A DNA stretch of 63,998 bases, filler included, from an uncultured Methanosarcinales archaeon (lineage in GTDB: Archaea > Nanobdellota > Nanobdellia > Woesearchaeales > CAYSVS01), in NCBI GenBank assembly GCA_964434475.1. It is 5 parts of 5 records of this genome, joined end to end, with 100 filler letters (N's around TTAATTAATTAA, not from the genome) between each part and the next. Parts side by side here need not be neighbours in the genome. Positions count along the whole stretch, not along the records: positions 47,023 to 62,002 come from CAYSVS010000029.1; 4 more parts are not named here. One strand, 5' to 3'. The translations under genes were made by a program, and so were the position numbers. Shown here one piece after another: positions 1 to 63,998 of this stretch (its first letter is position 1; every line of letters starts with the position of its first letter). The notes beneath the pieces are model-generated. The model saw only the letters and a list, made by a program, of their open reading frames with translations. It ran no database searches and had not been told where the DNA came from.

Positions 1-50
1 GTGCAATTAATCTAAAAAGCTAAGCTAAACAGCAATTATGCAAAGTTCTC
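1..50. mobile_element. Terminus of an unassembled IS5-like element (GAGAACTTTGCATAATT end), followed by TATA target
   Basis: 1-54 is the exact reverse complement of 61948-62001. The outer end resembles GGGAACTTTGCAAAATT at 46873 and 47074. Confidence 0.7.
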
Positions 51-269
51 TATAGAAATCAACTTAATAAATATAGGAATGATTCTGGCCCTTATTTAAC
101 TTATAATATAAACATTGATGAAAACGAACTTCAAAATGCGTTAGTGGATACAAATGAAACCAAAGCATTTCTTGAAAAAACCAACAATCTTAAGATAACT
201 TCTAGTGTACTTGAACAGATTGTAAGGAGATCTAACGAGATTATTGATAACATAGAAAAGCGAAAGTAG
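51..269 (+). pseudogene. 3' remnant of a gene interrupted by the IS
   Basis: Open frame (YRNQLNKYRNDSGP...IEKRK*) runs from the IS junction to TAG at 267-269, abutting the next ATG; no own start near the junction. Confidence 0.5.
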
Positions 270-728
270 ATGTATACTTTTAGTGCATTTAATTATCTAG
301 AACTTGGTGATGAAAAAAGAGATCAAAATAGACGTATAATTGAACTGTTGATTGATTATCAGCATCAGATTTATACTGGAACTGAGTTTATCAAATCTAA
401 AAATATGGAAGTTAAGAAAAATGAAACATACTTTCTTTTGATGAATTTTGCAAGGGCTCTGAATGATAAGTTTTTTGATATTTCTAAAGCAGATCATAAA
501 TATGATTTTAATGCAGATGAGTCTATTGCTATTGCATCACTTAGAGAAGTTTTGACTTATGGTAATAAAGTTGAAGTATTGAGCAATGATAAGGATATCA
601 GTAATATGCTCGGAACTATAAAAGTGGTCTTTGATAACTTGAAGCCCATCGTAAGATATAAAAATATAAATAAAATAGAAGATGATTCAATAAAAGTATT
701 TAAGTTATTAAATAACAAAAAAAATTGA
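270..728 (+). CDS. Hypothetical protein
   Basis: 152-aa ORF, no recognised motif. Confidence 0.65.
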   Translation: MYTFSAFNYLELGDEKRDQNRRIIELLIDYQHQIYTGTEFIKSKNMEVKKNETYFLLMNFARALNDKFFDISKADHKYDFNADESIAIASLREVLTYGNKVEVLSNDKDISNMLGTIKVVFDNLKPIVRYKNINKIEDDSIKVFKLLNNKKN

Positions 729-927
729 AGTTGATATTGATAAAAAAGGAAAAGGATTGATTAAAAATTTTCAAGGCGTTGACAATGAAATAAGTGAACA
801 TAAACAAAAAATAGCGTATAAACGTAAATTAACACAATTTAGTTTTTTCTTGACCAGCATACTAAATGACTTGGAAGAAGTATCAAAAAAGGAATAACTT
901 TAAAACAGTCGTAATAATTCTATAATT

Positions 928-1584
928 ATGCTCTACATAATATCTACGCCAATAGGAAATATTGAAGATATTTCTCTAAGGGCTATTAGGATTCTAAAAG
1001 AAGTAGATACCATAATATGTGAAGATACAAGAAGAACTTCTAAATTACTAAAGCATTATGAGATTCCGAAAAAAAGATTTATTGTCTATAATGATTACAA
1101 TAAGAAAAAAGTTATTCCAAAAATAATTGAATTATTAAAAACAGAAAGCATCGCGTTTGTTTCTGATAACGGCACACCTTGTATATCTGATCCAGGATAT
1201 AATATTATCAAGGAATGTATCGCAAATAATATCAAAGTTAGCCCTGTGCCTGGAGCTAATGCTATGCTGACAGGATTAGTATGTAGCGGATTACCAACAG
1301 ACAAATTTATTTTTTATGGTTTTCTGCCAAAAACATCTGGCAAAAAGCAAAGAACATTAGAAGAGATGAAAAATAATACATTTACTTCTATTTTTTACGA
1401 ATCTCCGCATAGGATAAACAAGACATTAAAGGTTATGAATGAGATAATGCCAGATAGGCAGATTGTAATCGCAAGAGAGCTTACAAAAAAGTTCGAAGAA
1501 TTTCTTAGAGGAAAAGTTTCTGAATTAACAAATAAGACGATAAAATTAAAAGGCGAGATTGTTGTTATTATTAATAAGAAATAA
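928..1584 (+). CDS. rsmI: 16S rRNA (cytidine-1402-2'-O)-methyltransferase RsmI
   Basis: LYIISTPIGNIEDIS, CEDTR, VSDNGTPCISDPG, FYESPHR, ARELTKKFEE. Confidence 0.93.
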   Translation: MLYIISTPIGNIEDISLRAIRILKEVDTIICEDTRRTSKLLKHYEIPKKRFIVYNDYNKKKVIPKIIELLKTESIAFVSDNGTPCISDPGYNIIKECIANNIKVSPVPGANAMLTGLVCSGLPTDKFIFYGFLPKTSGKKQRTLEEMKNNTFTSIFYESPHRINKTLKVMNEIMPDRQIVIARELTKKFEEFLRGKVSELTNKTIKLKGEIVVIINKK

Positions 1585-1596
1585 TTGGAAGATAAA

Positions 1597-1757
1597 TGGC
1601 GGTGGCGATACTTTCAATCCTGAAGGATTGTAGTCTCCCTCGGGGATATTTGAAATCGCGACTTCTACGTGACTCAATGTCAAGTTATGTCATCGGCCGA
1701 AGCCTCATCTCTCAAACTTATGAGCGTAGCACTCTAACCAGGCTGAGTTACACCGCC
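1597..1757 (-). tRNA. tRNA with CAT anticodon (probably elongator Met) with introns at 37/38 (1671-1718) and 59/60 (1611-1648)
   Basis: Acceptor GGCGGTG/CACCGCC+A; D stem ACTC/GAGT; anticodon stem CTACG/CGTAG; T stem GCGAT/ATCGC; BHB-type junctions at both introns. Confidence 0.9.
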
Positions 1758-1842
1758 GTTGATATACAAAATTAAGGGTTAATTTTTAAAGGTTTCGGTT
1801 ATCCAAACATTTAAATACTATCTTTAACATTATTCTCTTAAA

Positions 1843-2982
1843 ATGAGGTTACTAATTATATCTGATACGCACACCAGACATAATTTTGACAAGATATATG
1901 ATTATCTTAATTCTGGATTCATACAAAACCATATGGTGGAGGGGATTGTCGTAAACGGCGACTTATTAGGATTTCATAACATAAAGAAAGATTACGGCTA
2001 TGGATATAGGAAAGATGAATTAGATATAAACCTTATTAAATTATTTCAATATACTGCTCCGTTTACATCTGGAAAAATTTTACAGATATTTAATAAGATA
2101 AAAAAAGGCGAGGAATTAGATGAGCAAAGCTTAACTGGGTTAAGCGAGATATTAAAAGACTATATTGATGAAAGATATATGTGGCTGCTGAATTCTTTGA
2201 GAAAATTAAGCAAATTAAGCAAAGTATATTTCAATCTTGGTAATCATGAAAGTCCTTTGCATTATCTTGTTGTTGATGAGTTGGCATTCATACTTGGTAT
2301 GGAAAAGGAGATGATAACCAAGATTATTGATCAGACTCATGAAAGGGATCATTTTTATTCATTTAAGCAAAAGCTTAAGCAGATGGAGCAACAGGAAAAT
2401 TTTATTTTCATAAGCCAGAAGGCGATAATTGATGGCGGTGTGTTGATATCTGGTATTCCGGGACTGCATCATGAAACCGGAAACAAGGATGAAAAAAGCG
2501 ATGCTCAGGAGAAAATAACTGTAGATACATTAGAACAGATAAAAGAAAAACTAAAAGAAGCAAAAGCATTGTTGATGTTTAATCATGTAAAAGGAAGGAT
2601 AAACAAGAAGCCGTTTTTGTTTGAGCCTGTTTCAGAAAACATAAAAGCATTTTTAGAGAATAATCAAGATTTATCCGTGCCAAAACTATTCTGTGAAAGT
2701 GATGAAAGCTTTGTAACTACGCATTTCTATCAAAACCATGACTGGTATTTTATGCATAACAATGCTGGTGTAAATAACGGCTTGTTCAATATGATAGATA
2801 TAGGCAGTAAGATTGTATGTTATGATATAGATCCTAATCTGGATCAGCTAACTACACTAACAACATATGATCTGGAAAAAGCCAATTATGGAGAACCTAT
2901 AACAAGGATGAGGCTAAATTATCCTAATCCTCAGCAGATATTGATGCAAAGAAAACTGGATAATACTGTTTATAACCTATGA
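1843..2982 (+). CDS. Calcineurin-like metallophosphoesterase-fold protein (divergent)
   Basis: IISDTH, VNGDL, LGNHE, FNH motifs; final GHxH motif not evident. Confidence 0.75.
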   Translation: MRLLIISDTHTRHNFDKIYDYLNSGFIQNHMVEGIVVNGDLLGFHNIKKDYGYGYRKDELDINLIKLFQYTAPFTSGKILQIFNKIKKGEELDEQSLTGLSEILKDYIDERYMWLLNSLRKLSKLSKVYFNLGNHESPLHYLVVDELAFILGMEKEMITKIIDQTHERDHFYSFKQKLKQMEQQENFIFISQKAIIDGGVLISGIPGLHHETGNKDEKSDAQEKITVDTLEQIKEKLKEAKALLMFNHVKGRINKKPFLFEPVSENIKAFLENNQDLSVPKLFCESDESFVTTHFYQNHDWYFMHNNAGVNNGLFNMIDIGSKIVCYDIDPNLDQLTTLTTYDLEKANYGEPITRMRLNYPNPQQILMQRKLDNTVYNL

Positions 2983-3099
2983 TTACTCTTCTTCATTATC
3001 ACTATCGTCAAAATACCACTTTCTTATAGAATCATCTGTATTGAATACTTCGTGGCTTTCTTCCTTATAGTCATCTGTAAACTCTTTTTTATCTCTCAT
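2983..3099 (-). CDS. Putative 38-aa acidic micro-protein
   Basis: Hand-translated MRDKKEFTDDYKEESHEVFNTDDSIRKWYFDDSDNEEE; fills the intergenic gap. Confidence 0.4.
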   Translation of the reverse strand: MRDKKEFTDDYKEESHEVFNTDDSIRKWYFDDSDNEEE

Positions 3100-3138
3100 T
3101 GCTAAGATGTATGTTTAATGAGTATTTATTTGTTTTGA

Positions 3139-4110
3139 TTATTGAGGAAACAATTTGTTTGGATTTAACTTCTTGTCCAATCCAAACCTTGTTATTTTTA
3201 GATCAAATATCACCAGATATATCTGATTCATCTGCAACAAAATGAACATATCTTTTGGATGTAATTTATCAAGATTAAATACTATGTAGTTGAATACTTT
3301 GTATCTTTCTGATTCAAACTCTTCTACAAACTTAATATCTGAGTCATAGAAGAATTTGTATAATGTATCTAATGAATTGCCTATCTTTTCAACGTATTTT
3401 AATGTTTCTGGCTTAAACTTATGGTTCTTCATCTTTAGATTGTATCTTGCAGCATATTTGTAGACATCAGCTATTATATCTATGTCGGATAAAAAATGAT
3501 ATAGTATCAAACTATCTGGATCTGTAGTTCCACGTATGTTCATAAGCCTTAAACAATAACTTATGAATTTAGAAATTGTATCGTGCTTTTCAACTATTGT
3601 GTCCATAAGAACATAATCCTGTTCTTTTAATGCATTTAAAAAATCGTTTGAAAGGTCAACCATAAGCATATGGATCCTTCTCAATAGATTGATAAACTCT
3701 TCTTCACTTAACGGAGAAAGTTGCTTTATTATGCAATGACCTTCCTTTTGTTGGATAATCTCCATACCTATGAGCTTGTTAACCTCATAATTTATTACAG
3801 ACAATACTTTTTTCTTTGAGTTATCTCTATAATGTACGCAGACAGGATTATTGAATTTTAATTCAATCTTCACATATCCTTTTCTATATGCTCCTCTAAT
3901 CAATTGCATTATAGAAGTTCTGTCTAATCCTGTTATGTCTATACTAATGTCTTTTTTTTCCTTGATCTTTTTTGTAGACAATAGGATGCTAGGCCCTTTT
4001 TCCTCCATCTCAAGTTCATCGCCTTTCTTAAGCTCGTACATATCTGTCCACTTTTTTGGTAAACTTATTGTCAATGTGCCTGTTCCAACTTTGTTTATCT
4101 TTCTTTTCAT
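3139..4110 (-). CDS. Archaeal AbrB/PhoU-family regulator
   Basis: N-terminal RKINKVGTGTLTISLPKKW (AbrB-like), GAYRKGY, GMEII, helical PhoU-like repeats. Confidence 0.85.
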   Translation of the reverse strand: MKRKINKVGTGTLTISLPKKWTDMYELKKGDELEMEEKGPSILLSTKKIKEKKDISIDITGLDRTSIMQLIRGAYRKGYVKIELKFNNPVCVHYRDNSKKKVLSVINYEVNKLIGMEIIQQKEGHCIIKQLSPLSEEEFINLLRRIHMLMVDLSNDFLNALKEQDYVLMDTIVEKHDTISKFISYCLRLMNIRGTTDPDSLILYHFLSDIDIIADVYKYAARYNLKMKNHKFKPETLKYVEKIGNSLDTLYKFFYDSDIKFVEEFESERYKVFNYIVFNLDKLHPKDMFILLQMNQIYLVIFDLKITRFGLDKKLNPNKLFPQ

Positions 4111-4211
4111 TTTATATATATGCCCATAAAATAATTATATAATTATTGATAATAATTATAATTGCATAAAATATATATAAATCTTTCGCTTAACTTGAAA
4201 TATATCCGGAG

Positions 4212-4685
4212 GTGTATAATATGTTAAAGAAAAAAGATCTTATGTTGTTGGCAAGTTTTAGGCAAGACGCAAGGATGTCTTTAACAGATATGTCTAAGAA
4301 AACCAGAGTACCGATAAGCACGATATTTGACAAGTTGAAAACATACCAAAAGGAATTCATAAAGAAACACACAACATTGATAGATTTCAGCAAGTTAGGC
4401 TATAATACACGAGCAAAGATAGCGATAAAAGTTAATAAAGATCAAAAAGAGGAAATCAAGGAATACCTATCAAAAAATCAGAACATAAATTCAGTATATA
4501 AGATAAACAACGGCTTTGACTTTCTTATTGAAGGAATATTTGTCCATGTAAAGGATATGCAGGAATTCGTAGATAAACTAGAAGAAAAGTTTGATATACA
4601 AGATAAGCAGACATATTATATTATAGATGAAATAAAAAGAGAGGAATTTATGGCAAAGCCTGATTTGGTGTGTTTGATGAGATAA
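4212..4685 (+). CDS. Lrp/AsnC-family transcription regulator
   Basis: HTH (RQDARMSLTDMSKKTRVPISTI), IDFSKLGY, RAM-like C-terminal domain. Confidence 0.9.
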   Translation: MYNMLKKKDLMLLASFRQDARMSLTDMSKKTRVPISTIFDKLKTYQKEFIKKHTTLIDFSKLGYNTRAKIAIKVNKDQKEEIKEYLSKNQNINSVYKINNGFDFLIEGIFVHVKDMQEFVDKLEEKFDIQDKQTYYIIDEIKREEFMAKPDLVCLMR

Positions 4686-4925
4686 GAAAAATGATAGGAC
4701 AAGAATAGAAAAAAAGGTAAGAAACAATAGAAATCAATAAAATAAAAAACAATCAAAGATTTGACGAATTTCTATAACTATCAGGAGGCTGCTCTCCTTC
4801 AATATCATCAGGTGAATCAGGCTCATCCATACCTTGTTCAGCTTTTTCGGTTCCGGAAAAACTGAAATTTTTCCTATATTTATTGGTCAAAGTATTTAAA
4901 TGCTCTAAAAATTGAAAATAAGACA

Positions 4926-5357
4926 ATGAACGAGATAGAAACATTGCTTCTAAAGCATCTAAGGAAAGACTCAAGAAAAAAGATAAAGGAGATAAGTCAA
5001 GAGACAAGCATTCCAGTGACAACTCTGTTTGATAATTTCAAAAAACTCAAGCAGAAAAATATAATGATAAAACATACATCTTTGGTTGATTTTTCTAAGC
5101 TAAACTATTTTTTAAACATAAATTTTGTTATTGCAGGAGATAAAAATACTATTGTTGATAAATTAGATAATTTAACCCATATAAACAACCTCTACAGCAT
5201 AGGCAATAGCCAATACTATATTGAGTGTATATTTAAGAATATGAAACAGATGGATGAATTTATGGAAAAATTAGAAGAAAATAACATAAAAGTATTGAAT
5301 GAACATCATGTTATAAAAGAAATAAAGAAAGAGGAGTTTATTCCTTCTTTCGTTTAA
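4926..5357 (+). CDS. Lrp/AsnC-family transcription regulator (tandem paralog)
   Basis: LRKDSRKKIKEISQETSIPVTTL, VDFSKLNY; similar to 4212-4685. Confidence 0.88.
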   Translation: MNEIETLLLKHLRKDSRKKIKEISQETSIPVTTLFDNFKKLKQKNIMIKHTSLVDFSKLNYFLNINFVIAGDKNTIVDKLDNLTHINNLYSIGNSQYYIECIFKNMKQMDEFMEKLEENNIKVLNEHHVIKEIKKEEFIPSFV

Positions 5358-6198
5358 GTTTCTTACCTATCTTTTTCAGCAAACCTTCACTATTACTGTC
5401 TTTCTTTTCTGTCTTTTTCTTTGTTTTTGCTTCTTCTTTCTTGTCATCTCCAAAAAGATCACTCATATCCTTCTCTTTTTCTTCTGCTTTGCTTTTATTA
5501 TCATATGCTTTCTTAATGTCCTTGACCATATTTTTTGATCTTGAAGACTGTTTTTTGGATATTTTTCTAGCGGGTTTTTTTGTTGTCTTTTTTGATGTTT
5601 TTTTATCGTTTGCCTTATTATTTTCTTTATCCTTATCTTTTTTATTAGAATAATTCTCAATATGCTTATTCTGTTCATATCTTGGTTTATTTATAAGGTA
5701 TTTATTCTTGTTCTTTTCCATGTCAACAAACAAGTCTGCTTCCTGTTTTATCATGCTGCTTGCTGTTCTGCCAAAAGCAATAACTTCTGTTCTTAAACCG
5801 TGTTGTTTTAGATATGTAAGCAGATCCTTGAAATCTCCATCACCACTTATCAAAACAATAGTATCCACTTTTTTGCTTAATCTTACAGCATCCATCGCAA
5901 TACCTATATCCCAGTCTCCTTTCTTGCTTCCGCCGTAGAAAACAAGCAGATCTTTTGCTTTAACTTCTATACCTACTTTATTTAGAGCATCATGGAATGT
6001 GTTCTCATCTTTTACGTCTGCTTTTATAGCATAAGCAACAGCTCTAACCAATCTTCTTCCAGCAACAGCTGAATTCATAATCTCTTTGAAGTTTACTTTA
6101 GTATTGTATAAGTGCTTTGCACTATAATACATATTCTGTACATCTATCAATACAGCAACCCTTTGCTCTCTATGTTGTAATTCTCTCATATTATTCAC
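5338..6198 (-). CDS. NYN-domain (LabA/DUF88) protein with Lys-rich low-complexity tail
   Basis: VLIDVQNMY, KGDWDIGIAMD, ISGDGDF, ADLFVD. Confidence 0.9.
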   Translation of the reverse strand: MNNMRELQHREQRVAVLIDVQNMYYSAKHLYNTKVNFKEIMNSAVAGRRLVRAVAYAIKADVKDENTFHDALNKVGIEVKAKDLLVFYGGSKKGDWDIGIAMDAVRLSKKVDTIVLISGDGDFKDLLTYLKQHGLRTEVIAFGRTASSMIKQEADLFVDMEKNKNKYLINKPRYEQNKHIENYSNKKDKDKENNKANDKKTSKKTTKKPARKISKKQSSRSKNMVKDIKKAYDNKSKAEEKEKDMSDLFGDDKKEEAKTKKKTEKKDSNSEGLLKKIGKKLKRKKE

Positions 6199-6397
6199 CT
6201 TTTATTCTGCATATCTTTTGTTTTTTATTTTTGATTCTATTGTTATATCATTTCAAGAAGGGCTCTTCATAGCCACAGCTTGTACAATATATCCTTGTGT
6301 TCTTTTCGTCAAAAACCAATGTTTTCTTGCCACATTTAGGGCATATTTTTGTTGTGCTAAAATCCTTTGGGTCAGCAAAATCATCCATCTTTTTACC

Positions 6398-7297
6398 TCA
6401 TCTTGACTTGATAAACTCATATATACTATGCACAGCTAATGCACCTTCTGCTGCTGCTGTAATCACTTGTTTAAACTTGTTGCTATTGGTCGTTATATCG
6501 CCGCTTGCATAAACCCCTAAAATATTTGTCTCTTGCTTTTCATCAACCTTTATGTAATGCTCCTTATCTAATTCAATGTCTAGTTGTTCTGCTAGGAATG
6601 TGCTTGGTACTGAGCCTATCTCTATAAACAATCCGTCTAATTTTAGCTCATTGCCATTGTCAAGCACAACAGAAGTCACAAACTTATCTCCTTTTATCTC
6701 TGTAACGTTTGCATTATATATCATCTCTATCTTTGTATTCTTTTCAATTTGTTCTATCCAGCTAGGCTCTGCTCTTAATTTATCCTTCCTGTAGATTATA
6801 TAGACTTTATCTGCAAACTCGCTCAGTATCATGGCTGCAGAACATGCGCTGTCATTCCCTCCTACAACTGCTGCAGTCATGTTCTTATAGAAAGCTGCAT
6901 CACATGTAGCGCAATAGCTTACACCTTTACCAGTAAATTCTTTTTCTCCAGGAACATTTAGATGTCTTCTAGAAGTGCCGTTTGCTAGAAGTATAGTTTT
7001 TGTCTTGTATTTGCCGTTGATGATAAATCCTTGATCCTCTTCAAGTTTTTTAATGTCTCTGCATTCTTCCAGTTCAATCGGAATTTCTAGGCTTTTAGCA
7101 TGCTCTTCCCATTGATTCATAAGATCAGTTCCAGATATTGCCTTGTTTCCTGGCCAATTACCTACTTCATGAGCATGATTTATCATTCCGCCTGTTTCTT
7201 TACTAAGCACTAATGTGTTAAGTTTATATCTTGCTGCATATACTGCTGCTGCTAATCCTGCTGGTCCAGCTCCGATAATTATCAAGTCATAACCCAT
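6398..7297 (-). CDS. trxB: Thioredoxin reductase
   Basis: GAGPAG, GVSYCATCD, GGNDSA, GVYASGD. Confidence 0.93.
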   Translation of the reverse strand: MGYDLIIIGAGPAGLAAAVYAARYKLNTLVLSKETGGMINHAHEVGNWPGNKAISGTDLMNQWEEHAKSLEIPIELEECRDIKKLEEDQGFIINGKYKTKTILLANGTSRRHLNVPGEKEFTGKGVSYCATCDAAFYKNMTAAVVGGNDSACSAAMILSEFADKVYIIYRKDKLRAEPSWIEQIEKNTKIEMIYNANVTEIKGDKFVTSVVLDNGNELKLDGLFIEIGSVPSTFLAEQLDIELDKEHYIKVDEKQETNILGVYASGDITTNSNKFKQVITAAAEGALAVHSIYEFIKSR

Positions 7298-7398
7298 ATT
7301 AAAAAAAAGAAGATATTTTATTTATAAATGTATTGATTTTTGAGTTATATCTATATATAATGTTGTATGATTTTCTTATTTTTATGAAAGAATAAGAC

Positions 7399-7445
7399 AA
7401 AAATTCCTAAAATCTAATACCTGTCGTAGCAAGCTACAGTGTATA
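7399..7445. repeat. Dispersed palindromic element, copy 1
   Basis: aaaaattcctaaaatctaatacctgtcGTAGCaaGCTACagtgtata; similar to 17006-17053. Confidence 0.7.
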
Positions 7446-7533
7446 TACGAAATTTTTTGCTATGCAGTCGGAATTATTAATATTACAAACTGAAAACTTT
7501 TGCAAAACAACAGGGTATAAACACAGTTTCTAA

Positions 7534-7806
7534 TTAAGGATTTATTTCATTTACAGAATCAAACCCTATTACTCTATCATATAAACTCTTCATTGAAATT
7601 ATCCTGCAATCTTTACCAATCTGTCTTATTGAAGCATCCGGATGTCTTTCACAAATTTTTTTAAATTTATTAAAAGGCATATATAGTGTAATTTCACTTT
7701 CATTAGTTTTACTGGCAATAAGATAATTGTTTCCTTCTTTGTATATGTTTTTTCTTGATTCATTTGAAACCTCTCGTGCGTCTCTTAACATATAATCTAA
7801 TGGCAT
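7534..7806 (-). CDS. Hypothetical protein
   Basis: 90-aa ORF with GGGTGA SD-like motif upstream. Confidence 0.6.
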   Translation of the reverse strand: MPLDYMLRDAREVSNESRKNIYKEGNNYLIASKTNESEITLYMPFNKFKKICERHPDASIRQIGKDCRIISMKSLYDRVIGFDSVNEINP

Positions 7807-7944
7807 TTTATCACCCTTTAAATTTTGTTATCGCAATAAGTATTTCATTTATAAATGTTTTGGGGGGTGTATTTTAAAATTAGTAGTCAATCTTTGGTTA
7901 AGTTCAATAAGATTTAAAAATAAGCATTCATTGCTTGAGTTAAA

Positions 7945-8169
7945 ATGAAAAAGACAATAGATGATAAATTAGTAGGAGAAGTTTTTGAGGTTAATGATAA
8001 AACAGAAATAGTAAGCATACAATATGGACCATTTGAGATTGCAGAAGTTTCTATGAAATTAGTTCCTGATGCAAAAGTTGGCGATTATTATACTGTTAAA
8101 AAATATTTGGATAATGATGAAGAGAAGATTGAGATAGGCAAAAAGGTTAATCCTACATACAAGAAATGA
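7945..8169 (+). CDS. Small protein, possibly HypC-like OB fold without the conserved Cys/His
   Basis: GEVFEV...EVSMKLVPDAKVGDY resembles the HypC core. Confidence 0.5.
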   Translation: MKKTIDDKLVGEVFEVNDKTEIVSIQYGPFEIAEVSMKLVPDAKVGDYYTVKKYLDNDEEKIEIGKKVNPTYKK

Positions 8170-8226
8170 ACCTATTTTTCAATTTCCTACCAAAATTTTA
8201 TATATTCTCTATTTAAATTAGTAATT

Positions 8227-10677
8227 ATGTCTGAAATTATATTTAGTCCCGTATATGTCAATTATAAGATAGTGAATGAAAAGCCAAGAGTTTATCTTTT
8301 TGGAAGGACAGATGATGATATGCAGATAGCTATAGTTGATGACAGTTTTAAGCCATATTTTACTGCTGTTCTTAATGATGACAATGATCTTGAGGAATTT
8401 CAGGAAAAAGTAAAGAAGATAAAGCTTGAAGAGGAGAATGCTTTTGTCATAGATACAGAATTAGTGGACAAGAAATTAGTTGGAAAAGATGTAAAGGCTG
8501 TTAAGATATACTGTAACATGCCTAAATCTGTGCCATCGATAAAAAAAACAATAAAAGAATGGCCTGTTATAAGGAACCTATATGAATATGACCTAAGATT
8601 CGTAAGAAGATATCTGATAGATAATGATATTACTCCTTTAACTAAGCTAAAGGTTGATTGTGAAGAGATAAAGGATAGATTAAAAGTACCTGTGTTTAAA
8701 GCAAAAAGCATTGAAAAAGTAAGCAATGATTCTCCTGAACTTAAAGTAATGGCATTAGATATAGAAACATACAATCCTTCGGGAAAAGAGATTGTTCCAG
8801 AAAAAAATCCTATACTTATGGTAGGATTAAGCGGCAATGGTAATTTCAAAAAAGTTATTACATGGAAAAAGTTTGATACAAAGCTAAAATATGTAGATTT
8901 TGTTAATAATGAAGCAGAATTGCTGTTCAAACTAAGGGATTATATAAATGAGTTTAAGCCAGACATATTGACAGGCTATTATTCTGATGGATTTGATCTT
9001 CCGTATATAATATCCAGAGCAAAACAATTAGGTATTGATTTTGAAGTTGGTCTTGATAACAGCAAACCTAAACAGCAAAAAGGAAGATTTGGTTCTATTG
9101 ATATATTCGGTATAGCGCATATAGATATTTTAAATTTTATCAGGATAATTGTAGGAAGAACATTAAAGACAGACAGTTATAAATTAAATAATGTTGCTGA
9201 AGAATTATTGGGAGAAAGAAAGGATGATGTTGATGTTGAGAATTTAGCAAATGTATGGGATAATGATCCTCAAAGATTAGAAGAATTTTGCAGGTATAAT
9301 CTTCAGGATGCTGTATTGACATATAATCTTTTTTTCAGGTTATTGCCTAATATGGAGGAGATGGTCAAGTTGATTGGTTTGAGTATCTTTGATCTGACAA
9401 GGATGAGCTTTAGCCAATTAGATGAATGGTATATAATTAAGATGTGTCATCAGTATAATGAGATGATACTTAACAAACCAGGTTATCATCAAACAAACGA
9501 AAGGATGACTAGAAGGTTTAAAGGAGCTTTTGTTTTTCAACCAAGTCCTGGATTCTATAAAGATATTGCTGTATTTGATTTCAGAAGCTTATATCCTAGT
9601 ATAATAGTAAGCCACAATATTGGCTTGAGCAGTTTAAATTGTGATTGTGAAGAATGTAAAAAAGAACTTGTTCCTTTAGAAGGGCATAAATTATGGTTCT
9701 GCAAGAACAAGAAAGGGTTTATTCCAAGTATATTAGAGAATCTTATAACAAGAAGGGCGAGAGTAAAGGAAATATTGAAAAAAGACAAGAATAATGTTTT
9801 GCTACAGGCAAGATCAGAAGCATTAAAAGTTTTGGCTAACGCATTCTATGGATATTTAGGATTTTATTCTGCAAGATGGTATTGCTATGATTGCGGTAAC
9901 AGTGTAACAGCTTATGGAAGATATTACATCAACAAAGTTATAAAATCTGCTGAAGAAAATGGTTTTAAAGTTCTTTACGGCGATACAGATAGTATATTTT
10001 TGAGCCTTAAAGGTAAAGATGAAGATGAAGCAATAAATTTTGTAGATAGCATAAATACAGACTTGCCTGGAATGATGGAGCTTGATTACGAAGGATTTTT
10101 TCCTACAGGTATCTTTGTAAGCGCAAAAGCAACAGAAAAAGGAGCAAAGAAAAGATATGCAATGCTTAACAGAGATGGGACATTGAAGATTAGAGGATTT
10201 GAGACAGTAAGAAGGAATGTTAGTTTTATAGCAAAAGAAGTGCAGGAAAATGTGCTTAATATTATTCTTAAGGAACAGGATAATGATAAAGCATTTCAGT
10301 ATGTTAAGCAAGTGATAAAAGATTTGAGAAATAAGACAATAGAAGTTGATAAAGTGGTCATTAGAACTCAATTGACAAAGCCGATCAAAGATTATGGTTC
10401 AATAGGACCTCATGTTTCTGCTGCTATGAGAATGCAAAATAGAGGAGACCATGTTGGACCTGGAAGTATAATCAGATACGTAGTTGGTTCTGGAAAGGGT
10501 GTTATAAGAGATAGGGTTAAATTACCTGATGAGATTATAGACAATGATTATGATTCTGAATATTACATAAACAATCAGATAATTCCTGTTGTTGAGAAAA
10601 TATTTGAGGTTTTTGGCATAACAAAAGATGAATTGCTTCAGGATAAGAAGCAGAGTAAGTTGGGAAGTTTTTTTTAA
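8227..10677 (+). CDS. polB: Family B DNA polymerase (archaeal PolB3-like)
   Basis: Exo LDIET, GFD, YNLQD; pol DFRSLYPS, KVLANAFYG, YGDTDS; C-terminal PIP QSKLGSFF. Confidence 0.97.
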   Translation: MSEIIFSPVYVNYKIVNEKPRVYLFGRTDDDMQIAIVDDSFKPYFTAVLNDDNDLEEFQEKVKKIKLEEENAFVIDTELVDKKLVGKDVKAVKIYCNMPKSVPSIKKTIKEWPVIRNLYEYDLRFVRRYLIDNDITPLTKLKVDCEEIKDRLKVPVFKAKSIEKVSNDSPELKVMALDIETYNPSGKEIVPEKNPILMVGLSGNGNFKKVITWKKFDTKLKYVDFVNNEAELLFKLRDYINEFKPDILTGYYSDGFDLPYIISRAKQLGIDFEVGLDNSKPKQQKGRFGSIDIFGIAHIDILNFIRIIVGRTLKTDSYKLNNVAEELLGERKDDVDVENLANVWDNDPQRLEEFCRYNLQDAVLTYNLFFRLLPNMEEMVKLIGLSIFDLTRMSFSQLDEWYIIKMCHQYNEMILNKPGYHQTNERMTRRFKGAFVFQPSPGFYKDIAVFDFRSLYPSIIVSHNIGLSSLNCDCEECKKELVPLEGHKLWFCKNKKGFIPSILENLITRRARVKEILKKDKNNVLLQARSEALKVLANAFYGYLGFYSARWYCYDCGNSVTAYGRYYINKVIKSAEENGFKVLYGDTDSIFLSLKGKDEDEAINFVDSINTDLPGMMELDYEGFFPTGIFVSAKATEKGAKKRYAMLNRDGTLKIRGFETVRRNVSFIAKEVQENVLNIILKEQDNDKAFQYVKQVIKDLRNKTIEVDKVVIRTQLTKPIKDYGSIGPHVSAAMRMQNRGDHVGPGSIIRYVVGSGKGVIRDRVKLPDEIIDNDYDSEYYINNQIIPVVEKIFEVFGITKDELLQDKKQSKLGSFF

Positions 10678-10807
10678 TACTTCAAAACATATATCACTAT
10701 ATATACTTTTTTATAAATAAGTTGCAATCCATTTTTCATAAAAGTACGTTCTTTTAGGGTAAGATTTATATATTTGTAAATATATAGTACTTATAAAGTA
10801 TATTTTT

Positions 10808-11137
10808 GTGGGGGTAGCCAAAGTGGAAGAAGAAGATAGTGTACAATTAGGCGGAAACATAACATTAAGCGGCTTTAGAGATATAGATGGCGGCAGTAAA
10901 GTTATTCTGAGAAAGATCGTAGGAAGCTATGCCAGAAAATTCTCTGATAATCTACAACAATTTGAACAGCTGCAATTAGCTATGAAAACTGTGCATGAGA
11001 CAGAGAACAGCAAGAAGTTTGAGATAAAAGGCAAAGTTTTAGACAACGGCCAAGTTACAACTAGTGAAATTGTTGATAGAAACTTGTTTGTCGCAGTTGA
11101 TTCTGCATTAAAAAAGCTTGAAAACGCTTTCAAATAA
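10808..11137 (+). CDS. Putative HPF/RaiA-fold ribosome-associated protein
   Basis: C-terminal DRNLFVAVDSALKKLE resembles the HPF last helix; beta-alpha-beta-beta-beta-alpha pattern. Confidence 0.55.
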   Translation: MGVAKVEEEDSVQLGGNITLSGFRDIDGGSKVILRKIVGSYARKFSDNLQQFEQLQLAMKTVHETENSKKFEIKGKVLDNGQVTTSEIVDRNLFVAVDSALKKLENAFK

Positions 11138-11266
11138 AATATTTTATTTTTTAAATTATATGTATTTAGTTATTTAGAGTAATTTTCTATTATTTATCTG
11201 ATTTTTTTGTTCTAATCCTACATAAATACATAAATCTTTAAAAATTCCAACATAAATCGTCTTAAT

Positions 11267-12460
11267 ATGAACATACAATGCCTAAAATGCAAAGGAAGAC
11301 TATTTTGCGGCAGAAAAGTATGTCCTATAAGGGCAAAAGTGAATAGCCAAAAAAAAGTTAACCTTAATTCTAAGCAGGATTATTTTGGCAAATCACCTAA
11401 CGTATTTATCGGAAGATATGGATATCCTAACATAAACATAGGAATTTTAGGTACAGAACAATACAATAATCACGATAATGTTCCAGTATGGAGCAAAGAA
11501 AACTATAAAATCGGAAGGATAATAGATTTAAGAACACAATTGATAAATTCCAATTTTTCTATGAATGTCAAAAATTTCAAAAACAGATTTTTTGATATAA
11601 GCCAAGAGATTTCTATGGCAAATAAACCGACAGATGTTGAGGTAAATCTCAAAGATAAACCTCAATTTACCATCAATCTTAATCAAGATGTTACTCCGCA
11701 TGGAGCTAATATTGAGTTAAAAAAAGTAAGGATTACAGAAAATCCTCATATTCCTACTAAGATACAAAAAGTTGTAGATGATACAGATTTCAAGGCAAAT
11801 GATGCATTGATAAAGCTATACAGCAAAGATTTTGATGAGCATTATCTTACTAGATTATTATCAGTTGGCAATCTGGGTGTTAAAAAACAAAGAAAACTTG
11901 TTCCTACACGATGGAGTATTACTGCTGTAGATGATAATGTTGGCAAACATATAATAAAGGAAATAAAAGATTATAACAATAAGCTAGGGTATTGTGTTTT
12001 TTTTGGTTCGCACTTAGGCAATTATTATCTTATTATGACTTTTCCTGATGTATGGAGTTATGAATTGTTTGAGACGCATGTAAGATCAACAAGCTTCTCT
12101 ACAGATGTTGAAGGATACACAGGAAGAAAAACATATGCTCAAGAAACAGCAGGAGGGTATTATTCTGTTAGATTAGCGATATTAGAAAAATTGAAAGAGA
12201 TGAAAAGACAGGCAAAAATCATAACATTAAGGTTTATAACAGATGAGTACTGGGCACCATTAGGGGTGTGGGTGACAAGAGAAGCTGCAAGAGATGCTAT
12301 GAAAAGCAAACCAGTGGAATTTAGTGATAAAGAGCTTATGTTGAAATATGTTAAGGCGCTTATCAGAAAAAAATTAGGATATAATGTGGATAATCTATTG
12401 AACTATTCTAAATTATTAAAAGAAGTGAAGACACAGAAAAAAGTGTGGGAGTTTATTTAG
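11267..12460 (+). CDS. nreA: Archaeal DNA repair protein Nre
   Basis: CLKCKGRLFCG..CP zinc motif, RKLVPTRWSITAVD, APLGVW, C-terminal PIP-like QKKVWEF. Confidence 0.92.
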   Translation: MNIQCLKCKGRLFCGRKVCPIRAKVNSQKKVNLNSKQDYFGKSPNVFIGRYGYPNINIGILGTEQYNNHDNVPVWSKENYKIGRIIDLRTQLINSNFSMNVKNFKNRFFDISQEISMANKPTDVEVNLKDKPQFTINLNQDVTPHGANIELKKVRITENPHIPTKIQKVVDDTDFKANDALIKLYSKDFDEHYLTRLLSVGNLGVKKQRKLVPTRWSITAVDDNVGKHIIKEIKDYNNKLGYCVFFGSHLGNYYLIMTFPDVWSYELFETHVRSTSFSTDVEGYTGRKTYAQETAGGYYSVRLAILEKLKEMKRQAKIITLRFITDEYWAPLGVWVTREAARDAMKSKPVEFSDKELMLKYVKALIRKKLGYNVDNLLNYSKLLKEVKTQKKVWEFI

Positions 12461-12663
12461 AATACTTTAGCTTATCTTGATAGATTTCTTTTTTATTATA
12501 ACCAAAGTAGATATCAATAATACTTTTAGCATTTTCTCTAGTTATATACTCAGGAATATCTTTTTTGTTTTTTATTTCATCATCACTAATATCATCTATG
12601 CTATCCATAATTATTAATATTAGTATTTAGACTTTATAATTATTGTCTATATGTTGTATTTAC

Positions 12664-13017
12664 CTAATTAATACTCTTTTTTTTGTAATATACTTTAATA
12701 TTTGATATTGGATTAAATTTGTTCATAGAATAATCTTTTTTTACTGATGCATTCTTTATATCCTTGCATCTATCATAAAGCTCATCTGTTTTTCTCATGA
12801 GACGATTATTAAGCATGGTAGGAGATGCCATTCCTGAACTGCCAATAGAATAAGATTTATCATCTAGCTTTCCTCTGAAAAATACCGTATAATATTCTCT
12901 GGATGATTTGGGTTTTTCAACAAAACTATCAATCTCAAGATATATTTTAGATTCGGGATTATTATCTAGCTTGAACTTAATATCCTCTAATATCTTGTCC
13001 ATAGTTTCATCTGCCAT
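12664..13017 (-). CDS. Hypothetical protein
   Basis: ORF; likely start MADETM at 13017. Confidence 0.6.
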   Translation of the reverse strand: MADETMDKILEDIKFKLDNNPESKIYLEIDSFVEKPKSSREYYTVFFRGKLDDKSYSIGSSGMASPTMLNNRLMRKTDELYDRCKDIKNASVKKDYSMNKFNPISNIKVYYKKKSIN

Positions 13018-13159
13018 AAAATAAACAAATAAAGGCAAAGATATAAATTTATCCTTTATAGAATATATGCTGTATAATAGGTATTGAAGGAAATTCCTTT
13101 AGTTTAATATATTCTTAATAATAAAAACATTTATTAATGCGATTTAATTTGTTAAATTT

Positions 13160-13759
13160 ATGACAGAAAACAAGAATGAAAATTATGAAGGACCATATGG
13201 TATGAATATATTTTTTCCAGAAGCACAGAAAAAACAAGGCATAAAATTTCCTGAAAAAGATGAAAATCATACTTTTTATCTTAAGAACGGTTCATTCGTT
13301 AATTTCATGTATGGCGGAGATGTACCCGAATATATACGCAAGGATCCTGAGATTGCAAAAAGATTACCTAATCCTCGTGAAACAGTAATCAGTGATGTAA
13401 CATCAATTGAAGATATACTTTCAGAATTACGAGAAAAAGCTAGTTTAGGAGAGTTCAGCACAACTGTTTATTGCAATAAGAATAAAAAAGGAATTTACTT
13501 ATTCTATGATTATAGTGCTATAGAAGGTATGCCAAGAGAATTTTTCAAGCACATTTTTCCTTTCAAAAAAATACCTATAGAAGTACTTGACAAAAAATAC
13601 CATAAGATGAAAGTACTTTCTGAATATGTTAAAGAAAGATCTGTGCCGTTCATAGTAGGAAATACCTTGCGTGAAGCAGCATCAAGAGCGATGGAAATCT
13701 ATGGGATGGAAACAGAAATACTGGAAGCAAGTAAATTATTTAAATTCTTATTAAAATAA
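13160..13759 (+). CDS. Hypothetical protein
   Basis: 199-aa ORF with TATA-like box about 28 nt upstream. Confidence 0.7.
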   Translation: MTENKNENYEGPYGMNIFFPEAQKKQGIKFPEKDENHTFYLKNGSFVNFMYGGDVPEYIRKDPEIAKRLPNPRETVISDVTSIEDILSELREKASLGEFSTTVYCNKNKKGIYLFYDYSAIEGMPREFFKHIFPFKKIPIEVLDKKYHKMKVLSEYVKERSVPFIVGNTLREAASRAMEIYGMETEILEASKLFKFLLK

Positions 13760-13769
13760 GTTAAAAGAA

Positions 13770-14081
13770 CTAGTTCTTCTTAACAACAATCTTATTTAAC
13801 CATTTTTTTACCCTTACGGTATTGTATTTTTTAAGTTCATCAATCAATTTTTTTATAGTTTGCTTTTCTTGATAATGCAATTCAGTATCTTCAAGATTAC
13901 CTGCCTTGCAAGTAAACTTTTTACCTGCAAAATAAATATTCATATCATAAGTTTTTACATTGCTTGGTAATCTTTTATCCTGTTTCCTGCTCTTGATCAT
14001 ATCCCATTTTATTATAATCTTGCCAGAGTCATAAACCTCAAAAAGAACTCTTTCTATAATTGGATCTAATTCATTTTTCAT
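13770..14081 (-). CDS. Hypothetical protein coupled to alaS
   Basis: ATGA overlap with the alaS stop. Confidence 0.65.
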   Translation of the reverse strand: MKNELDPIIERVLFEVYDSGKIIIKWDMIKSRKQDKRLPSNVKTYDMNIYFAGKKFTCKAGNLEDTELHYQEKQTIKKLIDELKKYNTVRVKKWLNKIVVKKN

Positions 14082-15838
14082 TCCAAAACAGCCTTTATTC
14101 TCCTTACACCAGCTGCAGAAGACTGCTCTTTCTTTATCCTAAAATGACCTAATTCTTTTGTATTATCAACATGAGGTCCGCCACATATTTCCAAAGAAAA
14201 ATTCCTTATCTTATAGACAAATACCTTTTGATCATATTTACTTTCAAATTCAGCCTGTGCGCCTAATTTTCTAGCCTCTTCAAAAGTCATCTCTAATTTT
14301 TCTACAGGAATAGCTTCCTGTATCTTCTTGTTTACCAGATCCTCAACAGCTTTTTTCTCATCATCTGTAAGTTTACGTCCAAAATTAAAGTCAAACCTTA
14401 GTCTTTCTGCTGTGATGTTGCTGCCTTTTTGTTTTATGTTTTCATCACCCAGCACTTTCCTTAATGCTTCTCCTACCAGATGGGTTGCAGTATGCAGTTT
14501 TTTTGTAGCTTCAGAAGAATCCGCTAATCCGCCTTTGAACTTTTGTTCAGCCCCTTTTCTGCTTAATTCCTGATGTTTCTTATATTCCTTATCAAAACCT
14601 TTTGAATCAACATCAACATCAAGCTCTCCAGCTATCTCTTCTATCATCTCTATAGGAAAACCATAACTCTGAAACAATAAGAAAGCGTCTTTTGAATTTA
14701 TCTTCTTTTTTTCTTTAACTATCTTATGCAGTTCACGCATACCTTTTTCCAAGGTTTTTGCAAATTTATCTTCTTCTTTGATTAGTTCGTTTATCATGAA
14801 TTCTTTTTTATCTTTAAGCATAGGAAACATATCTTGGTAGATATTTATTACAATCTTTGCAAGATTAGCTACAACTACATCATCAATATCTAATGTTTTT
14901 GCATTACGCACAACCCTTCTTATGAATCTTCTTAATATATAGCCTTGATCAACCTTTCCTGGAGTTACTCCTCTTTCATCACCAAGTATAAATACTGCTG
15001 CTCTGATATGGTCTGCTATTACTCTCATTGTCTTGATATTATCTTCATATTTTTTCTCAGATAATTTCTCTAATTCTTCAACTATAGGCCAAAATAATTC
15101 AGTCTTATAGTTGTCATCAAGCCCTTGCATTACTGCTACAACCCTTTCTACACCTAAGCCAGTATCAATATTCTTGACTTTCAATTCATTATAGCTGCCA
15201 TCCTTCTGCTTATCATACTGCATAAATACATCGTTCCATATCTCGACCCATCTCTTGTCTTCAGGATCAAATTTTTTAGGAGCTTCTTCCTTGCCTACCC
15301 AATAGAACATCTCTGTGTCTGGTCCGCATGGTCCAATTTCACCAGCAGGTCCCCACCAGTTGTCTTCTTTAGGTAAAAAGGTGATACGCTCTTTTGGCAC
15401 TCCTAATCCCTGCCACATATTTGAAGCTTCTTCATCTTTAGGGACATCTTTATCGCCTTCAAAACATGTGAAAGCTAACTTGTTTAAGGGTATGTTCAAC
15501 CATTTCTCGCTTGTCAAAAATTCAAAGCTAAACTTTATAGCTTCTTTCTTAAAATAATCTCCTAAAGACCAGTTGCCAAGCATCAAAAAGAACGTATGGT
15601 GGGTTGCATCACCTACTTCATCTATATCGCCGGTTCTAACGCACTTTTGTACATCTACAAGCCTTTTGCCTTCTGGATGCGGCTGACCCATAAGATAAGG
15701 TACAAGAGGATGCATGCCAGCTGTCGTGAATAATACAGTAGGATCATGCTCTGGTATCAAAGGAGCAGAAAGTATTTCAATATGCCCTTTTTCCTTGAAA
15801 AATTCAATATATTTCTTGATTAGGTCTTTTGCTTGCAT
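14078..15838 (-). CDS. alaS: Alanyl-tRNA synthetase, compact form lacking C-Ala
   Basis: FTTAGM, QKCVR, GPCGP, EIWNDVF, IDTGLGVER, HTATH, CGGPH, GVRRIKA. Confidence 0.96.
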   Translation of the reverse strand: MQAKDLIKKYIEFFKEKGHIEILSAPLIPEHDPTVLFTTAGMHPLVPYLMGQPHPEGKRLVDVQKCVRTGDIDEVGDATHHTFFLMLGNWSLGDYFKKEAIKFSFEFLTSEKWLNIPLNKLAFTCFEGDKDVPKDEEASNMWQGLGVPKERITFLPKEDNWWGPAGEIGPCGPDTEMFYWVGKEEAPKKFDPEDKRWVEIWNDVFMQYDKQKDGSYNELKVKNIDTGLGVERVVAVMQGLDDNYKTELFWPIVEELEKLSEKKYEDNIKTMRVIADHIRAAVFILGDERGVTPGKVDQGYILRRFIRRVVRNAKTLDIDDVVVANLAKIVINIYQDMFPMLKDKKEFMINELIKEEDKFAKTLEKGMRELHKIVKEKKKINSKDAFLLFQSYGFPIEMIEEIAGELDVDVDSKGFDKEYKKHQELSRKGAEQKFKGGLADSSEATKKLHTATHLVGEALRKVLGDENIKQKGSNITAERLRFDFNFGRKLTDDEKKAVEDLVNKKIQEAIPVEKLEMTFEEARKLGAQAEFESKYDQKVFVYKIRNFSLEICGGPHVDNTKELGHFRIKKEQSSAAGVRRIKAVLE

Positions 15839-15890
15839 AAGAAAAGTGAAAAATATGAAGTTTAAAAGGTTTTTGGTAATTTTTAAAAGA

Positions 15891-15944
15891 TGTACGATTT
15901 GAAAATTCTTGCAATTTCTATATTTATTAATTTTGCAATATTTT
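15891..15944. repeat. Contig-terminal repeat starting TGTACG (probable end of an unassembled repeat or IS)
   Basis: Exact reverse complement of 31641-31694. Confidence 0.75.
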
Positions 15945-16044
15945 NNNNNNNNNNNNNNNNNNNNNNNNNNNNNNNNNNNNNNNNNNNNTTAATTAATTAA
16001 NNNNNNNNNNNNNNNNNNNNNNNNNNNNNNNNNNNNNNNNNNNN
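15945..16044. other. Artificial contig linker
   Basis: N44-TTAATTAATTAA-N44. Confidence 0.98.
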
Positions 16045-16314
16045 CAACTACCTAATTTTTTCGGTTTTTAGAAAAATCTGCACAACTCCAGTAAAATAAA
16101 TAAAGAAAATGGATTACTGATCGTTCTTTTCAATGCAGAAAGATATAATCCTATATATAATATAGTAACAGAAAATTACAATATAAGCTTTTACAAAAAC
16201 CCTATAGACATTGAATCAGACAATGTTGTTGGAATCATAAATCCCACCATAGATGACGTTCTTAAATATGTAGACAAGTATAAACAGATACAAAAGCTAG
16301 AAAAACAAGTTATC

Positions 16315-16947
16315 TTAAAATAAATCCTTGCCTTCCCATTCTAAATAAAACTGTTTAAGGTATTGCTCTATAAACTCATGCCTTTGCTCTGCCATCTTCT
16401 TTCCAAATTCTGTGTTCATCTTATCCTTTAGCAATAATAATTTTTCATAGAAATGATTAATTGCGTGATCTTTTTCTTTTGTCCTGTTGTCAAGATTAAC
16501 AGTAGGATCATATATCCCTCTCTTAACATATCCGCTGTAAGAAAAACATCTTGCAATTCCTATTGCACCCAATGCATCCAACCTATCAGCATCTTGCACT
16601 ACTTTGGCTTCTATTGTTTTTGGTACTAATCCTTTACTGAATGATACAGAACTAATAACATCGCAAACCTTATTGATAAGATCAGAATCTACATCCAAAC
16701 TTTCAAGAAATTCTGTTGCTACTCTTGGTCCAACAGAATGATCATCATTATGAAACTTATGATCTGCAATATCATGCAGCAAAGCACTCAATTCAACAAC
16801 AAACATATCCGCATCCTCTTTTTCTGCAATAATTTTTGCTGCTTTCCAAACTCTATAAACATGCCACCAATCATGTCCTGTGGACTCATTCATCATCTTA
16901 TTCTTTACATATTCAGCTGTTTTTTGAATGATATCTTTATCGTACAT
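16315..16947 (-). CDS. HD-domain phosphohydrolase (YedJ-like)
   Basis: GHDWWHVYRV, ALLHDIAD, VQDADRLDALGAIG, HFYEKLL; likely start 16947. Confidence 0.9.
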   Translation of the reverse strand: MYDKDIIQKTAEYVKNKMMNESTGHDWWHVYRVWKAAKIIAEKEDADMFVVELSALLHDIADHKFHNDDHSVGPRVATEFLESLDVDSDLINKVCDVISSVSFSKGLVPKTIEAKVVQDADRLDALGAIGIARCFSYSGYVKRGIYDPTVNLDNRTKEKDHAINHFYEKLLLLKDKMNTEFGKKMAEQRHEFIEQYLKQFYLEWEGKDLF

Positions 16948-17005
16948 AAAATAAGAAAAAAAGAGCAAGTATAAATAAATATTGAAAAAATAAAAAATAA
17001 TCAAT

Positions 17006-17053
17006 AAAAATTCCTAAAATCTAACTACCAGCCGTAGCAAGCAACGAGGTATA
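17006..17053. repeat. Dispersed palindromic element, copy 2
   Basis: aaaaattcctaaaatctaactaccagcCGTAGCaaGCAACGaggtata; similar to 7399-7445. Confidence 0.7.
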
Positions 17054-17068
17054 AAATCCAGTTTGTAA

Positions 17069-17218
17069 TCAATAGCTAAATACCATTGATGAAGTAATCT
17101 TATCGTGCAATCCTTGCTTACTTTTATTAGTAGCTATCATAATAGCACTTACCAAAGCAAAAATAATCGCAACTACGGGGATAAAAGCTATAAAGATACC
17201 ATAAAAGATAAATCTACG
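17069..17218 (-). pseudogene. C-terminal remnant of an RDD-family membrane protein
   Basis: RRFIFYGIFIAFIPVVAIIFALVSAIMIATNKSKQGLHDKITSSMVFSY*; QGLHDK is the RDD C-terminal signature; in-frame stop directly upstream. Confidence 0.6.
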
Positions 17219-17253
17219 TTAAATATATAAACACACATTTTAATTATCTAATT

Positions 17254-18819
17254 ATGCCTGAAAATACAATAAAAATACCTCAGATTACTGATGATCCTAC
17301 TATAAATCTAGCTTTAGACACCATTAAGTTAGGCAAGCAAGCCATAATATTTGCGAATTCTAAAAGAAGCGCTGAAAAGACAGCAGAAGAAATATCTAAA
17401 AAAATTAAAGACATAAGCTTAAACGAACTTTCTGAAAAAATATTGCATGGACTTAGCAGACCAACAAAACAATGCGAAAGATTGTCAAAATGCGTAAAGA
17501 AAGGCATAGCATTCCATCACGCAGGCATAACTATGAAACAAAGAGAATTGATTGAGGACTATTTTAGGGAAGGCAAGATAAAGATAATAGCTGCAACTCC
17601 GACACTAGCTGCAGGTGTAGATCTTCCAGCATTCAGGACAATATTGAAAAGTCTAAGAAGATACGGGATGCACGGACTAAACTGGATCCCTACATTAGAA
17701 TATCTGCAAATGGCAGGACGTGCAGGAAGGCCAAGCTATGATAAAGAAGGCGAAGCTATCGCAATAGCAAACACAGAAAAAGCAAAAGAAGAGATAGAAT
17801 TAAGATATGTTTATGGCGAACCAGAAGAAATATATAGTAAATTAGCGGTTGAACCAGTGTTAAGAACTTATGTATTAAGCTTGATAGCAACAAATTTCGT
17901 AAACTCAAAAGAGCAGTTGATAAAATTCTTCGAAAAAACATTCTGGGCGCAGCAATATAAAGACACATTCAAACTTATAACTACTATAGAAAAGATGATA
18001 GAACTGTTAAAAGATTTTGAATTTATTAGAAGCGAAAAAAAGAAATCAATGTTTCAGTCAGCATTTGACCTTGAGCAAGATGAGAAATACAAAGCTACAC
18101 CATTAGGAATAAGGGTTGCGCAATTATATATAGATCCATTGACTGCAAATAAGATTATTGAAAGCGTAAAAAGAGCAGAACAAAAAGACATCAACATATT
18201 CTCATTCCTGCAAATGATATCTCATACTCTAGAGATGCGTCCTTTATTGAAAGTCAAGGTAAAAGAATTGCAGGATATACAGCAAGAGCATCTTAAAGTT
18301 CACGATTTTATATTAGAAGAAGAACCAAAACAATATGACATGGAATACGAAGAATTTTTAGCAAGCCTAAAGACAGCATTGATGTTAAAAGATTGGTGTG
18401 GAGAGAATTCTGAAGAGATTTTACTGGAAAAATACGGCATAAGACCTGGAGAACTGAATGCCAAGCTACATAATGCTGATTGGCTGTTGTATGCTGCAGA
18501 AGAACTTACTAGGATAATGAAAAAACAGAAACTGCTGAAGGAAATAAGCAAAACAAGATACAGACTCAAATATGGAGTAAAAGAAGAACTTATACCATTG
18601 TTGGAACTGCAAGGCATAGGGCGAGTAAGAGCAAGAAAACTTAATAACAACAGACTTAGAAATCTTGGTGATCTGAAAAAAACAGACATAAACACATTAG
18701 CTCAAATAGTCGGAAAGAAATTAGCCATAAACATAAAAGAACAGCTTGGTCAAAGCATAGACAAGATAAAAGTAAAAGAAAGAAAAAGAAAAGGCCAAAT
18801 CAGTCTGTTGGATTATTGA
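17254..18819 (+). CDS. Hel308/Ski2-like helicase, C-terminal portion only (RecA2, winged helix, ratchet, HhH)
   Basis: IFANSKR, GIAFHHAG, ATPTLAAGVDLPA, QMAGRAGRP, GIGRVRARKL; no Walker A or DExH. Confidence 0.88.
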   Translation: MPENTIKIPQITDDPTINLALDTIKLGKQAIIFANSKRSAEKTAEEISKKIKDISLNELSEKILHGLSRPTKQCERLSKCVKKGIAFHHAGITMKQRELIEDYFREGKIKIIAATPTLAAGVDLPAFRTILKSLRRYGMHGLNWIPTLEYLQMAGRAGRPSYDKEGEAIAIANTEKAKEEIELRYVYGEPEEIYSKLAVEPVLRTYVLSLIATNFVNSKEQLIKFFEKTFWAQQYKDTFKLITTIEKMIELLKDFEFIRSEKKKSMFQSAFDLEQDEKYKATPLGIRVAQLYIDPLTANKIIESVKRAEQKDINIFSFLQMISHTLEMRPLLKVKVKELQDIQQEHLKVHDFILEEEPKQYDMEYEEFLASLKTALMLKDWCGENSEEILLEKYGIRPGELNAKLHNADWLLYAAEELTRIMKKQKLLKEISKTRYRLKYGVKEELIPLLELQGIGRVRARKLNNNRLRNLGDLKKTDINTLAQIVGKKLAINIKEQLGQSIDKIKVKERKRKGQISLLDY

Positions 18820-19174
18820 ACTGGTTTTTCACCCACTTCATTATCAACCTAACAACAAACCTAACCTCCTTATCAGTCATATCCCTATACATAGGAATCC
18901 TATGCCATCTGAACAAACACTTTCTGCAGCAAGTAGCTGTTGCATGCTGCGCGATAAACACAGGATGAGCTCTATAAGGAGTTTGTTTGCCGTCATTGAC
19001 TGGCTTGCGCTTTAATTTTGTATTAATTATCTCATATGCAAAATTCTCTATAGCAAGCAGACCTTGCTGCTTTATCATATATTTATCAATCCCAGTCAGA
19101 AAAAATTTTCGCCTGAACTTGCTTGCTTTTACTCTGCTTATCATATCCGGATTCTTTAATAATTGCGACCACAT
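18800..19174 (-). CDS. DUF4186-family protein
   Basis: SKFRRKF, NDGKQTP, HPVFIAQHATATCCRKCL..WH; AGGAGG SD before ATG 19174. Confidence 0.85.
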   Translation of the reverse strand: MWSQLLKNPDMISRVKASKFRRKFFLTGIDKYMIKQQGLLAIENFAYEIINTKLKRKPVNDGKQTPYRAHPVFIAQHATATCCRKCLFRWHRIPMYRDMTDKEVRFVVRLIMKWVKNQFNNPTD

Positions 19175-19337
19175 GTTTAAACCTCCTAAAACAATAAAAA
19201 AGTATTGAAATACACCTTTTAAAAAAATTAAGCTTACGCTCATATACCTCAATCTTTAGCATTAGTACCACCTTCCAAAAAAATATAAGGCTGTCAGACA
19301 CTTTGGCCAAAAAGTAAACTGACAGCACAAATAAAAA

Positions 19338-19601
19338 TCAGACACAACATTCTTTTTCGTTCAAAGAAAGATACTTGTATGCTTCCCTTAACACCATGGC
19401 TGCTTTAGGCAAGTCTCCTATCCTTAATGTTCTTGTGGATTTCCACTCGCCTTCTTTATCACAATACCTTCTTTGGAAAGAAACACTCTTGAAATTCGTG
19501 TCGATTCCTTCAGTATTTTTTCCTATATTGTGCCATATGGTAGCACACACAACGCCTGATCTGAAAGTTTTTTCAGGCATATTTTTTTCTAACTTATTCA
19601 T
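19338..19601 (-). CDS. Small putative PC4-like ssDNA-binding protein
   Basis: PEKTFRSG..CATIW.N...SVSFQRRY.DKEGEWKST..L...DLPK; GAGGTGA SD. CDS is solid, function is inferred. Confidence 0.6.
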   Translation of the reverse strand: MNKLEKNMPEKTFRSGVVCATIWHNIGKNTEGIDTNFKSVSFQRRYCDKEGEWKSTRTLRIGDLPKAAMVLREAYKYLSLNEKECCV

Positions 19602-19657
19602 TTAAATCACCTCTTTTTGCTTATCGCATTTTATTTCAAGCGAGGCTTGAACATCAA

Positions 19658-19813
19658 TCAGGCATTAAGATAGCCTATCATAAATCCCTGCTCTGCAGGA
19701 TTTATAAGATCATTATCAAAAGAATCCTCTATATTTTCTTCATGATAAAAATCATCTTCTATCTTTTCTGAAAACTTTGGCACCTTAGGTATAATAGCTT
19801 TTTTTGGTTTCAT
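19658..19813 (-). CDS. Acidic micro-protein (PAEQGFMIGY family)
   Basis: AGGTGG SD; paralog at 29405-29545. Confidence 0.7.
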   Translation of the reverse strand: MKPKKAIIPKVPKFSEKIEDDFYHEENIEDSFDNDLINPAEQGFMIGYLNA

Positions 19814-19814
19814 C

Positions 19815-19937
19815 TTAAAGCCACCTGTCACTGAATTGATAATCAAAAGTATTCATCGCGCATGTCTTTTTAGTTAATTTCATCATCTGCTCTACAAACA
19901 GATCCTGTATTGTACTTGGACTTAAGTCAACTGCCAT
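19815..19937 (-). CDS. 40-aa micro-protein (MAVDLSPSTIQDLFVEQMMKL...)
   Basis: GAGGTGA SD; stop 1 nt before the next ATG. Confidence 0.55.
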   Translation of the reverse strand: MAVDLSPSTIQDLFVEQMMKLTKKTCAMNTFDYQFSDRWL

Positions 19938-20124
19938 TTGATTCACCTCTTTATTTTATATAAAAAATTAAGGCAAGATATATGGGCATTAATATAGGGG
20001 GAGGTAATGCTGATCTTGCCTTTGAATATGAAATAATACGACAGCAATCATTGCTTGTGGGCAATTACTTCATCGCCATCTAAGATATATTATACACTTA
20101 TCCATTTAAATATCTGACGCGCAC

Positions 20125-20145
20125 CTGTCCAGTGTGTCCAGTGCT
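20125..20145. promoter_or_regulatory. Tandem TGTCCAGTG direct-repeat motif, copy 1
   Basis: 21 bp identical to 31460-31480; extra single unit at 20200-20208. Confidence 0.55.
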
Positions 20146-20509
20146 ACCTAATATGCAGAATTCCAGCATTAAGAAGCTTAATACACCTTAATTCGCATTT
20201 GTCCAGTGGCGACTAAAAGAAGTAAGCAAAAACAAAAAGATATTTAAAAAATCAAAAATTCAAGAAACTGATGGGATTTTCAATAATCAATATAATAATT
20301 TTATTTTTTCTACTTATTATGCTAACAAGCATACACAAATTATTATTTTATGTGATTGAAAAAAACTTAATGGAATGAAACCTCCAGGAGAAATGTTAAA
20401 ACAATATGAATCAAGAATAAATATTCTTAGAAAAATTTCCATAGGACTATCAGTTACAAAATTTATAGCAGTGACTATTTATTTTTATATTAATTAAAAT
20501 TAAAACACA

Positions 20510-21583
20510 TCAAAAATCAGTCAATTTCTTTATTTCCTGACCTATATATTTTATTAAAGTTGTATTTCCGCCTTCTCCAGATGCTTTTTCAAGTTTCACA
20601 AACTTTGCATCCTGTAATTTTTTAATGTTCCTTTGGAATGATTTATAACTTCTAGTACCGCCTATTTTCTGATACTTCTTATATAGATCCCCTATCCTTT
20701 CACCAGAATTCTTTTTCACTATCTCCAAAACATCCTTCGCATCAATCTCAAGCTTATCTCCATCATTAATAGAATATTCATCTAATTTATCAAGAGCTTT
20801 TTTAACATCTTGTTTTTCAATCTTCTTTAAAGCTCTTTCTTCAGCCGATAAAGCAGCTTCTTTCATAATATGCAGCCCAACCCTTATATCTGTAACATCA
20901 TATGTTTTATTTGCAACTATATCAAAAGCCTCATCTTCCCAAACACCAGAAACAAAAGCATACTTTATCCTTTCCTTCAATATCCCTCTTGTTTCTTCTG
21001 AAGTATAAGGTGGAAAAGATATGATTTCAGGTAAAAGCCTTGACTTAATTCTCATATCAAGATTATCTATCCATTCTTTATAATTTGTTATAAGAATTAT
21101 ACTTTTTCGGTATATCTTCTCGAGTACAAGATACAAGACATCAATATCATCAAGCTTATCTACTTCATCAAAAACAAACACAGCAGATTTTTTGTTCAAT
21201 ATCTTTGTTGCTATCTCAAACAATTCATTAGATTTCTTGTTATGTGTCAAAGTATAACCTAACTCTTCACAAAGATATACTGCAATCTTATATATAGTGT
21301 TCTTTTGCCAACAATTGATGTATATAGGGATAATATCATCAGTTTGATCCTCTAGTTCATTAAGCACATTTTTTGATGCAACAGTCTTCCCTACACCTGG
21401 CTTTCCATGAATAAGTATATTCCTGCCGTTCATATCATTGAACAAAGGTTTTATGCAATTTGCTATCTTTTTCTGCTGCATCTCCCTAAAAGGAACCATC
21501 TTTGGCTGATAATCATAATCTAATGCTATATGATTTAAAAACAAAGATTCACTATCCTTTAACATATCATTAAATAAGCCCAT
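20510..21583 (-). CDS. cdc6: Orc1/Cdc6 replication initiator
   Basis: LDYDYQP..VPFRE, Walker A GKPGVGKT, YINC, Walker B FDEVD, RIKSRL, FPPY, C-terminal winged helix. Confidence 0.92.
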   Translation of the reverse strand: MGLFNDMLKDSESLFLNHIALDYDYQPKMVPFREMQQKKIANCIKPLFNDMNGRNILIHGKPGVGKTVASKNVLNELEDQTDDIIPIYINCWQKNTIYKIAVYLCEELGYTLTHNKKSNELFEIATKILNKKSAVFVFDEVDKLDDIDVLYLVLEKIYRKSIILITNYKEWIDNLDMRIKSRLLPEIISFPPYTSEETRGILKERIKYAFVSGVWEDEAFDIVANKTYDVTDIRVGLHIMKEAALSAEERALKKIEKQDVKKALDKLDEYSINDGDKLEIDAKDVLEIVKKNSGERIGDLYKKYQKIGGTRSYKSFQRNIKKLQDAKFVKLEKASGEGGNTTLIKYIGQEIKKLTDF

Positions 21584-21679
21584 AATTTTAGTAAAAAGCA
21601 GACTATATTTTAAAATTTGCGTTTAGCAATAAAAACCTTTATAAACAATAAATAATAAAATAATAAAAGGTGAAACATA

Positions 21680-23266
21680 TTGGAAGACCCTATAGATACT
21701 AGAAACTTAGTAAGATTTGGATTTCTTAGCAAAAAAGGAAAAGAATTCAAAAAAAGTTTTGATGCAAACTTCAAAATAAGAAAAGAAGCAGATCCTAATC
21801 TAGATAAGGAGAAAGAATGGAACAAGAAAATTGATAGTCTTACTTTAGATAAACTGCATCAATATGCTGGTGAAGAAGTAGGAGAAGAACAATATAATCA
21901 ATTTGCCAGAACAGGTTTTCCAGAAACATTCAAATCAAAAAGGTTCAGGTTATTATGGGAAAAATTTGATATAGCCATAGAAGAAGTATATTTCTGGATA
22001 CATAATCATCTAACAACTGATTGGGCTTTTCCATATATAGTCAAGACAAAAGATCTTTTTACAGCATCCGAAAATAGTTCTTTCTTCGGAGCCAGCCAGC
22101 AAAGATTAGGAGCACAGCAGGATAAAGTAAGCCAGTTTCTTGCAGTCATAGGAAAGATGGTCAAAGAGCTTTTCCAGGTAGTAAGAGAATTAAGGATAAT
22201 AGATGAAAGAACAAAATATTATTACAACAGCCAAGGCATATATAAAGATCCAAAAGGCAATTACACTTTGAAAAAAAAAACAGATCAATCTTCTGAAATT
22301 ACATTGAAAGGCATATGGATAGATCTTGTTGAACAAGGAGCAAAAAATCCTGCTTCAGTATATGGAATGGCGCGTGAACTTCAGTTCACTACTTTGCCTG
22401 ACCTGTTCTTTAATGCACCACATATGGAAACAGATAAAGTAGACAGTTATGTGGACAGCTTAGATTTCAATAAAGCAGTAAAAAATGTACTTAAAAGAAA
22501 ACTTAAGACTTTCCTGAGTTGGAAAGAAACTACTTTTGAAGAATTAAAGAACAGAAGAACATTTACCCTTAAATATCTTTGGCAGCATTATGATGTAATA
22601 AAGATGTATATGAGCTGGGTAAGACCTTATCTTTCAAATATAAGAAGAATGCATATGGATGTTGAGAAAACAAAAACAGCGGATTTGGTGGCTGCTTTTG
22701 AAGGCAGTATGATAGAATTAGAATTTTTGGCTGCGCAACTACCTGTAAATGATAATACAGGCAAACAAAATAAAAAGGTATATGCAGTGATATTGGTTCA
22801 TTTCATGTACAGGACAAGACCTATTATGGGATTTCAACAGGAATATCAAAGAGGTCCTCAACATATGGGAAGAGTAGTATTTACAGTAAGACCTTATGTT
22901 TGGACAAAAGAACAGATTGAGAATTTCGTCAAATACAGAGAAAAACAAGATTTTGAGCTTATGAAATCCATCTCAGGTTCTGTTGAAGCAGCTATGAAAG
23001 CTCTGGGAGGAGATATCCAAAAATACTTGAAAGAAGCAGGAAGGATAGAATACGAAAATCCTGAATCAGATATCATGAAATCCGATGGAAAGACAGACAA
23101 ATCAGGCAATCCATTTTCAGCTTTGTTTTCAATCTTCAAATCATCGAAACCTGCACCTAGTTACAACAAAGAAGCTGAAACAGGCTCTGCAGGAGGTGTT
23201 GCAAAAACCGTAGCTTGGAAGACTTATGAAAATTTCAAAAAAGCTCATGGAATGTTCTCGTGGTAA
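21680..23266 (+). CDS. Unknown 528-aa, largely helical protein
   Basis: Long ORF, TTG start with AGGTGA SD. Confidence 0.85.
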   Translation: MEDPIDTRNLVRFGFLSKKGKEFKKSFDANFKIRKEADPNLDKEKEWNKKIDSLTLDKLHQYAGEEVGEEQYNQFARTGFPETFKSKRFRLLWEKFDIAIEEVYFWIHNHLTTDWAFPYIVKTKDLFTASENSSFFGASQQRLGAQQDKVSQFLAVIGKMVKELFQVVRELRIIDERTKYYYNSQGIYKDPKGNYTLKKKTDQSSEITLKGIWIDLVEQGAKNPASVYGMARELQFTTLPDLFFNAPHMETDKVDSYVDSLDFNKAVKNVLKRKLKTFLSWKETTFEELKNRRTFTLKYLWQHYDVIKMYMSWVRPYLSNIRRMHMDVEKTKTADLVAAFEGSMIELEFLAAQLPVNDNTGKQNKKVYAVILVHFMYRTRPIMGFQQEYQRGPQHMGRVVFTVRPYVWTKEQIENFVKYREKQDFELMKSISGSVEAAMKALGGDIQKYLKEAGRIEYENPESDIMKSDGKTDKSGNPFSALFSIFKSSKPAPSYNKEAETGSAGGVAKTVAWKTYENFKKAHGMFSW

Positions 23267-23775
23267 AAATGGCATTAAAAGAAGATATAAAAAAAATAAG
23301 AAAACTATCTCCAGAAGACAGAATTAAAGAGCTTAAAAGACTCAAGAAACAGATAGAAGAAGATAAAAAAAAAGAAGAGAAAGAGATAGATAATCTCACA
23401 AAAGAAAGTCAACAGGAGATAATAAGAAAAGAAGAAGAAAAAGAGATATCAGAACTTTTGAAAGCGCATGATTACAGAGGGATACTGGAAGAAACTATAG
23501 AAAAAGAAAAAATAAGCAAAGAAGCTGAAGATAAAGCATCACAACAAATACAATACGGAGAAAGTATCAACCAGATTAAAGACATAAGAGAAGAGCTTTA
23601 TAGCCTTCAGGGAACAGAAGACTGGGGATATGAAGAAAACAAAAGATTAGAGAAGGCTGAAAAACAACTTGATGAAATACAACAATATAGAAATGTTATG
23701 AGCAAATATGCAGCAGACCAAGTAAACACATCACAAAAAGTTTTAAAAGCATTAAAAATGTATAAAGGTTATTGA
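23260..23775 (+). CDS. Unknown charged coiled-coil protein
   Basis: E/K-rich ORF overlapping both neighbours. Confidence 0.8.
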   Translation: MVKMALKEDIKKIRKLSPEDRIKELKRLKKQIEEDKKKEEKEIDNLTKESQQEIIRKEEEKEISELLKAHDYRGILEETIEKEKISKEAEDKASQQIQYGESINQIKDIREELYSLQGTEDWGYEENKRLEKAEKQLDEIQQYRNVMSKYAADQVNTSQKVLKALKMYKGY

Positions 23776-25937
23776 ATATGATATTCAGCAATGATAATTA
23801 CTATCATCCTATGGACAGGGAATATGCAGCACCTAAGACAGATACAATTACAAGAAAATTAGAGAAACCATTGTTTCCTGTAAGCGAAATAGGTCAAACA
23901 GTAACAGAAGGAAGAGGACAGGGCACTTTCATACAATCTGTTACAGCTGCGATAAGAAAAGGTGCAGGAAGACTGGAATTATCTACTGTTATGGAAGGCA
24001 GCGACCAAGGAGTAGGAGCTGAAGCATATGGAAAACACGCAAGAGAAGCTTTAAGGGAATTAGCAAAGATAAACGAAGTAAAACTTCACAGCGTACATGC
24101 ACCTTCCCAAATAGGGAATGTATCTGGAATGACACAGCAAGGTTTTTCAAACGAAGCAAGACAAAAAACACTGCATGAGATAAAGAAAGCTGTTGATTTT
24201 GCAAAAGACGTAACAAACGGAAGCGCTATTGTAGTACATACTGGAGAATTTCCAAGGGTCATGGCTCACCAAAGATGGGCTATGGATGAAGAAGGAAAAG
24301 AATTATTCAGAGGATACGAGGAGGAGCCAGAAGAAGCCGTCGTGCATATAGTTGATGACAGGACAGGACAAATAATGCAGACAGTAACAAAAAATCAGGT
24401 TGTCTCAAGACCTGTTTGGATGAAATCTGACAAAGAATACACTTATACTGCAGATGATGATGATCCTAATCTTGGAATAACAAAAGGAGATAAGGTAAGA
24501 GTTAACTCAAATGATTACATAGATTATGAAGGTAAAAAAGTCAGCACAGAGAATAGGGTTCCTGTTTTTGATGAAGGTACAGGAAGATTCAAAGTAGAGA
24601 AGAAGACATGGAAAGACTTTGTAGAAGAAGCTAAAGAGATGAATCAGGAGATAGCAAAAAAAAAAGGCATAAAACTAAATGAATTTGAGAAACAAAACCC
24701 TCAAGAAGTCGTTACTCCAGAAGAAGCCTTCTTTAAAGCAACGCTGCAGATACAGGAAGGTCACAGCAAAGGTTGGGCATTGACATATGCAAGAGATTTT
24801 AAGAACGAGATAGACACATTAACAAAATTAAAGGAGTTAAGAAAATATTATAAAAGGATAGAAGATGCAACAGACAGAGAAGAAAAATGGAAAATCCAAA
24901 AATTGATACCTTCTAGATACAGCCATATGCTGCCTCCGGATGTTAAAGATCCTGTAAAACAGATAGATGAAGAGATAAGCTCATTGAGAAAAGGTATAGA
25001 ATATGCAAGACAAGCTTCAACATCACAGCAGCAGCAAGCACAAGAAGCAAGAATCTCACAAGATCATGCAGTCTCCATAAAAAAATACGCCTTAGATAGA
25101 AGCTTTGATACTTTAGCGAAATCAGGCATCACAGCAATGAAATCTACAGAAGCTGAAAAAGAAAGAAGAAAAAAAACAAATATAAAAGAAGAGATGAGAG
25201 ACATATATGTCGCTCCAGAAAACATATTTCCAGAAATGGGATATGGAAGCCATCCAGAAGAACTCATAGAGATTGTAGAAGGAGCAAGAAAAAAGATGGT
25301 AGAGTTATTGACAAGCAAGAAGATAAAAGGAAAATGGGATGCAAAAAATAACAGATATAAAGAAGTAGACAATCCTTACTATAAACAAGAATTTGAAAAA
25401 GATCCAAAAAAAGCAAAAAAAGAGGCTGAAGATCATATAAAAGCGACCTTTGATACCCAGCATTTAGGCATGTGGCGAAAACATTTCCAGTCAAGACAGG
25501 GAGAAACTGAAGAAGAAACTACAAAAAGGTTCAATAAATGGTATATGGGCCAAGTCGAAAATATGCACAAAAAGGGCATAATAGGAAACATACATATCGT
25601 AGACGGATGGGGTTACGGACACACACATCTACCAGCAGGACAAGGTAATTTACCTGTTGTTGATGCTGTCACATACTTAAAGAAAAAAGGCTATGTTGGA
25701 GCTATGTCTTCAGAAGGATTTGGCGAACCTACTAGACAATTAACAGAAACATGGCGTGCGTTTGGCGCAAACGTATATGGAAGCCACGACAGAAGTGGAA
25801 TAAGAGTAGGCGCAACTCAACGCTGGTCAGACATACAAAACAGTTATTTCGGCAGAGCTCAATCACCTTATTTTGTCTTCGGAGCTTATTCACCAAGCAA
25901 TGACTGGACATTATGGAGTCAGACACCGATGGAGTAG
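23772..25937 (+). CDS. Endonuclease IV/xylose-isomerase-like TIM-barrel protein with large insertion
   Basis: SVHAP, VVHTG, APEN, TFDTQH, IHIVD, HLPAGQG, SSEG metal-ligand pattern. Confidence 0.8.
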   Translation: MNMIFSNDNYYHPMDREYAAPKTDTITRKLEKPLFPVSEIGQTVTEGRGQGTFIQSVTAAIRKGAGRLELSTVMEGSDQGVGAEAYGKHAREALRELAKINEVKLHSVHAPSQIGNVSGMTQQGFSNEARQKTLHEIKKAVDFAKDVTNGSAIVVHTGEFPRVMAHQRWAMDEEGKELFRGYEEEPEEAVVHIVDDRTGQIMQTVTKNQVVSRPVWMKSDKEYTYTADDDDPNLGITKGDKVRVNSNDYIDYEGKKVSTENRVPVFDEGTGRFKVEKKTWKDFVEEAKEMNQEIAKKKGIKLNEFEKQNPQEVVTPEEAFFKATLQIQEGHSKGWALTYARDFKNEIDTLTKLKELRKYYKRIEDATDREEKWKIQKLIPSRYSHMLPPDVKDPVKQIDEEISSLRKGIEYARQASTSQQQQAQEARISQDHAVSIKKYALDRSFDTLAKSGITAMKSTEAEKERRKKTNIKEEMRDIYVAPENIFPEMGYGSHPEELIEIVEGARKKMVELLTSKKIKGKWDAKNNRYKEVDNPYYKQEFEKDPKKAKKEAEDHIKATFDTQHLGMWRKHFQSRQGETEEETTKRFNKWYMGQVENMHKKGIIGNIHIVDGWGYGHTHLPAGQGNLPVVDAVTYLKKKGYVGAMSSEGFGEPTRQLTETWRAFGANVYGSHDRSGIRVGATQRWSDIQNSYFGRAQSPYFVFGAYSPSNDWTLWSQTPME

Positions 25938-25943
25938 AATAAG

Positions 25944-26126
25944 ATGGAATGTAACAAAGAAAACTGCAACTGCTCTTATCCATGCGATAAGAAAGGGATC
26001 TGCTGCGAATGCATAGCACACCATAGAGCTAATGACGAATTACCTGCGTGCTATTTTCCAGATAAAGAAGAATCAAGCTACGATAGAAGCATAGATAATT
26101 TCATAAGGATCTGGAAAAAAAATTAA
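25944..26126 (+). CDS. Small Cys-rich protein (DUF6485-like)
   Basis: [20 protein letters not shown]...LPACYF...YDRS. Confidence 0.75.
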
Positions 26127-26439
26127 ACTTAAGCTGTCTATCATCTATTCTTTCATAAATATCCTGATTATATTCAAAACTAGCATTGCATTTGCCATCA
26201 TATGCAACTATTAATCCAGGTTCATCAAGTTTAACACATCTGTTTCCATAATAAACATCACAATAATAATACATTTCCTATATATCATCATAAACCATCC
26301 AATGTCCCACAACATACTATACAAGGGCCACATATCACTTTTTCTTCAATTTTCAAATCAGACATATAACAACATATTTTTTCAGAACATTTAATTTTAA
26401 TTACCGTAACTATTAAAAATAACCAATTAATTTATCTTA

Positions 26440-27123
26440 TTGATGAAAAAAATCACAACAAAAGACAATAGCATCACGTATTACAACAAACAATATGACG
26501 AAACATACCATAGTAAATCTGGCGCCAAAGAAGAGTCTATAAAGAAGTTTGTAAAGCCTTGTGAAAAGGTTATAGAAGCTAATGACATAGTCAAAGTTCT
26601 GGATATATGCTTTGGCATAGGGTACAACACAGCAGCTTTGTTAGATTATATTCTAACAAAATATCCTAACAAAAAAATATACATCACAGCGATAGAAAAA
26701 GATATAGAAATAATAAACAAAATACTAGAAAATGATGAATCAGGATTCAAAAACTACGAAATAATTAGAGAACTAGTCAAAAATAAAACAGAAAAACACA
26801 ACAAAACATATTTTAAATATAACAACAACAACATAAAGATTAAACTTATCGTAGATGATGCAAGAGAAACAATAAAACAATTGAACAACAAATTCAACAT
26901 TGTATTCCTTGACGCTTTCTCTCCAAATAAATGTCCAGAACTTTGGGAAGAAAACTTCATAAAAGACATATCAAACAATATGCAGAATAAAGCAATCCTC
27001 ACCACATATAGTTGTGCTAGAATAGTTAGAGATAACCTGAAAAAAGCTAAGCTATCTGTTTATGATGGACCTTGTGTAGGAAGACGTGCTCCCAGCACTA
27101 TCGCTATAAAGACCTTTGTTTAA
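26440..27123 (+). CDS. MnmC/MnmD-like tRNA methyltransferase domain protein
   Basis: YDETYHS..GA..ES, LDICFGIGYN, FLDAFSP...PELW, LTTYS. Confidence 0.88.
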   Translation: MMKKITTKDNSITYYNKQYDETYHSKSGAKEESIKKFVKPCEKVIEANDIVKVLDICFGIGYNTAALLDYILTKYPNKKIYITAIEKDIEIINKILENDESGFKNYEIIRELVKNKTEKHNKTYFKYNNNNIKIKLIVDDARETIKQLNNKFNIVFLDAFSPNKCPELWEENFIKDISNNMQNKAILTTYSCARIVRDNLKKAKLSVYDGPCVGRRAPSTIAIKTFV

Positions 27124-28263
27124 CTCCAGAAGCATAGCCAATGGCTGAAAAAAAGGATCTTTATCATCTTTTTTCAACCTATTAGAAGTGTTGTATTTTT
27201 CAAAAAAAATTTGCGAATATGTGCCATATAATTCAGTCACTAAAATCTTAAACGTATCTGTCTTTGTCAAATTTTTCGATCTATAATTCCTATTTACAGA
27301 TTTAAGAGCTTCATACTTATCAGCAACAGCCAATAATGCTGCAATATCTGGTATAGCTTTACCACTCAAACCTTCAGGATATCCAGTACCATCATATTTT
27401 TCATGATGATACAACACAGATTCTTTAATATTATTGTCAAAACCATATTCATCCAAATATCTATAAGCGATTTCAGGATGCTCTCTTACTTTATCCATCT
27501 CTTTTTCAGACAATTTACCTTTAGATATCAAACCTTTTATCTTATCATCCAAAACCTTGCCCATATCATGTAATAATGAACCTATGATGATATTATTGCT
27601 TCCTTTTACCTTTCTATCGGAAAAAGAGATAAGCTGTATAGAACTAGCTATAAGAAACGCTGTTTTGGCAGTATTGTATTGATGGATGAGTGTGGAGTCA
27701 TGCAACTGCCTTGATGTTTCTGCAGCAGCTAATACAAAATAATCATTATGCAGCAAAGACTGATAGAATCTTTTGATAAGAAGTTTTTGATATTTCTCGA
27801 CAGAAAACTCTGCTCCTGATTTAAACAGATCAACCAGCTGTCCCAGTTCACTCACAGCCATAATATAATCTTTATCATTAACTCGATCCACAAAATCCTC
27901 TGTAAGGTTTTTTGCTAATCTTATTGATTCATAAGAACTATGTTTCATCTCTCTTTGCAGTTTAGTGAATTTTATCTTGCTAAACAATCCTTTATCATAT
28001 TTTACACCAGGAAAATCCTTAAACCTTTCATCAATTTTAGGAAGCCTTAGCTCGTTATTTTCAACAGCATCTAATCCTGCATTCGGCCATTCTTTCAGAA
28101 GATCAAGATGAAACTGCTTAATCTTTGTTCCTTTTTTTAACAAAAGCACGTTTCCAGATACCACATTATCAGTTATTACTTCTCCCAAGCTAAAATCCGA
28201 ATACATTTTTAATAAATTGAGAGGACAAGCCAAAGGCTTGTCCTCCACCTCTTTTTCCGCCAT
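27052..28263 (-). CDS. HD-GYP domain protein
   Basis: LLHDMGK, HP, HHEKYDGTGYPEGL, AVADKYEAL. Confidence 0.88.
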   Translation of the reverse strand: MAEKEVEDKPLACPLNLLKMYSDFSLGEVITDNVVSGNVLLLKKGTKIKQFHLDLLKEWPNAGLDAVENNELRLPKIDERFKDFPGVKYDKGLFSKIKFTKLQREMKHSSYESIRLAKNLTEDFVDRVNDKDYIMAVSELGQLVDLFKSGAEFSVEKYQKLLIKRFYQSLLHNDYFVLAAAETSRQLHDSTLIHQYNTAKTAFLIASSIQLISFSDRKVKGSNNIIIGSLLHDMGKVLDDKIKGLISKGKLSEKEMDKVREHPEIAYRYLDEYGFDNNIKESVLYHHEKYDGTGYPEGLSGKAIPDIAALLAVADKYEALKSVNRNYRSKNLTKTDTFKILVTELYGTYSQIFFEKYNTSNRLKKDDKDPFFQPLAMLLELNKGLYSDSAGSTSSYTRSIINR

Positions 28264-28372
28264 TATATGGTGTGTGTTTTGGTGATCTTAAAAAGAGTTC
28301 GAGGGCTTTTTGGTTGTGAGGGTGGTTTGAGGGGTTATAAGAACTTGACCAAAAAGCCCCGACTTCTGAACA

Positions 28373-28762
28373 TTAATTACGTACAAATTTCAACCACATT
28401 ATGCCTATCTTAAGCATGAGTTTGTTGAACTTCTCGCTTAGCTTGTACGTTTTTCTGTAAAGGTCATAATCTATCAGACCCATTGATTTCATAGGAGTCA
28501 ATATCCTATCGTAAAACTGTCTTTTGTTATAACTCAATCTTACTTTCTTACCAGCATAAGGAGGCTTTTCTATAGTTGATATAACTATCTCGCCGTCATG
28601 TAATTTTGTGGCAAAAGCTGACATCTCTGTCTTTGAAAACTCTCCTTTGTTCGCCTTTATTGAGTCTATCAACAGTTTACCGACTATCTGCTGCTGTTCT
28701 GTAGCAAATATTATCTGGAATATGTCATCCGGTAAATTGAATTGATCGAATAGTATTACCAT
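28373..28762 (-). CDS. Hypothetical protein, probable winged-helix
   Basis: RQFYDRILTPMKSMGLIDYD..KTYKLS; likely start 28762. Confidence 0.7.
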   Translation of the reverse strand: MVILFDQFNLPDDIFQIIFATEQQQIVGKLLIDSIKANKGEFSKTEMSAFATKLHDGEIVISTIEKPPYAGKKVRLSYNKRQFYDRILTPMKSMGLIDYDLYRKTYKLSEKFNKLMLKIGIMWLKFVRN

Positions 28763-29075
28763 TTTATTTTTGTATCTCAGTATATTAATTAATATAATAA
28801 ACAAACTAATATATAAATGTTACGTTTTTGTATACTGATAAAGAAATGTGCCAAAGAATTAATAATTATAGACAAAATAGATTGGCACACATGTTGCTCT
28901 TTTTGAAATTTTATATCCGTATATTTAATCTTATAAATTTCTCTTATTTTCAGTTTTTATCTCTTAGTTAATAATAGAAAAATCTTACTTAAATCTTTTA
29001 TTTTATAATTTAATAATACCATTGTTATTAATTTTTTAGATAACTTTAATATAATATAGAATATTTACATTCTTC

Positions 29076-29339
29076 ATGAAATCACGCAAAAAACGTCTTA
29101 TGGAAAGAAAAAAACATACAACAGCCATCAACAACAGAAGAGTTGTACATAAATACATAGCTATAGATGAAACTCATAATCTCGCTGTTAGAGTCGGAAG
29201 ATGCAAGAAATGCGGCAAGATCACAGAATGCTCGTGCGATAGCTGCGGAGATTGGTATTGTAAAAATCATCTTGATAAAAACAAGGAATTCTGTGAAAAG
29301 TGCAAGGAAAAGCCGATTAAAAGAAGTTATTTTGGATAA
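29076..29339 (+). CDS. Small zinc-finger protein
   Basis: CKKC, CDSC, CKNH, CEKC. Confidence 0.7.
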   Translation: MKSRKKRLMERKKHTTAINNRRVVHKYIAIDETHNLAVRVGRCKKCGKITECSCDSCGDWYCKNHLDKNKEFCEKCKEKPIKRSYFG

Positions 29340-29404
29340 AAGAAAATTTTAAATATTATTTTTACTTTCTATAATATAACTTAATTAAAAATGAGGTGGT
29401 ATCT

Positions 29405-29545
29405 ATGTATGAAAAGAACGTAGATGTAAACTACATTTTTGGCGAGATAGAATTCTTAGACCCAGAAGAACTTCTTGAAGACGATGAAATAACACCAGCA
29501 GAAGAAGGCTTTTTAAAAGGATATATGAAAGCAGCTCAATCCTAA
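29405..29545 (+). CDS. Acidic micro-protein (PAEEGFLKGY family), absent from the ORF track
   Basis: MYEKNVDVNYIFGEIEFLDPEELLEDDEITPAEEGFLKGYMKAAQS; GAGGTGG SD. Confidence 0.75.
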   Translation: MYEKNVDVNYIFGEIEFLDPEELLEDDEITPAEEGFLKGYMKAAQS

Positions 29546-29562
29546 TGTTTTTTATTTTTTCT

Positions 29563-31416
29563 TCAAAAAAACCGTCTAACCATCTTATCATAATCTCTTG
29601 TTACAATAACACCATAATCTCTTGGAAAACATCTATAGTAATTGCTCCAAGCATATCTTTCATCCAAGAATACAACAACCCCTCTATCTGTCCCTGAACG
29701 AATGCATCTTCCAGCAGATTGTAATGTCTTGTTAAAAGCTGGAAACAAATATCCATAATCCCAGCCTTTACCAAATACATAATCATAATATTTTATCAAT
29801 TCTTTTGTTTCCAAATCAGGCTTCTGTAAAGGCAAACCCACAACAACAACACATTTCAGCAAGTCACCCGGTAAATCTATACCTTCTCCATAACTCCCGC
29901 TACTAACCCCTAACAACACAGCTCCAGAATTCTTATACAGTTTAAACCTATCCAATAATTCAAACTTTTCTGCTTTTGTTATTCCTGGCTCTTCTCTAAA
30001 TATTGTTTTTTTGCTTAGATTAAAAAAATGATCATATGCCTTATCCCTTAAATAATAAGATGGAAAGAATACAGCAGAATTTCCAGGAACAATATTAGTT
30101 ATATCTGCACATACTTCGGCTATATATTTAAACATCGCATCACTTCTTGCAGTATATTTTGTTGTTGTTTTTGGCACTACCAGACTTAACTTATTCTCAG
30201 TAGGAAAAGGACTTTCAAATACCAATTCTTTAGTATTCTCACCAAAACCCAAAACATCCTTATACATGGATGTTGGCGATAATGTCCCTGACATCAATAT
30301 TGTTGAATACGAATTTTTGATTATGCTTCTAGTAACAAGCGAAGGATCCAAGCATCTGTAGCTCAAGGACAATATTGGCCTGCCTTTACCTTCTATACGA
30401 GAAAAAATCCTGGCAAACCCTTTATCGTCTCCCATCCAAGCTTCTAAAAATTTTGCCACAACAAAGATAAAACTTCTTTTCTTTTTTTCAAGTATGTCGT
30501 CAGATATAAAATACAGATCTGCGATCAATTCTTCATAATCCTTAAGCATCTTAATATTATTTACAAGATTATCCTTATCTACCAGCATCTCATCTTTGCC
30601 CTGGAGTCTATTCTCATATCCTTTGATAATATCATATATCGCCTTTAGATTCCTCTCAGTCTCTTCATAGCCAAATTTCTTTGCTTCTTTTATCGCTCTT
30701 TCAAGCAAAAAATCGCTTATCTTAGAACTCATAAGTTCTCTAACCCTATTCGGCATATTATGACCTTCATCGATTATCAGTATACAGCTTCCTAATTCCT
30801 TATCTATCCTGTTAAAAAAATGATTTCTTATCCTCTCATTAAAAATATGAAAATAATCGCCTATTATTACATCTGCTTCTTTAGCTAAAGATATGCTCAT
30901 CTCATACGGACAGAGCTTTTCAAAAGCAGATGTTTCCAGCACCTTATCACTTGTTGATATGCCCTTTATCTGTTCAAAAACATATTTTGCTTTAGGCTTT
31001 AGCTTTATTCCTGATCTAGTATTGGAATAAAACTCACACTTTTGACCTTCTCTTTGTGTCTTGCAGAATTCATTGAATTCATGACTTCCTAACAATTCTA
31101 CCCCTGGTACTGCACACAACCATTTTTTTCCGACAATATCTACTGCATTAAAATCCATATCAAACTTATCCTTGACCATCTGCAAAGTTTTTATAGCTAT
31201 CTTATGCTGTGTATGCCTTGAAGTAAGAAAAAATACTGTCAGTTTATTATCGATTGCATACTTCAAAGCAACCGGCAATGTTGCAGCAGTCTTGCCCAAT
31301 CCAGTAGGAGCATGCACGACCATATTGCTTTTTGACTCTACAGCTTTCTTTACCTCATCTATGAGATCCTTCTGGATATTTCTTATCTCATCATGAGGAA
31401 ACAAGATATCTTTCAT
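29563..31416 (-). CDS. XPD/Rad3-like Fe-S DNA helicase
   Basis: APTGLGKT, four spaced Cys, IIDEGHN, MSGTL, EGID, QSAGRCIR. Confidence 0.92.
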   Translation of the reverse strand: MKDILFPHDEIRNIQKDLIDEVKKAVESKSNMVVHAPTGLGKTAATLPVALKYAIDNKLTVFFLTSRHTQHKIAIKTLQMVKDKFDMDFNAVDIVGKKWLCAVPGVELLGSHEFNEFCKTQREGQKCEFYSNTRSGIKLKPKAKYVFEQIKGISTSDKVLETSAFEKLCPYEMSISLAKEADVIIGDYFHIFNERIRNHFFNRIDKELGSCILIIDEGHNMPNRVRELMSSKISDFLLERAIKEAKKFGYEETERNLKAIYDIIKGYENRLQGKDEMLVDKDNLVNNIKMLKDYEELIADLYFISDDILEKKKRSFIFVVAKFLEAWMGDDKGFARIFSRIEGKGRPILSLSYRCLDPSLVTRSIIKNSYSTILMSGTLSPTSMYKDVLGFGENTKELVFESPFPTENKLSLVVPKTTTKYTARSDAMFKYIAEVCADITNIVPGNSAVFFPSYYLRDKAYDHFFNLSKKTIFREEPGITKAEKFELLDRFKLYKNSGAVLLGVSSGSYGEGIDLPGDLLKCVVVVGLPLQKPDLETKELIKYYDYVFGKGWDYGYLFPAFNKTLQSAGRCIRSGTDRGVVVFLDERYAWSNYYRCFPRDYGVIVTRDYDKMVRRFF

Positions 31417-31459
31417 AAAAAAACAGAAATCTCAACTAACTTTTAAGTATTGTGTATAT

Positions 31460-31480
31460 CTGTCCAGTGTGTCCAGTGCT
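31460..31480. promoter_or_regulatory. Tandem TGTCCAGTG direct-repeat motif, copy 2
   Basis: Identical to 20125-20145; lies just upstream of the XPD TATA-like box. Confidence 0.55.
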
Positions 31481-31540
31481 CGAAAAGTATGTGCATAGCT
31501 AATAATTCTTGAAATCATCGCATCTATATTCTCCAGTACA

Positions 31541-31640
31541 NNNNNNNNNNNNNNNNNNNNNNNNNNNNNNNNNNNNNNNNNNNNTTAATTAATTAANNNN
31601 NNNNNNNNNNNNNNNNNNNNNNNNNNNNNNNNNNNNNNNN
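31541..31640. other. Artificial contig linker
   Basis: N44-TTAATTAATTAA-N44. Confidence 0.98.
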
Positions 31641-31694
31641 AAAATATTGCAAAATTAATAAATATAGAAATTGCAAGAATTTTCAAATCGTACA
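31641..31694. repeat. Contig-terminal repeat
   Basis: Reverse complement of 15891-15944. Confidence 0.75.
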
Positions 31695-31745
31695 GAACAT
31701 ACTAAAACCAAAATGTTTATATTTCTGAAATCGTTTAATCACCAT

Positions 31746-32720
31746 ATGATAAATATTGAACTTGCAGAAATATTTCATAAGATGGGAGAAATATTAGAAA
31801 TCCTTGATATAAAATGGAAACCTGAAGCATATTACAAAGCTGCTCAGATTATAGACGCATATCCTGAAGACATAATAAAGGTATTTGAAAAAACAGGATT
31901 AGAAGGCATCGAAGAAATTTATGGAATAGGAGAAGGTATAGGCAAAAAGATAGTAGAATACATAAAAACAGGAAAAATAAAAGAATATGAAAAGCTAAAG
32001 AAAGATATATCCAAAGGATTGCTGAAATTATTACAGATTCCAGGAATGGGACCTAAGAAAGTAAAGAAACTGCATAAAGAATTAGGCATCGAAACTATAA
32101 AAGATCTAAAAAAAGCTGTCAAAGAACAGAAGATAAGAGCTTTAGACGGATTCGGAGAAAAATCTGAACAGTTGATAGGCGAAAGTATAGAACTTAAGAA
32201 AAAGCAAAGGGTAGCATATAAATTAGCGAAAAATATTTCTGATAAGATTATCAAAAGGATGATAAAAGAGAAAGTTGTTGTAAAGGTAGAAGTTGCAGGC
32301 TCTTTAAGAAGAAAAAAAGATACCATAGGAGATATTGACATATTATGCACTTCAGATAATCCAGAAAAGACAATGGAATTTTTTACAACGCAAAAAGAAG
32401 TTAAAAGAGTATTAGCAAAAGGAAACACTAAAAGTTCTATAATATTTGAGAATATCCAGGTTGACTTAAGGATTGTAAAAAATGATGAATGGGGTGCTGC
32501 ATTAAATTATTTTACTGGTTCAAAACAGCACAATATTTTTCTAAGACAGATAGCAATATCTAAAGGATTAAAATTAAGTGAGTATGGAGTTTTTGACAGG
32601 AAAACAAACAAAAAGGTTGCAGGAAAAACAGAAGAAGAAGTGTATAAAAAACTAGGTTTGCCTTATATACCTCCAAAGAAAAGAGAGACTAATGAATATA
32701 CTAGGAAAGTTATGGGTTAA
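31746..32720 (+). CDS. polX: Family X DNA polymerase without PHP domain
   Basis: HhH GIGEGI and IPGMGPK, AGSLRR...GDIDIL, QVDLR, YFTGS, LSEYG; likely start 31746. Confidence 0.92.
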   Translation: MINIELAEIFHKMGEILEILDIKWKPEAYYKAAQIIDAYPEDIIKVFEKTGLEGIEEIYGIGEGIGKKIVEYIKTGKIKEYEKLKKDISKGLLKLLQIPGMGPKKVKKLHKELGIETIKDLKKAVKEQKIRALDGFGEKSEQLIGESIELKKKQRVAYKLAKNISDKIIKRMIKEKVVVKVEVAGSLRRKKDTIGDIDILCTSDNPEKTMEFFTTQKEVKRVLAKGNTKSSIIFENIQVDLRIVKNDEWGAALNYFTGSKQHNIFLRQIAISKGLKLSEYGVFDRKTNKKVAGKTEEEVYKKLGLPYIPPKKRETNEYTRKVMG

Positions 32721-33283
32721 AAACCTTTCTTCTTTATATGACGTATCAAACCTTTCGGCATAACTACTTTATCTTTTTCTTTCACATATCTATAAGGCAA
32801 TATGACCTCTTCTCCTTTACCTGTCGGAATTACTAGATCATCCTGCCAGTTGAAATCCTTTAAATTTTTGCCTTTTGAAATTCCACAGACAACATAGACA
32901 GCTGTATTTGTTGACATCTGTTTTTTGCCTAGGTTTCTGGTTTTTGCATAAGGTAATCTGTCGCTCAACTCATCTTTAGTCCTTTGTCGCATAGGATAGT
33001 CTCCAAGTATGCCTCCAAAGATTACATAATCGAACTTTTTTGTGTCTTTGGTTGTAATTGTCTGCTTTGCAACAGGATCTAAAATACATATATTTTTTAG
33101 ATTTAACTGTGTAACAGATTCTTTATGGACTTTGCCTAACTTAGATAAAAGTTTCCTTCCAGCCTCTCCTTTTACGTTAGTAAATATAAGATTGCTTTTT
33201 CCGACTGTATCCGAGATATGCTTGTATTCAAGATAGCACCATTTATACACGCGTCCGTCTAAATGTTCAATTATATATTTCAT
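32717..33283 (-). CDS. SPOUT methyltransferase, Sfm1/DUF431-like
   Basis: YIIEHL, LEYKHI, ILDP, FGGILGD.P, RNLG..QMST, LPYRY. Confidence 0.85.
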   Translation of the reverse strand: MKYIIEHLDGRVYKWCYLEYKHISDTVGKSNLIFTNVKGEAGRKLLSKLGKVHKESVTQLNLKNICILDPVAKQTITTKDTKKFDYVIFGGILGDYPMRQRTKDELSDRLPYAKTRNLGKKQMSTNTAVYVVCGISKGKNLKDFNWQDDLVIPTGKGEEVILPYRYVKEKDKVVMPKGLIRHIKKKGF

Positions 33284-33384
33284 AGAAATAACCAGTATCA
33301 TATCATTTATATACCTTTCCCACCAAAAACTATTTAAATAGAAAATACATTATACGATGTATATTTCAAAAAAGAGGTAAAAGT

Positions 33385-33864
33385 ATGGCAAAAGCCAAAA
33401 GATCAACTAAAAAGAGTAAAAAAAAACCTGTAAAGAATATATCAATAAAAAGGAATTCTAAAACCAAAAAAACAAAGAGAAATTATAAACGAAAAGTAAA
33501 GGTTCCTGTAAATAAACATCATCACCCATTATTAATTTTTTTTGTTGTAGTATTATTATTATTTACTATTTCATTCCAATATGGAAAGATTCAAAAGAAC
33601 CTAAACTATAAGCAAGTTGCAGCTGAGATGATAGAGAGCAATAATACAGACTTGGCCTTAAACTATTGCAGAAACATGAATTATAGGAATTATGAATGCT
33701 TTGATATGTATATAGAAGCAAAAGAATTGTTGAATGAAAAATTTGACAAATCAATATGTATGGACATAAATGTTGGTAACTTACCATGGTGGACAACACA
33801 AGAACAAGAAAGACAATATTTCCTTAAATTTAGAGAAGTAAAGAACGAATGCTTAAATTATTAA
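33385..33864 (+). CDS. Single-pass membrane protein with basic N-terminus
   Basis: K/R-rich start, hydrophobic LLIFFVVVLLLFTI, Cys-containing C-terminal domain. Confidence 0.75.
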   Translation: MAKAKRSTKKSKKKPVKNISIKRNSKTKKTKRNYKRKVKVPVNKHHHPLLIFFVVVLLLFTISFQYGKIQKNLNYKQVAAEMIESNNTDLALNYCRNMNYRNYECFDMYIEAKELLNEKFDKSICMDINVGNLPWWTTQEQERQYFLKFREVKNECLNY

Positions 33865-33868
33865 GTTT

Positions 33869-35179
33869 CTATTCTTTTTTTATTATCCCATATCCTATCA
33901 ATCTAAACCTGTTTCCTAATCTTCTGGATATTGTGACTCTCGAATCAGGATAAGCACAAACAGGCCTTTTTAATTTACATATTATCTTGTCTTTGCTTAA
34001 CTCAGTAACAACACCAACTGTTGCAGCTGAATTAACATTAAGCATAAGTATCTCTGTCATCTTTATAGGCTCAACAACTAAATCCTCTTTAGCACCTACT
34101 ACTCTTTCCAGAAGATGTGTTTCTAATGTAAGTTCATACAATACAGGTGGCAGTTTATCTTTGTGACCAACTATCCCTCCAGCTAACCTATCACTTTTAA
34201 CTATACTAGGATCAAGACTTGTCATAATGCCTACGCTTCCACCAGGTTGAGCTTCCTTAACCTGCTGGCTTCCTGTATTAATTGAAAGTATCTTTGTAAA
34301 CAAAGGTTTGTACACTTTCTTGTTCTGCTCTTCAACTTCATAGCCTGGCCTAATCTCAATCTCATCTCCCTGCTTAAGCACTCCCTGAACAATAGCTCCT
34401 CCAAGTATTCCTCCCATCATATTGTAGGGAGTAGAACCTGGCTTGTTTATATCAAAGCTTCTTGCTATAAGCATCATAGGATCCTTTTTAGAATCGCGCT
34501 CAGGTGTTGGAACATTTTTTTCTATAACTTCAATAAGATAATTTATATTAATATTATGTTGAGCAGAAATAGGAACAATAGGTGCATCCTCATAAGCTGT
34601 ACCTTTTACAAACTCTTTTATCTGCTCATAATTTTTCATGGCCTGTTCTTCTGAAACAAGATCTATCTTGTTTTGTACTATAATCACATTTTTTATTCCT
34701 GCTATCTCAAGAGCCATAAGATGTTCTCTTGTCTGCGGTTGAGGACAAGTCTCAGTAGCAGATACTAACAACAGAGCACCATCCATTATAGTAGCTCCTG
34801 AAAGCATTGTTGCCATCAAGCTTTCGTGTCCTGGAGCATCGACTATACTTATTTTCCTCAGTAATTTGCAATCAGAACCGCACTCAGGACATTTTTCTGT
34901 AGAACAATATGATTCTGAACCTTTGCATTTTGTGCATTTGTAAAAAGTAGTGTCAGCATATCCTAATCTTATCGTTATTCCTCTTTTAAGTTCTTCAGAA
35001 TGTGTATCTGTCCATTTTCCAGAAAACCTCTCTGTCAGTGTTGTCTTGCCATGATCAACATGCCCAACCATACCTATATTTACCTCTGGCTGTACAGCAT
35101 TCTTTACAGTTTTCTTTCTAGTTACTTTATTATTAACAGTTTTTGTTTTCTTTTCAGTTTTTGTTTTTTTCTTTACCAT
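33869..35179 (-). CDS. eif2g: Translation initiation factor aIF2 gamma
   Basis: GHVDHGKT, RGITIRLGYA, zinc knuckle, DAPGHE, QNKID, RLIGYG. Confidence 0.97.
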   Translation of the reverse strand: MVKKKTKTEKKTKTVNNKVTRKKTVKNAVQPEVNIGMVGHVDHGKTTLTERFSGKWTDTHSEELKRGITIRLGYADTTFYKCTKCKGSESYCSTEKCPECGSDCKLLRKISIVDAPGHESLMATMLSGATIMDGALLLVSATETCPQPQTREHLMALEIAGIKNVIIVQNKIDLVSEEQAMKNYEQIKEFVKGTAYEDAPIVPISAQHNININYLIEVIEKNVPTPERDSKKDPMMLIARSFDINKPGSTPYNMMGGILGGAIVQGVLKQGDEIEIRPGYEVEEQNKKVYKPLFTKILSINTGSQQVKEAQPGGSVGIMTSLDPSIVKSDRLAGGIVGHKDKLPPVLYELTLETHLLERVVGAKEDLVVEPIKMTEILMLNVNSAATVGVVTELSKDKIICKLKRPVCAYPDSRVTISRRLGNRFRLIGYGIIKKE

Positions 35180-35185
35180 GTTCTT

Positions 35186-35356
35186 TTACCATAAAAAAAA
35201 GCTTATCAGTATTAAAAAAATACCTGCAAAAATTGATGAATAAGCGATCTTTTCATCTTTAGGCAATGCATTAAACCATTCAGGCAAATGCTTTGCTTTA
35301 TCAGGAAAACTTTTAAAATAATTCTTAACCTTATCAAGATAAACCTTAAAATCCAT
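35186..35356 (-). CDS. 56-aa tail-anchored membrane micro-protein, absent from the ORF track
   Basis: MDFKVYLDKVK...KIAYSSIFAGIFLILISFFLW; ATG directly follows the rps6e stop. Confidence 0.7.
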   Translation of the reverse strand: MDFKVYLDKVKNYFKSFPDKAKHLPEWFNALPKDEKIAYSSIFAGIFLILISFFLW

Positions 35357-35776
35357 CTATTTCTCCTCTTTAGGCTCTTCTTTAGCTTTAGGCTCTTCTT
35401 TAGCTTTAGGCTCTTCAAACAAAGATTGAGCACCTGCCTTGATAACTTTAAGATTTACCTGTTTAGTAGATTCATTTATCTTCTCTCCGCAAACCATTTT
35501 TCTTCTTTTAAGGCCTTTTTGGAAGTTTTTGAATCCAACTCCTCCTTTTGTAAGAATCCTTTTCCTAGGTAAATTTATACCTTTACGCATAGGAAATCCG
35601 CATCTATCGCTTCCTCCTCTAATCTCAAAGTTATAACCAGTCATATCTATAAGTTCGCCTTTTACTTCATCTCCTATCTTAAGTCCTAAAAAAGGCTGAG
35701 CTTGATCATCCTTAAGCTCTATCTGTTTGGACTTTCCAGACTTAGGATCTCCAATAACAATCTTAAATTCCGCCAT
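35357..35776 (-). CDS. rps6e: 30S ribosomal protein S6e
   Basis: FKIVIGDPKSG, IRGGSDRCGFPMR, QVNLKV; GGAGG SD supports start 35776. Confidence 0.95.
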   Translation of the reverse strand: MAEFKIVIGDPKSGKSKQIELKDDQAQPFLGLKIGDEVKGELIDMTGYNFEIRGGSDRCGFPMRKGINLPRKRILTKGGVGFKNFQKGLKRRKMVCGEKINESTKQVNLKVIKAGAQSLFEEPKAKEEPKAKEEPKEEK

Positions 35777-35997
35777 TTTTAATTTTTCCTCCATTAAAGT
35801 CTCGAGAAAACGTGGTGGCTTCCCGAGAACATAGTTTATATGCCTCAGCAGATGGATGAAATTTGAGTTTATTTATAAATGTTTGGATGATTATTTATTT
35901 TCAATATTGAAAAATAAATATTTTTGTCTTTTTGTCCCTCTTAAGTGATTAAGAAACCAAAAGATTTAAATAGTTCAAGCATTTTATCTACTTTACA

Positions 35998-36909
35998 ATG
36001 GTAAGAGAAAAACAAAAATGCCCGGAATGTGGAGAATCAAAATTTTTTATCAATAAAGAACAAGGAGAAGTGATCTGCAAAAGCTGCGGCTTCGTAGTAG
36101 AAGAAAGCATGGTGAATTTTGGCAGGGAAAGGTTTGCTGACAGCGAGAATATGGAGAAATTATCAAGAACAGGAGCTCCATGGGATCCAAGAGTTTCAAA
36201 CAATCTTTCTACAAGCGTAGGTAATCGCCAGGATTTGAGCAGATTAAGTTCAAAACAACAGATATTATTTAGAAGAATCAGAAAAAAGAACAACTGGACA
36301 AGTTCTAGCTTAGAAAGCAATTTCAATAAGAATCTTGCTAATCTTAGATTGCTTGGCAATAGTCTAAACATACCTGAAAGAGTAGAAAAAGAAGCTGCTC
36401 AATTATACAGGCAATTTGCACAACATGGCTTTACAAGAGCTAGAAGCTGCGAGTATATTGTTGTTGCTAGTATATATGCAGCCTGCAAGATGCATGCTTT
36501 ACCAAAATCATTAAAAGAAATAAGCGAAGTTTCTGGAATCGATAAAAAAATTATAGCTAAGAACTACAAATATCTTGTCAAGAAATTGAACATTAAAATG
36601 ACTTTAAGCAATCCTATAGATTTCTTAGGAAAGTTTAACAGTGAACTAGGCCTAAGTCCTAAAGTACAGTCTAAAGCTGTTGAAATTATAGAAAAAGCTG
36701 ACAAGATAGGATTAACTAATGGAAAAAGCCCATTAAGTACAGCTGCTTCGGCAATATATATTGCTGCTTTGATACTTAACGAGAAAGTTACGCAAAAGAA
36801 TGTTTCTGACACAGCAAAGGTTACAGAAGTAACATTAAGAAACAGATGTAAGGAACTGATCAATGGTTTGAAGATAAAGTCAAAGCTTAAGAAAAAAATC
36901 AAGTGTTGA
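35998..36909 (+). CDS. tfb: Transcription initiation factor TFB
   Basis: CPECG...GEVICKSCG, SRTGAP, two cyclin repeats, VTEVTLRNR. Confidence 0.93.
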   Translation: MVREKQKCPECGESKFFINKEQGEVICKSCGFVVEESMVNFGRERFADSENMEKLSRTGAPWDPRVSNNLSTSVGNRQDLSRLSSKQQILFRRIRKKNNWTSSSLESNFNKNLANLRLLGNSLNIPERVEKEAAQLYRQFAQHGFTRARSCEYIVVASIYAACKMHALPKSLKEISEVSGIDKKIIAKNYKYLVKKLNIKMTLSNPIDFLGKFNSELGLSPKVQSKAVEIIEKADKIGLTNGKSPLSTAASAIYIAALILNEKVTQKNVSDTAKVTEVTLRNRCKELINGLKIKSKLKKKIKC

Positions 36910-36938
36910 TTATTTTATTTAAAATTTTGTGATCAAAA

Positions 36939-37208
36939 ATGTTAAAAATCGTAGTCGAAGAAATAATAAAAATATTAGAGTCTGAAAAAAGACCATCCAC
37001 TTCAAAAATAAATAATATTCTTAGAAGAGAGTATGGAAAAGGCGGAAAAATATATAATGCGCTTTTTGAAAAAAACATAATTAATGACGAAGGAAAACTT
37101 AATCCTAAATCTACTGACAAAAACTATTTCTGGCAGGAGATAAAAAGTTTCTGTGACAACAAATATAACATATCGTATGTAATATATAGCAAAGAAAACA
37201 TAGATTAA
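36939..37208 (+). CDS. Hypothetical protein
   Basis: 89-aa ORF downstream of tfb. Confidence 0.55.
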   Translation: MLKIVVEEIIKILESEKRPSTSKINNILRREYGKGGKIYNALFEKNIINDEGKLNPKSTDKNYFWQEIKSFCDNKYNISYVIYSKENID

Positions 37209-37246
37209 AAAGAATTATTTTGGCGAGTAATCATCAAGTTTAAATC

Positions 37247-37573
37247 TCAAAACAATCTCGGCCTGCAGTCGTTTGTCTCCAACACATCTTTCTGAGAAAA
37301 AGGATATAGTCTGCAGACATCTGGCCTAACACGATATATGATACATTTCTTGTTATTCTTGTCAAAAAATATGCAATATCCATCATCATTTTTCTTTATA
37401 GCGACATAGCCGTTTTCTGGATGTATAGGATCCAAGGTTAAAAAATCGCTAAATCCTGCTGCTTTTATCAAATTAATCTCTTCTTTTGTAATCAAAACGA
37501 CAGGCTTGCAGCACTCCCCGCATCTTTTGCAGACAAAATTTTTTTTGGTTAGCATATCTTGATTAATTATCAA
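37247..37573 (-). CDS. YkgJ-family cysteine-cluster protein
   Basis: CKRCGECC, CIFF, CIIY..RP.VCRLYPF. Confidence 0.88.
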   Translation of the reverse strand: MIINQDMLTKKNFVCKRCGECCKPVVLITKEEINLIKAAGFSDFLTLDPIHPENGYVAIKKNDDGYCIFFDKNNKKCIIYRVRPDVCRLYPFSQKDVLETNDCRPRLF

Positions 37574-37657
37574 ATATTATTTAAAGTCTGCCAAAAACTT
37601 TATAAACAATCCGCGAACCTCAACCTTATACCATAATTATAATGCGGGGTGGATATT

Positions 37658-39289
37658 ATGTCTAAAGAAGTACAACCTATTTATATCATGCCAGAAGGCA
37701 CTCAAAGAAGTACTGGTAAAACAGCACAAAGAAACAATATCATGGCAGCTAAACTAGTTGCAGAAACAGTTAGAACAACATTAGGTCCTAAAGGAATGGA
37801 CAAGATGATAGTGGATGCATTAGGAGATGTTACTGTCACGAATGACGGCGTTACAATCCTTGAAGAGATGCAAATTGAGCATCCTACTGCTAAAATGATA
37901 GTAGAGATTGCAAAAACGCAAGAAGACGAAGTGGGAGATGGAACAACAACAGCGGTTGTTTTGGCTGGCGAACTATTAAAAAATGCAGAAGAGTTATTGG
38001 AACAGGAAGTGCATCCCACTGTATTAGCAAAAGGTTATAGGTTAGCAGCTGCAAAAGCGCAAGAATTGCTTAATGATATGGCTGAAAACATCCAAGAAAA
38101 AGATACAGATTTATTAAAAAAGATTGCAATAACTGCAATGACAGGCAAAGGAGCTGAAAATTCTAAAGAGATTCTAGCAGATATAACAGTAAAAGCGATT
38201 AAACAAGTAATGGATGAAGATGGAAGTATAGGATTAGACAATATAAAGATTGAAAAGAAAGTTGGAGACAGCGTAGATCATAGTGAATTAGTAAAAGGCA
38301 TTGTTCTTGATAAAGAACGGGTGCATCCTGGAATGTCTAAACTAGTTGAAAACGCTAAGATTGCATTAATAGATTCTGCTATAGAAATAAAAGATACAGA
38401 AACAGACGCTAAAATATCAATAACAGACCCTAGTCAATTGCAGGCTTTTATTGACCAAGAGGAAGCTATGCTAAAGAATATGGTAGAAAAGATAGTAAAT
38501 AGCGGAGCTAATATAATATTCTGTCAAAAAGGCATAGATGATTTAGCACAGCATTTCCTTGCCAAACAAGGCATATTCGCTGCAAGAAGGATAAAGAAAA
38601 GCGATATGGAGAACCTAACAAGAGCTACAGGAGCTAGGATAGTGACCAACTTGGATGATCTAAGCAAAGATGATCTTGGAAAAGCAGGAATTGTAGAAGA
38701 GGTCAAAGTAGGGGATGAAGAGATGATATATGTCAAGGAATGCAAAAACCCTAAATCTGTAACTATATTGGTAAGAGGCGGAACAGAACATGTTGTTGAT
38801 GAGGTCAAAAGAGCTATGGATGATGCTATAGGTGATTTAAGAGCAGCATTGAAAATGAACAAAGTAGTAGGAGGTGCGGGAGCACCAGAGATAGAACTTG
38901 CAAAAGGGTTGAGAAAATATGCTAATAGTTTGTCAGGAAGAGAACAGTTGGCTGTTCAAGCATTCGCAAAATCTGTTGAAGTTATACCAAGAACTTTGGC
39001 CGAGAATGCAGGATTGGACCCTATAGATGTGCTTACTGAACTGAAAGCTGCACATGACAAAAAAATGAAATGGGCAGGGATTGACGTATTCAAAGGAAAG
39101 ATAGTTGATTCTTGGAGAAAAGGGGTTATCGAACCTCTTAAGATAAAGACTCAAGCGGTTTCATCTGCGAGCGAAGTTGCTATAATGATACTGAGAATAG
39201 ATGACGTCATAGCAGGCGGAAAAGCTGAAACTCCAGCTATGCCTCCACAAGGAATGCCGCCAGGAATGGGCGGAATGCCACAGATGTAA
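37658..39289 (+). CDS. Thermosome (group II chaperonin) subunit
   Basis: [29 protein letters not shown]-rich tail. Confidence 0.97.
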
Positions 39290-39328
39290 ACAGTAAGATT
39301 TAAAACAAAACCTAATTTTCTTTTTTTT

Positions 39329-39949
39329 ATGATTGAAGAATACCTGAAGGAAGGAAAACAAACAAGGATAAGTAAGACTGCTTATGAACACATAAAGGAA
39401 ATAAAAAATATGATCACTTATGTTCCAGACGGAACAGAAGTTTTTAAAAAAGCATATAAGACTGCAAAATACATAAGAAGATTAAAAGTCATGGAAGATT
39501 ACAGCACACTCCCTAACCAGGAAAAAAGAGATTTAAAAAAAAAGGAATTCAGAGAAAGAACCGCAGCAGAGATTTTAGAAAAAGGGAATATACAAACCAA
39601 TTCTGATTATGGAACTGTGTTTAGGATGTTGATGATAGCCCAAGAAATTCCTACCACACATTTAGAAACATTTGACAGGAATATATTGATGTACAGAAAG
39701 TTATCATCAAAACCATTCTCAAGAATCCACACATATGAAGATACATTCATAATAGATCCAGCAAATATAAATTTTTATAAAAGTGAACAAGATATGTTCA
39801 ACAAAACAAAACACATAATATTTAAAGAAGGCTTAGATTCTTGGGACATAGGAATAAGAACATACGATGATTTATTGAAAGCAAGAGATGATAACATAGA
39901 TAGACTTCTAGACAGGTTCAAAAGACTTAAAAGAACAAGCCAAAACTAA
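39329..39949 (+). CDS. Transglutaminase-like fold protein, catalytic Cys apparently absent
   Basis: RTAAEIL...TNSDYGTVF......EIPT..LET...HTY...IDP...GLDSWDIG; no Cys in the protein. Confidence 0.5.
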   Translation: MIEEYLKEGKQTRISKTAYEHIKEIKNMITYVPDGTEVFKKAYKTAKYIRRLKVMEDYSTLPNQEKRDLKKKEFRERTAAEILEKGNIQTNSDYGTVFRMLMIAQEIPTTHLETFDRNILMYRKLSSKPFSRIHTYEDTFIIDPANINFYKSEQDMFNKTKHIIFKEGLDSWDIGIRTYDDLLKARDDNIDRLLDRFKRLKRTSQN

Positions 39950-40154
39950 AATGAATATGTCAATACTTTATGACGACTAGTCAATACACGAAAAAACATT
40001 AAAATATTTTTTGTGTCCTAAAAACTCATTATTTTTATGAGACCAGCAGTATTAAAAGTATAAAACACCCATGATAGCAAAAAAGGAATAATATAATTTA
40101 TTCTCCACATATAAGAAATACTAAGATTGTTCACAATCTGATTATCACATCCAT

Positions 40155-41057
40155 CTATTTTTTTATATTTCTATGCACTGAAGCTATATACTCTGCTATC
40201 TTTTTAGTAGGATCAAACCCAAATAAATTCTTGCTTTTCTCATAAAATACAGGAGTAGGATTAACATCAATCACACATGCTTCATTATCTGATTCAATAA
40301 TATCTAAACTTAAAATATCTATCTTCAAATGTTTAGAGATATTTTTACCTATATTTATTAATCTTTTAGGTATATCAGAATAAAGCTGCCAAGATGAGCC
40401 TTTAGTAACGCTTCCTATTCCCCAATCATCAACAAATTTTTTATAAGCAACAATAAATTTATCGTCTAAAAGAAACATTCTGGTTACATATTGCGGCGGT
40501 TCAACGAAATCTTCAATATGTATTAAGTGATAATTTTTAGTTAAATTAGATATCGCTTTTTGATACTGGTTATAGTTTTTAACAAAAAACACATCGATTG
40601 CGCCGCCTCCTAGATCAATCTTTATAATCTTTGGAAATTTCATCCTTTTTCCTAGTTTTAGTGCAGTATTTTTATTAGAGATCAACTTGGTCTCAGGATT
40701 AACAACACCTAATTTATCTAAGGCTCTTGAAGCTTCAGTTTTACTATAATCTATGTAAGAAGTAGGAAAAGGATGAATCACTTTTATACCTACATCATCC
40801 ATATATTTCACTATATTTAACATAAATCTTATATTATTCAAATCTTTGAAATATAATTGTTTAGTATAGCTCTTAACTTTACTCACAGGATAAACCCTAT
40901 TAACATATAATCTATGAAATAAACTTTTCTTATAATTCAAATCAAGAACATAATCATCTATATTAATTACCTCTACTTTAATGCCTTTATTTCTTAAATG
41001 ATCAACTATACTTTTATTACACCAATCAAAATTATTATGAAAAAAACCTATACTCAT
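40155..41057 (-). CDS. RimK-like ATP-grasp ligase
   Basis: FPKIIK...GGGA.DV, IEDFV, LSLDII, IDVNPTP. Confidence 0.82.
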   Translation of the reverse strand: MSIGFFHNNFDWCNKSIVDHLRNKGIKVEVINIDDYVLDLNYKKSLFHRLYVNRVYPVSKVKSYTKQLYFKDLNNIRFMLNIVKYMDDVGIKVIHPFPTSYIDYSKTEASRALDKLGVVNPETKLISNKNTALKLGKRMKFPKIIKIDLGGGAIDVFFVKNYNQYQKAISNLTKNYHLIHIEDFVEPPQYVTRMFLLDDKFIVAYKKFVDDWGIGSVTKGSSWQLYSDIPKRLINIGKNISKHLKIDILSLDIIESDNEACVIDVNPTPVFYEKSKNLFGFDPTKKIAEYIASVHRNIKK

Positions 41058-41094
41058 ATATATAAGTAAAAAGAAATAGTATATATTTCTTTCT

Positions 41095-41301
41095 TTAATT
41101 ATTCTCTAATATTTTATTCATCTCTTCTACCATCTCATCTATCTCCTTATCATCCAATCCATGCGCTTTACAGCCCTGCTCTAAATTTTCATTATGGGCA
41201 GCATGACATCCTATACAATGCAGGCCGTGATCCAACAATACTTTTACAGTATCAGGATATTTTTCTGCTACTTCAGCTATCATCATATCTTTTTTTATCA
41301 T
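41095..41301 (-). CDS. DUF1858 redox-disulfide domain protein
   Basis: GLHCIGC, ENLEQGCKAHG. Confidence 0.88.
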   Translation of the reverse strand: MIKKDMMIAEVAEKYPDTVKVLLDHGLHCIGCHAAHNENLEQGCKAHGLDDKEIDEMVEEMNKILENN

Positions 41302-41789
41302 TCTTTCACCCCAAAATCTAATAATATCTGCTTTTCAGACATATCTAATTTTTTTAAAGCTACACCTGCTAAACCAAGCATCCTTTTTGATGCTTGTGTT
41401 GAATGGCTCTCTTTGTACTTGTCTGACAAATAAACTATCTCTTTTATTCCAGACTGTATTATCAGTTTAGCACACTCATTACAAGGAAATAATGCAACAT
41501 ACAACTTAGAACCATGAAGATTTTTTGTTGAGTTAAGTATTGCATTTGCCTCTGCATGCACAACATAAGGATACTTAGTATCATTAGGATGCTCTGCTTT
41601 CCTTGACCAAGGCAAAACATCATCATGACAACCTTTTGGAAAACCATTGTAGCCTATGCCTATTATATTGTTGTGTTCATTAATTATGCAGGCACCAACA
41701 CGAGTATTAGGATCCTTGCTTCTATGCGCAGAAAGCAAAGCTATACCCATAAAATACTCATCCCAGGAGATATAATCTTTTCTTTTCAT
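41298..41789 (-). CDS. dCMP deaminase
   Basis: RSKDP.TRVGA, GYNG, HAEANA, FPCNEC. Confidence 0.93.
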   Translation of the reverse strand: MKRKDYISWDEYFMGIALLSAHRSKDPNTRVGACIINEHNNIIGIGYNGFPKGCHDDVLPWSRKAEHPNDTKYPYVVHAEANAILNSTKNLHGSKLYVALFPCNECAKLIIQSGIKEIVYLSDKYKESHSTQASKRMLGLAGVALKKLDMSEKQILLDFGVKE

Positions 41790-41796
41790 TTTTACC

Positions 41797-42246
41797 TTAT
41801 TTTGATAGTTTCTTTACCTCTGATTCAAATGCCTTAATATTCCTAAAATTCTGGTGCACAGATGCAAATCTCAAATAAGCTACAGCATCCAATTCCTTTA
41901 GGTGCTGCAATATCATCCTTCCTACATATTTTGTGCTTTGCTGTTTTTTAGGTAAACTCCTAATCTCTGTTTCTATATCATCCGCTATGGTCTTTATCTT
42001 ATCTTCAGAAATAGGTCTTTTTTCACATGCAAGTATCATACCTCTAAGCAGTTTCTCTTTTGAAAAAGGCTCAAATTTTTTATTCTTCTTCTTTATCAGC
42101 AAAGGCTTAAGCTCTATCTTTTCGTAAGTTGTATATCTTGCCTTGCACTTAAGGCATTCTCTTCTTCTTCTATTGAATCCTATATCATCCCTTTTATCTA
42201 TTACTTTACTACCCATAGAACTACAATATGGACATTTCATCAGCAT
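41797..42246 (-). CDS. nrdR: Transcriptional repressor NrdR
   Basis: MKCPYC, RRRREC..C..RYTTYE, ATP cone, LDAVAYLRFASV. Confidence 0.95.
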   Translation of the reverse strand: MLMKCPYCSSMGSKVIDKRDDIGFNRRRRECLKCKARYTTYEKIELKPLLIKKKNKKFEPFSKEKLLRGMILACEKRPISEDKIKTIADDIETEIRSLPKKQQSTKYVGRMILQHLKELDAVAYLRFASVHQNFRNIKAFESEVKKLSK

Positions 42247-42263
42247 TTACCCCCATTGAAAAT

Positions 42264-42279
42264 ACACAACATATTGTGG
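42264..42279. promoter_or_regulatory. NrdR box in the nrdR promoter
   Basis: ACACAACATATTGTGG against consensus acaCwAtATaTwGtgt; abuts the TATA-like box at 42280-42287. Confidence 0.7.
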
Positions 42280-42482
42280 TATATAAGGTTTTTGGTGATT
42301 GACTATCTGAAAAAAGTCTAGCTCACTGCAGTCCATAAACATAAGCTTCGCCAGTATCTCTATATGATAAGTATTGTTTTACAATCAGAAACTATGTTAA
42401 CTGGTAAAATTAACTACTTTTTCTGAAAAGCAGGTAATTGAAAAGAAATATTTATATTTAATGAGTAAAACAAAAAGATTAT

Positions 42483-43391
42483 ATGAAAATATATAGCAAA
42501 GAAATTAATGATGAAAGATTGGATAATATAGTTGAACTAATTAAAAGAAAAAAAGAACTGATGTATCTTGAAAAGGATTATATAAACAAGAACATAAAAA
42601 AATATATTGAACAGAACACCAAGCTTATTCCAATAATTAATAATGTTACTAATCTTGAAAAGAATTATGAAATAAAGAAACTTGTTAAGTACGTTAGAGA
42701 GAAAGCGCATGATGTTTATGGCATGTTTCAGGCAAAGACAATAAACAAACGCCATAATTTATTGGAAGAACTGAGAAAAGCGATAAAAGAAAACAGCGGT
42801 AAAAAAACAATAATAAAAAAAGAGAAAATATTAGAGAAACACGCAGCATTATTGAAAACACATATTTCTACATGCGAAAGGATAAAGAATAACAAGGAAT
42901 TGTATCAAACTATTTTTTCTATAACAGGAAAGCCTGAATCGATCCTTGATCTTGGCTGCGGATTGAATCCTTTAACAATACCTTTTATGGAGCTTGATAA
43001 TATAGATTATATCGCTTCTGAATTCAACCAGCCTGATGTAGATTTTCTTAACGAATACTTTACCATAATGCCTGGTGAGATAAAAGGCATAGCTGTTAAG
43101 ATAAATCTTTTGGAAGATTATGAACGCCTAAAAGAATACAATGTCGATGTTTGCTTCTTGTTCAAGGTTCTTGATAGCTTGGAAAATATACGCAAAAACA
43201 TTAGCTATGACATAATCAAGAATATAGATGCCAATTTTATCGTTGTTTCCTTTCCATTGAAAACATTGTCTGGAAAAAAAGAGATGAATTTGAAAAAAAG
43301 GAACTGGTTTGAGAAGATATGTAATCGTTACAATCATAATTTTGAATCTTTTGAACTTGGTGATGAACTATATTACGTAGTTAAAAAATGA
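42483..43391 (+). CDS. ArmA/Rmt/FmrO-family 16S rRNA m7G1405 methyltransferase homolog
   Basis: HISTCER, ILDLGCGLNP, FLFKVLDSLE, VVSFPLKTLSGK. Confidence 0.8.
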   Translation: MKIYSKEINDERLDNIVELIKRKKELMYLEKDYINKNIKKYIEQNTKLIPIINNVTNLEKNYEIKKLVKYVREKAHDVYGMFQAKTINKRHNLLEELRKAIKENSGKKTIIKKEKILEKHAALLKTHISTCERIKNNKELYQTIFSITGKPESILDLGCGLNPLTIPFMELDNIDYIASEFNQPDVDFLNEYFTIMPGEIKGIAVKINLLEDYERLKEYNVDVCFLFKVLDSLENIRKNISYDIIKNIDANFIVVSFPLKTLSGKKEMNLKKRNWFEKICNRYNHNFESFELGDELYYVVKK

Positions 43392-44051
43392 TCACTTTCT
43401 GCAATATACGCTTATCCAAGGATTTGTATTGTAAGCATGACTTTCCTTGCTCTTGTTTTGCGTCTCATCTATATTAAAGCCAGAATTCCTTAAGACATCT
43501 TCTAATTCGCTTGGTTCAAAATAAGTGAATTGCTTAAATAATCCTGATTCTTCAGTCAACCCATACCTGGAATCATACCTCTTTTCTTCAGATTTGCCAA
43601 TTATTTTTTTCACGCTCACAAAAACTAATCCACCTGGCTTTAGAACCCTATACATCTCATCGACTGCTCCTTGTACTGCAGATCTTTTAAGATGAAGTAA
43701 TGAAGCTGTACTCCATATCGCGTCAAAATAATTATCCTTAAAATTTAATTTTTCTATATCCATCTTAAGATATACAGGGGATACAGAAAGATCTTTTGTA
43801 ATATCTCTAACTTCTTTTGCTTTTTCTAACATCTCAATGCATAAATCAATGCCAACAACATTATGACCTGCTTTTGCAAACTTAATACAATCTCTTCCAG
43901 GACCGCAGCCATAATCAAGAATCAAGCTATTAGGACTTATCTTTGTTAGAAATTCAGGTAATTCTGACATCTCAATATCTTTGGTCAATTCATGATATTT
44001 ATCTACAGTCCTACCATAAGTCTTGATAGTTGTTGCTTTATAGTCTTCCAT
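43392..44051 (-). CDS. Class I SAM-dependent methyltransferase
   Basis: ILDYGCGPGRD, VGID, FDAIW..ASLLH, RVLKPGG. Confidence 0.9.
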   Translation of the reverse strand: MEDYKATTIKTYGRTVDKYHELTKDIEMSELPEFLTKISPNSLILDYGCGPGRDCIKFAKAGHNVVGIDLCIEMLEKAKEVRDITKDLSVSPVYLKMDIEKLNFKDNYFDAIWSTASLLHLKRSAVQGAVDEMYRVLKPGGLVFVSVKKIIGKSEEKRYDSRYGLTEESGLFKQFTYFEPSELEDVLRNSGFNIDETQNKSKESHAYNTNPWISVYCRK

Positions 44052-44086
44052 AATATTACAAAAGATATAACTTATTTAAAACTAAC

Positions 44087-44605
44087 CTAATTTTTCAGTT
44101 CAAGCTTCTTATCTTCAAAAACAAGCTTTAAGCCTTGTTTATACCTATACACAATATCTTGAAAATACTTGTTAAATCCTCTTGGTTTCAAGATATTTTG
44201 TGATTCTTTGTTATCATGGTCGAATATTTTTATTTTACCGTCGTTTATCTTAAAACATAAATTTCTAGGATTATAAGTTTCTCTCTTATCCTTTCTGAAA
44301 TTTATAGAATACTCATTTAACAACCCATCAAAACAGTATAATCCTTTCTTATTTTGCACAAGAGATATAAAATTCCTGTAACTAGACATCTCACTAAGAT
44401 ATTGTTCTGCACAAGCACCTAAATCGCAAAAACCCAAAACTGCATCAACAGAATTCAAAGAAGCTTCTAAAGGCCCTACCACTGAATCTTTTTCAAGATC
44501 ATAAGTCAAAAAAGGAACTACAATAATTCTTCTTTCTTTTTTTTCCTTTGAATAATTCGTCAGATTTGCTGCAATTCTTCGGTCAATGTAAATTGGATTT
44601 CTCAT
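44087..44605 (-). CDS. Hypothetical protein
   Basis: 172-aa ORF. Confidence 0.65.
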   Translation of the reverse strand: MRNPIYIDRRIAANLTNYSKEKKERRIIVVPFLTYDLEKDSVVGPLEASLNSVDAVLGFCDLGACAEQYLSEMSSYRNFISLVQNKKGLYCFDGLLNEYSINFRKDKRETYNPRNLCFKINDGKIKIFDHDNKESQNILKPRGFNKYFQDIVYRYKQGLKLVFEDKKLELKN

Positions 44606-44693
44606 AGCATAAGATTAAAAGAATATCTTTTATAAAATTAACGGGCATTTTATGTTTGAATTATTAACCAGAACAAAATTCATCTAATAAATT

Positions 44694-46457
44694 CTAAAAT
44701 CTGATTTTCTTGACCATATAAGTATCTTGTTTCTTATAACCTAGTTTTCTATAGTATTCCCTTACTCCTATTCCGCTTATGACTTTTATCTTTTTGCAGC
44801 TGTTTTTCTTGGATATCTTTTCAGCTTCTTTCATCAGCTTTTTTCCCAGGCCTTTGTGCTGTATGTTGCCCTTTTTTCCTAAAGAAGTAGCTTGCCCATA
44901 TACGTGCAATTCTCTAACTCCTGCGACTGCATCAGGCAATAGCCTTAATCTCAAAAATCCTAATAAAATATTGTTCTCCATGTCATCAAAGCTCAAGAAA
45001 AATTCTTTTCCTTCGCTTGCATCATATTCCATAATATTTAATCGAACATCTTTCCAGCTTATTTCTCTTTTCCTTGGCTCTCTGCAGCGTATGCAATTAC
45101 AAACAATACTTTTCTGTTCCATTATTTTTGAAACATACTGTCTAAGATTAGTCTTATCAACACCCGCACTTGTGACAAATGTAGGTATGTCTCTCTGCAC
45201 CCTCATTATCCTGCAATATTTTGGTACGTATTGTTTTATCTCTGCAATAAGGTTAGCAGCCTGTAAAGTGTTTATTGGCTTGAACTTTCCTTTATTATAC
45301 ATATCAAATAGTTTTGTTCCAGGCATCACCATGCAAGGATATATCTTCAATGCATCAGGTTTAAAGTTTTGGTTGCTAAAAAGTTCCTTAAACATACTCT
45401 TGTCCTTTTCATAATTGCTTTTTGGCAATCCAGGCATGATATGATAACCTACTTTAAGCAAAGAACATTTCATAAGTCTTGTTGCTTCTATAGAATCATC
45501 TACAGAATGCCCTCTTTCTAGTTTATCCAAAACATCATCATATATGCTTTGAACTCCAAGCTCTACTCTTGTACATCCTAACTTTAACATCTGCTTGATA
45601 TGTTTTGCTTTGCAATAGTCCGGCCTTGTTTCAATAGCCAATGCTATGCATCTTATCTTTGATTTTTCGTTCATAGATTGTTCGCGCGATAATGTGGTCG
45701 ATATGTTTTGTTCTTTTTTAGAATTTTTTTGTAATTTTTTTAGGTTTATTTTTTTATTATGTAATTCATCATTATTCAACAATCTACCATATTTTTTTAT
45801 CTGCAATATCTTCTTATGCAGTCTTTTTGTCCTTGATTCATCACCTACATGTGCAGGCAGCTCAAAGAAGGTCTTGAATTTTTTTATATTAAACTTGCCT
45901 TTTATGAAAAATATCCTGCTAAAATCGTTCATCGCCTGAAAGCATCCCTTAACAAAGTTATCTTGATACTTGGTCGATAAAGAAGGAAAAGTGCCGCCCA
46001 TAATTATAAGCTCTATCTTTTCAAAATTATGCCCTAAGACCGCGTATTGTTCTAATCTATTGAACACTTGAAGATAAGGATCATAGTTGTTTCTTATACC
46101 TCTCATCGTTGCAGGCTCTTTGCCTGTATATGATTGAGGCACATCACCATAATAACTGTCAACTCCTCCAGGACACGATATGCATCTGCCATGAGGGCAT
46201 CTATGCGGCTTAGTCATAACAGCAACCACAGAAACTCCAGAACTTGTTCTTCCTGGCTTTGTCTGAAGAATATTTAGCTTTGGCAAAAGCTTTTCATCTG
46301 CATAAAGCAATATCTCAAAATCAGTAGGCGGTTTTTTTATATTGTGTTTAGAACATAACTTTAACTTTAGTTTTGCAATCTGTAACTTATCCAACCTATT
46401 CTTAATTATCTCTTTGATAAGCTCGCCCATATACTTGGTGTAATTATCCATAAACAA
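44694..46457 (-). CDS. elp3: Elp3 tRNA uridine(34) acetyltransferase (radical SAM + KAT)
   Basis: RTSSGV, CPHGRCISCPGG, PQSYTG.EP, ETRPD, RELHVYG, QHKGLG. Confidence 0.95.
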   Translation of the reverse strand: MFMDNYTKYMGELIKEIIKNRLDKLQIAKLKLKLCSKHNIKKPPTDFEILLYADEKLLPKLNILQTKPGRTSSGVSVVAVMTKPHRCPHGRCISCPGGVDSYYGDVPQSYTGKEPATMRGIRNNYDPYLQVFNRLEQYAVLGHNFEKIELIIMGGTFPSLSTKYQDNFVKGCFQAMNDFSRIFFIKGKFNIKKFKTFFELPAHVGDESRTKRLHKKILQIKKYGRLLNNDELHNKKINLKKLQKNSKKEQNISTTLSREQSMNEKSKIRCIALAIETRPDYCKAKHIKQMLKLGCTRVELGVQSIYDDVLDKLERGHSVDDSIEATRLMKCSLLKVGYHIMPGLPKSNYEKDKSMFKELFSNQNFKPDALKIYPCMVMPGTKLFDMYNKGKFKPINTLQAANLIAEIKQYVPKYCRIMRVQRDIPTFVTSAGVDKTNLRQYVSKIMEQKSIVCNCIRCREPRKREISWKDVRLNIMEYDASEGKEFFLSFDDMENNILLGFLRLRLLPDAVAGVRELHVYGQATSLGKKGNIQHKGLGKKLMKEAEKISKKNSCKKIKVISGIGVREYYRKLGYKKQDTYMVKKIRF

Positions 46458-46482
46458 TTAAGAAAAATCTTTATTTATAAAT

Positions 46483-46872
46483 CTAACCTGTAAAATGTAT
46501 TTCGTTCATTATTATCTCTGCAGTTTTATAATATTTCATTTTCCAATCCTTGTATTCTCTTCCTTCATAAAAATCCATTGCTTCTCCTATTCGGAACAAT
46601 ACATGAGCTAAATCAGTAGTATTAACAAAAACACAATCATCCAATATTTTCTCATACATATCCATAGCATGTTCAAGATAAAAAAAAGAATCATTATCTG
46701 TATATTTATCAGTCAATCTTGCCTGCAAAAGATAAGAGTCTGCTAACAGCACATGAATCTTGGTAGAATATGAATCATACAATCTCGGTTCTTTTTCATC
46801 ATCGCTTAGCCTATTCTTAAATCGAGTGAATAATTCAAAAGCGTTTACAAGATAATCCTGCGATCTAATATA
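46483..46872 (-). pseudogene. 3' half of an IS-interrupted gene (5' half at 61510-61951)
   Basis: Frame stays open upstream of the listed TTG start up to the IS junction (YIRSQDYLVNAFELF...). Confidence 0.75.
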
Positions 46873-46922
46873 GGGAACTTTGCAAAATTAGCAAAAACGT
46901 AAACTCTATATATCTACTTGAT
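46873..46922. mobile_element. IS5-like terminus (GGGAACTTTGCAAAATT end) after TATA target
   Basis: Reverse complement of 47025-47074. Confidence 0.75.
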
Positions 46923-47022
46923 NNNNNNNNNNNNNNNNNNNNNNNNNNNNNNNNNNNNNNNNNNNNTTAATTAATTAANNNNNNNNNNNNNNNNNNNNNN
47001 NNNNNNNNNNNNNNNNNNNNNN
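46923..47022. other. Artificial contig linker
   Basis: N44-TTAATTAATTAA-N44. Confidence 0.98.
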
Positions 47023-47074
47023 ATATCAAGTAGATATATAGAGTTTACGTTTTTGCTAATTTTGCAAAGTTCCC
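47023..47074. mobile_element. IS5-like terminus (GGGAAC end), a different insertion
   Basis: Same end as 46873-46922; flank is TTTG, not TATA. Confidence 0.75.
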
Positions 47075-47142
47075 TTTGCTGTCTTCAGATTATCCAGATC
47101 ATTTTTATAATCCATATGATAAAGTATTTGCTCAAGTTCCAT
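47075..47142 (-). pseudogene. 5' fragment of a tandem paralog of 47144-47464, cut by the IS
   Basis: MELEQILYHMDYKNDLDNLKTA versus MNLEKILYHMDFTNDLNNLKEV. Confidence 0.8.
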
Positions 47143-47143
47143 C

Positions 47144-47464
47144 TTAATCAATCTTTCTGCAATTTTTATTCTTTAATAAGTATATCGTGCTTTTTACTGT
47201 ATATTGAAAGATATCCATAAACAACCCTACTTCTGCTCCACTGTATGCAAATTCATTTATCTCCTGTTCAATATCTATTCCTAAACAATTTCCTGTTAAA
47301 TATGCTGCTCCTGCTATAAAATAACCTGCAGTTCCTCCTCTTAATATAGATTTAACTGTATTTCTTACCCCTGTTTGTCTGTATTCATGATAGTTTTTAA
47401 CTTCTTTAAGGTTATTTAGGTCGTTAGTAAAATCCATGTGATAAAGTATTTTTTCTAGGTTCAT
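47144..47464 (-). CDS. Small protein with Gly/Ala-rich hydrophobic segments
   Basis: ILRGGTAGYFIAGAAYLTG and AYSGAEVGLFMDIF; starts 1 nt after the upstream stop. Confidence 0.75.
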   Translation of the reverse strand: MNLEKILYHMDFTNDLNNLKEVKNYHEYRQTGVRNTVKSILRGGTAGYFIAGAAYLTGNCLGIDIEQEINEFAYSGAEVGLFMDIFQYTVKSTIYLLKNKNCRKID

Positions 47465-47465
47465 C

Positions 47466-50400
47466 TTATACTCCTTCTAGTCTGCACCATTGTCTTAATC
47501 TGTTAAGTTCGCTATCTTTTAGGTTATAAAAAGCTTGTCTTTGCTCTTTCGCTATAACATTCAAGAGATATCCTGTTCTTGTGTTTAGCCTTTTCCTGTA
47601 TTCATTGAATTCATGCATCACATCTTCAGTATCGTATACTTTTATCTTTACAGGTACTTCTTTCTTTTTTCTTCCTATCTTGACTTTTTTCATTTCCTCA
47701 ACAAAATAATGTCCTTCTTCATCTATTTTTATATCTTTCTTTCCTATTATGTCTTTTGGATCATAGTATGTCAAGCAATTTTTTTTCTTAGGGTCTTTTC
47801 TTGTTAGATAAGCTTTTCTTTTTAAGCTTGTTTTTGATTTCCAAACAAAATCTTCTGGATCATAGCTTTTGTTTGCTATATTAAGTATTCTGTAAGCTTC
47901 TTGGATAGCTTTTTTGTAGTTTCCTTCAAGAGCGTTTGTTAGTACTTTGTCATACATTTTCATCTCTGTCCTGTTAAAATGCCAGTCAGCATCATCCTTT
48001 ACCTTTGCTCCTTGATAGAATCCTAATTGTTTGTAGTATATATTGTGTCCAGAATCTTTTTTGCTTACTATTGCATCGTCTATTGTGTCTATGTGTATAA
48101 ATTTTGCCTTGTCCAAAGCTTTTTTATTGCCTCCTACCAAGTATAGATATTTATTTTGGATATGTATGACTTCAAAACCATTTGCTTCAATAAATCTTCT
48201 TACTTTTTCAATTTTATATTTTAGTTCATCTTCAAAATGTTCTGGCGAGATTGTGTATATCTTAGAAAAGTTAATTATTCCTTTTTCCAGTTTTTCTATT
48301 TTTTTTGTAGATTTTTGTTGTGATTCTCTTATGTCTGTTTCAACATCGCAAAGATTTTTAAACTGTTTGAATGTTCTTCTATTTGTCTTAAACAAATTTT
48401 CAAGCCTTTGTTTTGTAAATAAGTCGCAATACTCGTAATATTTTTCAGGTTTAAGCGTTTTTTTCTTAAGATGGAATAACCCCCATGTGTATTTGTTACT
48501 TTCTTCTGTTTCCATCCTTGAACTGTCTTCTTTTAATTTTTCGACTAGGTTGTTATATATTGTCTTTGTAAAATGATGGTCTTTAAATTCAAGTTCCTCA
48601 AGCAGTTTCAATTTTTTCTTTTCCAGTTTCTTTAATTGTTTGTCTGGATCTTTTCCTTGTTTTTTTATGTGTCTTCTGTATAACAACATATAATTGATAA
48701 TCATTTCATCTATCAAACCTTCAGAAAATTGTGAAAGGAAAAATTGTCTTCTTTTATCTTTTATGTTTCCATCTTTATCTATCTTGCTGTATTTGTAGTC
48801 AAAGAATTTTTTTCCTTCTGGAAATCTTCTATATATCTCTTCTCTGAAAAAGTCTCCTATAGGAAGATATACTTTGTATACTTCCTTATATCTGCCTTCT
48901 TTTGACTTAAATCCGCTTATTTTTCTGAAGAAATTCTTGAACTTCTCCTTTTCAGCGCTTCCTTTTTCTATTACTTCTCTGTATTGAATCTTGTATGTTC
49001 CAAGTTCATTGAAGAATTTTCTGTCAGATGCATCAACTATGCATTTCTTAGTATGGAATATCTTTGTTAGTGGAACTTTGTAATCGTTTGCAATCTTTAC
49101 AGCATCTCTTATTGAATTTTTTATCTCTTCTGTAAAAAATAATTGCGGCATCAGATCCACATCTTTTCTGAGATATTTTGCGATTATCTCTCCTGATTTC
49201 AAATTGCCTTCTGCAAACTCCTTGTCTAGACACGCCATCTCTCCATAAGATATGTCTTTTTGAACTTTTTCTTCAAGCAATGTTCCAGATGTCATCACCA
49301 ATTTTCGGTTTACCTTATCGCATAGCGCAATCTTTGCCCAATTATAGAAATCTATGACTTGTTTTCCTCTTATCCCCATCCTTTCAAAGAACTTGTTTGT
49401 GGCTTCAAATATTGGTTCAGTATTTCTTTCTCCTACAGCAAAATCTCCTGCTTCCCTTAATTTTGGTAAGTCGAATCTTGCATTGTATGCTGAATAGAAC
49501 AAAGGATTTTCTTTGAGTATATTTTCCTTAAGACCTTTAACTAAATCTTTTTCAGACTTATGAAGGATTATCTTATAGCCTTCTGTTTCTTTTAGTTTAT
49601 GCTTGTGTATCGTATGTATCTCTTTTTTGTATACTTTTCCCTTTTCTACATAGCTTATTCCTACCCAACTTATTTCTGGTTTATCTGATTTGAATTGGGG
49701 TATTTCGATGTCAAAAAAGCACCATTTTGCATTGATTATCTCATCCGCATCCATATACTTTTTCCACCTAAAATATTTTCTTGGAGAATCTAGATTAACA
49801 GCAAACTGCTTTTGGTCTTTATTGTATTTTATCTCGTTGTCTCCTAATAACTTTATTTTGGAATTTAATTTTGTAATAAGTTCATCTATGCTTTCTTGTT
49901 TTTTTAGAACTTTTTCAGGCAATAGCATGCCTATCTTCGTTTTTTTGAACTTTTGTCTTTGGTCTTCTGTTTTTATACCATAAAGCCTGTTGATAGTTCT
50001 TGTTATTGTCGCTTGTTTGTTATCTTTTCCATATTTGTTTATCTTTTCATTTATTTTTCTTACATCTTTGTTTGTTTTCTTTACTTTTTTTAATATGTTT
50101 TCAAGTCTATCTTCTATCAAAATCTTTTGTCCTGGAATCCCAAAACTCCATCTTGCTTGGCTTACGTTCTTGTCTGTTATTATCTTGCCTTTTTTTTTGT
50201 TTTCTTTCAACAGTTCAGCAATATAGTTTTTTTTGTTTATGTTGCCTATTACTTGTGTTATGTTCCAATGAGGGATTTTTTTGACAGATTTCATCTTGCA
50301 ATCTTGCAGATTGGGGTCTGTGCTTATTAGATCTTTCAGATGATTTTTTTCCTTTTCATCCATTTTTTTGCTTGGAAAAATATAGTCTTTCCAATCGCAA

Positions 50401-50498
50401 TATACTGTACCAAGATCAAAGAACGTAAACATAACTTTTTCATTGTGTTTCTTTCTATCTATTCCTACTTCTGTTACAATATGCTCTAGTGCTCCCAT
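47466..50498 (-). CDS. Divergent PolB-derived protein: intact 3'-5' exonuclease motifs, polymerase motifs lost
   Basis: FFDIE, AYNARFDLP, YLRKD; degenerate palm segments GRYKEVYKVYLP and NGFEVIHIQNKYLYL. Confidence 0.75.
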   Translation of the reverse strand: MGALEHIVTEVGIDRKKHNEKVMFTFFDLGTVYCDWKDYIFPSKKMDEKEKNHLKDLISTDPNLQDCKMKSVKKIPHWNITQVIGNINKKNYIAELLKENKKKGKIITDKNVSQARWSFGIPGQKILIEDRLENILKKVKKTNKDVRKINEKINKYGKDNKQATITRTINRLYGIKTEDQRQKFKKTKIGMLLPEKVLKKQESIDELITKLNSKIKLLGDNEIKYNKDQKQFAVNLDSPRKYFRWKKYMDADEIINAKWCFFDIEIPQFKSDKPEISWVGISYVEKGKVYKKEIHTIHKHKLKETEGYKIILHKSEKDLVKGLKENILKENPLFYSAYNARFDLPKLREAGDFAVGERNTEPIFEATNKFFERMGIRGKQVIDFYNWAKIALCDKVNRKLVMTSGTLLEEKVQKDISYGEMACLDKEFAEGNLKSGEIIAKYLRKDVDLMPQLFFTEEIKNSIRDAVKIANDYKVPLTKIFHTKKCIVDASDRKFFNELGTYKIQYREVIEKGSAEKEKFKNFFRKISGFKSKEGRYKEVYKVYLPIGDFFREEIYRRFPEGKKFFDYKYSKIDKDGNIKDKRRQFFLSQFSEGLIDEMIINYMLLYRRHIKKQGKDPDKQLKKLEKKKLKLLEELEFKDHHFTKTIYNNLVEKLKEDSSRMETEESNKYTWGLFHLKKKTLKPEKYYEYCDLFTKQRLENLFKTNRRTFKQFKNLCDVETDIRESQQKSTKKIEKLEKGIINFSKIYTISPEHFEDELKYKIEKVRRFIEANGFEVIHIQNKYLYLVGGNKKALDKAKFIHIDTIDDAIVSKKDSGHNIYYKQLGFYQGAKVKDDADWHFNRTEMKMYDKVLTNALEGNYKKAIQEAYRILNIANKSYDPEDFVWKSKTSLKRKAYLTRKDPKKKNCLTYYDPKDIIGKKDIKIDEEGHYFVEEMKKVKIGRKKKEVPVKIKVYDTEDVMHEFNEYRKRLNTRTGYLLNVIAKEQRQAFYNLKDSELNRLRQWCRLEGV

Positions 50499-50597
50499 GT
50501 TTCTGCTAGTAGAATAAATCTTATAAAGCTTATGTATGGTTGATTATAGATGATATAACAAAAACTTTTTATATAATCCTTCTTTTCTATTATATAT

Positions 50598-50918
50598 ATG
50601 GCAAATTATAAGAATTTGAGACAGCCTGATTATTCTGCAAGGTTTGTTTTTTTTGACAACAAGATACCAAAAACATTGATCATATCTGATTGGGATACGA
50701 AAAAACAGATGAATGATGTCTTGTTCAAATGCTATGTTATTAAAGAAGATGATAAGGAAGTTGATAAGCTTTTGACAGCGTTTGATTTTGATTTTGCAGA
50801 GCAGTTGAAGAAGGTTGTAAAGGGCAAGAAGTCGCATCAGAAGATAAAGATCAAGGTTTTGATGACTGAGATTGATGATTTTGAGAAAGAGTATGAAGTT
50901 AAAGAGATTAAAGAATAA
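50598..50918 (+). CDS. Hypothetical beta-rich protein
   Basis: 106-aa ORF divergent from the PolB-like gene. Confidence 0.7.
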   Translation: MANYKNLRQPDYSARFVFFDNKIPKTLIISDWDTKKQMNDVLFKCYVIKEDDKEVDKLLTAFDFDFAEQLKKVVKGKKSHQKIKIKVLMTEIDDFEKEYEVKEIKE

Positions 50919-50983
50919 AAAAACTAACTTTGATTATTTTTTTGACTTATTTTAGATATTTATTAGCTTAAGAACTTATAAAT

Positions 50984-51412
50984 CTATTGCATCAAAGCAA
51001 GTTCAATTCCTCTTGCTGTAGAGAATAAGTTGATGTCTTTTTTATTTTTCTCAAGAAGATTAGCATCCCATACTGCTCCTATAATTGGATCTTTTGTGAT
51101 ACGTTCATCTTCGTGGTATCTTATAGAATGCAGTATTTTTCTGGAATTATATTCAGGAAAATGTTTTTCCAATATCTCTTCAGCTATTAACGCAGCTTTT
51201 ATAGCGTGTTGATTGTTTTCTTTCAAAATATTATTATCTGGCACTATGTCTTGTAGATATGCTGCCAAAAGAACATCACATGTGTTATTTGGACACTCTT
51301 CTTTTGCAATCAGCATTGCAAAGTTGACAATCTTTTTCGTATGCTCAACACCTTCTTTGTTTAGCATCGGAAAAACGATGTTTTCCACTTTTGTGAAATT
51401 GAATTTTTCCAT
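50984..51412 (-). CDS. HD-fold protein with degenerate motif (LQD)
   Basis: GVEHT, LLAAYLQD, HA, IRYH, VWDAN. Confidence 0.7.
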   Translation of the reverse strand: MEKFNFTKVENIVFPMLNKEGVEHTKKIVNFAMLIAKEECPNNTCDVLLAAYLQDIVPDNNILKENNQHAIKAALIAEEILEKHFPEYNSRKILHSIRYHEDERITKDPIIGAVWDANLLEKNKKDINLFSTARGIELALMQ

Positions 51413-51502
51413 GTTACATCGAAAGAAAATTAGGCTTCTTTAAAAACATAACTAGTAAGTTTTATATAACAGTTATTGGTTTATTACATAGTGGTGAGTC
51501 TA

Positions 51503-51691
51503 ATGGCTAAAAAGAAATGTGATTTTTGCGGAAACCATGTTCCAGAAAACGGACAATGCAATAACTGTGGTTTTGTTGACGGACTTAATAGACAGCCTAG
51601 TGATGAAGAATATAAAAGAGCTAGAGATATAAATGAACAGCACAGTTATGAACAGTTCGATAATTTAGACATGTTATTGTTGGATTTGTAA
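51503..51691 (+). CDS. Small zinc-ribbon protein
   Basis: CDFCG...CNNCG; GGTGA SD. Confidence 0.7.
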   Translation: MAKKKCDFCGNHVPENGQCNNCGFVDGLNRQPSDEEYKRARDINEQHSYEQFDNLDMLLLDL

Positions 51692-51696
51692 TTAAA

Positions 51697-52095
51697 ATGA
51701 CTCCTAAAGTTACGGCAGGATGCATACTTCTCGACGATACTGGTAAAATTCTTTTAATCAGAAGAAATACTGAGCCTTTTAAGGACTATTGGTCAATACC
51801 TGGCGGAAAAGTGGAGATGTATGAGAAAGTGGAAGATTGCGTGAGGAGAGAAGTGAAAGAAGAGATAAGTATTGAGATAAAAAATCTTAAATTCTTGAAT
51901 TATGAAAATGAGATTTTTCCTGAAAAGCATATACATTATATAGGTCATATTTTTAAAGGAACTATAAGCGGAAAGATAAAATTGCAAGAGAAAGAAGTCA
52001 AGGAATATGGTATGTTTAGTTTGGCTGAAATAAAAAAGATGAAGATAGGTTTTGGTCATAAGACATTGTTATTGAAGTATGGTGTTGTAAGATGA
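51697..52095 (+). CDS. Nudix hydrolase
   Basis: WSIPGGKVEMYEKVEDCVRREVKEEI. Confidence 0.92.
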   Translation: MTPKVTAGCILLDDTGKILLIRRNTEPFKDYWSIPGGKVEMYEKVEDCVRREVKEEISIEIKNLKFLNYENEIFPEKHIHYIGHIFKGTISGKIKLQEKEVKEYGMFSLAEIKKMKIGFGHKTLLLKYGVVR

Positions 52096-52796
52096 ACGCT
52101 TTGTATCTTGACGATTCTTATTTGAAAGAGTGTGATTCGACAGTTAAAGAAGTAAAAGACGATAAGTTTGTTGTTCTTGACAATACGACCTTTTATCCTA
52201 ATTCTGGTGGTCAATCCTATGACATTGGCAGGATTGTCAAAGATGGTGAAGAGTATGCTGTTGTATTTGTCGGAAAATTTTCTGGAAACATTTCTCATGA
52301 AGTTGATAAGCCTGGTTTAAAAGTTGGGGACAAGGTGCATTGTGTCATAGACTGGGACAGAAGATACAAACTTATGAGAAGTCATACTGCAGCACACATA
52401 ATCAGCAAAGTGATACATGATGAAGCAGGAGCATTGATTACTGGAAATCAGTTGAAAGAAGAAAAATCAAGGATAGACTTTTCTTTGGAAAACTATAATC
52501 CAGAGATGGTGCAGAAATACATAGACAAAGCGAACGAGATTGTTGAAAAGGATCTGCCTCTTTTTGTTGAATATATTTCTAGAGAAGAAGCAGAATCAAG
52601 ACCTGAACTGACAAAATTAGCAAAAGGTTTGCCTGAAGGTATAAACACAATACGTCTTGTTAAAATAGGGGATTTTGATGTACAAGCAGATGGCGGCACT
52701 CATGTTAAGTCAACTAAGGAAGTTGGCTGCATTAGACTAATGAAGTGCGAAAACAAAGGCAAGAACAACAGAAGATTGTATTTTAAGATTGATTAG
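52092..52796 (+). CDS. alaXM: Alanyl-tRNA editing protein AlaX-M
   Basis: LYLDDSY, FYPNSGGQ, HTAAH, RIDF, ADGGTH, KGKNNRR. Confidence 0.9.
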   Translation: MNALYLDDSYLKECDSTVKEVKDDKFVVLDNTTFYPNSGGQSYDIGRIVKDGEEYAVVFVGKFSGNISHEVDKPGLKVGDKVHCVIDWDRRYKLMRSHTAAHIISKVIHDEAGALITGNQLKEEKSRIDFSLENYNPEMVQKYIDKANEIVEKDLPLFVEYISREEAESRPELTKLAKGLPEGINTIRLVKIGDFDVQADGGTHVKSTKEVGCIRLMKCENKGKNNRRLYFKID

Positions 52797-52863
52797 ATTT
52801 TTCGATAATTATTTAAACTATTTCTGAAAACTTAACTTTTGTAAAACTAATTGGAGGGAAAAT

Positions 52864-54198
52864 ATGTCACCAAAACTTTCTAAACATTTTGAATCTAGAC
52901 AGCCTAGCGCTATAAGATTGGCTCAGATAGAGCACAGTAAAAGAACAGATGATGTTTATGCTGTTAATACAGCTATAGGCAATGTAAGTTTGTCTATGCA
53001 TCCTAAATTAAGGGAAAGGATGTTTAACCTTAATTCAGATAATAGTCCGTTTAAGGATGGAGTAAATAAATATACTGCGACTGTTGGTATGGAAGAGACA
53101 AATAAAGCTTTCTTGAACATTATATCTTCGTCTGGTTTTAAAACTGACAAACTTTATTCACAAGTTACTTTTGGCGGCAGTGCTGCTATGGATCTTGTTG
53201 TATTGGGTGTTTGTGGCGAAGCAGGATCAGGAGAAAGTCCTTTGCTATTGATTGATGCTGCTTACACTAATTATAATGCTATGGCTCTTGGAAGCGGGAG
53301 AAAAAACATCTCTATTACAAGAACATTGAATGAGGATGGAAAATTTAGCATGCCTGATGTAAGTGAGATTGAAAAGATAATCGAACAATACAAACCCGGC
53401 GGAATGGTTGTAATTCCTTATGATAATCCGACAGGACATTTTTATGATCATGATACTATGGTAGATCTTGGTAAATTATGTGTTGAGTATGATATGTGGA
53501 TGGTCAGTGATGAAGCTTATAGGGAATTGTTCTATGACGAGAGCAAAGTAACGAGCATTTGGGGATTGACAGAGCAGGATGTGCCTGGAATAACTGGTAA
53601 AAGGATAAGCATTGAAACTGCTTCAAAAGTATGGAATGCTTGCGGGTTAAGGATTGGTGCATTAGTGACAGATAATGAGCAATTTCATAAAAAATCTGTT
53701 GCAGAATTTACTAAGCTGCTTTGTGCTCCTGCTATCGATCAATATATTTTTGGTGCTTTGGCTCATGAAACCCATGAAGATCTGAAAGCATGGTACGATG
53801 GTCAAAGAGACTACTATAAACCCTTGATGACTAAATTAACTTCAGATTTTAAGGAGATGCTTCCTGGTGTGATTGTTTCACGTCCAGACGCTTCAATATA
53901 TTCTGTTGTTGATGTAAGAAATTTAGTTGATGATGGTTTTGATGCAAAAGACTTTGTTCTTTATTGTGCTACAAAAGGCAAAGTTGATGTGGATGGCAAG
54001 GATATGACTTTGCTTGTTGCACCTATGGATGGATTCTATAATGTTGCTTCTGACCAAAAGAATCCTGGCAAAACTCAGATGAGGATCGCGTATGTTGCCA
54101 AGCCAGAAGAGATGTCTTTGGTGCCAAAATTATTTACTGGGTTGTTTAACCAGTACAAAGCATCAAAGAATTCTGTAGAAAAACAGATGGAAAATTAA
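52864..54198 (+). CDS. Class I/II PLP-dependent aminotransferase
   Basis: DNPTG, SDEAY, SKVWNACGLRIG, MRIAY. Confidence 0.9.
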   Translation: MSPKLSKHFESRQPSAIRLAQIEHSKRTDDVYAVNTAIGNVSLSMHPKLRERMFNLNSDNSPFKDGVNKYTATVGMEETNKAFLNIISSSGFKTDKLYSQVTFGGSAAMDLVVLGVCGEAGSGESPLLLIDAAYTNYNAMALGSGRKNISITRTLNEDGKFSMPDVSEIEKIIEQYKPGGMVVIPYDNPTGHFYDHDTMVDLGKLCVEYDMWMVSDEAYRELFYDESKVTSIWGLTEQDVPGITGKRISIETASKVWNACGLRIGALVTDNEQFHKKSVAEFTKLLCAPAIDQYIFGALAHETHEDLKAWYDGQRDYYKPLMTKLTSDFKEMLPGVIVSRPDASIYSVVDVRNLVDDGFDAKDFVLYCATKGKVDVDGKDMTLLVAPMDGFYNVASDQKNPGKTQMRIAYVAKPEEMSLVPKLFTGLFNQYKASKNSVEKQMEN

Positions 54199-54211
54199 TT
54201 TTTTTCTTTTT

Positions 54212-55060
54212 TTAATATTTGAATTTCTCCCACTTTAGTTTCATATCTTCCAGCATGAGAATTATCCTTTCTTTTTCTTTGCCTAGTCCTTTCCAATCCA
54301 ATGCAATCAGATCAACCTTTTCCATTGTCTTATCCAAAGCTTGCTTAATCATCTCTTTGTCTAATTCCTCGAGCATATATTTTGGGCATACATGGCCAAA
54401 TGCAATGTCCTTACGTTCCATAACCTTGCCAAATATTGGTGTGTGGTGCAGCCCTCCTATGCCGAACGCTACCCTGTCCTGCAGCATCTTGCCTTCAAGC
54501 AGATCAAATATTGTTTCTGCAATTACTTTTCCTGCTTCTTTGTCTTGCCATTGAGGTAAAGAACTTCCTATCTCGATGAACATACTTGGTTTAGAAACAA
54601 AAGGGCCATGGTGCGTGCATTCTTGGATAATATCAAACCCTTCAAGTCTAGTAGAATTGTGTTGTAATTTAATGAAAGCTGTTTTCAATATATTGGCGGG
54701 CGCAGTGCACAATGTCCTTTCTTTTCCGCCGTATTCTGCCTTTGCCCAATTGCCTTGCGTGTGTATAGACAAGCTTGGAATCTTTGACTTGCTTTTATGC
54801 TGTGTTGCGAACATCACTAAGTCTATATCTTTGTCAACTGTATTCATTATCTCTATATCTATGTTTTCGCAATAAACTGAATCTTTTTCAGATGTAAAGA
54901 GCCAGATTTTATTTTTTGTATCTGAATATTCATAATAGTGATTGCCTTGAAAAATACCTATATGCTTCCATTCTTTTGTCCTTAGCAATTGCTCTTTGAT
55001 GTTTATTCCTGCAGGATCAACTCTTGATACTATGAGTGCAACTTTCATATGCTTAAGCAT
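54212..55060 (-). CDS. dtdA: D-aminoacyl-tRNA deacylase (archaeal DTD2)
   Basis: DPAG.NI, QHKS, LSIHTQGN, ECTHHGP, FIEIGS, GIGGLH, GHVCPKY, DWKG. Confidence 0.93.
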   Translation of the reverse strand: MLKHMKVALIVSRVDPAGINIKEQLLRTKEWKHIGIFQGNHYYEYSDTKNKIWLFTSEKDSVYCENIDIEIMNTVDKDIDLVMFATQHKSKSKIPSLSIHTQGNWAKAEYGGKERTLCTAPANILKTAFIKLQHNSTRLEGFDIIQECTHHGPFVSKPSMFIEIGSSLPQWQDKEAGKVIAETIFDLLEGKMLQDRVAFGIGGLHHTPIFGKVMERKDIAFGHVCPKYMLEELDKEMIKQALDKTMEKVDLIALDWKGLGKEKERIILMLEDMKLKWEKFKY

Positions 55061-55086
55061 AAAGAATTAATATAAAAACTTTGGTA

Positions 55087-55689
55087 TTAAAGATACTGTT
55101 TATTTAGATATGTTAGTATCATTTTTGGCATCATATAAATTGGCAAACCTCCGTTTCCGTTCATGTCTGCTACTGCTTGTCTCTCTTTGGACATTTCTCC
55201 TGATTTTTCTCTTGTTGATCTGATCTTATTCATCTCTTCATAAGTTCTTTTTGTTTCATCAGCTAATGTCTCTAAGTTTTCTCTAAGTGATTCTATATCA
55301 TATTTGAAGATATAATTTTTGATTATTTGGTTAATTTCTTCAAGATTGTGGTGTGGTTCATAGAATTTCTTTATTTCATTGAGTTTTTCTTTATCTTTTA
55401 TGGTTCTTAATATTTTTGCTCTTAATGCTATTCTTATTGTATTTCTGCAAGGATATGTGTATTTTTCTTGATCAGTTCCTATTCCAAAATATTTTTTAAT
55501 ATCTCCTTTTACATATTTCATCAATGCTTCTTTGCCTAAATTATATAGGTCTTCAGAATTAAATTTAAGATCTCCTGCGAAATTATCTAGTTTATTCTCA
55601 AAATCATCTATATCTTTACTATTTTTGAATATGTCGGTAATATCTATCATATTTATGGGAGTTATATGTTTGCTTATAAAACTAATCAT
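55087..55689 (-). CDS. Hypothetical helical protein
   Basis: 200-aa ORF; start uncertain. Confidence 0.7.
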   Translation of the reverse strand: MISFISKHITPINMIDITDIFKNSKDIDDFENKLDNFAGDLKFNSEDLYNLGKEALMKYVKGDIKKYFGIGTDQEKYTYPCRNTIRIALRAKILRTIKDKEKLNEIKKFYEPHHNLEEINQIIKNYIFKYDIESLRENLETLADETKRTYEEMNKIRSTREKSGEMSKERQAVADMNGNGGLPIYMMPKMILTYLNKQYL

Positions 55690-55690
55690 A

Positions 55691-55751
55691 TTTTGTATTT
55701 TGTGTTTTGTGTTTTGTGTTTTGTGTTTTGTGTTTTGTGTTTTGTGTTTTG
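55691..55751. repeat. Heptamer tandem repeat (TTTTGTG), about 8.7 units
   Basis: ttttgta + 7 x ttttgtg + ttttg. Confidence 0.95.
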
Positions 55752-55953
55752 ATATAAATAATAAATAAGTACATAAATAAGTATTTTAGTTAATATTATA
55801 AATATATTTTTAATATAGTTTTATGTGTGTATTTTTATAAGTTGTTTAAATAGTAAAAAAAGAAAACAAAAAGTTTATATATTAGTTAGTATATTCTAAA
55901 GTACATAAATTACTCAATAAATAAGTAGTTAAGCATGATTTGCATGTTTTGCA

Positions 55954-56148
55954 GTGGATAAATTGACAACACATACATTCAAAAGGAAATTGTACAAGAG
56001 AGGAAGTAGTTATGAAACTACTATTCCTATGCCTTTGCTTTTTGCACTTGATAAATCAAAAAAGCAAAACGTGTTGTTCAATTACGATCCTAAGCTTAAC
56101 AGGTGGTATGTAGAGTTTGAAGAGGTTAAGAAATCAAATAAATCATAG
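55954..56148 (+). CDS. AbrB/SpoVT-like small DNA-binding protein
   Basis: RKLYKRGSSYETTIP swapped-hairpin pattern. Confidence 0.65.
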   Translation: MDKLTTHTFKRKLYKRGSSYETTIPMPLLFALDKSKKQNVLFNYDPKLNRWYVEFEEVKKSNKS

Positions 56149-56276
56149 TTTTTTTGGCGGAAAACTAGACCAGGGTGTTTACGCGGGCACATTTTCATAT
56201 AAGACGTTTATGTGCCTGACCTTGGTTTATACTTATAAATATCATAAACAGAAGGTGAATAAAAGGTGGTAAAAAG

Positions 56277-56729
56277 ATGATGGATTTAATGCTGCAATTG
56301 ATGTTTTTGTTCCTTGTATTTTTGACTGTGACATTGATTTATACTAAACTTGTAGCAAGGTATAAGGTTCCTGGTGGCTTTAATGATTCCATGTCGTTCT
56401 ATATGTGGCGCAGGAAGCAGGTAAAGCAGGATATTAAAGATAATTCTGTTAAACAGGTAAAACGTCACCTTTTCAGAAGGAAAGTTAACAATATTGACTG
56501 CCAGATTTCAGATAAGGTGAAGGAAGTTGCAGAGAATCTTGAACAGAAAAGCAAGAGGGTTGTTAAGAATATAAACGAGAATAAGCTTAGCAAGATCAAA
56601 AAAGATGTTAAACGTGTAAAAAAACAGTTGGGAAAGCTTGAAACTGAGCTTGTCAACAAAGATAAAAAGCCAATATCAACAAGGCAAAAAATGATATCTC
56701 AACTTAAAGAGGTGTATCAAGATGAGTAA
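56277..56729 (+). CDS. Membrane-anchored basic coiled-coil protein
   Basis: N-terminal hydrophobic helix, K-rich heptads; overlaps the MinD start. Confidence 0.75.
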   Translation: MMDLMLQLMFLFLVFLTVTLIYTKLVARYKVPGGFNDSMSFYMWRRKQVKQDIKDNSVKQVKRHLFRRKVNNIDCQISDKVKEVAENLEQKSKRVVKNINENKLSKIKKDVKRVKKQLGKLETELVNKDKKPISTRQKMISQLKEVYQDE

Positions 56730-57522
56730 AACAATAGGAGTTATTGCAATCAAAGGAGGTGTTGGAAAAACAACAACTGCTGTGAATTTAGGTTCTTCTT
56801 TGGCAAATGATTTTAACAAAAAAGTACTGGTAGTAGACGGAAATTTTAGCGCCCCTAATCTTGGGCTTCATATAGGTGTAGTTAATCCTGGGATAACTTT
56901 GCACGATGTGCTTAGCGGAAGGACACCTGTAACAAAAGCTATTTACCAACATGAACAAGGATTTGATTATATCCCTAGCAATCTGATCCATAGAAAGATA
57001 GATGTTTACAAGCTTAAGCAGAAGCTTAATGAGATAAAAGCGAATTATGATGTGATTCTTGTGGATTCGAGTCCAAATCTAAATCATGAGATGCTTTCTA
57101 CGATAGTTGCATCAGACGAACTGCTTGTTGTCACAACACCAGACTATCCTACTTTGAGCGCAACAATGAACGCTGTTAGGATAGCAAAGCATAGAAAAAC
57201 ACCTATATCTGGACTAGTGCTCAATAAAGTAAGGAACAAGCATTTTGAACTTAGTCTTGATGATATAGAGAAATCTACAAACACTCCTGTACTTGCTGTT
57301 CTTGGAGACGACATAAAGGTTTTAGAGGCTCTTTCAGAAACATTGCCTTACTCTACGCATTTTGGAGAAAGAGACTCTGCAATAGAGTATAAAAAATTAG
57401 CAGGTTCTTTGGTAGGAGACATATACGAGGACAACAGGTTCAAGTCAAAGATTAAGCGTTTGTTCAAACGGCCTGAAAAAGCGGACATAAACAGGGATGT
57501 TTACAGGGACTCGCAAAAATGA
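56722..57522 (+). CDS. MinD/ParA-family ATPase
   Basis: KGGVGKTT, LVVDGN..APNL, ILVDSSP, VTTPD, LVLNK. Confidence 0.92.
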   Translation: MSKTIGVIAIKGGVGKTTTAVNLGSSLANDFNKKVLVVDGNFSAPNLGLHIGVVNPGITLHDVLSGRTPVTKAIYQHEQGFDYIPSNLIHRKIDVYKLKQKLNEIKANYDVILVDSSPNLNHEMLSTIVASDELLVVTTPDYPTLSATMNAVRIAKHRKTPISGLVLNKVRNKHFELSLDDIEKSTNTPVLAVLGDDIKVLEALSETLPYSTHFGERDSAIEYKKLAGSLVGDIYEDNRFKSKIKRLFKRPEKADINRDVYRDSQK

Positions 57523-58799
57523 AGATAACATTCAATGGCGCTGCAAAAGAGGTTGGAAGAAGCTGTGTCGAGATAGAGACAAAGACAAATAAATTTTTAT
57601 TAGATGCAGGCATAAAGATAACTGAACATGGAAATGAATATCCTCTTAACTTTGACGTAAGTGATGTTGATGCTGTTTTTCTTAGTCACGCTCATCTTGA
57701 TCACAGCGGGGCTTTACCTTTGTTTCATGCAAAAGGTATGAGATGCCCTATTTTCTGTACAAATGAGACAAAAGCTTTATCTAAGATATTGCTTAAGGAT
57801 TCGCTTCATATAGAGATGATGAACGACGAGTATCCTTTTTATGACAAGAAAGACATATATGGTGTACTTGGAAGTATGCGCAATGCAAGGTACAAGCAAG
57901 AAAAAACTGTTTCTGGAATCAAATATGAATTCTTTGATGCAGGTCATATTCCTGGAAGTGCTTCAATAATGCTGAATATAAATGATGTGAACATTCTTTA
58001 TACTGGAGACATAAAAACATCACGCTCAGAGTTATTGTATGGGGCTGATACTGATTATGGAAGAAATGTAGATATAATGATAAGTGAAGCCACTTATGGC
58101 GATAGTGAGCACCCTGAAAGACAGCACGAAGAAATAATGTTCATAAAAGCTGTTAAGCAGACCTTAGATAAAGGAGGTAATGCTATAATTCCTGTTTTTG
58201 GAGTAGGAAGAGCCCAGGAAATATTACTTATGTTAAGCAAGCATAATTTTCATGTTCCTATTTATTTAGATGGAATGGCAAAAAAGGTTTCAGATTTGTT
58301 TGTTGAAAGGCCTAAATATCTTAGAGATGCAAGAATGCTGAAAAAAGCTTTGAGGAAAGTGAAATATGTATATGGCAGAGAAAGAAAATATGCGATAAAA
58401 GAGCAGGGAATATTCGTATCCACTGCAGGAATGATGAATGGCGGTCCTATTATGGAGTATATGAAGCATTTTTGGAATGATCCTAATTCCTCTATTTTAT
58501 TGACAGGCTATCAGGCTGAAGGAACGAACGGTGATATGCTGCTTAAACAGGGAAAACTCGATCTTGATGGAAGGATAGTTAAGGTAAGATGCAAGCTGGA
58601 CAAGTTTGATTTTTCAGCTCATGTCGGCTTGACGCAGCTTTCAAAACTTGTTAAAAAAGTTAATCCTAAGATTTTGCTTCTTAATCATGGGGATAAAGGA
58701 GCTGTGGAGCATCTTGCAAAAGTTGCGCAAAAGATTGGCATAGAGGTCCATATGCCCGAGACAGGAGATAGTTTTGTGATAGAACATGGTAGTAATTGA
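57519..58799 (+). CDS. MBL-fold beta-CASP nuclease
   Basis: GAAKEVGRS, SHAHLDHSG, AGHIPGS, YTGD, EATYG, GYQAEGT, FSAH. Confidence 0.93.
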   Translation: MKITFNGAAKEVGRSCVEIETKTNKFLLDAGIKITEHGNEYPLNFDVSDVDAVFLSHAHLDHSGALPLFHAKGMRCPIFCTNETKALSKILLKDSLHIEMMNDEYPFYDKKDIYGVLGSMRNARYKQEKTVSGIKYEFFDAGHIPGSASIMLNINDVNILYTGDIKTSRSELLYGADTDYGRNVDIMISEATYGDSEHPERQHEEIMFIKAVKQTLDKGGNAIIPVFGVGRAQEILLMLSKHNFHVPIYLDGMAKKVSDLFVERPKYLRDARMLKKALRKVKYVYGRERKYAIKEQGIFVSTAGMMNGGPIMEYMKHFWNDPNSSILLTGYQAEGTNGDMLLKQGKLDLDGRIVKVRCKLDKFDFSAHVGLTQLSKLVKKVNPKILLLNHGDKGAVEHLAKVAQKIGIEVHMPETGDSFVIEHGSN

Positions 58800-59019
58800 A
58801 GCTATAAACATATTTGAAAAAAGAAAAGTTAGTTTGAACAGTCTATTGAAAAAGCCAAGAATGTCCAATAACAAGAAACAACAGTTAAAGGGTGCTATAG
58901 ATGAGATAGATATATTTATCAAAACTTTGAGACATATGCATCTTGAGCAGGAATCCTGTTTAAATTCTATCGATGATTCATCAAATTTCCAGAGACTTAT
59001 ATCAAGGATAAGAAAATGA
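58786..59019 (+). CDS. Hypothetical protein
   Basis: 77-aa ORF overlapping both neighbours. Confidence 0.65.
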   Translation: MVVIEAINIFEKRKVSLNSLLKKPRMSNNKKQQLKGAIDEIDIFIKTLRHMHLEQESCLNSIDDSSNFQRLISRIRK

Positions 59020-59879
59020 CTCTTAAAGGCCATAAGGTTATGAAGAAGCATATAAAAAGAAGAATAGATCTAGGTCATGACATCTTAGAGGTAAAAAAGT
59101 ATCTTCTTGACAAGGGTTTTCGTGAACACGAGGTCCATAAAGCTATAGATGCAGCTTTTCACGAACTGAAAAAAACAGAAGAGTTCATGAAAAAGTTCAG
59201 AAGATTCATCATACCGACAAAGCCAAAGCTTTTGCTGCCTGTCATAATACTCGTGATCCTTCTTGCTCATATATTCGTGAATATAAACGCCCTTCCTGGT
59301 TTAGGAGAAGAACTATGTATTTCTGCTAATCTTATGCTTAAGATAGATAATGAAACATCAAACAAGGCATTAGTAGATCTGGACATAGATAAAGTAGCTG
59401 AGCTTGAAAAGAATTTAATAATAAGTGAGGCAAAGATACTTGATGATTTTAATTCATTGTTGATATCGAGCTTTCCTTTGGTACTTACAAGATTCTATTG
59501 GCTCAATCCTTTCTTCCCTGTGCCTTGCGAATCAAGAGGATTATTGAAAGGTACTTACTGCAGGTATTATATAGATGAGCCTAATTATGAATGCCTTAAG
59601 GATAAGGTGCAGATGACAAAGCTAGGATTATTGTTTGAGGATGATACTCCAGAATACAAGAAGATTTCTTTATTTTGGCTGTTTTTCAACACTCTTGTTC
59701 TGGTTTTTATATTCTACTTGATAAATTGCGGAATTGTTTATTATTATAAAAGCCACCGCCATAAATTTAAATTAAGAACTATAGAGTTATTGGAGTTTGC
59801 ATTGACCTTGCTTGCTTTGATGCTTATCATATCAGCTATATATCTTTATCTTTATATAGTGCAGCTTATTGTTGGATAA
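59016..59879 (+). CDS. Multi-pass membrane protein
   Basis: Three hydrophobic segments around a Cys-containing loop. Confidence 0.75.
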   Translation: MTLKGHKVMKKHIKRRIDLGHDILEVKKYLLDKGFREHEVHKAIDAAFHELKKTEEFMKKFRRFIIPTKPKLLLPVIILVILLAHIFVNINALPGLGEELCISANLMLKIDNETSNKALVDLDIDKVAELEKNLIISEAKILDDFNSLLISSFPLVLTRFYWLNPFFPVPCESRGLLKGTYCRYYIDEPNYECLKDKVQMTKLGLLFEDDTPEYKKISLFWLFFNTLVLVFIFYLINCGIVYYYKSHRHKFKLRTIELLEFALTLLALMLIISAIYLYLYIVQLIVG

Positions 59880-59943
59880 GCTTAAACATACATTTCACCA
59901 TATAAAATTATATAAAGAGAGATTATATTCTATTTTTTTTAGT

Positions 59944-61476
59944 ATGGTCAAGCCTGATTTCAAAAATAAGGATATTATTTCTGTCATGGATCTATCAAGA
60001 GAGGATATTCTTTATCTTTGCGATAGGGCGCATGAGATGTATGGTAAAGAGAAATCTGGTGAAAGACATTTTTATTCAAACCTTCTTGAAGGAAGGGTGA
60101 TGGGTTATATGTTCTACGAGCCTAGCACAAGAACTGCTTTAAGTTTTCAGACAGCAATTAGGGAATTAGGTGCTAAACGTTTTGGTTTTACTGGAAGCGA
60201 AGGTACTTCTGTTAAGAAAAAAGAATCTATAAGAGATACTGTCATGATGATGCATGCAAACCATCCCGATATATTGATTATGCGTCAGTCTAAAGATGGT
60301 TCTGCCCAGTGGGCAGCAGATGTTGCAGAGATACCTGTCATAAGCGGCGGAGATGGAAAAAACGAACATCCAACTCAAGCATTACTTGATATAGCTACAA
60401 TATCTCTTTTGAAAAAGAAGAATTATGATTCTTTAGATATAGTATATGGCGGTGATTTGTCTCATGGAAGAACTGTCAGATCAGGAACAATAATACTTGC
60501 AAAAACATTTAAAGATATTAAAATACGTTGGGCAGCTGATGATTATTTTGGTATGCCGAAGGATTTAGAGGAGATTCTTGTTGATCTAGGCGCTAAAGTT
60601 ATAAGAGAAAAATCTCTTGAAGATGGAATAAAGAAAAGCGAAATATTAGCTATGACAAGACCTCAGATTTCAAGGCTTGATATAAGCGAAGATGAAGCAA
60701 AATTACTGGTGGATAAATACAGGATTACTTTAGATAAAATTGCGCAGAACCCTGATATTGATGTAATGCATCCTTTGCCTGTAAATAGTAATATTGCAGA
60801 AATAGAACATCTTGTTTTTTTTACAAAAAATCAACAGTTTTATCTTCAAGCAGAGATGGGGATATTTTTAAGAAAAGCTCTTATTTATGAAGAATTGAAT
60901 CATGATGGATATATTTCTTTTTCTGGTAAGCTTAATAATGATCTTAAGTTTGGAAATAATAAATTGATGAGAACAATCAAGGAAAATCCTGAAACTTCTG
61001 AGAAACTATATATTGATAAGATTGTTGAAGGAACTGTGATTGACCATATTATGAAAGGAACCAATAGAAGCATAGATATGGCTCTGGATCTAAATTTAGC
61101 ATTAAGAGGCTATGCGATCTTTCCAGGTATCAATATATATGATAAGTCAACAGATCTATTGAAAACATCCTATGCTTCATTAACAGAAAGAGAATCTAAA
61201 TTGATCAATATAATACAACCTGATGCTACTATCAATTATATCCGTAATAATGAGATAGTTAAAAAGTTTATATATCTTCTCTGCAAGAATGATAACTGCA
61301 TAACCCGAGAGATAAATGAGGATGTTCCTCCTAAATTCTTTTATGATGAAAGCCAGGAAGTAATAAGATGCAGATATTGCAGAAGATCTTATGATTTGAC
61401 AAATGCAAAAGTTTCAGAAATGGATCTGGGAAAATATATTGCAAATTTGCCGGTAAGTGTTGAAAAAATACAATAA
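59944..61476 (+). CDS. pyrB: Aspartate carbamoyltransferase, catalytic-regulatory fusion (PyrB-PyrI)
   Basis: FYEPSTRT, HPTQ, GRTVRS, HPLP; then EGTVIDHI, CKNDNCIT, RCRYC; likely start 59944. Confidence 0.9.
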   Translation: MVKPDFKNKDIISVMDLSREDILYLCDRAHEMYGKEKSGERHFYSNLLEGRVMGYMFYEPSTRTALSFQTAIRELGAKRFGFTGSEGTSVKKKESIRDTVMMMHANHPDILIMRQSKDGSAQWAADVAEIPVISGGDGKNEHPTQALLDIATISLLKKKNYDSLDIVYGGDLSHGRTVRSGTIILAKTFKDIKIRWAADDYFGMPKDLEEILVDLGAKVIREKSLEDGIKKSEILAMTRPQISRLDISEDEAKLLVDKYRITLDKIAQNPDIDVMHPLPVNSNIAEIEHLVFFTKNQQFYLQAEMGIFLRKALIYEELNHDGYISFSGKLNNDLKFGNNKLMRTIKENPETSEKLYIDKIVEGTVIDHIMKGTNRSIDMALDLNLALRGYAIFPGINIYDKSTDLLKTSYASLTERESKLINIIQPDATINYIRNNEIVKKFIYLLCKNDNCITREINEDVPPKFFYDESQEVIRCRYCRRSYDLTNAKVSEMDLGKYIANLPVSVEKIQ

Positions 61477-61509
61477 CTTTTAAATTGTTGCTAAGCTTAA
61501 TGATTAAAA

Positions 61510-61951
61510 ATGTATAATATTAGTTCAGAATATTTGGATGCTTGTGTTCTCAGCAATACAGAGAGAAACATAGTTAATCTAATAATCAAGGAAGAAACAG
61601 ATAAGAATTTAAAACTCTTAAAAGATTATAATATTCTTATTAAAAGTGATGATAATCATACACAGTCTATAATAGACAGGCTCTTTAACAGCTATGCTTA
61701 TCCTGCAGATATTTTGTATAGTTTTATAGACTGTTTTGAATCAGACTCTCAAGATCAATCTGTTCATAATAAAATACTCCTTAATGAATGTTTTAATCAA
61801 GTGCTTGATGATATGGCAAAAGTTGTTCCTGATTTTTTTCAGATACCATATATTGCAGGAAAAAATATTCTTTCCGTATTTGGTGTTGATTTGTCTGCCA
61901 GGTTAAAAAATGATAAGAACTTTTTGATAAACTATTCGTTCAATCAGTATA
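61510..61951 (+). pseudogene. 5' half of an IS-interrupted gene (3' half at 46483-46872)
   Basis: ORF reads into the IS end at 61952; its last codons are IS-derived. Confidence 0.75.
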
Positions 61952-62002
61952 GAGAACTTTGCATAATTGCTGTTTAGCTTAGCTTTTTAGATTAATTGCA
62001 CA
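61952..62002. mobile_element. IS5-like terminus (GAGAACTTTGCATAATT end) after TATA target
   Basis: Reverse complement of window positions 1-50. Confidence 0.75.
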
Positions 62003-62102
62003 NNNNNNNNNNNNNNNNNNNNNNNNNNNNNNNNNNNNNNNNNNNNTTAATTAATTAANNNNNNNNNNNNNNNNNNNNNNNNNNNNNNNNNNNNNNNNNN
62101 NN
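62003..62102. other. Artificial contig linker
   Basis: N44-TTAATTAATTAA-N44. Confidence 0.98.
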
Positions 62103-62155
62103 CCAGTAAGAAATCATGATTAAAAACATGTACATCATTTAGGGTGGAATAAATG

Positions 62156-63998
62156 TCTTAAGTTTGACACGTTTTTGAGTTAAATATTTTATAATCAGAC
62201 ATATAAAATTTCGCAGGCACACTACAAAATCTATATAACTAATTGATATTAAATATATTGAGATTTTGCATCTCTAGGGAAGATATTAGGAAGCGTTTTA
62301 AGCCCTAAACGTTTTTGTAGGATAACTTCTTTTTCGCTTTGAGCTGACCTTAGAAGGAACTCTTTTCCATCATGTTCTATTAAGCTTAGTTGCATTTTGT
62401 CAAGAGCCTTACGAAGATTAGTTTCAGTAAATTCATTACTGTTTTTATTGAGCTTTAATAGCGTATTGTTTAAAAGAGTGTATGCAATGTAACACATACA
62501 AATATGACCATCTATTCTTTTGTCTGTCCAGTGAAACATTGGTCTGGTATCCAAGTGCGATTTAAAGGTTCTGAAAGTGTGTTCAATTTTATATAACTGC
62601 TTATATTGATCCAGCACCTCAGTTATTGACAGCTCTGTATTGTTGGTTGCAATTGCCAAAAAGCCATCATATTTTTCATCTTCTGCAATTTTTTCTTCAT
62701 TTAAAACATATACTTCGTTTGATTGCTTTTTAAGAAAATAGCGGGCTGCTTTTTTATTTATGTTTGCCGGATTGGCTAATAATTTATGGGCTTTGATAAG
62801 TTTCTTTTCACGTTGGTAACGATCTTTTCTGGCTCTTTTTTGCGAAAATGTACCGATAATTATCCTGTTTTTGTATTCAAAGGTGCAATATTTTACCAAT
62901 ACTTCTTTTCCTAAACTGTCAGTATACTTCCATTCTTGTTGATAGTTTGCATGATCAATAAGATATAATTTGACCGACTTAGGCAGTGAGCGTAATCGTT
63001 CGCCAACAATAAACTCAAAACCATAATCAACTACCACTTTTAAGTTATCCGTTGATAACATACCACGATCAGCCACTACAATAACTTTATCAATCTGGAA
63101 CTCTTTACGTAAATCCTCCATGGCATGAACAAATGTATGCCCTTCAAAAGCTCCTCCACGAAAGATTCTATAACCGATGGGTTGCTTATTGCGGTCTATT
63201 AGCATACAAAACAATACCTGGGTCTTTCCAATTTTCCCATCCTTACTAAAACCAGTTTCCCGATAACTTCCTTCAATTTCTACTTCACTATCAAAATACA
63301 AAGTAGTTACATCGTAAAATACTACATCTAATTTCTGGTTAAATAGATTCCTTCCGGTTTGATAAATCTGCTTTTGTATTAACCCATTGTAATCCGCCAA
63401 CTTATCTAATGTGCGATAAAGGTGCTGAAGCTCAACGTGATCAATATTGATATATTCTTCCTGGTTATAATAAGAACATAACTTACTGCAAGGGTCATGA
63501 AGTCGATCAATTAGCATCAATAAAAGTGTATTTTGCAGATCAAAACTCAGATGATGCTTTTGCTGGATGTTCTTACAGACATAATCAAGACTATAATTTT
63601 TGAAGGTTTTCTCAAAAACTTGGAAATAACCATAATTATAACGTGCTTTTTCACAAGTACTTATACCTAAAAGATCTTTTAAATTACCTCCTCCCAGTTC
63701 ATAAAGTTTTGAACCAATACGCCTTAATTGTTCAGGGGTGTAATCTTCAACCTTCCCCAATGAGTAAAGAATCCGTTGTTTGCTTCTGCCTGAATCATCG
63801 CGATAACTTTCGACAATCCGCAAATATTTTCCTGACTTTTTATTTTCTACTCGTAAAAATGCCATAACACAAAATTATGACAGAAATATTTAAAAATCAA
63901 AAAGTTGGCACACTACAGATTTTGAGATTTTTGGAAAATATTCCCTGATTTTACTGGGATACAGCGATTCAATATGATTAGAAGTGTCAAACTCAAGA
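62156..63998 (-). mobile_element. IS1634-family insertion sequence
   Basis: Terminal inverted repeats TCTTAAGTTTGACAC (62156-62170) and GTGTCAAACTCAAGA (63984-63998), 14/15 match. Confidence 0.88.
62249..63865 (-). CDS. IS1634-family DDE transposase
   Basis: YLRIVESYR, FYDVTTLYF, GFSKD, VADRGM, YDGF, IEHTFR.FKS.L..RPMFH. Confidence 0.93.
   Translation of the reverse strand: MAFLRVENKKSGKYLRIVESYRDDSGRSKQRILYSLGKVEDYTPEQLRRIGSKLYELGGGNLKDLLGISTCEKARYNYGYFQVFEKTFKNYSLDYVCKNIQQKHHLSFDLQNTLLLMLIDRLHDPCSKLCSYYNQEEYINIDHVELQHLYRTLDKLADYNGLIQKQIYQTGRNLFNQKLDVVFYDVTTLYFDSEVEIEGSYRETGFSKDGKIGKTQVLFCMLIDRNKQPIGYRIFRGGAFEGHTFVHAMEDLRKEFQIDKVIVVADRGMLSTDNLKVVVDYGFEFIVGERLRSLPKSVKLYLIDHANYQQEWKYTDSLGKEVLVKYCTFEYKNRIIIGTFSQKRARKDRYQREKKLIKAHKLLANPANINKKAARYFLKKQSNEVYVLNEEKIAEDEKYDGFLAIATNNTELSITEVLDQYKQLYKIEHTFRTFKSHLDTRPMFHWTDKRIDGHICMCYIAYTLLNNTLLKLNKNSNEFTETNLRKALDKMQLSLIEHDGKEFLLRSAQSEKEVILQKRLGLKTLPNIFPRDAKSQYI

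Follow-up and report, generated by a model that had tools for sequence, protein, structure and literature searches.

A family B DNA polymerase relative with conserved exonuclease residues and degenerate polymerase motifs in a woesearchaeal genome

What is the role of a protein that is built like a family B DNA polymerase (PolB), retains the residues used for proofreading and has lost those used for synthesis? The question is raised by a 1010-codon reading frame at positions 47466–50498 (minus strand) of the window analyzed here, a 63,998-nt stretch of DNA from an uncultured archaeon placed in the Woesearchaeales (GCA_964434475.1). The window is made up of contigs arranged by size, with N44-TTAATTAATTAA-N44 linkers between them; the DNA to the left of 47023 is no real neighbor of the locus, and the window's canonical PolB is located on a different contig (C26) of the same assembly.

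Fold and relationship to family B polymerases

The AlphaFold model of the 1010-aa protein (93 sequences; pLDDT 92.4, pTM 0.89) has a full family B polymerase fold. Among the Foldseek matches listed, we find only family B polymerases, the best being E. coli Pol II (3k59, E = 9.7e-18), and VIA-align gives a Z of 23.7 against both Pol delta and KOD polymerase (6p1h and 7omg). The VIA-align superpositions include 617–669 aligned residues with an rmsd of 5.9–7.2, comparing model residues 1–990 with whole chains; specifically, model residues 7–981 match KOD residues 1–747. Architecture and domain order are those of canonical PolBs (the Thermococcales enzymes KOD, Tgo, Pfu, and D. Tok, yeast Pol delta, and E. 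coli Pol II)—i.e. an N-terminal domain, a DEDDy exonuclease, a palm, enlarged helical fingers, and a thumb—and the protein is a single module that is not fused to another PolB. The modeled C-terminal half folds as palm, fingers, and thumb, the condition on which an earlier note on this DNA had staked its reading. Compared with the canonical enzymes, the model has extra large helical inserts (approximately residues 87–220, and 582–750 in the fingers) and a beta-rich part in the thumb.

At the sequence level, BLASTP against the window's PolB is not significant (best E = 0.2), a Pfam search with the whole protein lists nothing real, and PF00136 is unmatched, the sole match to this model in the genome being on C26. 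Pairwise similarity is not significant without profiles; the relationship to PolB rests on profiles and fold. Profile–profile alignment (hhalign) of the family with 28 canonical Woesearchaeota PolBs covers 508 columns with a probability of 95.5% (E = 1.4e-8), and the family profile matches Thermococcales PolB chains in the PDB over the exonuclease region (E = 3.9e-12; best 1qqc). Judged from the predicted structure, the 1010-aa protein is a member of the family B DNA polymerase structural superfamily.

Exonuclease and polymerase sites

The DEDDy 3'-5' exonuclease domain comprises approximately residues 245–470 (49089–49766, minus strand), as supported by PF03104, residue conservation, and the family profile. 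The PF03104 match comes from a six-frame search (C29:2310-2702, E = 8.2e-6, 24.8 bits for a cut-off of 23) and is not listed by hmmscan of the whole protein. Profile–profile alignment places the segments FDIE, YNARFD, and YLRKD on Exo I, Exo II, and Exo III of the PolB group of the same genome, and the protein thereby carries the DxE, NxxxD, and YxxxD signatures of DnaQ-like DEDDy nucleases at the positions where canonical PolBs have them. The residues concerned are D263 and E265 (Exo I), N339 and D343 (Exo II), and Y442 and D446 (Exo III). Among the 93 full-length members in which residue conservation was counted, D263, E265, Y442, and D446 are each present in all 93, N339 in 86, and D343 in 90. 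By alignment, then, conservation of all six active-site residues of the exonuclease extends through a family of deep divergence, whose full-length homologs are approximately 16–31% identical to the 1010-aa protein, which agrees with the earlier observation that its proofreading carboxylates are kept. Invariance of such residues at less than 30% overall identity is the pattern expected of an active site, and as such indirect evidence of activity.

The polymerase site presents the opposite picture. Remnants of motif A (residues 535–551; 48846–48896) and motif C (residues 774–789; 48132–48179), both on the minus strand, can be located from hhalign, family columns, and the model. In motif A, Y544 pairs with the catalytic D451 of canonical PolB, and strand 535–544 of the model ends at this position; the family column holds Tyr in 56/93 and Phe in 16/93 members, and Asp does not figure among the residues listed. 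In motif C, the DTD turn is replaced by Q781-N782-K783, Q781 and K783 pair with D586 and D588, and the model forms a beta hairpin there (775–781 and 784–789). The alignment pairs GRYKEVYKVYLPIGDFF with GFYKDIAVFDFRSLYPS and ANGFEVIHIQNKYLYL with ENGFKVLYGDTDSIFL, the same correspondence on which the claim of erased polymerase motifs had been based. The canonical patterns of motif A (DxxSLYPS), motif B (KxxxNSxYG), and motif C (YxDTDS) occur in 0 of 153 family proteins. In the hhalign-aligned region of the 1010-aa protein, motif B has no Lys or Asn counterpart, nor is there a counterpart of the KKRY-type segment, which reads KKxY in the canonical alignment. Canonical PolBs, by contrast, have the motif A and C aspartates, motif B, and the KKRY-type segment.

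Conserved structural columns remain in the C-terminal half (G535 in 87/93 members, V540, and Y786), which, together with the many full-length members, points to selection. In the model, the well-conserved acidic columns 602, 845, and 963 map to helices and not to the strands of motifs A and C. The motif C columns themselves are variable among the 93 members (position 781: E28/Q17/K15; position 783: D19/N14/P14), with Glu at the first position in about one-third and Asp at the second in about one-fifth, and some family members may retain residual metal binding. For the 1010-aa protein, the aligned residues indicate that motifs A, B, and C of an active polymerase are all lacking.

Distribution of the family and layout of the locus

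The family includes at least 209 cluster representatives, many of them full length, and its distribution is patchy, with matches in 40 of the 301 genomes searched in its phylum. It was not found in the other 261, among them a genome from the same genus that is 99% complete, and its absence from most genomes searched indicates that its function is dispensable. The same genome encodes one canonical PolB, PolD DP2, and PCNA, and as such the 1010-aa protein is not a replacement polymerase. Neighbors of the relatives are housekeeping genes that differ between genomes, and no relatives were found in searches of viral contigs and of phage and plasmid records. Together, these two results speak against a defense system as well as against the remains of an integrated element, two of the readings that the earlier note had raised.

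A C-terminal motif of the QLxLxL or QxxLF type is present in 36/93 members, compared with 65/4650 internal control windows, and is scattered over all major clades of the family. A PCNA gene adjoins the family gene in 2 of 27 related loci, not including the one in the window. The 1010-aa protein, which ends in ELNRLRQWCRLEGV, has no clamp-binding tail of the patterns sought (Qxx[LIM]xx[FY][FY], QLxLxL, and QxxLF). In 2 Woesearchaeota loci (L032 and L033), a divergent neighbor of 853 or 940 aa with a Cys-rich C-terminus is found beside an exonuclease-only PolB relative. Relatives of this type lie far from the clade of the 1010-aa protein, scoring E = 2e-6 and 4e-7 against the A1 profile; no neighbor of this kind is present beside the 1010-aa gene, and PF12705 is unmatched in its genome.

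One base after the stop codon of the large gene begins a gene for a Gly- and Ala-rich orphan of 106 aa (47144–47464, minus strand), followed by the start of a second tandem paralog (47076–47142, minus strand; ATG at 47142) that is cut after approximately 22 codons. Both junctions read TAA-G-ATG, as had been reported. The 2 paralog copies form a direct repeat of 63 nt with 76% identity and have 16/23 residues in common; their codons differ by 10 synonymous and 7 non-synonymous changes, an excess of synonymous differences that suggests, at the codon level, that the 106-aa gene encodes a real peptide. The second copy runs into an IS-like repeat of high copy number whose terminus lies at the end of the contig (47023–47075), and the rest of it was not found elsewhere in the assembly. 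The same terminus occurs at 21 contig ends on 20 contigs, with flanks that diverge right after ...GTTCCCT, and depth in public run X1, possibly the source of the DNA, is 292 for the repeat's contig vs 9.7 for the flanking unique contig. Given the shared contig ends and the depth, the description of this paralog as cut by an IS is reasonable, the body of the element not being linked to the terminus.

The proposal that the small genes are linked partners of the large one, forming an operon with membrane effectors, is not supported. Against 5.8 billion proteins, the 106-aa protein matches only itself; its best Atlas score is 0.77, and it has no Pfam, NCBIfam, or PADLOC match. It is indeed Gly/Ala-rich, as described, but is only mildly hydrophobic: its Kyte–Doolittle maximum is 1.06 in a 19-residue window, which does not indicate a membrane role. 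A divergent 106-aa reading frame on the other side of the large gene (50598–50918, plus strand) has no family match, hits only itself in its own genome, and has no support as a partner gene. Neither of the two was found by tblastn in the 27 related loci, the very outcome that the earlier note had named as refuting the linkage. The 106-aa gene, like its IS-cut duplicate, is a lineage-specific addition, not a conserved partner of the large gene, although both are probably cotranscribed with it in this genome.

Proposed role and alternatives

Considering both sites, we think it probable that the 1010-aa gene encodes a derivative of a family B DNA polymerase that now works as a 3'-5' exonuclease on its own. 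In such an enzyme, a primer-template or DNA end would still be held by the inactive palm, fingers, and thumb, which would pass its 3' terminus on to the exonuclease site, so that mismatched, damaged, or unwanted 3' ends would be trimmed rather than extended. The protein would act as an accessory repair or replication factor alongside the normal PolB and PolD, and many relatives probably ride the sliding clamp, although the 1010-aa protein has no such motif in its tail. The fuller version of this proposal, in which a whole PolB has turned into a dedicated trans-acting 3'-end trimmer, its dead palm, fingers, and thumb holding the primer-template as a clamp and a clamp-binding tail providing recruitment in many lineages, is put forward more tentatively, as something that may or may not hold in full.

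The protein could instead be a noncatalytic structural or DNA-binding scaffold of a replication or repair assembly, its exonuclease residues binding DNA without cutting it. Retention of the full PolB fold despite the lost polymerase chemistry fits this reading, as do the clamp-type tails of many relatives, the PCNA gene adjoining two of them, and the inactive Pol epsilon module, which is described as essential in yeast in the available part of PMC7544198. We consider it unlikely, however, given exonuclease residues that are present in 93/93 (four) and in 86/93 and 90/93 (two) members at less than 30% overall identity; the inactive half of Pol epsilon and PolB2, as the sections seen on them report, lost theirs.

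That the protein is a DNA-end sensor or nuclease of a defense or host-interaction system, with the small hydrophobic paralogs as membrane effectors, appears improbable. The tandemly duplicated small gene starting a single base downstream, the codon differences pointing to a real peptide, and the patchy, accessory distribution of the family are what such a system might show. Against it, the small genes are found neither in the 27 related loci nor in the protein collection, the hydropathy maximum is 1.06, relatives have housekeeping genes as neighbors that vary by genome, and a search of PADLOC-DB 2.0 with five locus proteins (E <= 0.01) matched 0 families.

Persisting polymerase activity through noncanonical residues, as argued for PolB2 and for primer-independent PolBs without one motif C aspartate, is very improbable. 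PolBs without the first motif C Asp can polymerize, according to the relevant part of one source (Kazlauskas 2020, PMC7544198), and Glu or Asp occurs at the motif C turn of some members. Yet none of the three catalytic positions of the 1010-aa protein holds an aspartate (Tyr, Gln, and Lys stand there); the family has Tyr or Phe at the motif A position, Asp not being among the residues listed; motif B and the KKRY-type segment are without counterpart; and the conserved acidic columns lie in helices away from the motif A and C strands. Finally, the IS-like repeat 390 bases downstream and the absence of the gene from the same-genus genome could hint at a polymerase relic in decay, left by a virus or an integrated mobile element, but this is hardly credible for an intact 1010-codon frame with the GC content of its flanks, whose full-length homologs keep invariant active-site residues at approximately 16–31% identity and include none found in viral contigs or phage or plasmid records.

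Among known systems, archaeal PolB2 and its bacterial G2 counterpart (the "inactivated" PolBs; Rogozin 2008; Makarova 2014; Kazlauskas 2020) are likewise patchy PolB paralogs, whose catalytic motifs are altered and whose role is presumed to be in repair. The pattern is reversed, however, and the earlier note was right to set the two apart: in the PolB2 account available from Kazlauskas 2020 (PMC7544198), Exo III is absent and Exo I lacks conservation, and PolB2 reportedly still works as a translesion polymerase (PMC12926913, in part), whereas the present family has an invariant exonuclease and has lost the polymerase. PolB2 operons, too, contain a small gene, for a helical protein of ~90 aa without a known family (PMC4104785, in the section on these operons), and the PolB2 operon is characterized by arCOG07300 and an inactivated RadA; the 1010-aa locus has no RadA-like or RadA-sized neighbor, and its small gene is not conserved. 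The C-terminal inactive module of Pol epsilon has likewise kept the PolB fold after losing polymerase chemistry, but, in the descriptions consulted, it lost the exonuclease site as well and is fused to an active PolB, while the 1010-aa protein stands alone and keeps its exonuclease. The same evolutionary logic applies to prokaryotic PolX with a dead polymerase site and a conserved active PHP 3'-5' exonuclease (PMC12926913, passage on PolX), in an unrelated fold and with a nuclease that is PHP, not DnaQ-like.

A large conserved PolB family with the exonuclease kept and the polymerase lost does not appear in the consulted passages of Kazlauskas 2020, Makarova 2014, and a 2026 survey of bacterial polymerases, and a full-text literature search found no description of an exonuclease-only PolB family. 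In PolB2, Pol alpha, and Pol zeta, the available accounts have the exonuclease degenerate or inactivated, and in the C-terminal half of Pol epsilon both sites lost. If the trimmer reading is true, the present family would be a third, undescribed specialization of PolB paralogs, the mirror of PolB2, Pol alpha, and Pol zeta, in which the polymerase was kept and the exonuclease lost. Genes of this family should not be named DNA polymerases in annotations.

If the enzyme is active, proofreading-type chemistry would be detachable from synthesis with the whole polymerase scaffold retained, and the family would offer a natural "exonuclease-only" polymerase body in which to study how PolB transfers DNA from one of its sites to the other. 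DPANN archaea would also gain a component of their replication and repair toolkit and, should the protein be a trimmer as proposed, this would be a separate proofreading or end-cleaning enzyme beside PolB and PolD.

Fold and active sites of the large protein

The large gene (47466–50498, minus strand) lies near the start of contig C29 and encodes a protein of 1010 aa that is hardly recognizable from its own sequence. Single-sequence searches of Pfam and NCBIfam give no real match, phmmer finds nothing in PDB, and the best BLASTP alignment with the genome's canonical family B polymerase (PolB) has an E-value of 0.2. A word-based search recovers four relatives sharing 27–30% identity with it. 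A profile of these four and the large protein produces only coiled-coil noise against PDB, and retrieves 209 cluster representatives at E ≤ 0.001, 108 of them at E ≤ 1e-30. Only an alignment of 93 full-length family members (A2) gave a usable AlphaFold model, with a pLDDT of 92.4 and a pTM of 0.89, compared with a pLDDT of 43.9 when five sequences were supplied.

All Foldseek rows listed for this model are family B polymerases, led by E. coli Pol II (E = 9.7e-18). Against both KOD polymerase and yeast Pol delta, VIA-align reaches a Z-score of 23.7, with 617–669 residues aligned and model residues 7–981 covering KOD residues 1–747. The C-terminal half therefore adopts the palm, fingers, and thumb fold, as the earlier note's reading requires. 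Profile comparisons also recover PolB: aligning A2 by hhalign with 28 canonical PolBs from Woesearchaeota returns a probability of 95.5% (E = 1.4e-8; 508 columns), the A2 profile matches Thermococcales PolB chains (E = 3.9e-12), a six-frame genome search places PF03104 on the large gene at 24.8 bits, and a language-model look-up returns PolB clusters only (score 0.96). By profile score, the exonuclease domain is nearest to Thermococcales-type PolB.

Residues of the two proteins were paired from the hhalign profile alignment, and all six DEDDy exonuclease residues have a counterpart in the large protein. Specifically, D178/E180 of Exo I in the canonical enzyme correspond to D263/E265, S253...D257 of Exo II to N339...D343, and Y357/D361 of Exo III to Y442/D446. 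Across A2, D263, E265, Y442, and D446 are invariant (93/93), while 86 of the 93 members keep N339 and 90 keep D343, which bears out the claim that the exonuclease site is retained. The same holds for the claim that the polymerase motifs are erased at matching positions, as the catalytic Asp of motif A (D451) is replaced by Y544 and those of motif C (D586/D588) by Q781/K783. Among the 93 members, Y (56) and F (16) predominate at the motif A position, where the residues listed include no Asp, and the motif C positions vary (E28/Q17/K15 and D19/N14/P14); no match to the polymerase motif A, B, and C patterns occurs in any of 153 family proteins, fragments included. The secondary structure of the predicted model fits this mapping, with strand 535–544 ending at Y544 and a hairpin (775–781/784–789) turning at Q781–K783. 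Judging from the alignment, the C-terminal half is maintained and not decaying, because structural positions are conserved across the family (i.e. G535 in 87/93, V540, P546, and Y786).

Distribution of the family and its gene context

The genome that carries the large gene also has one canonical PolB, PolD DP2, and PCNA, and the large gene is therefore an extra. Family matches (E ≤ 1e-5) are found in 40 of 301 genomes of the phylum, a tally that takes in one unpublished genome, G242 (39/300 without it). Of the 40, 38 belong to the same order and 31 match with E < 1e-20; among the nine weaker genome matches (E = 1e-17 to 1e-6), those in G188 and G239 were inspected. The family gene is missing from a genome of the same genus that is 99% complete. 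In the same-genus genome G084, an aminotransferase query has no match and an AlaX query matches at no more than 27%, in a frame of 597 aa. The Atlas cluster ranked first for the large protein is mostly bacterial (Chloroflexota; 746 aa), with PF03104 on 79% and PF00136 on 24% of its members, which hints that bacteria, too, may have PolB relatives of this polymerase-degenerate kind.

The comparison of gene context covered 27 related loci (L005–L012, L014–L024, and L026–L033), a set that includes two duplicate fetches (L006/L018 and L009/L014) and one locus, L020, from G242. Flanking genes on both sides vary between loci and appear from their translations to be housekeeping. PADLOC reports no defence match at the large-gene locus, and no family member was found in viral contigs, phage records, or plasmid records. 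A 142-aa protein encoded at 50984–51412 (minus strand) matches the HD domain at a borderline level (E = 6.8e-4; 20.3 bits, where the cut-off is 22), and in L006/L018 HD-domain-like genes are convergent to the family gene.

In 2 of the 27 loci the family gene sits exactly between PCNA and RNase J-like genes, namely L026 (G155:C2, 4803–9619) and L030 (G261:C12, 270–5507), and in the genome studied here the PCNA and RNase J-like genes are adjacent (L025). A C-terminal QLxLxL, QxxLF, or PIP-like motif is present in 36 of 93 members compared with 65 of 4650 internal control windows, and such clamp-type tails are scattered over all major clades of the family. The large protein's own C-terminus, ELNRLRQWCRLEGV, is without one. 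The QLxLxL/QxxLF tails of many members are nearer to the bacterial beta-clamp-binding consensus than to the 8-residue PIP box (QSKLGxFF) with which canonical PolB ends in these archaea. A predicted complex of the genome's PCNA with large-protein residues 940–1010 scores 0.00, which counts neither for nor against binding. Two distant members, L032 and L033 (E = 2e-6 and 4e-7 to the family profile A1), have the family gene head to head with the gene for a protein of 853 or 940 aa (L032, 2963–9278; L033, 183–6255) whose Cys-rich C-terminus carries the motif CDRCFYDHQ.IC. No comparable neighbour lies beside the large gene of the window, and PF12705 has no match in this genome.

Contig ends, the high-copy repeat, and the small genes

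The window of 63,998 bases contains linkers of the form N44-TTAATTAATTAA-N44 at four places (15945–16044, 31541–31640, 46923–47022, and 62003–62102), and is thus a set of separate contigs of one assembly joined artificially and not a single piece of DNA. These contigs are C26 (1–15944), C27 (16045–31540), C28 (31641–46922), C29 (47023–62002), and C125 (62103–63998), from an assembly of 1.50 Mb in 148 contigs (33% GC, 96.95% complete, and 0.85% contamination). Gene neighbourhoods therefore cannot be read across the linkers, and the DNA to the left of 47023, where C29 begins, is no true neighbour of the large gene. The canonical PolB (8227–10677), which the earlier note had called the window's own, does come from the same assembly but lies on a different contig (C26) from the large gene; its close relatives are labelled Candidatus Woesearchaeota by their sources.

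Directly behind the large gene is a 106-aa ORF (47144–47464, minus strand), followed by a second paralog starting at 47142, and both downstream junctions do read TAA-G-ATG. Over its first 23 codons the second paralog has 16 residues in common with the first copy, and the codon differences between them (10 synonymous and 7 nonsynonymous) form a pattern that suggests a genuine peptide. The second paralog then runs into a repeat ending ...GTTCCCT, a terminus of roughly 52 nt that closes 21 contig ends, spread over 20 contigs and including 47023–47075 and 46872–46922. In X1, the sole public DNA run containing the large-gene stretch and possibly the source sample, depth is 292 on the repeat's contig versus 9.7 on the flanking unique contig (~30×). 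Given this recurrence and depth, "cut by an IS" is a fair reading of the second paralog, with the terminus untied to any transposase, and the repeat is responsible for much of the assembly's fragmentation. The remainder of the second paralog is absent from the assembly, no uninterrupted copy occurs among the contigs of X1, and no RNA run is listed among public runs for the large-gene stretch.

The element on C125, where a 538-aa DDE transposase (62249–63865, minus strand; PF01609, E = 6.3e-9) fills the 1.9-kb contig, is at best a candidate for the interrupting IS: it has only a 20-nt, 90% match to the repeat terminus and may be a different IS. At the end of C28, an ORF (46483–46872, minus strand) reads into the same terminus and appears to be a second gene truncated by a copy of the repeat; it has no family match except a chance-level one in NCBIfam.

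The proposed operon of membrane micro-paralogs finds no comparative support. Searched against 5.8 billion proteins, the 106-aa protein retrieves no match other than itself; its maximum hydropathy is 1.06, and an Atlas language-model look-up gives no lead, the top score being 0.77 and recognition falling below the mark. By tblastn, neither this protein nor the divergent 106-aa ORF (50598–50918, plus strand) is found in any of the 27 related loci, so that the expected co-occurrence with homologs of the large gene is not seen. The small-gene operon is a peculiarity of this genome.

Relation to described polymerase families

In the sections of Kazlauskas (2020; PMC7544198) drawn on here, PolB2 and G2 lack Exo III and show no conservation of Exo I, and none of the groups listed there combines an inactive polymerase with an active exonuclease. 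According to the portion of Makarova (2014; PMC4104785) used here, both PolB2 domains are inactivated, and PolB2 has links to an inactive RadA and to a small helical protein. A full-text literature search found no description of the family studied here, a result that covers article text; supplements could hold such a group. Some PolX proteins have lost the polymerase site and kept the PHP exonuclease, according to the part consulted of a 2026 survey of bacterial polymerases (PMC12926913), and on that account they offer the closest analogy in logic to the large protein. Our preferred reading, held with moderate confidence, is that the PolB-fold protein encoded by the large gene most likely acts as a 3'-5' exonuclease rather than a polymerase.
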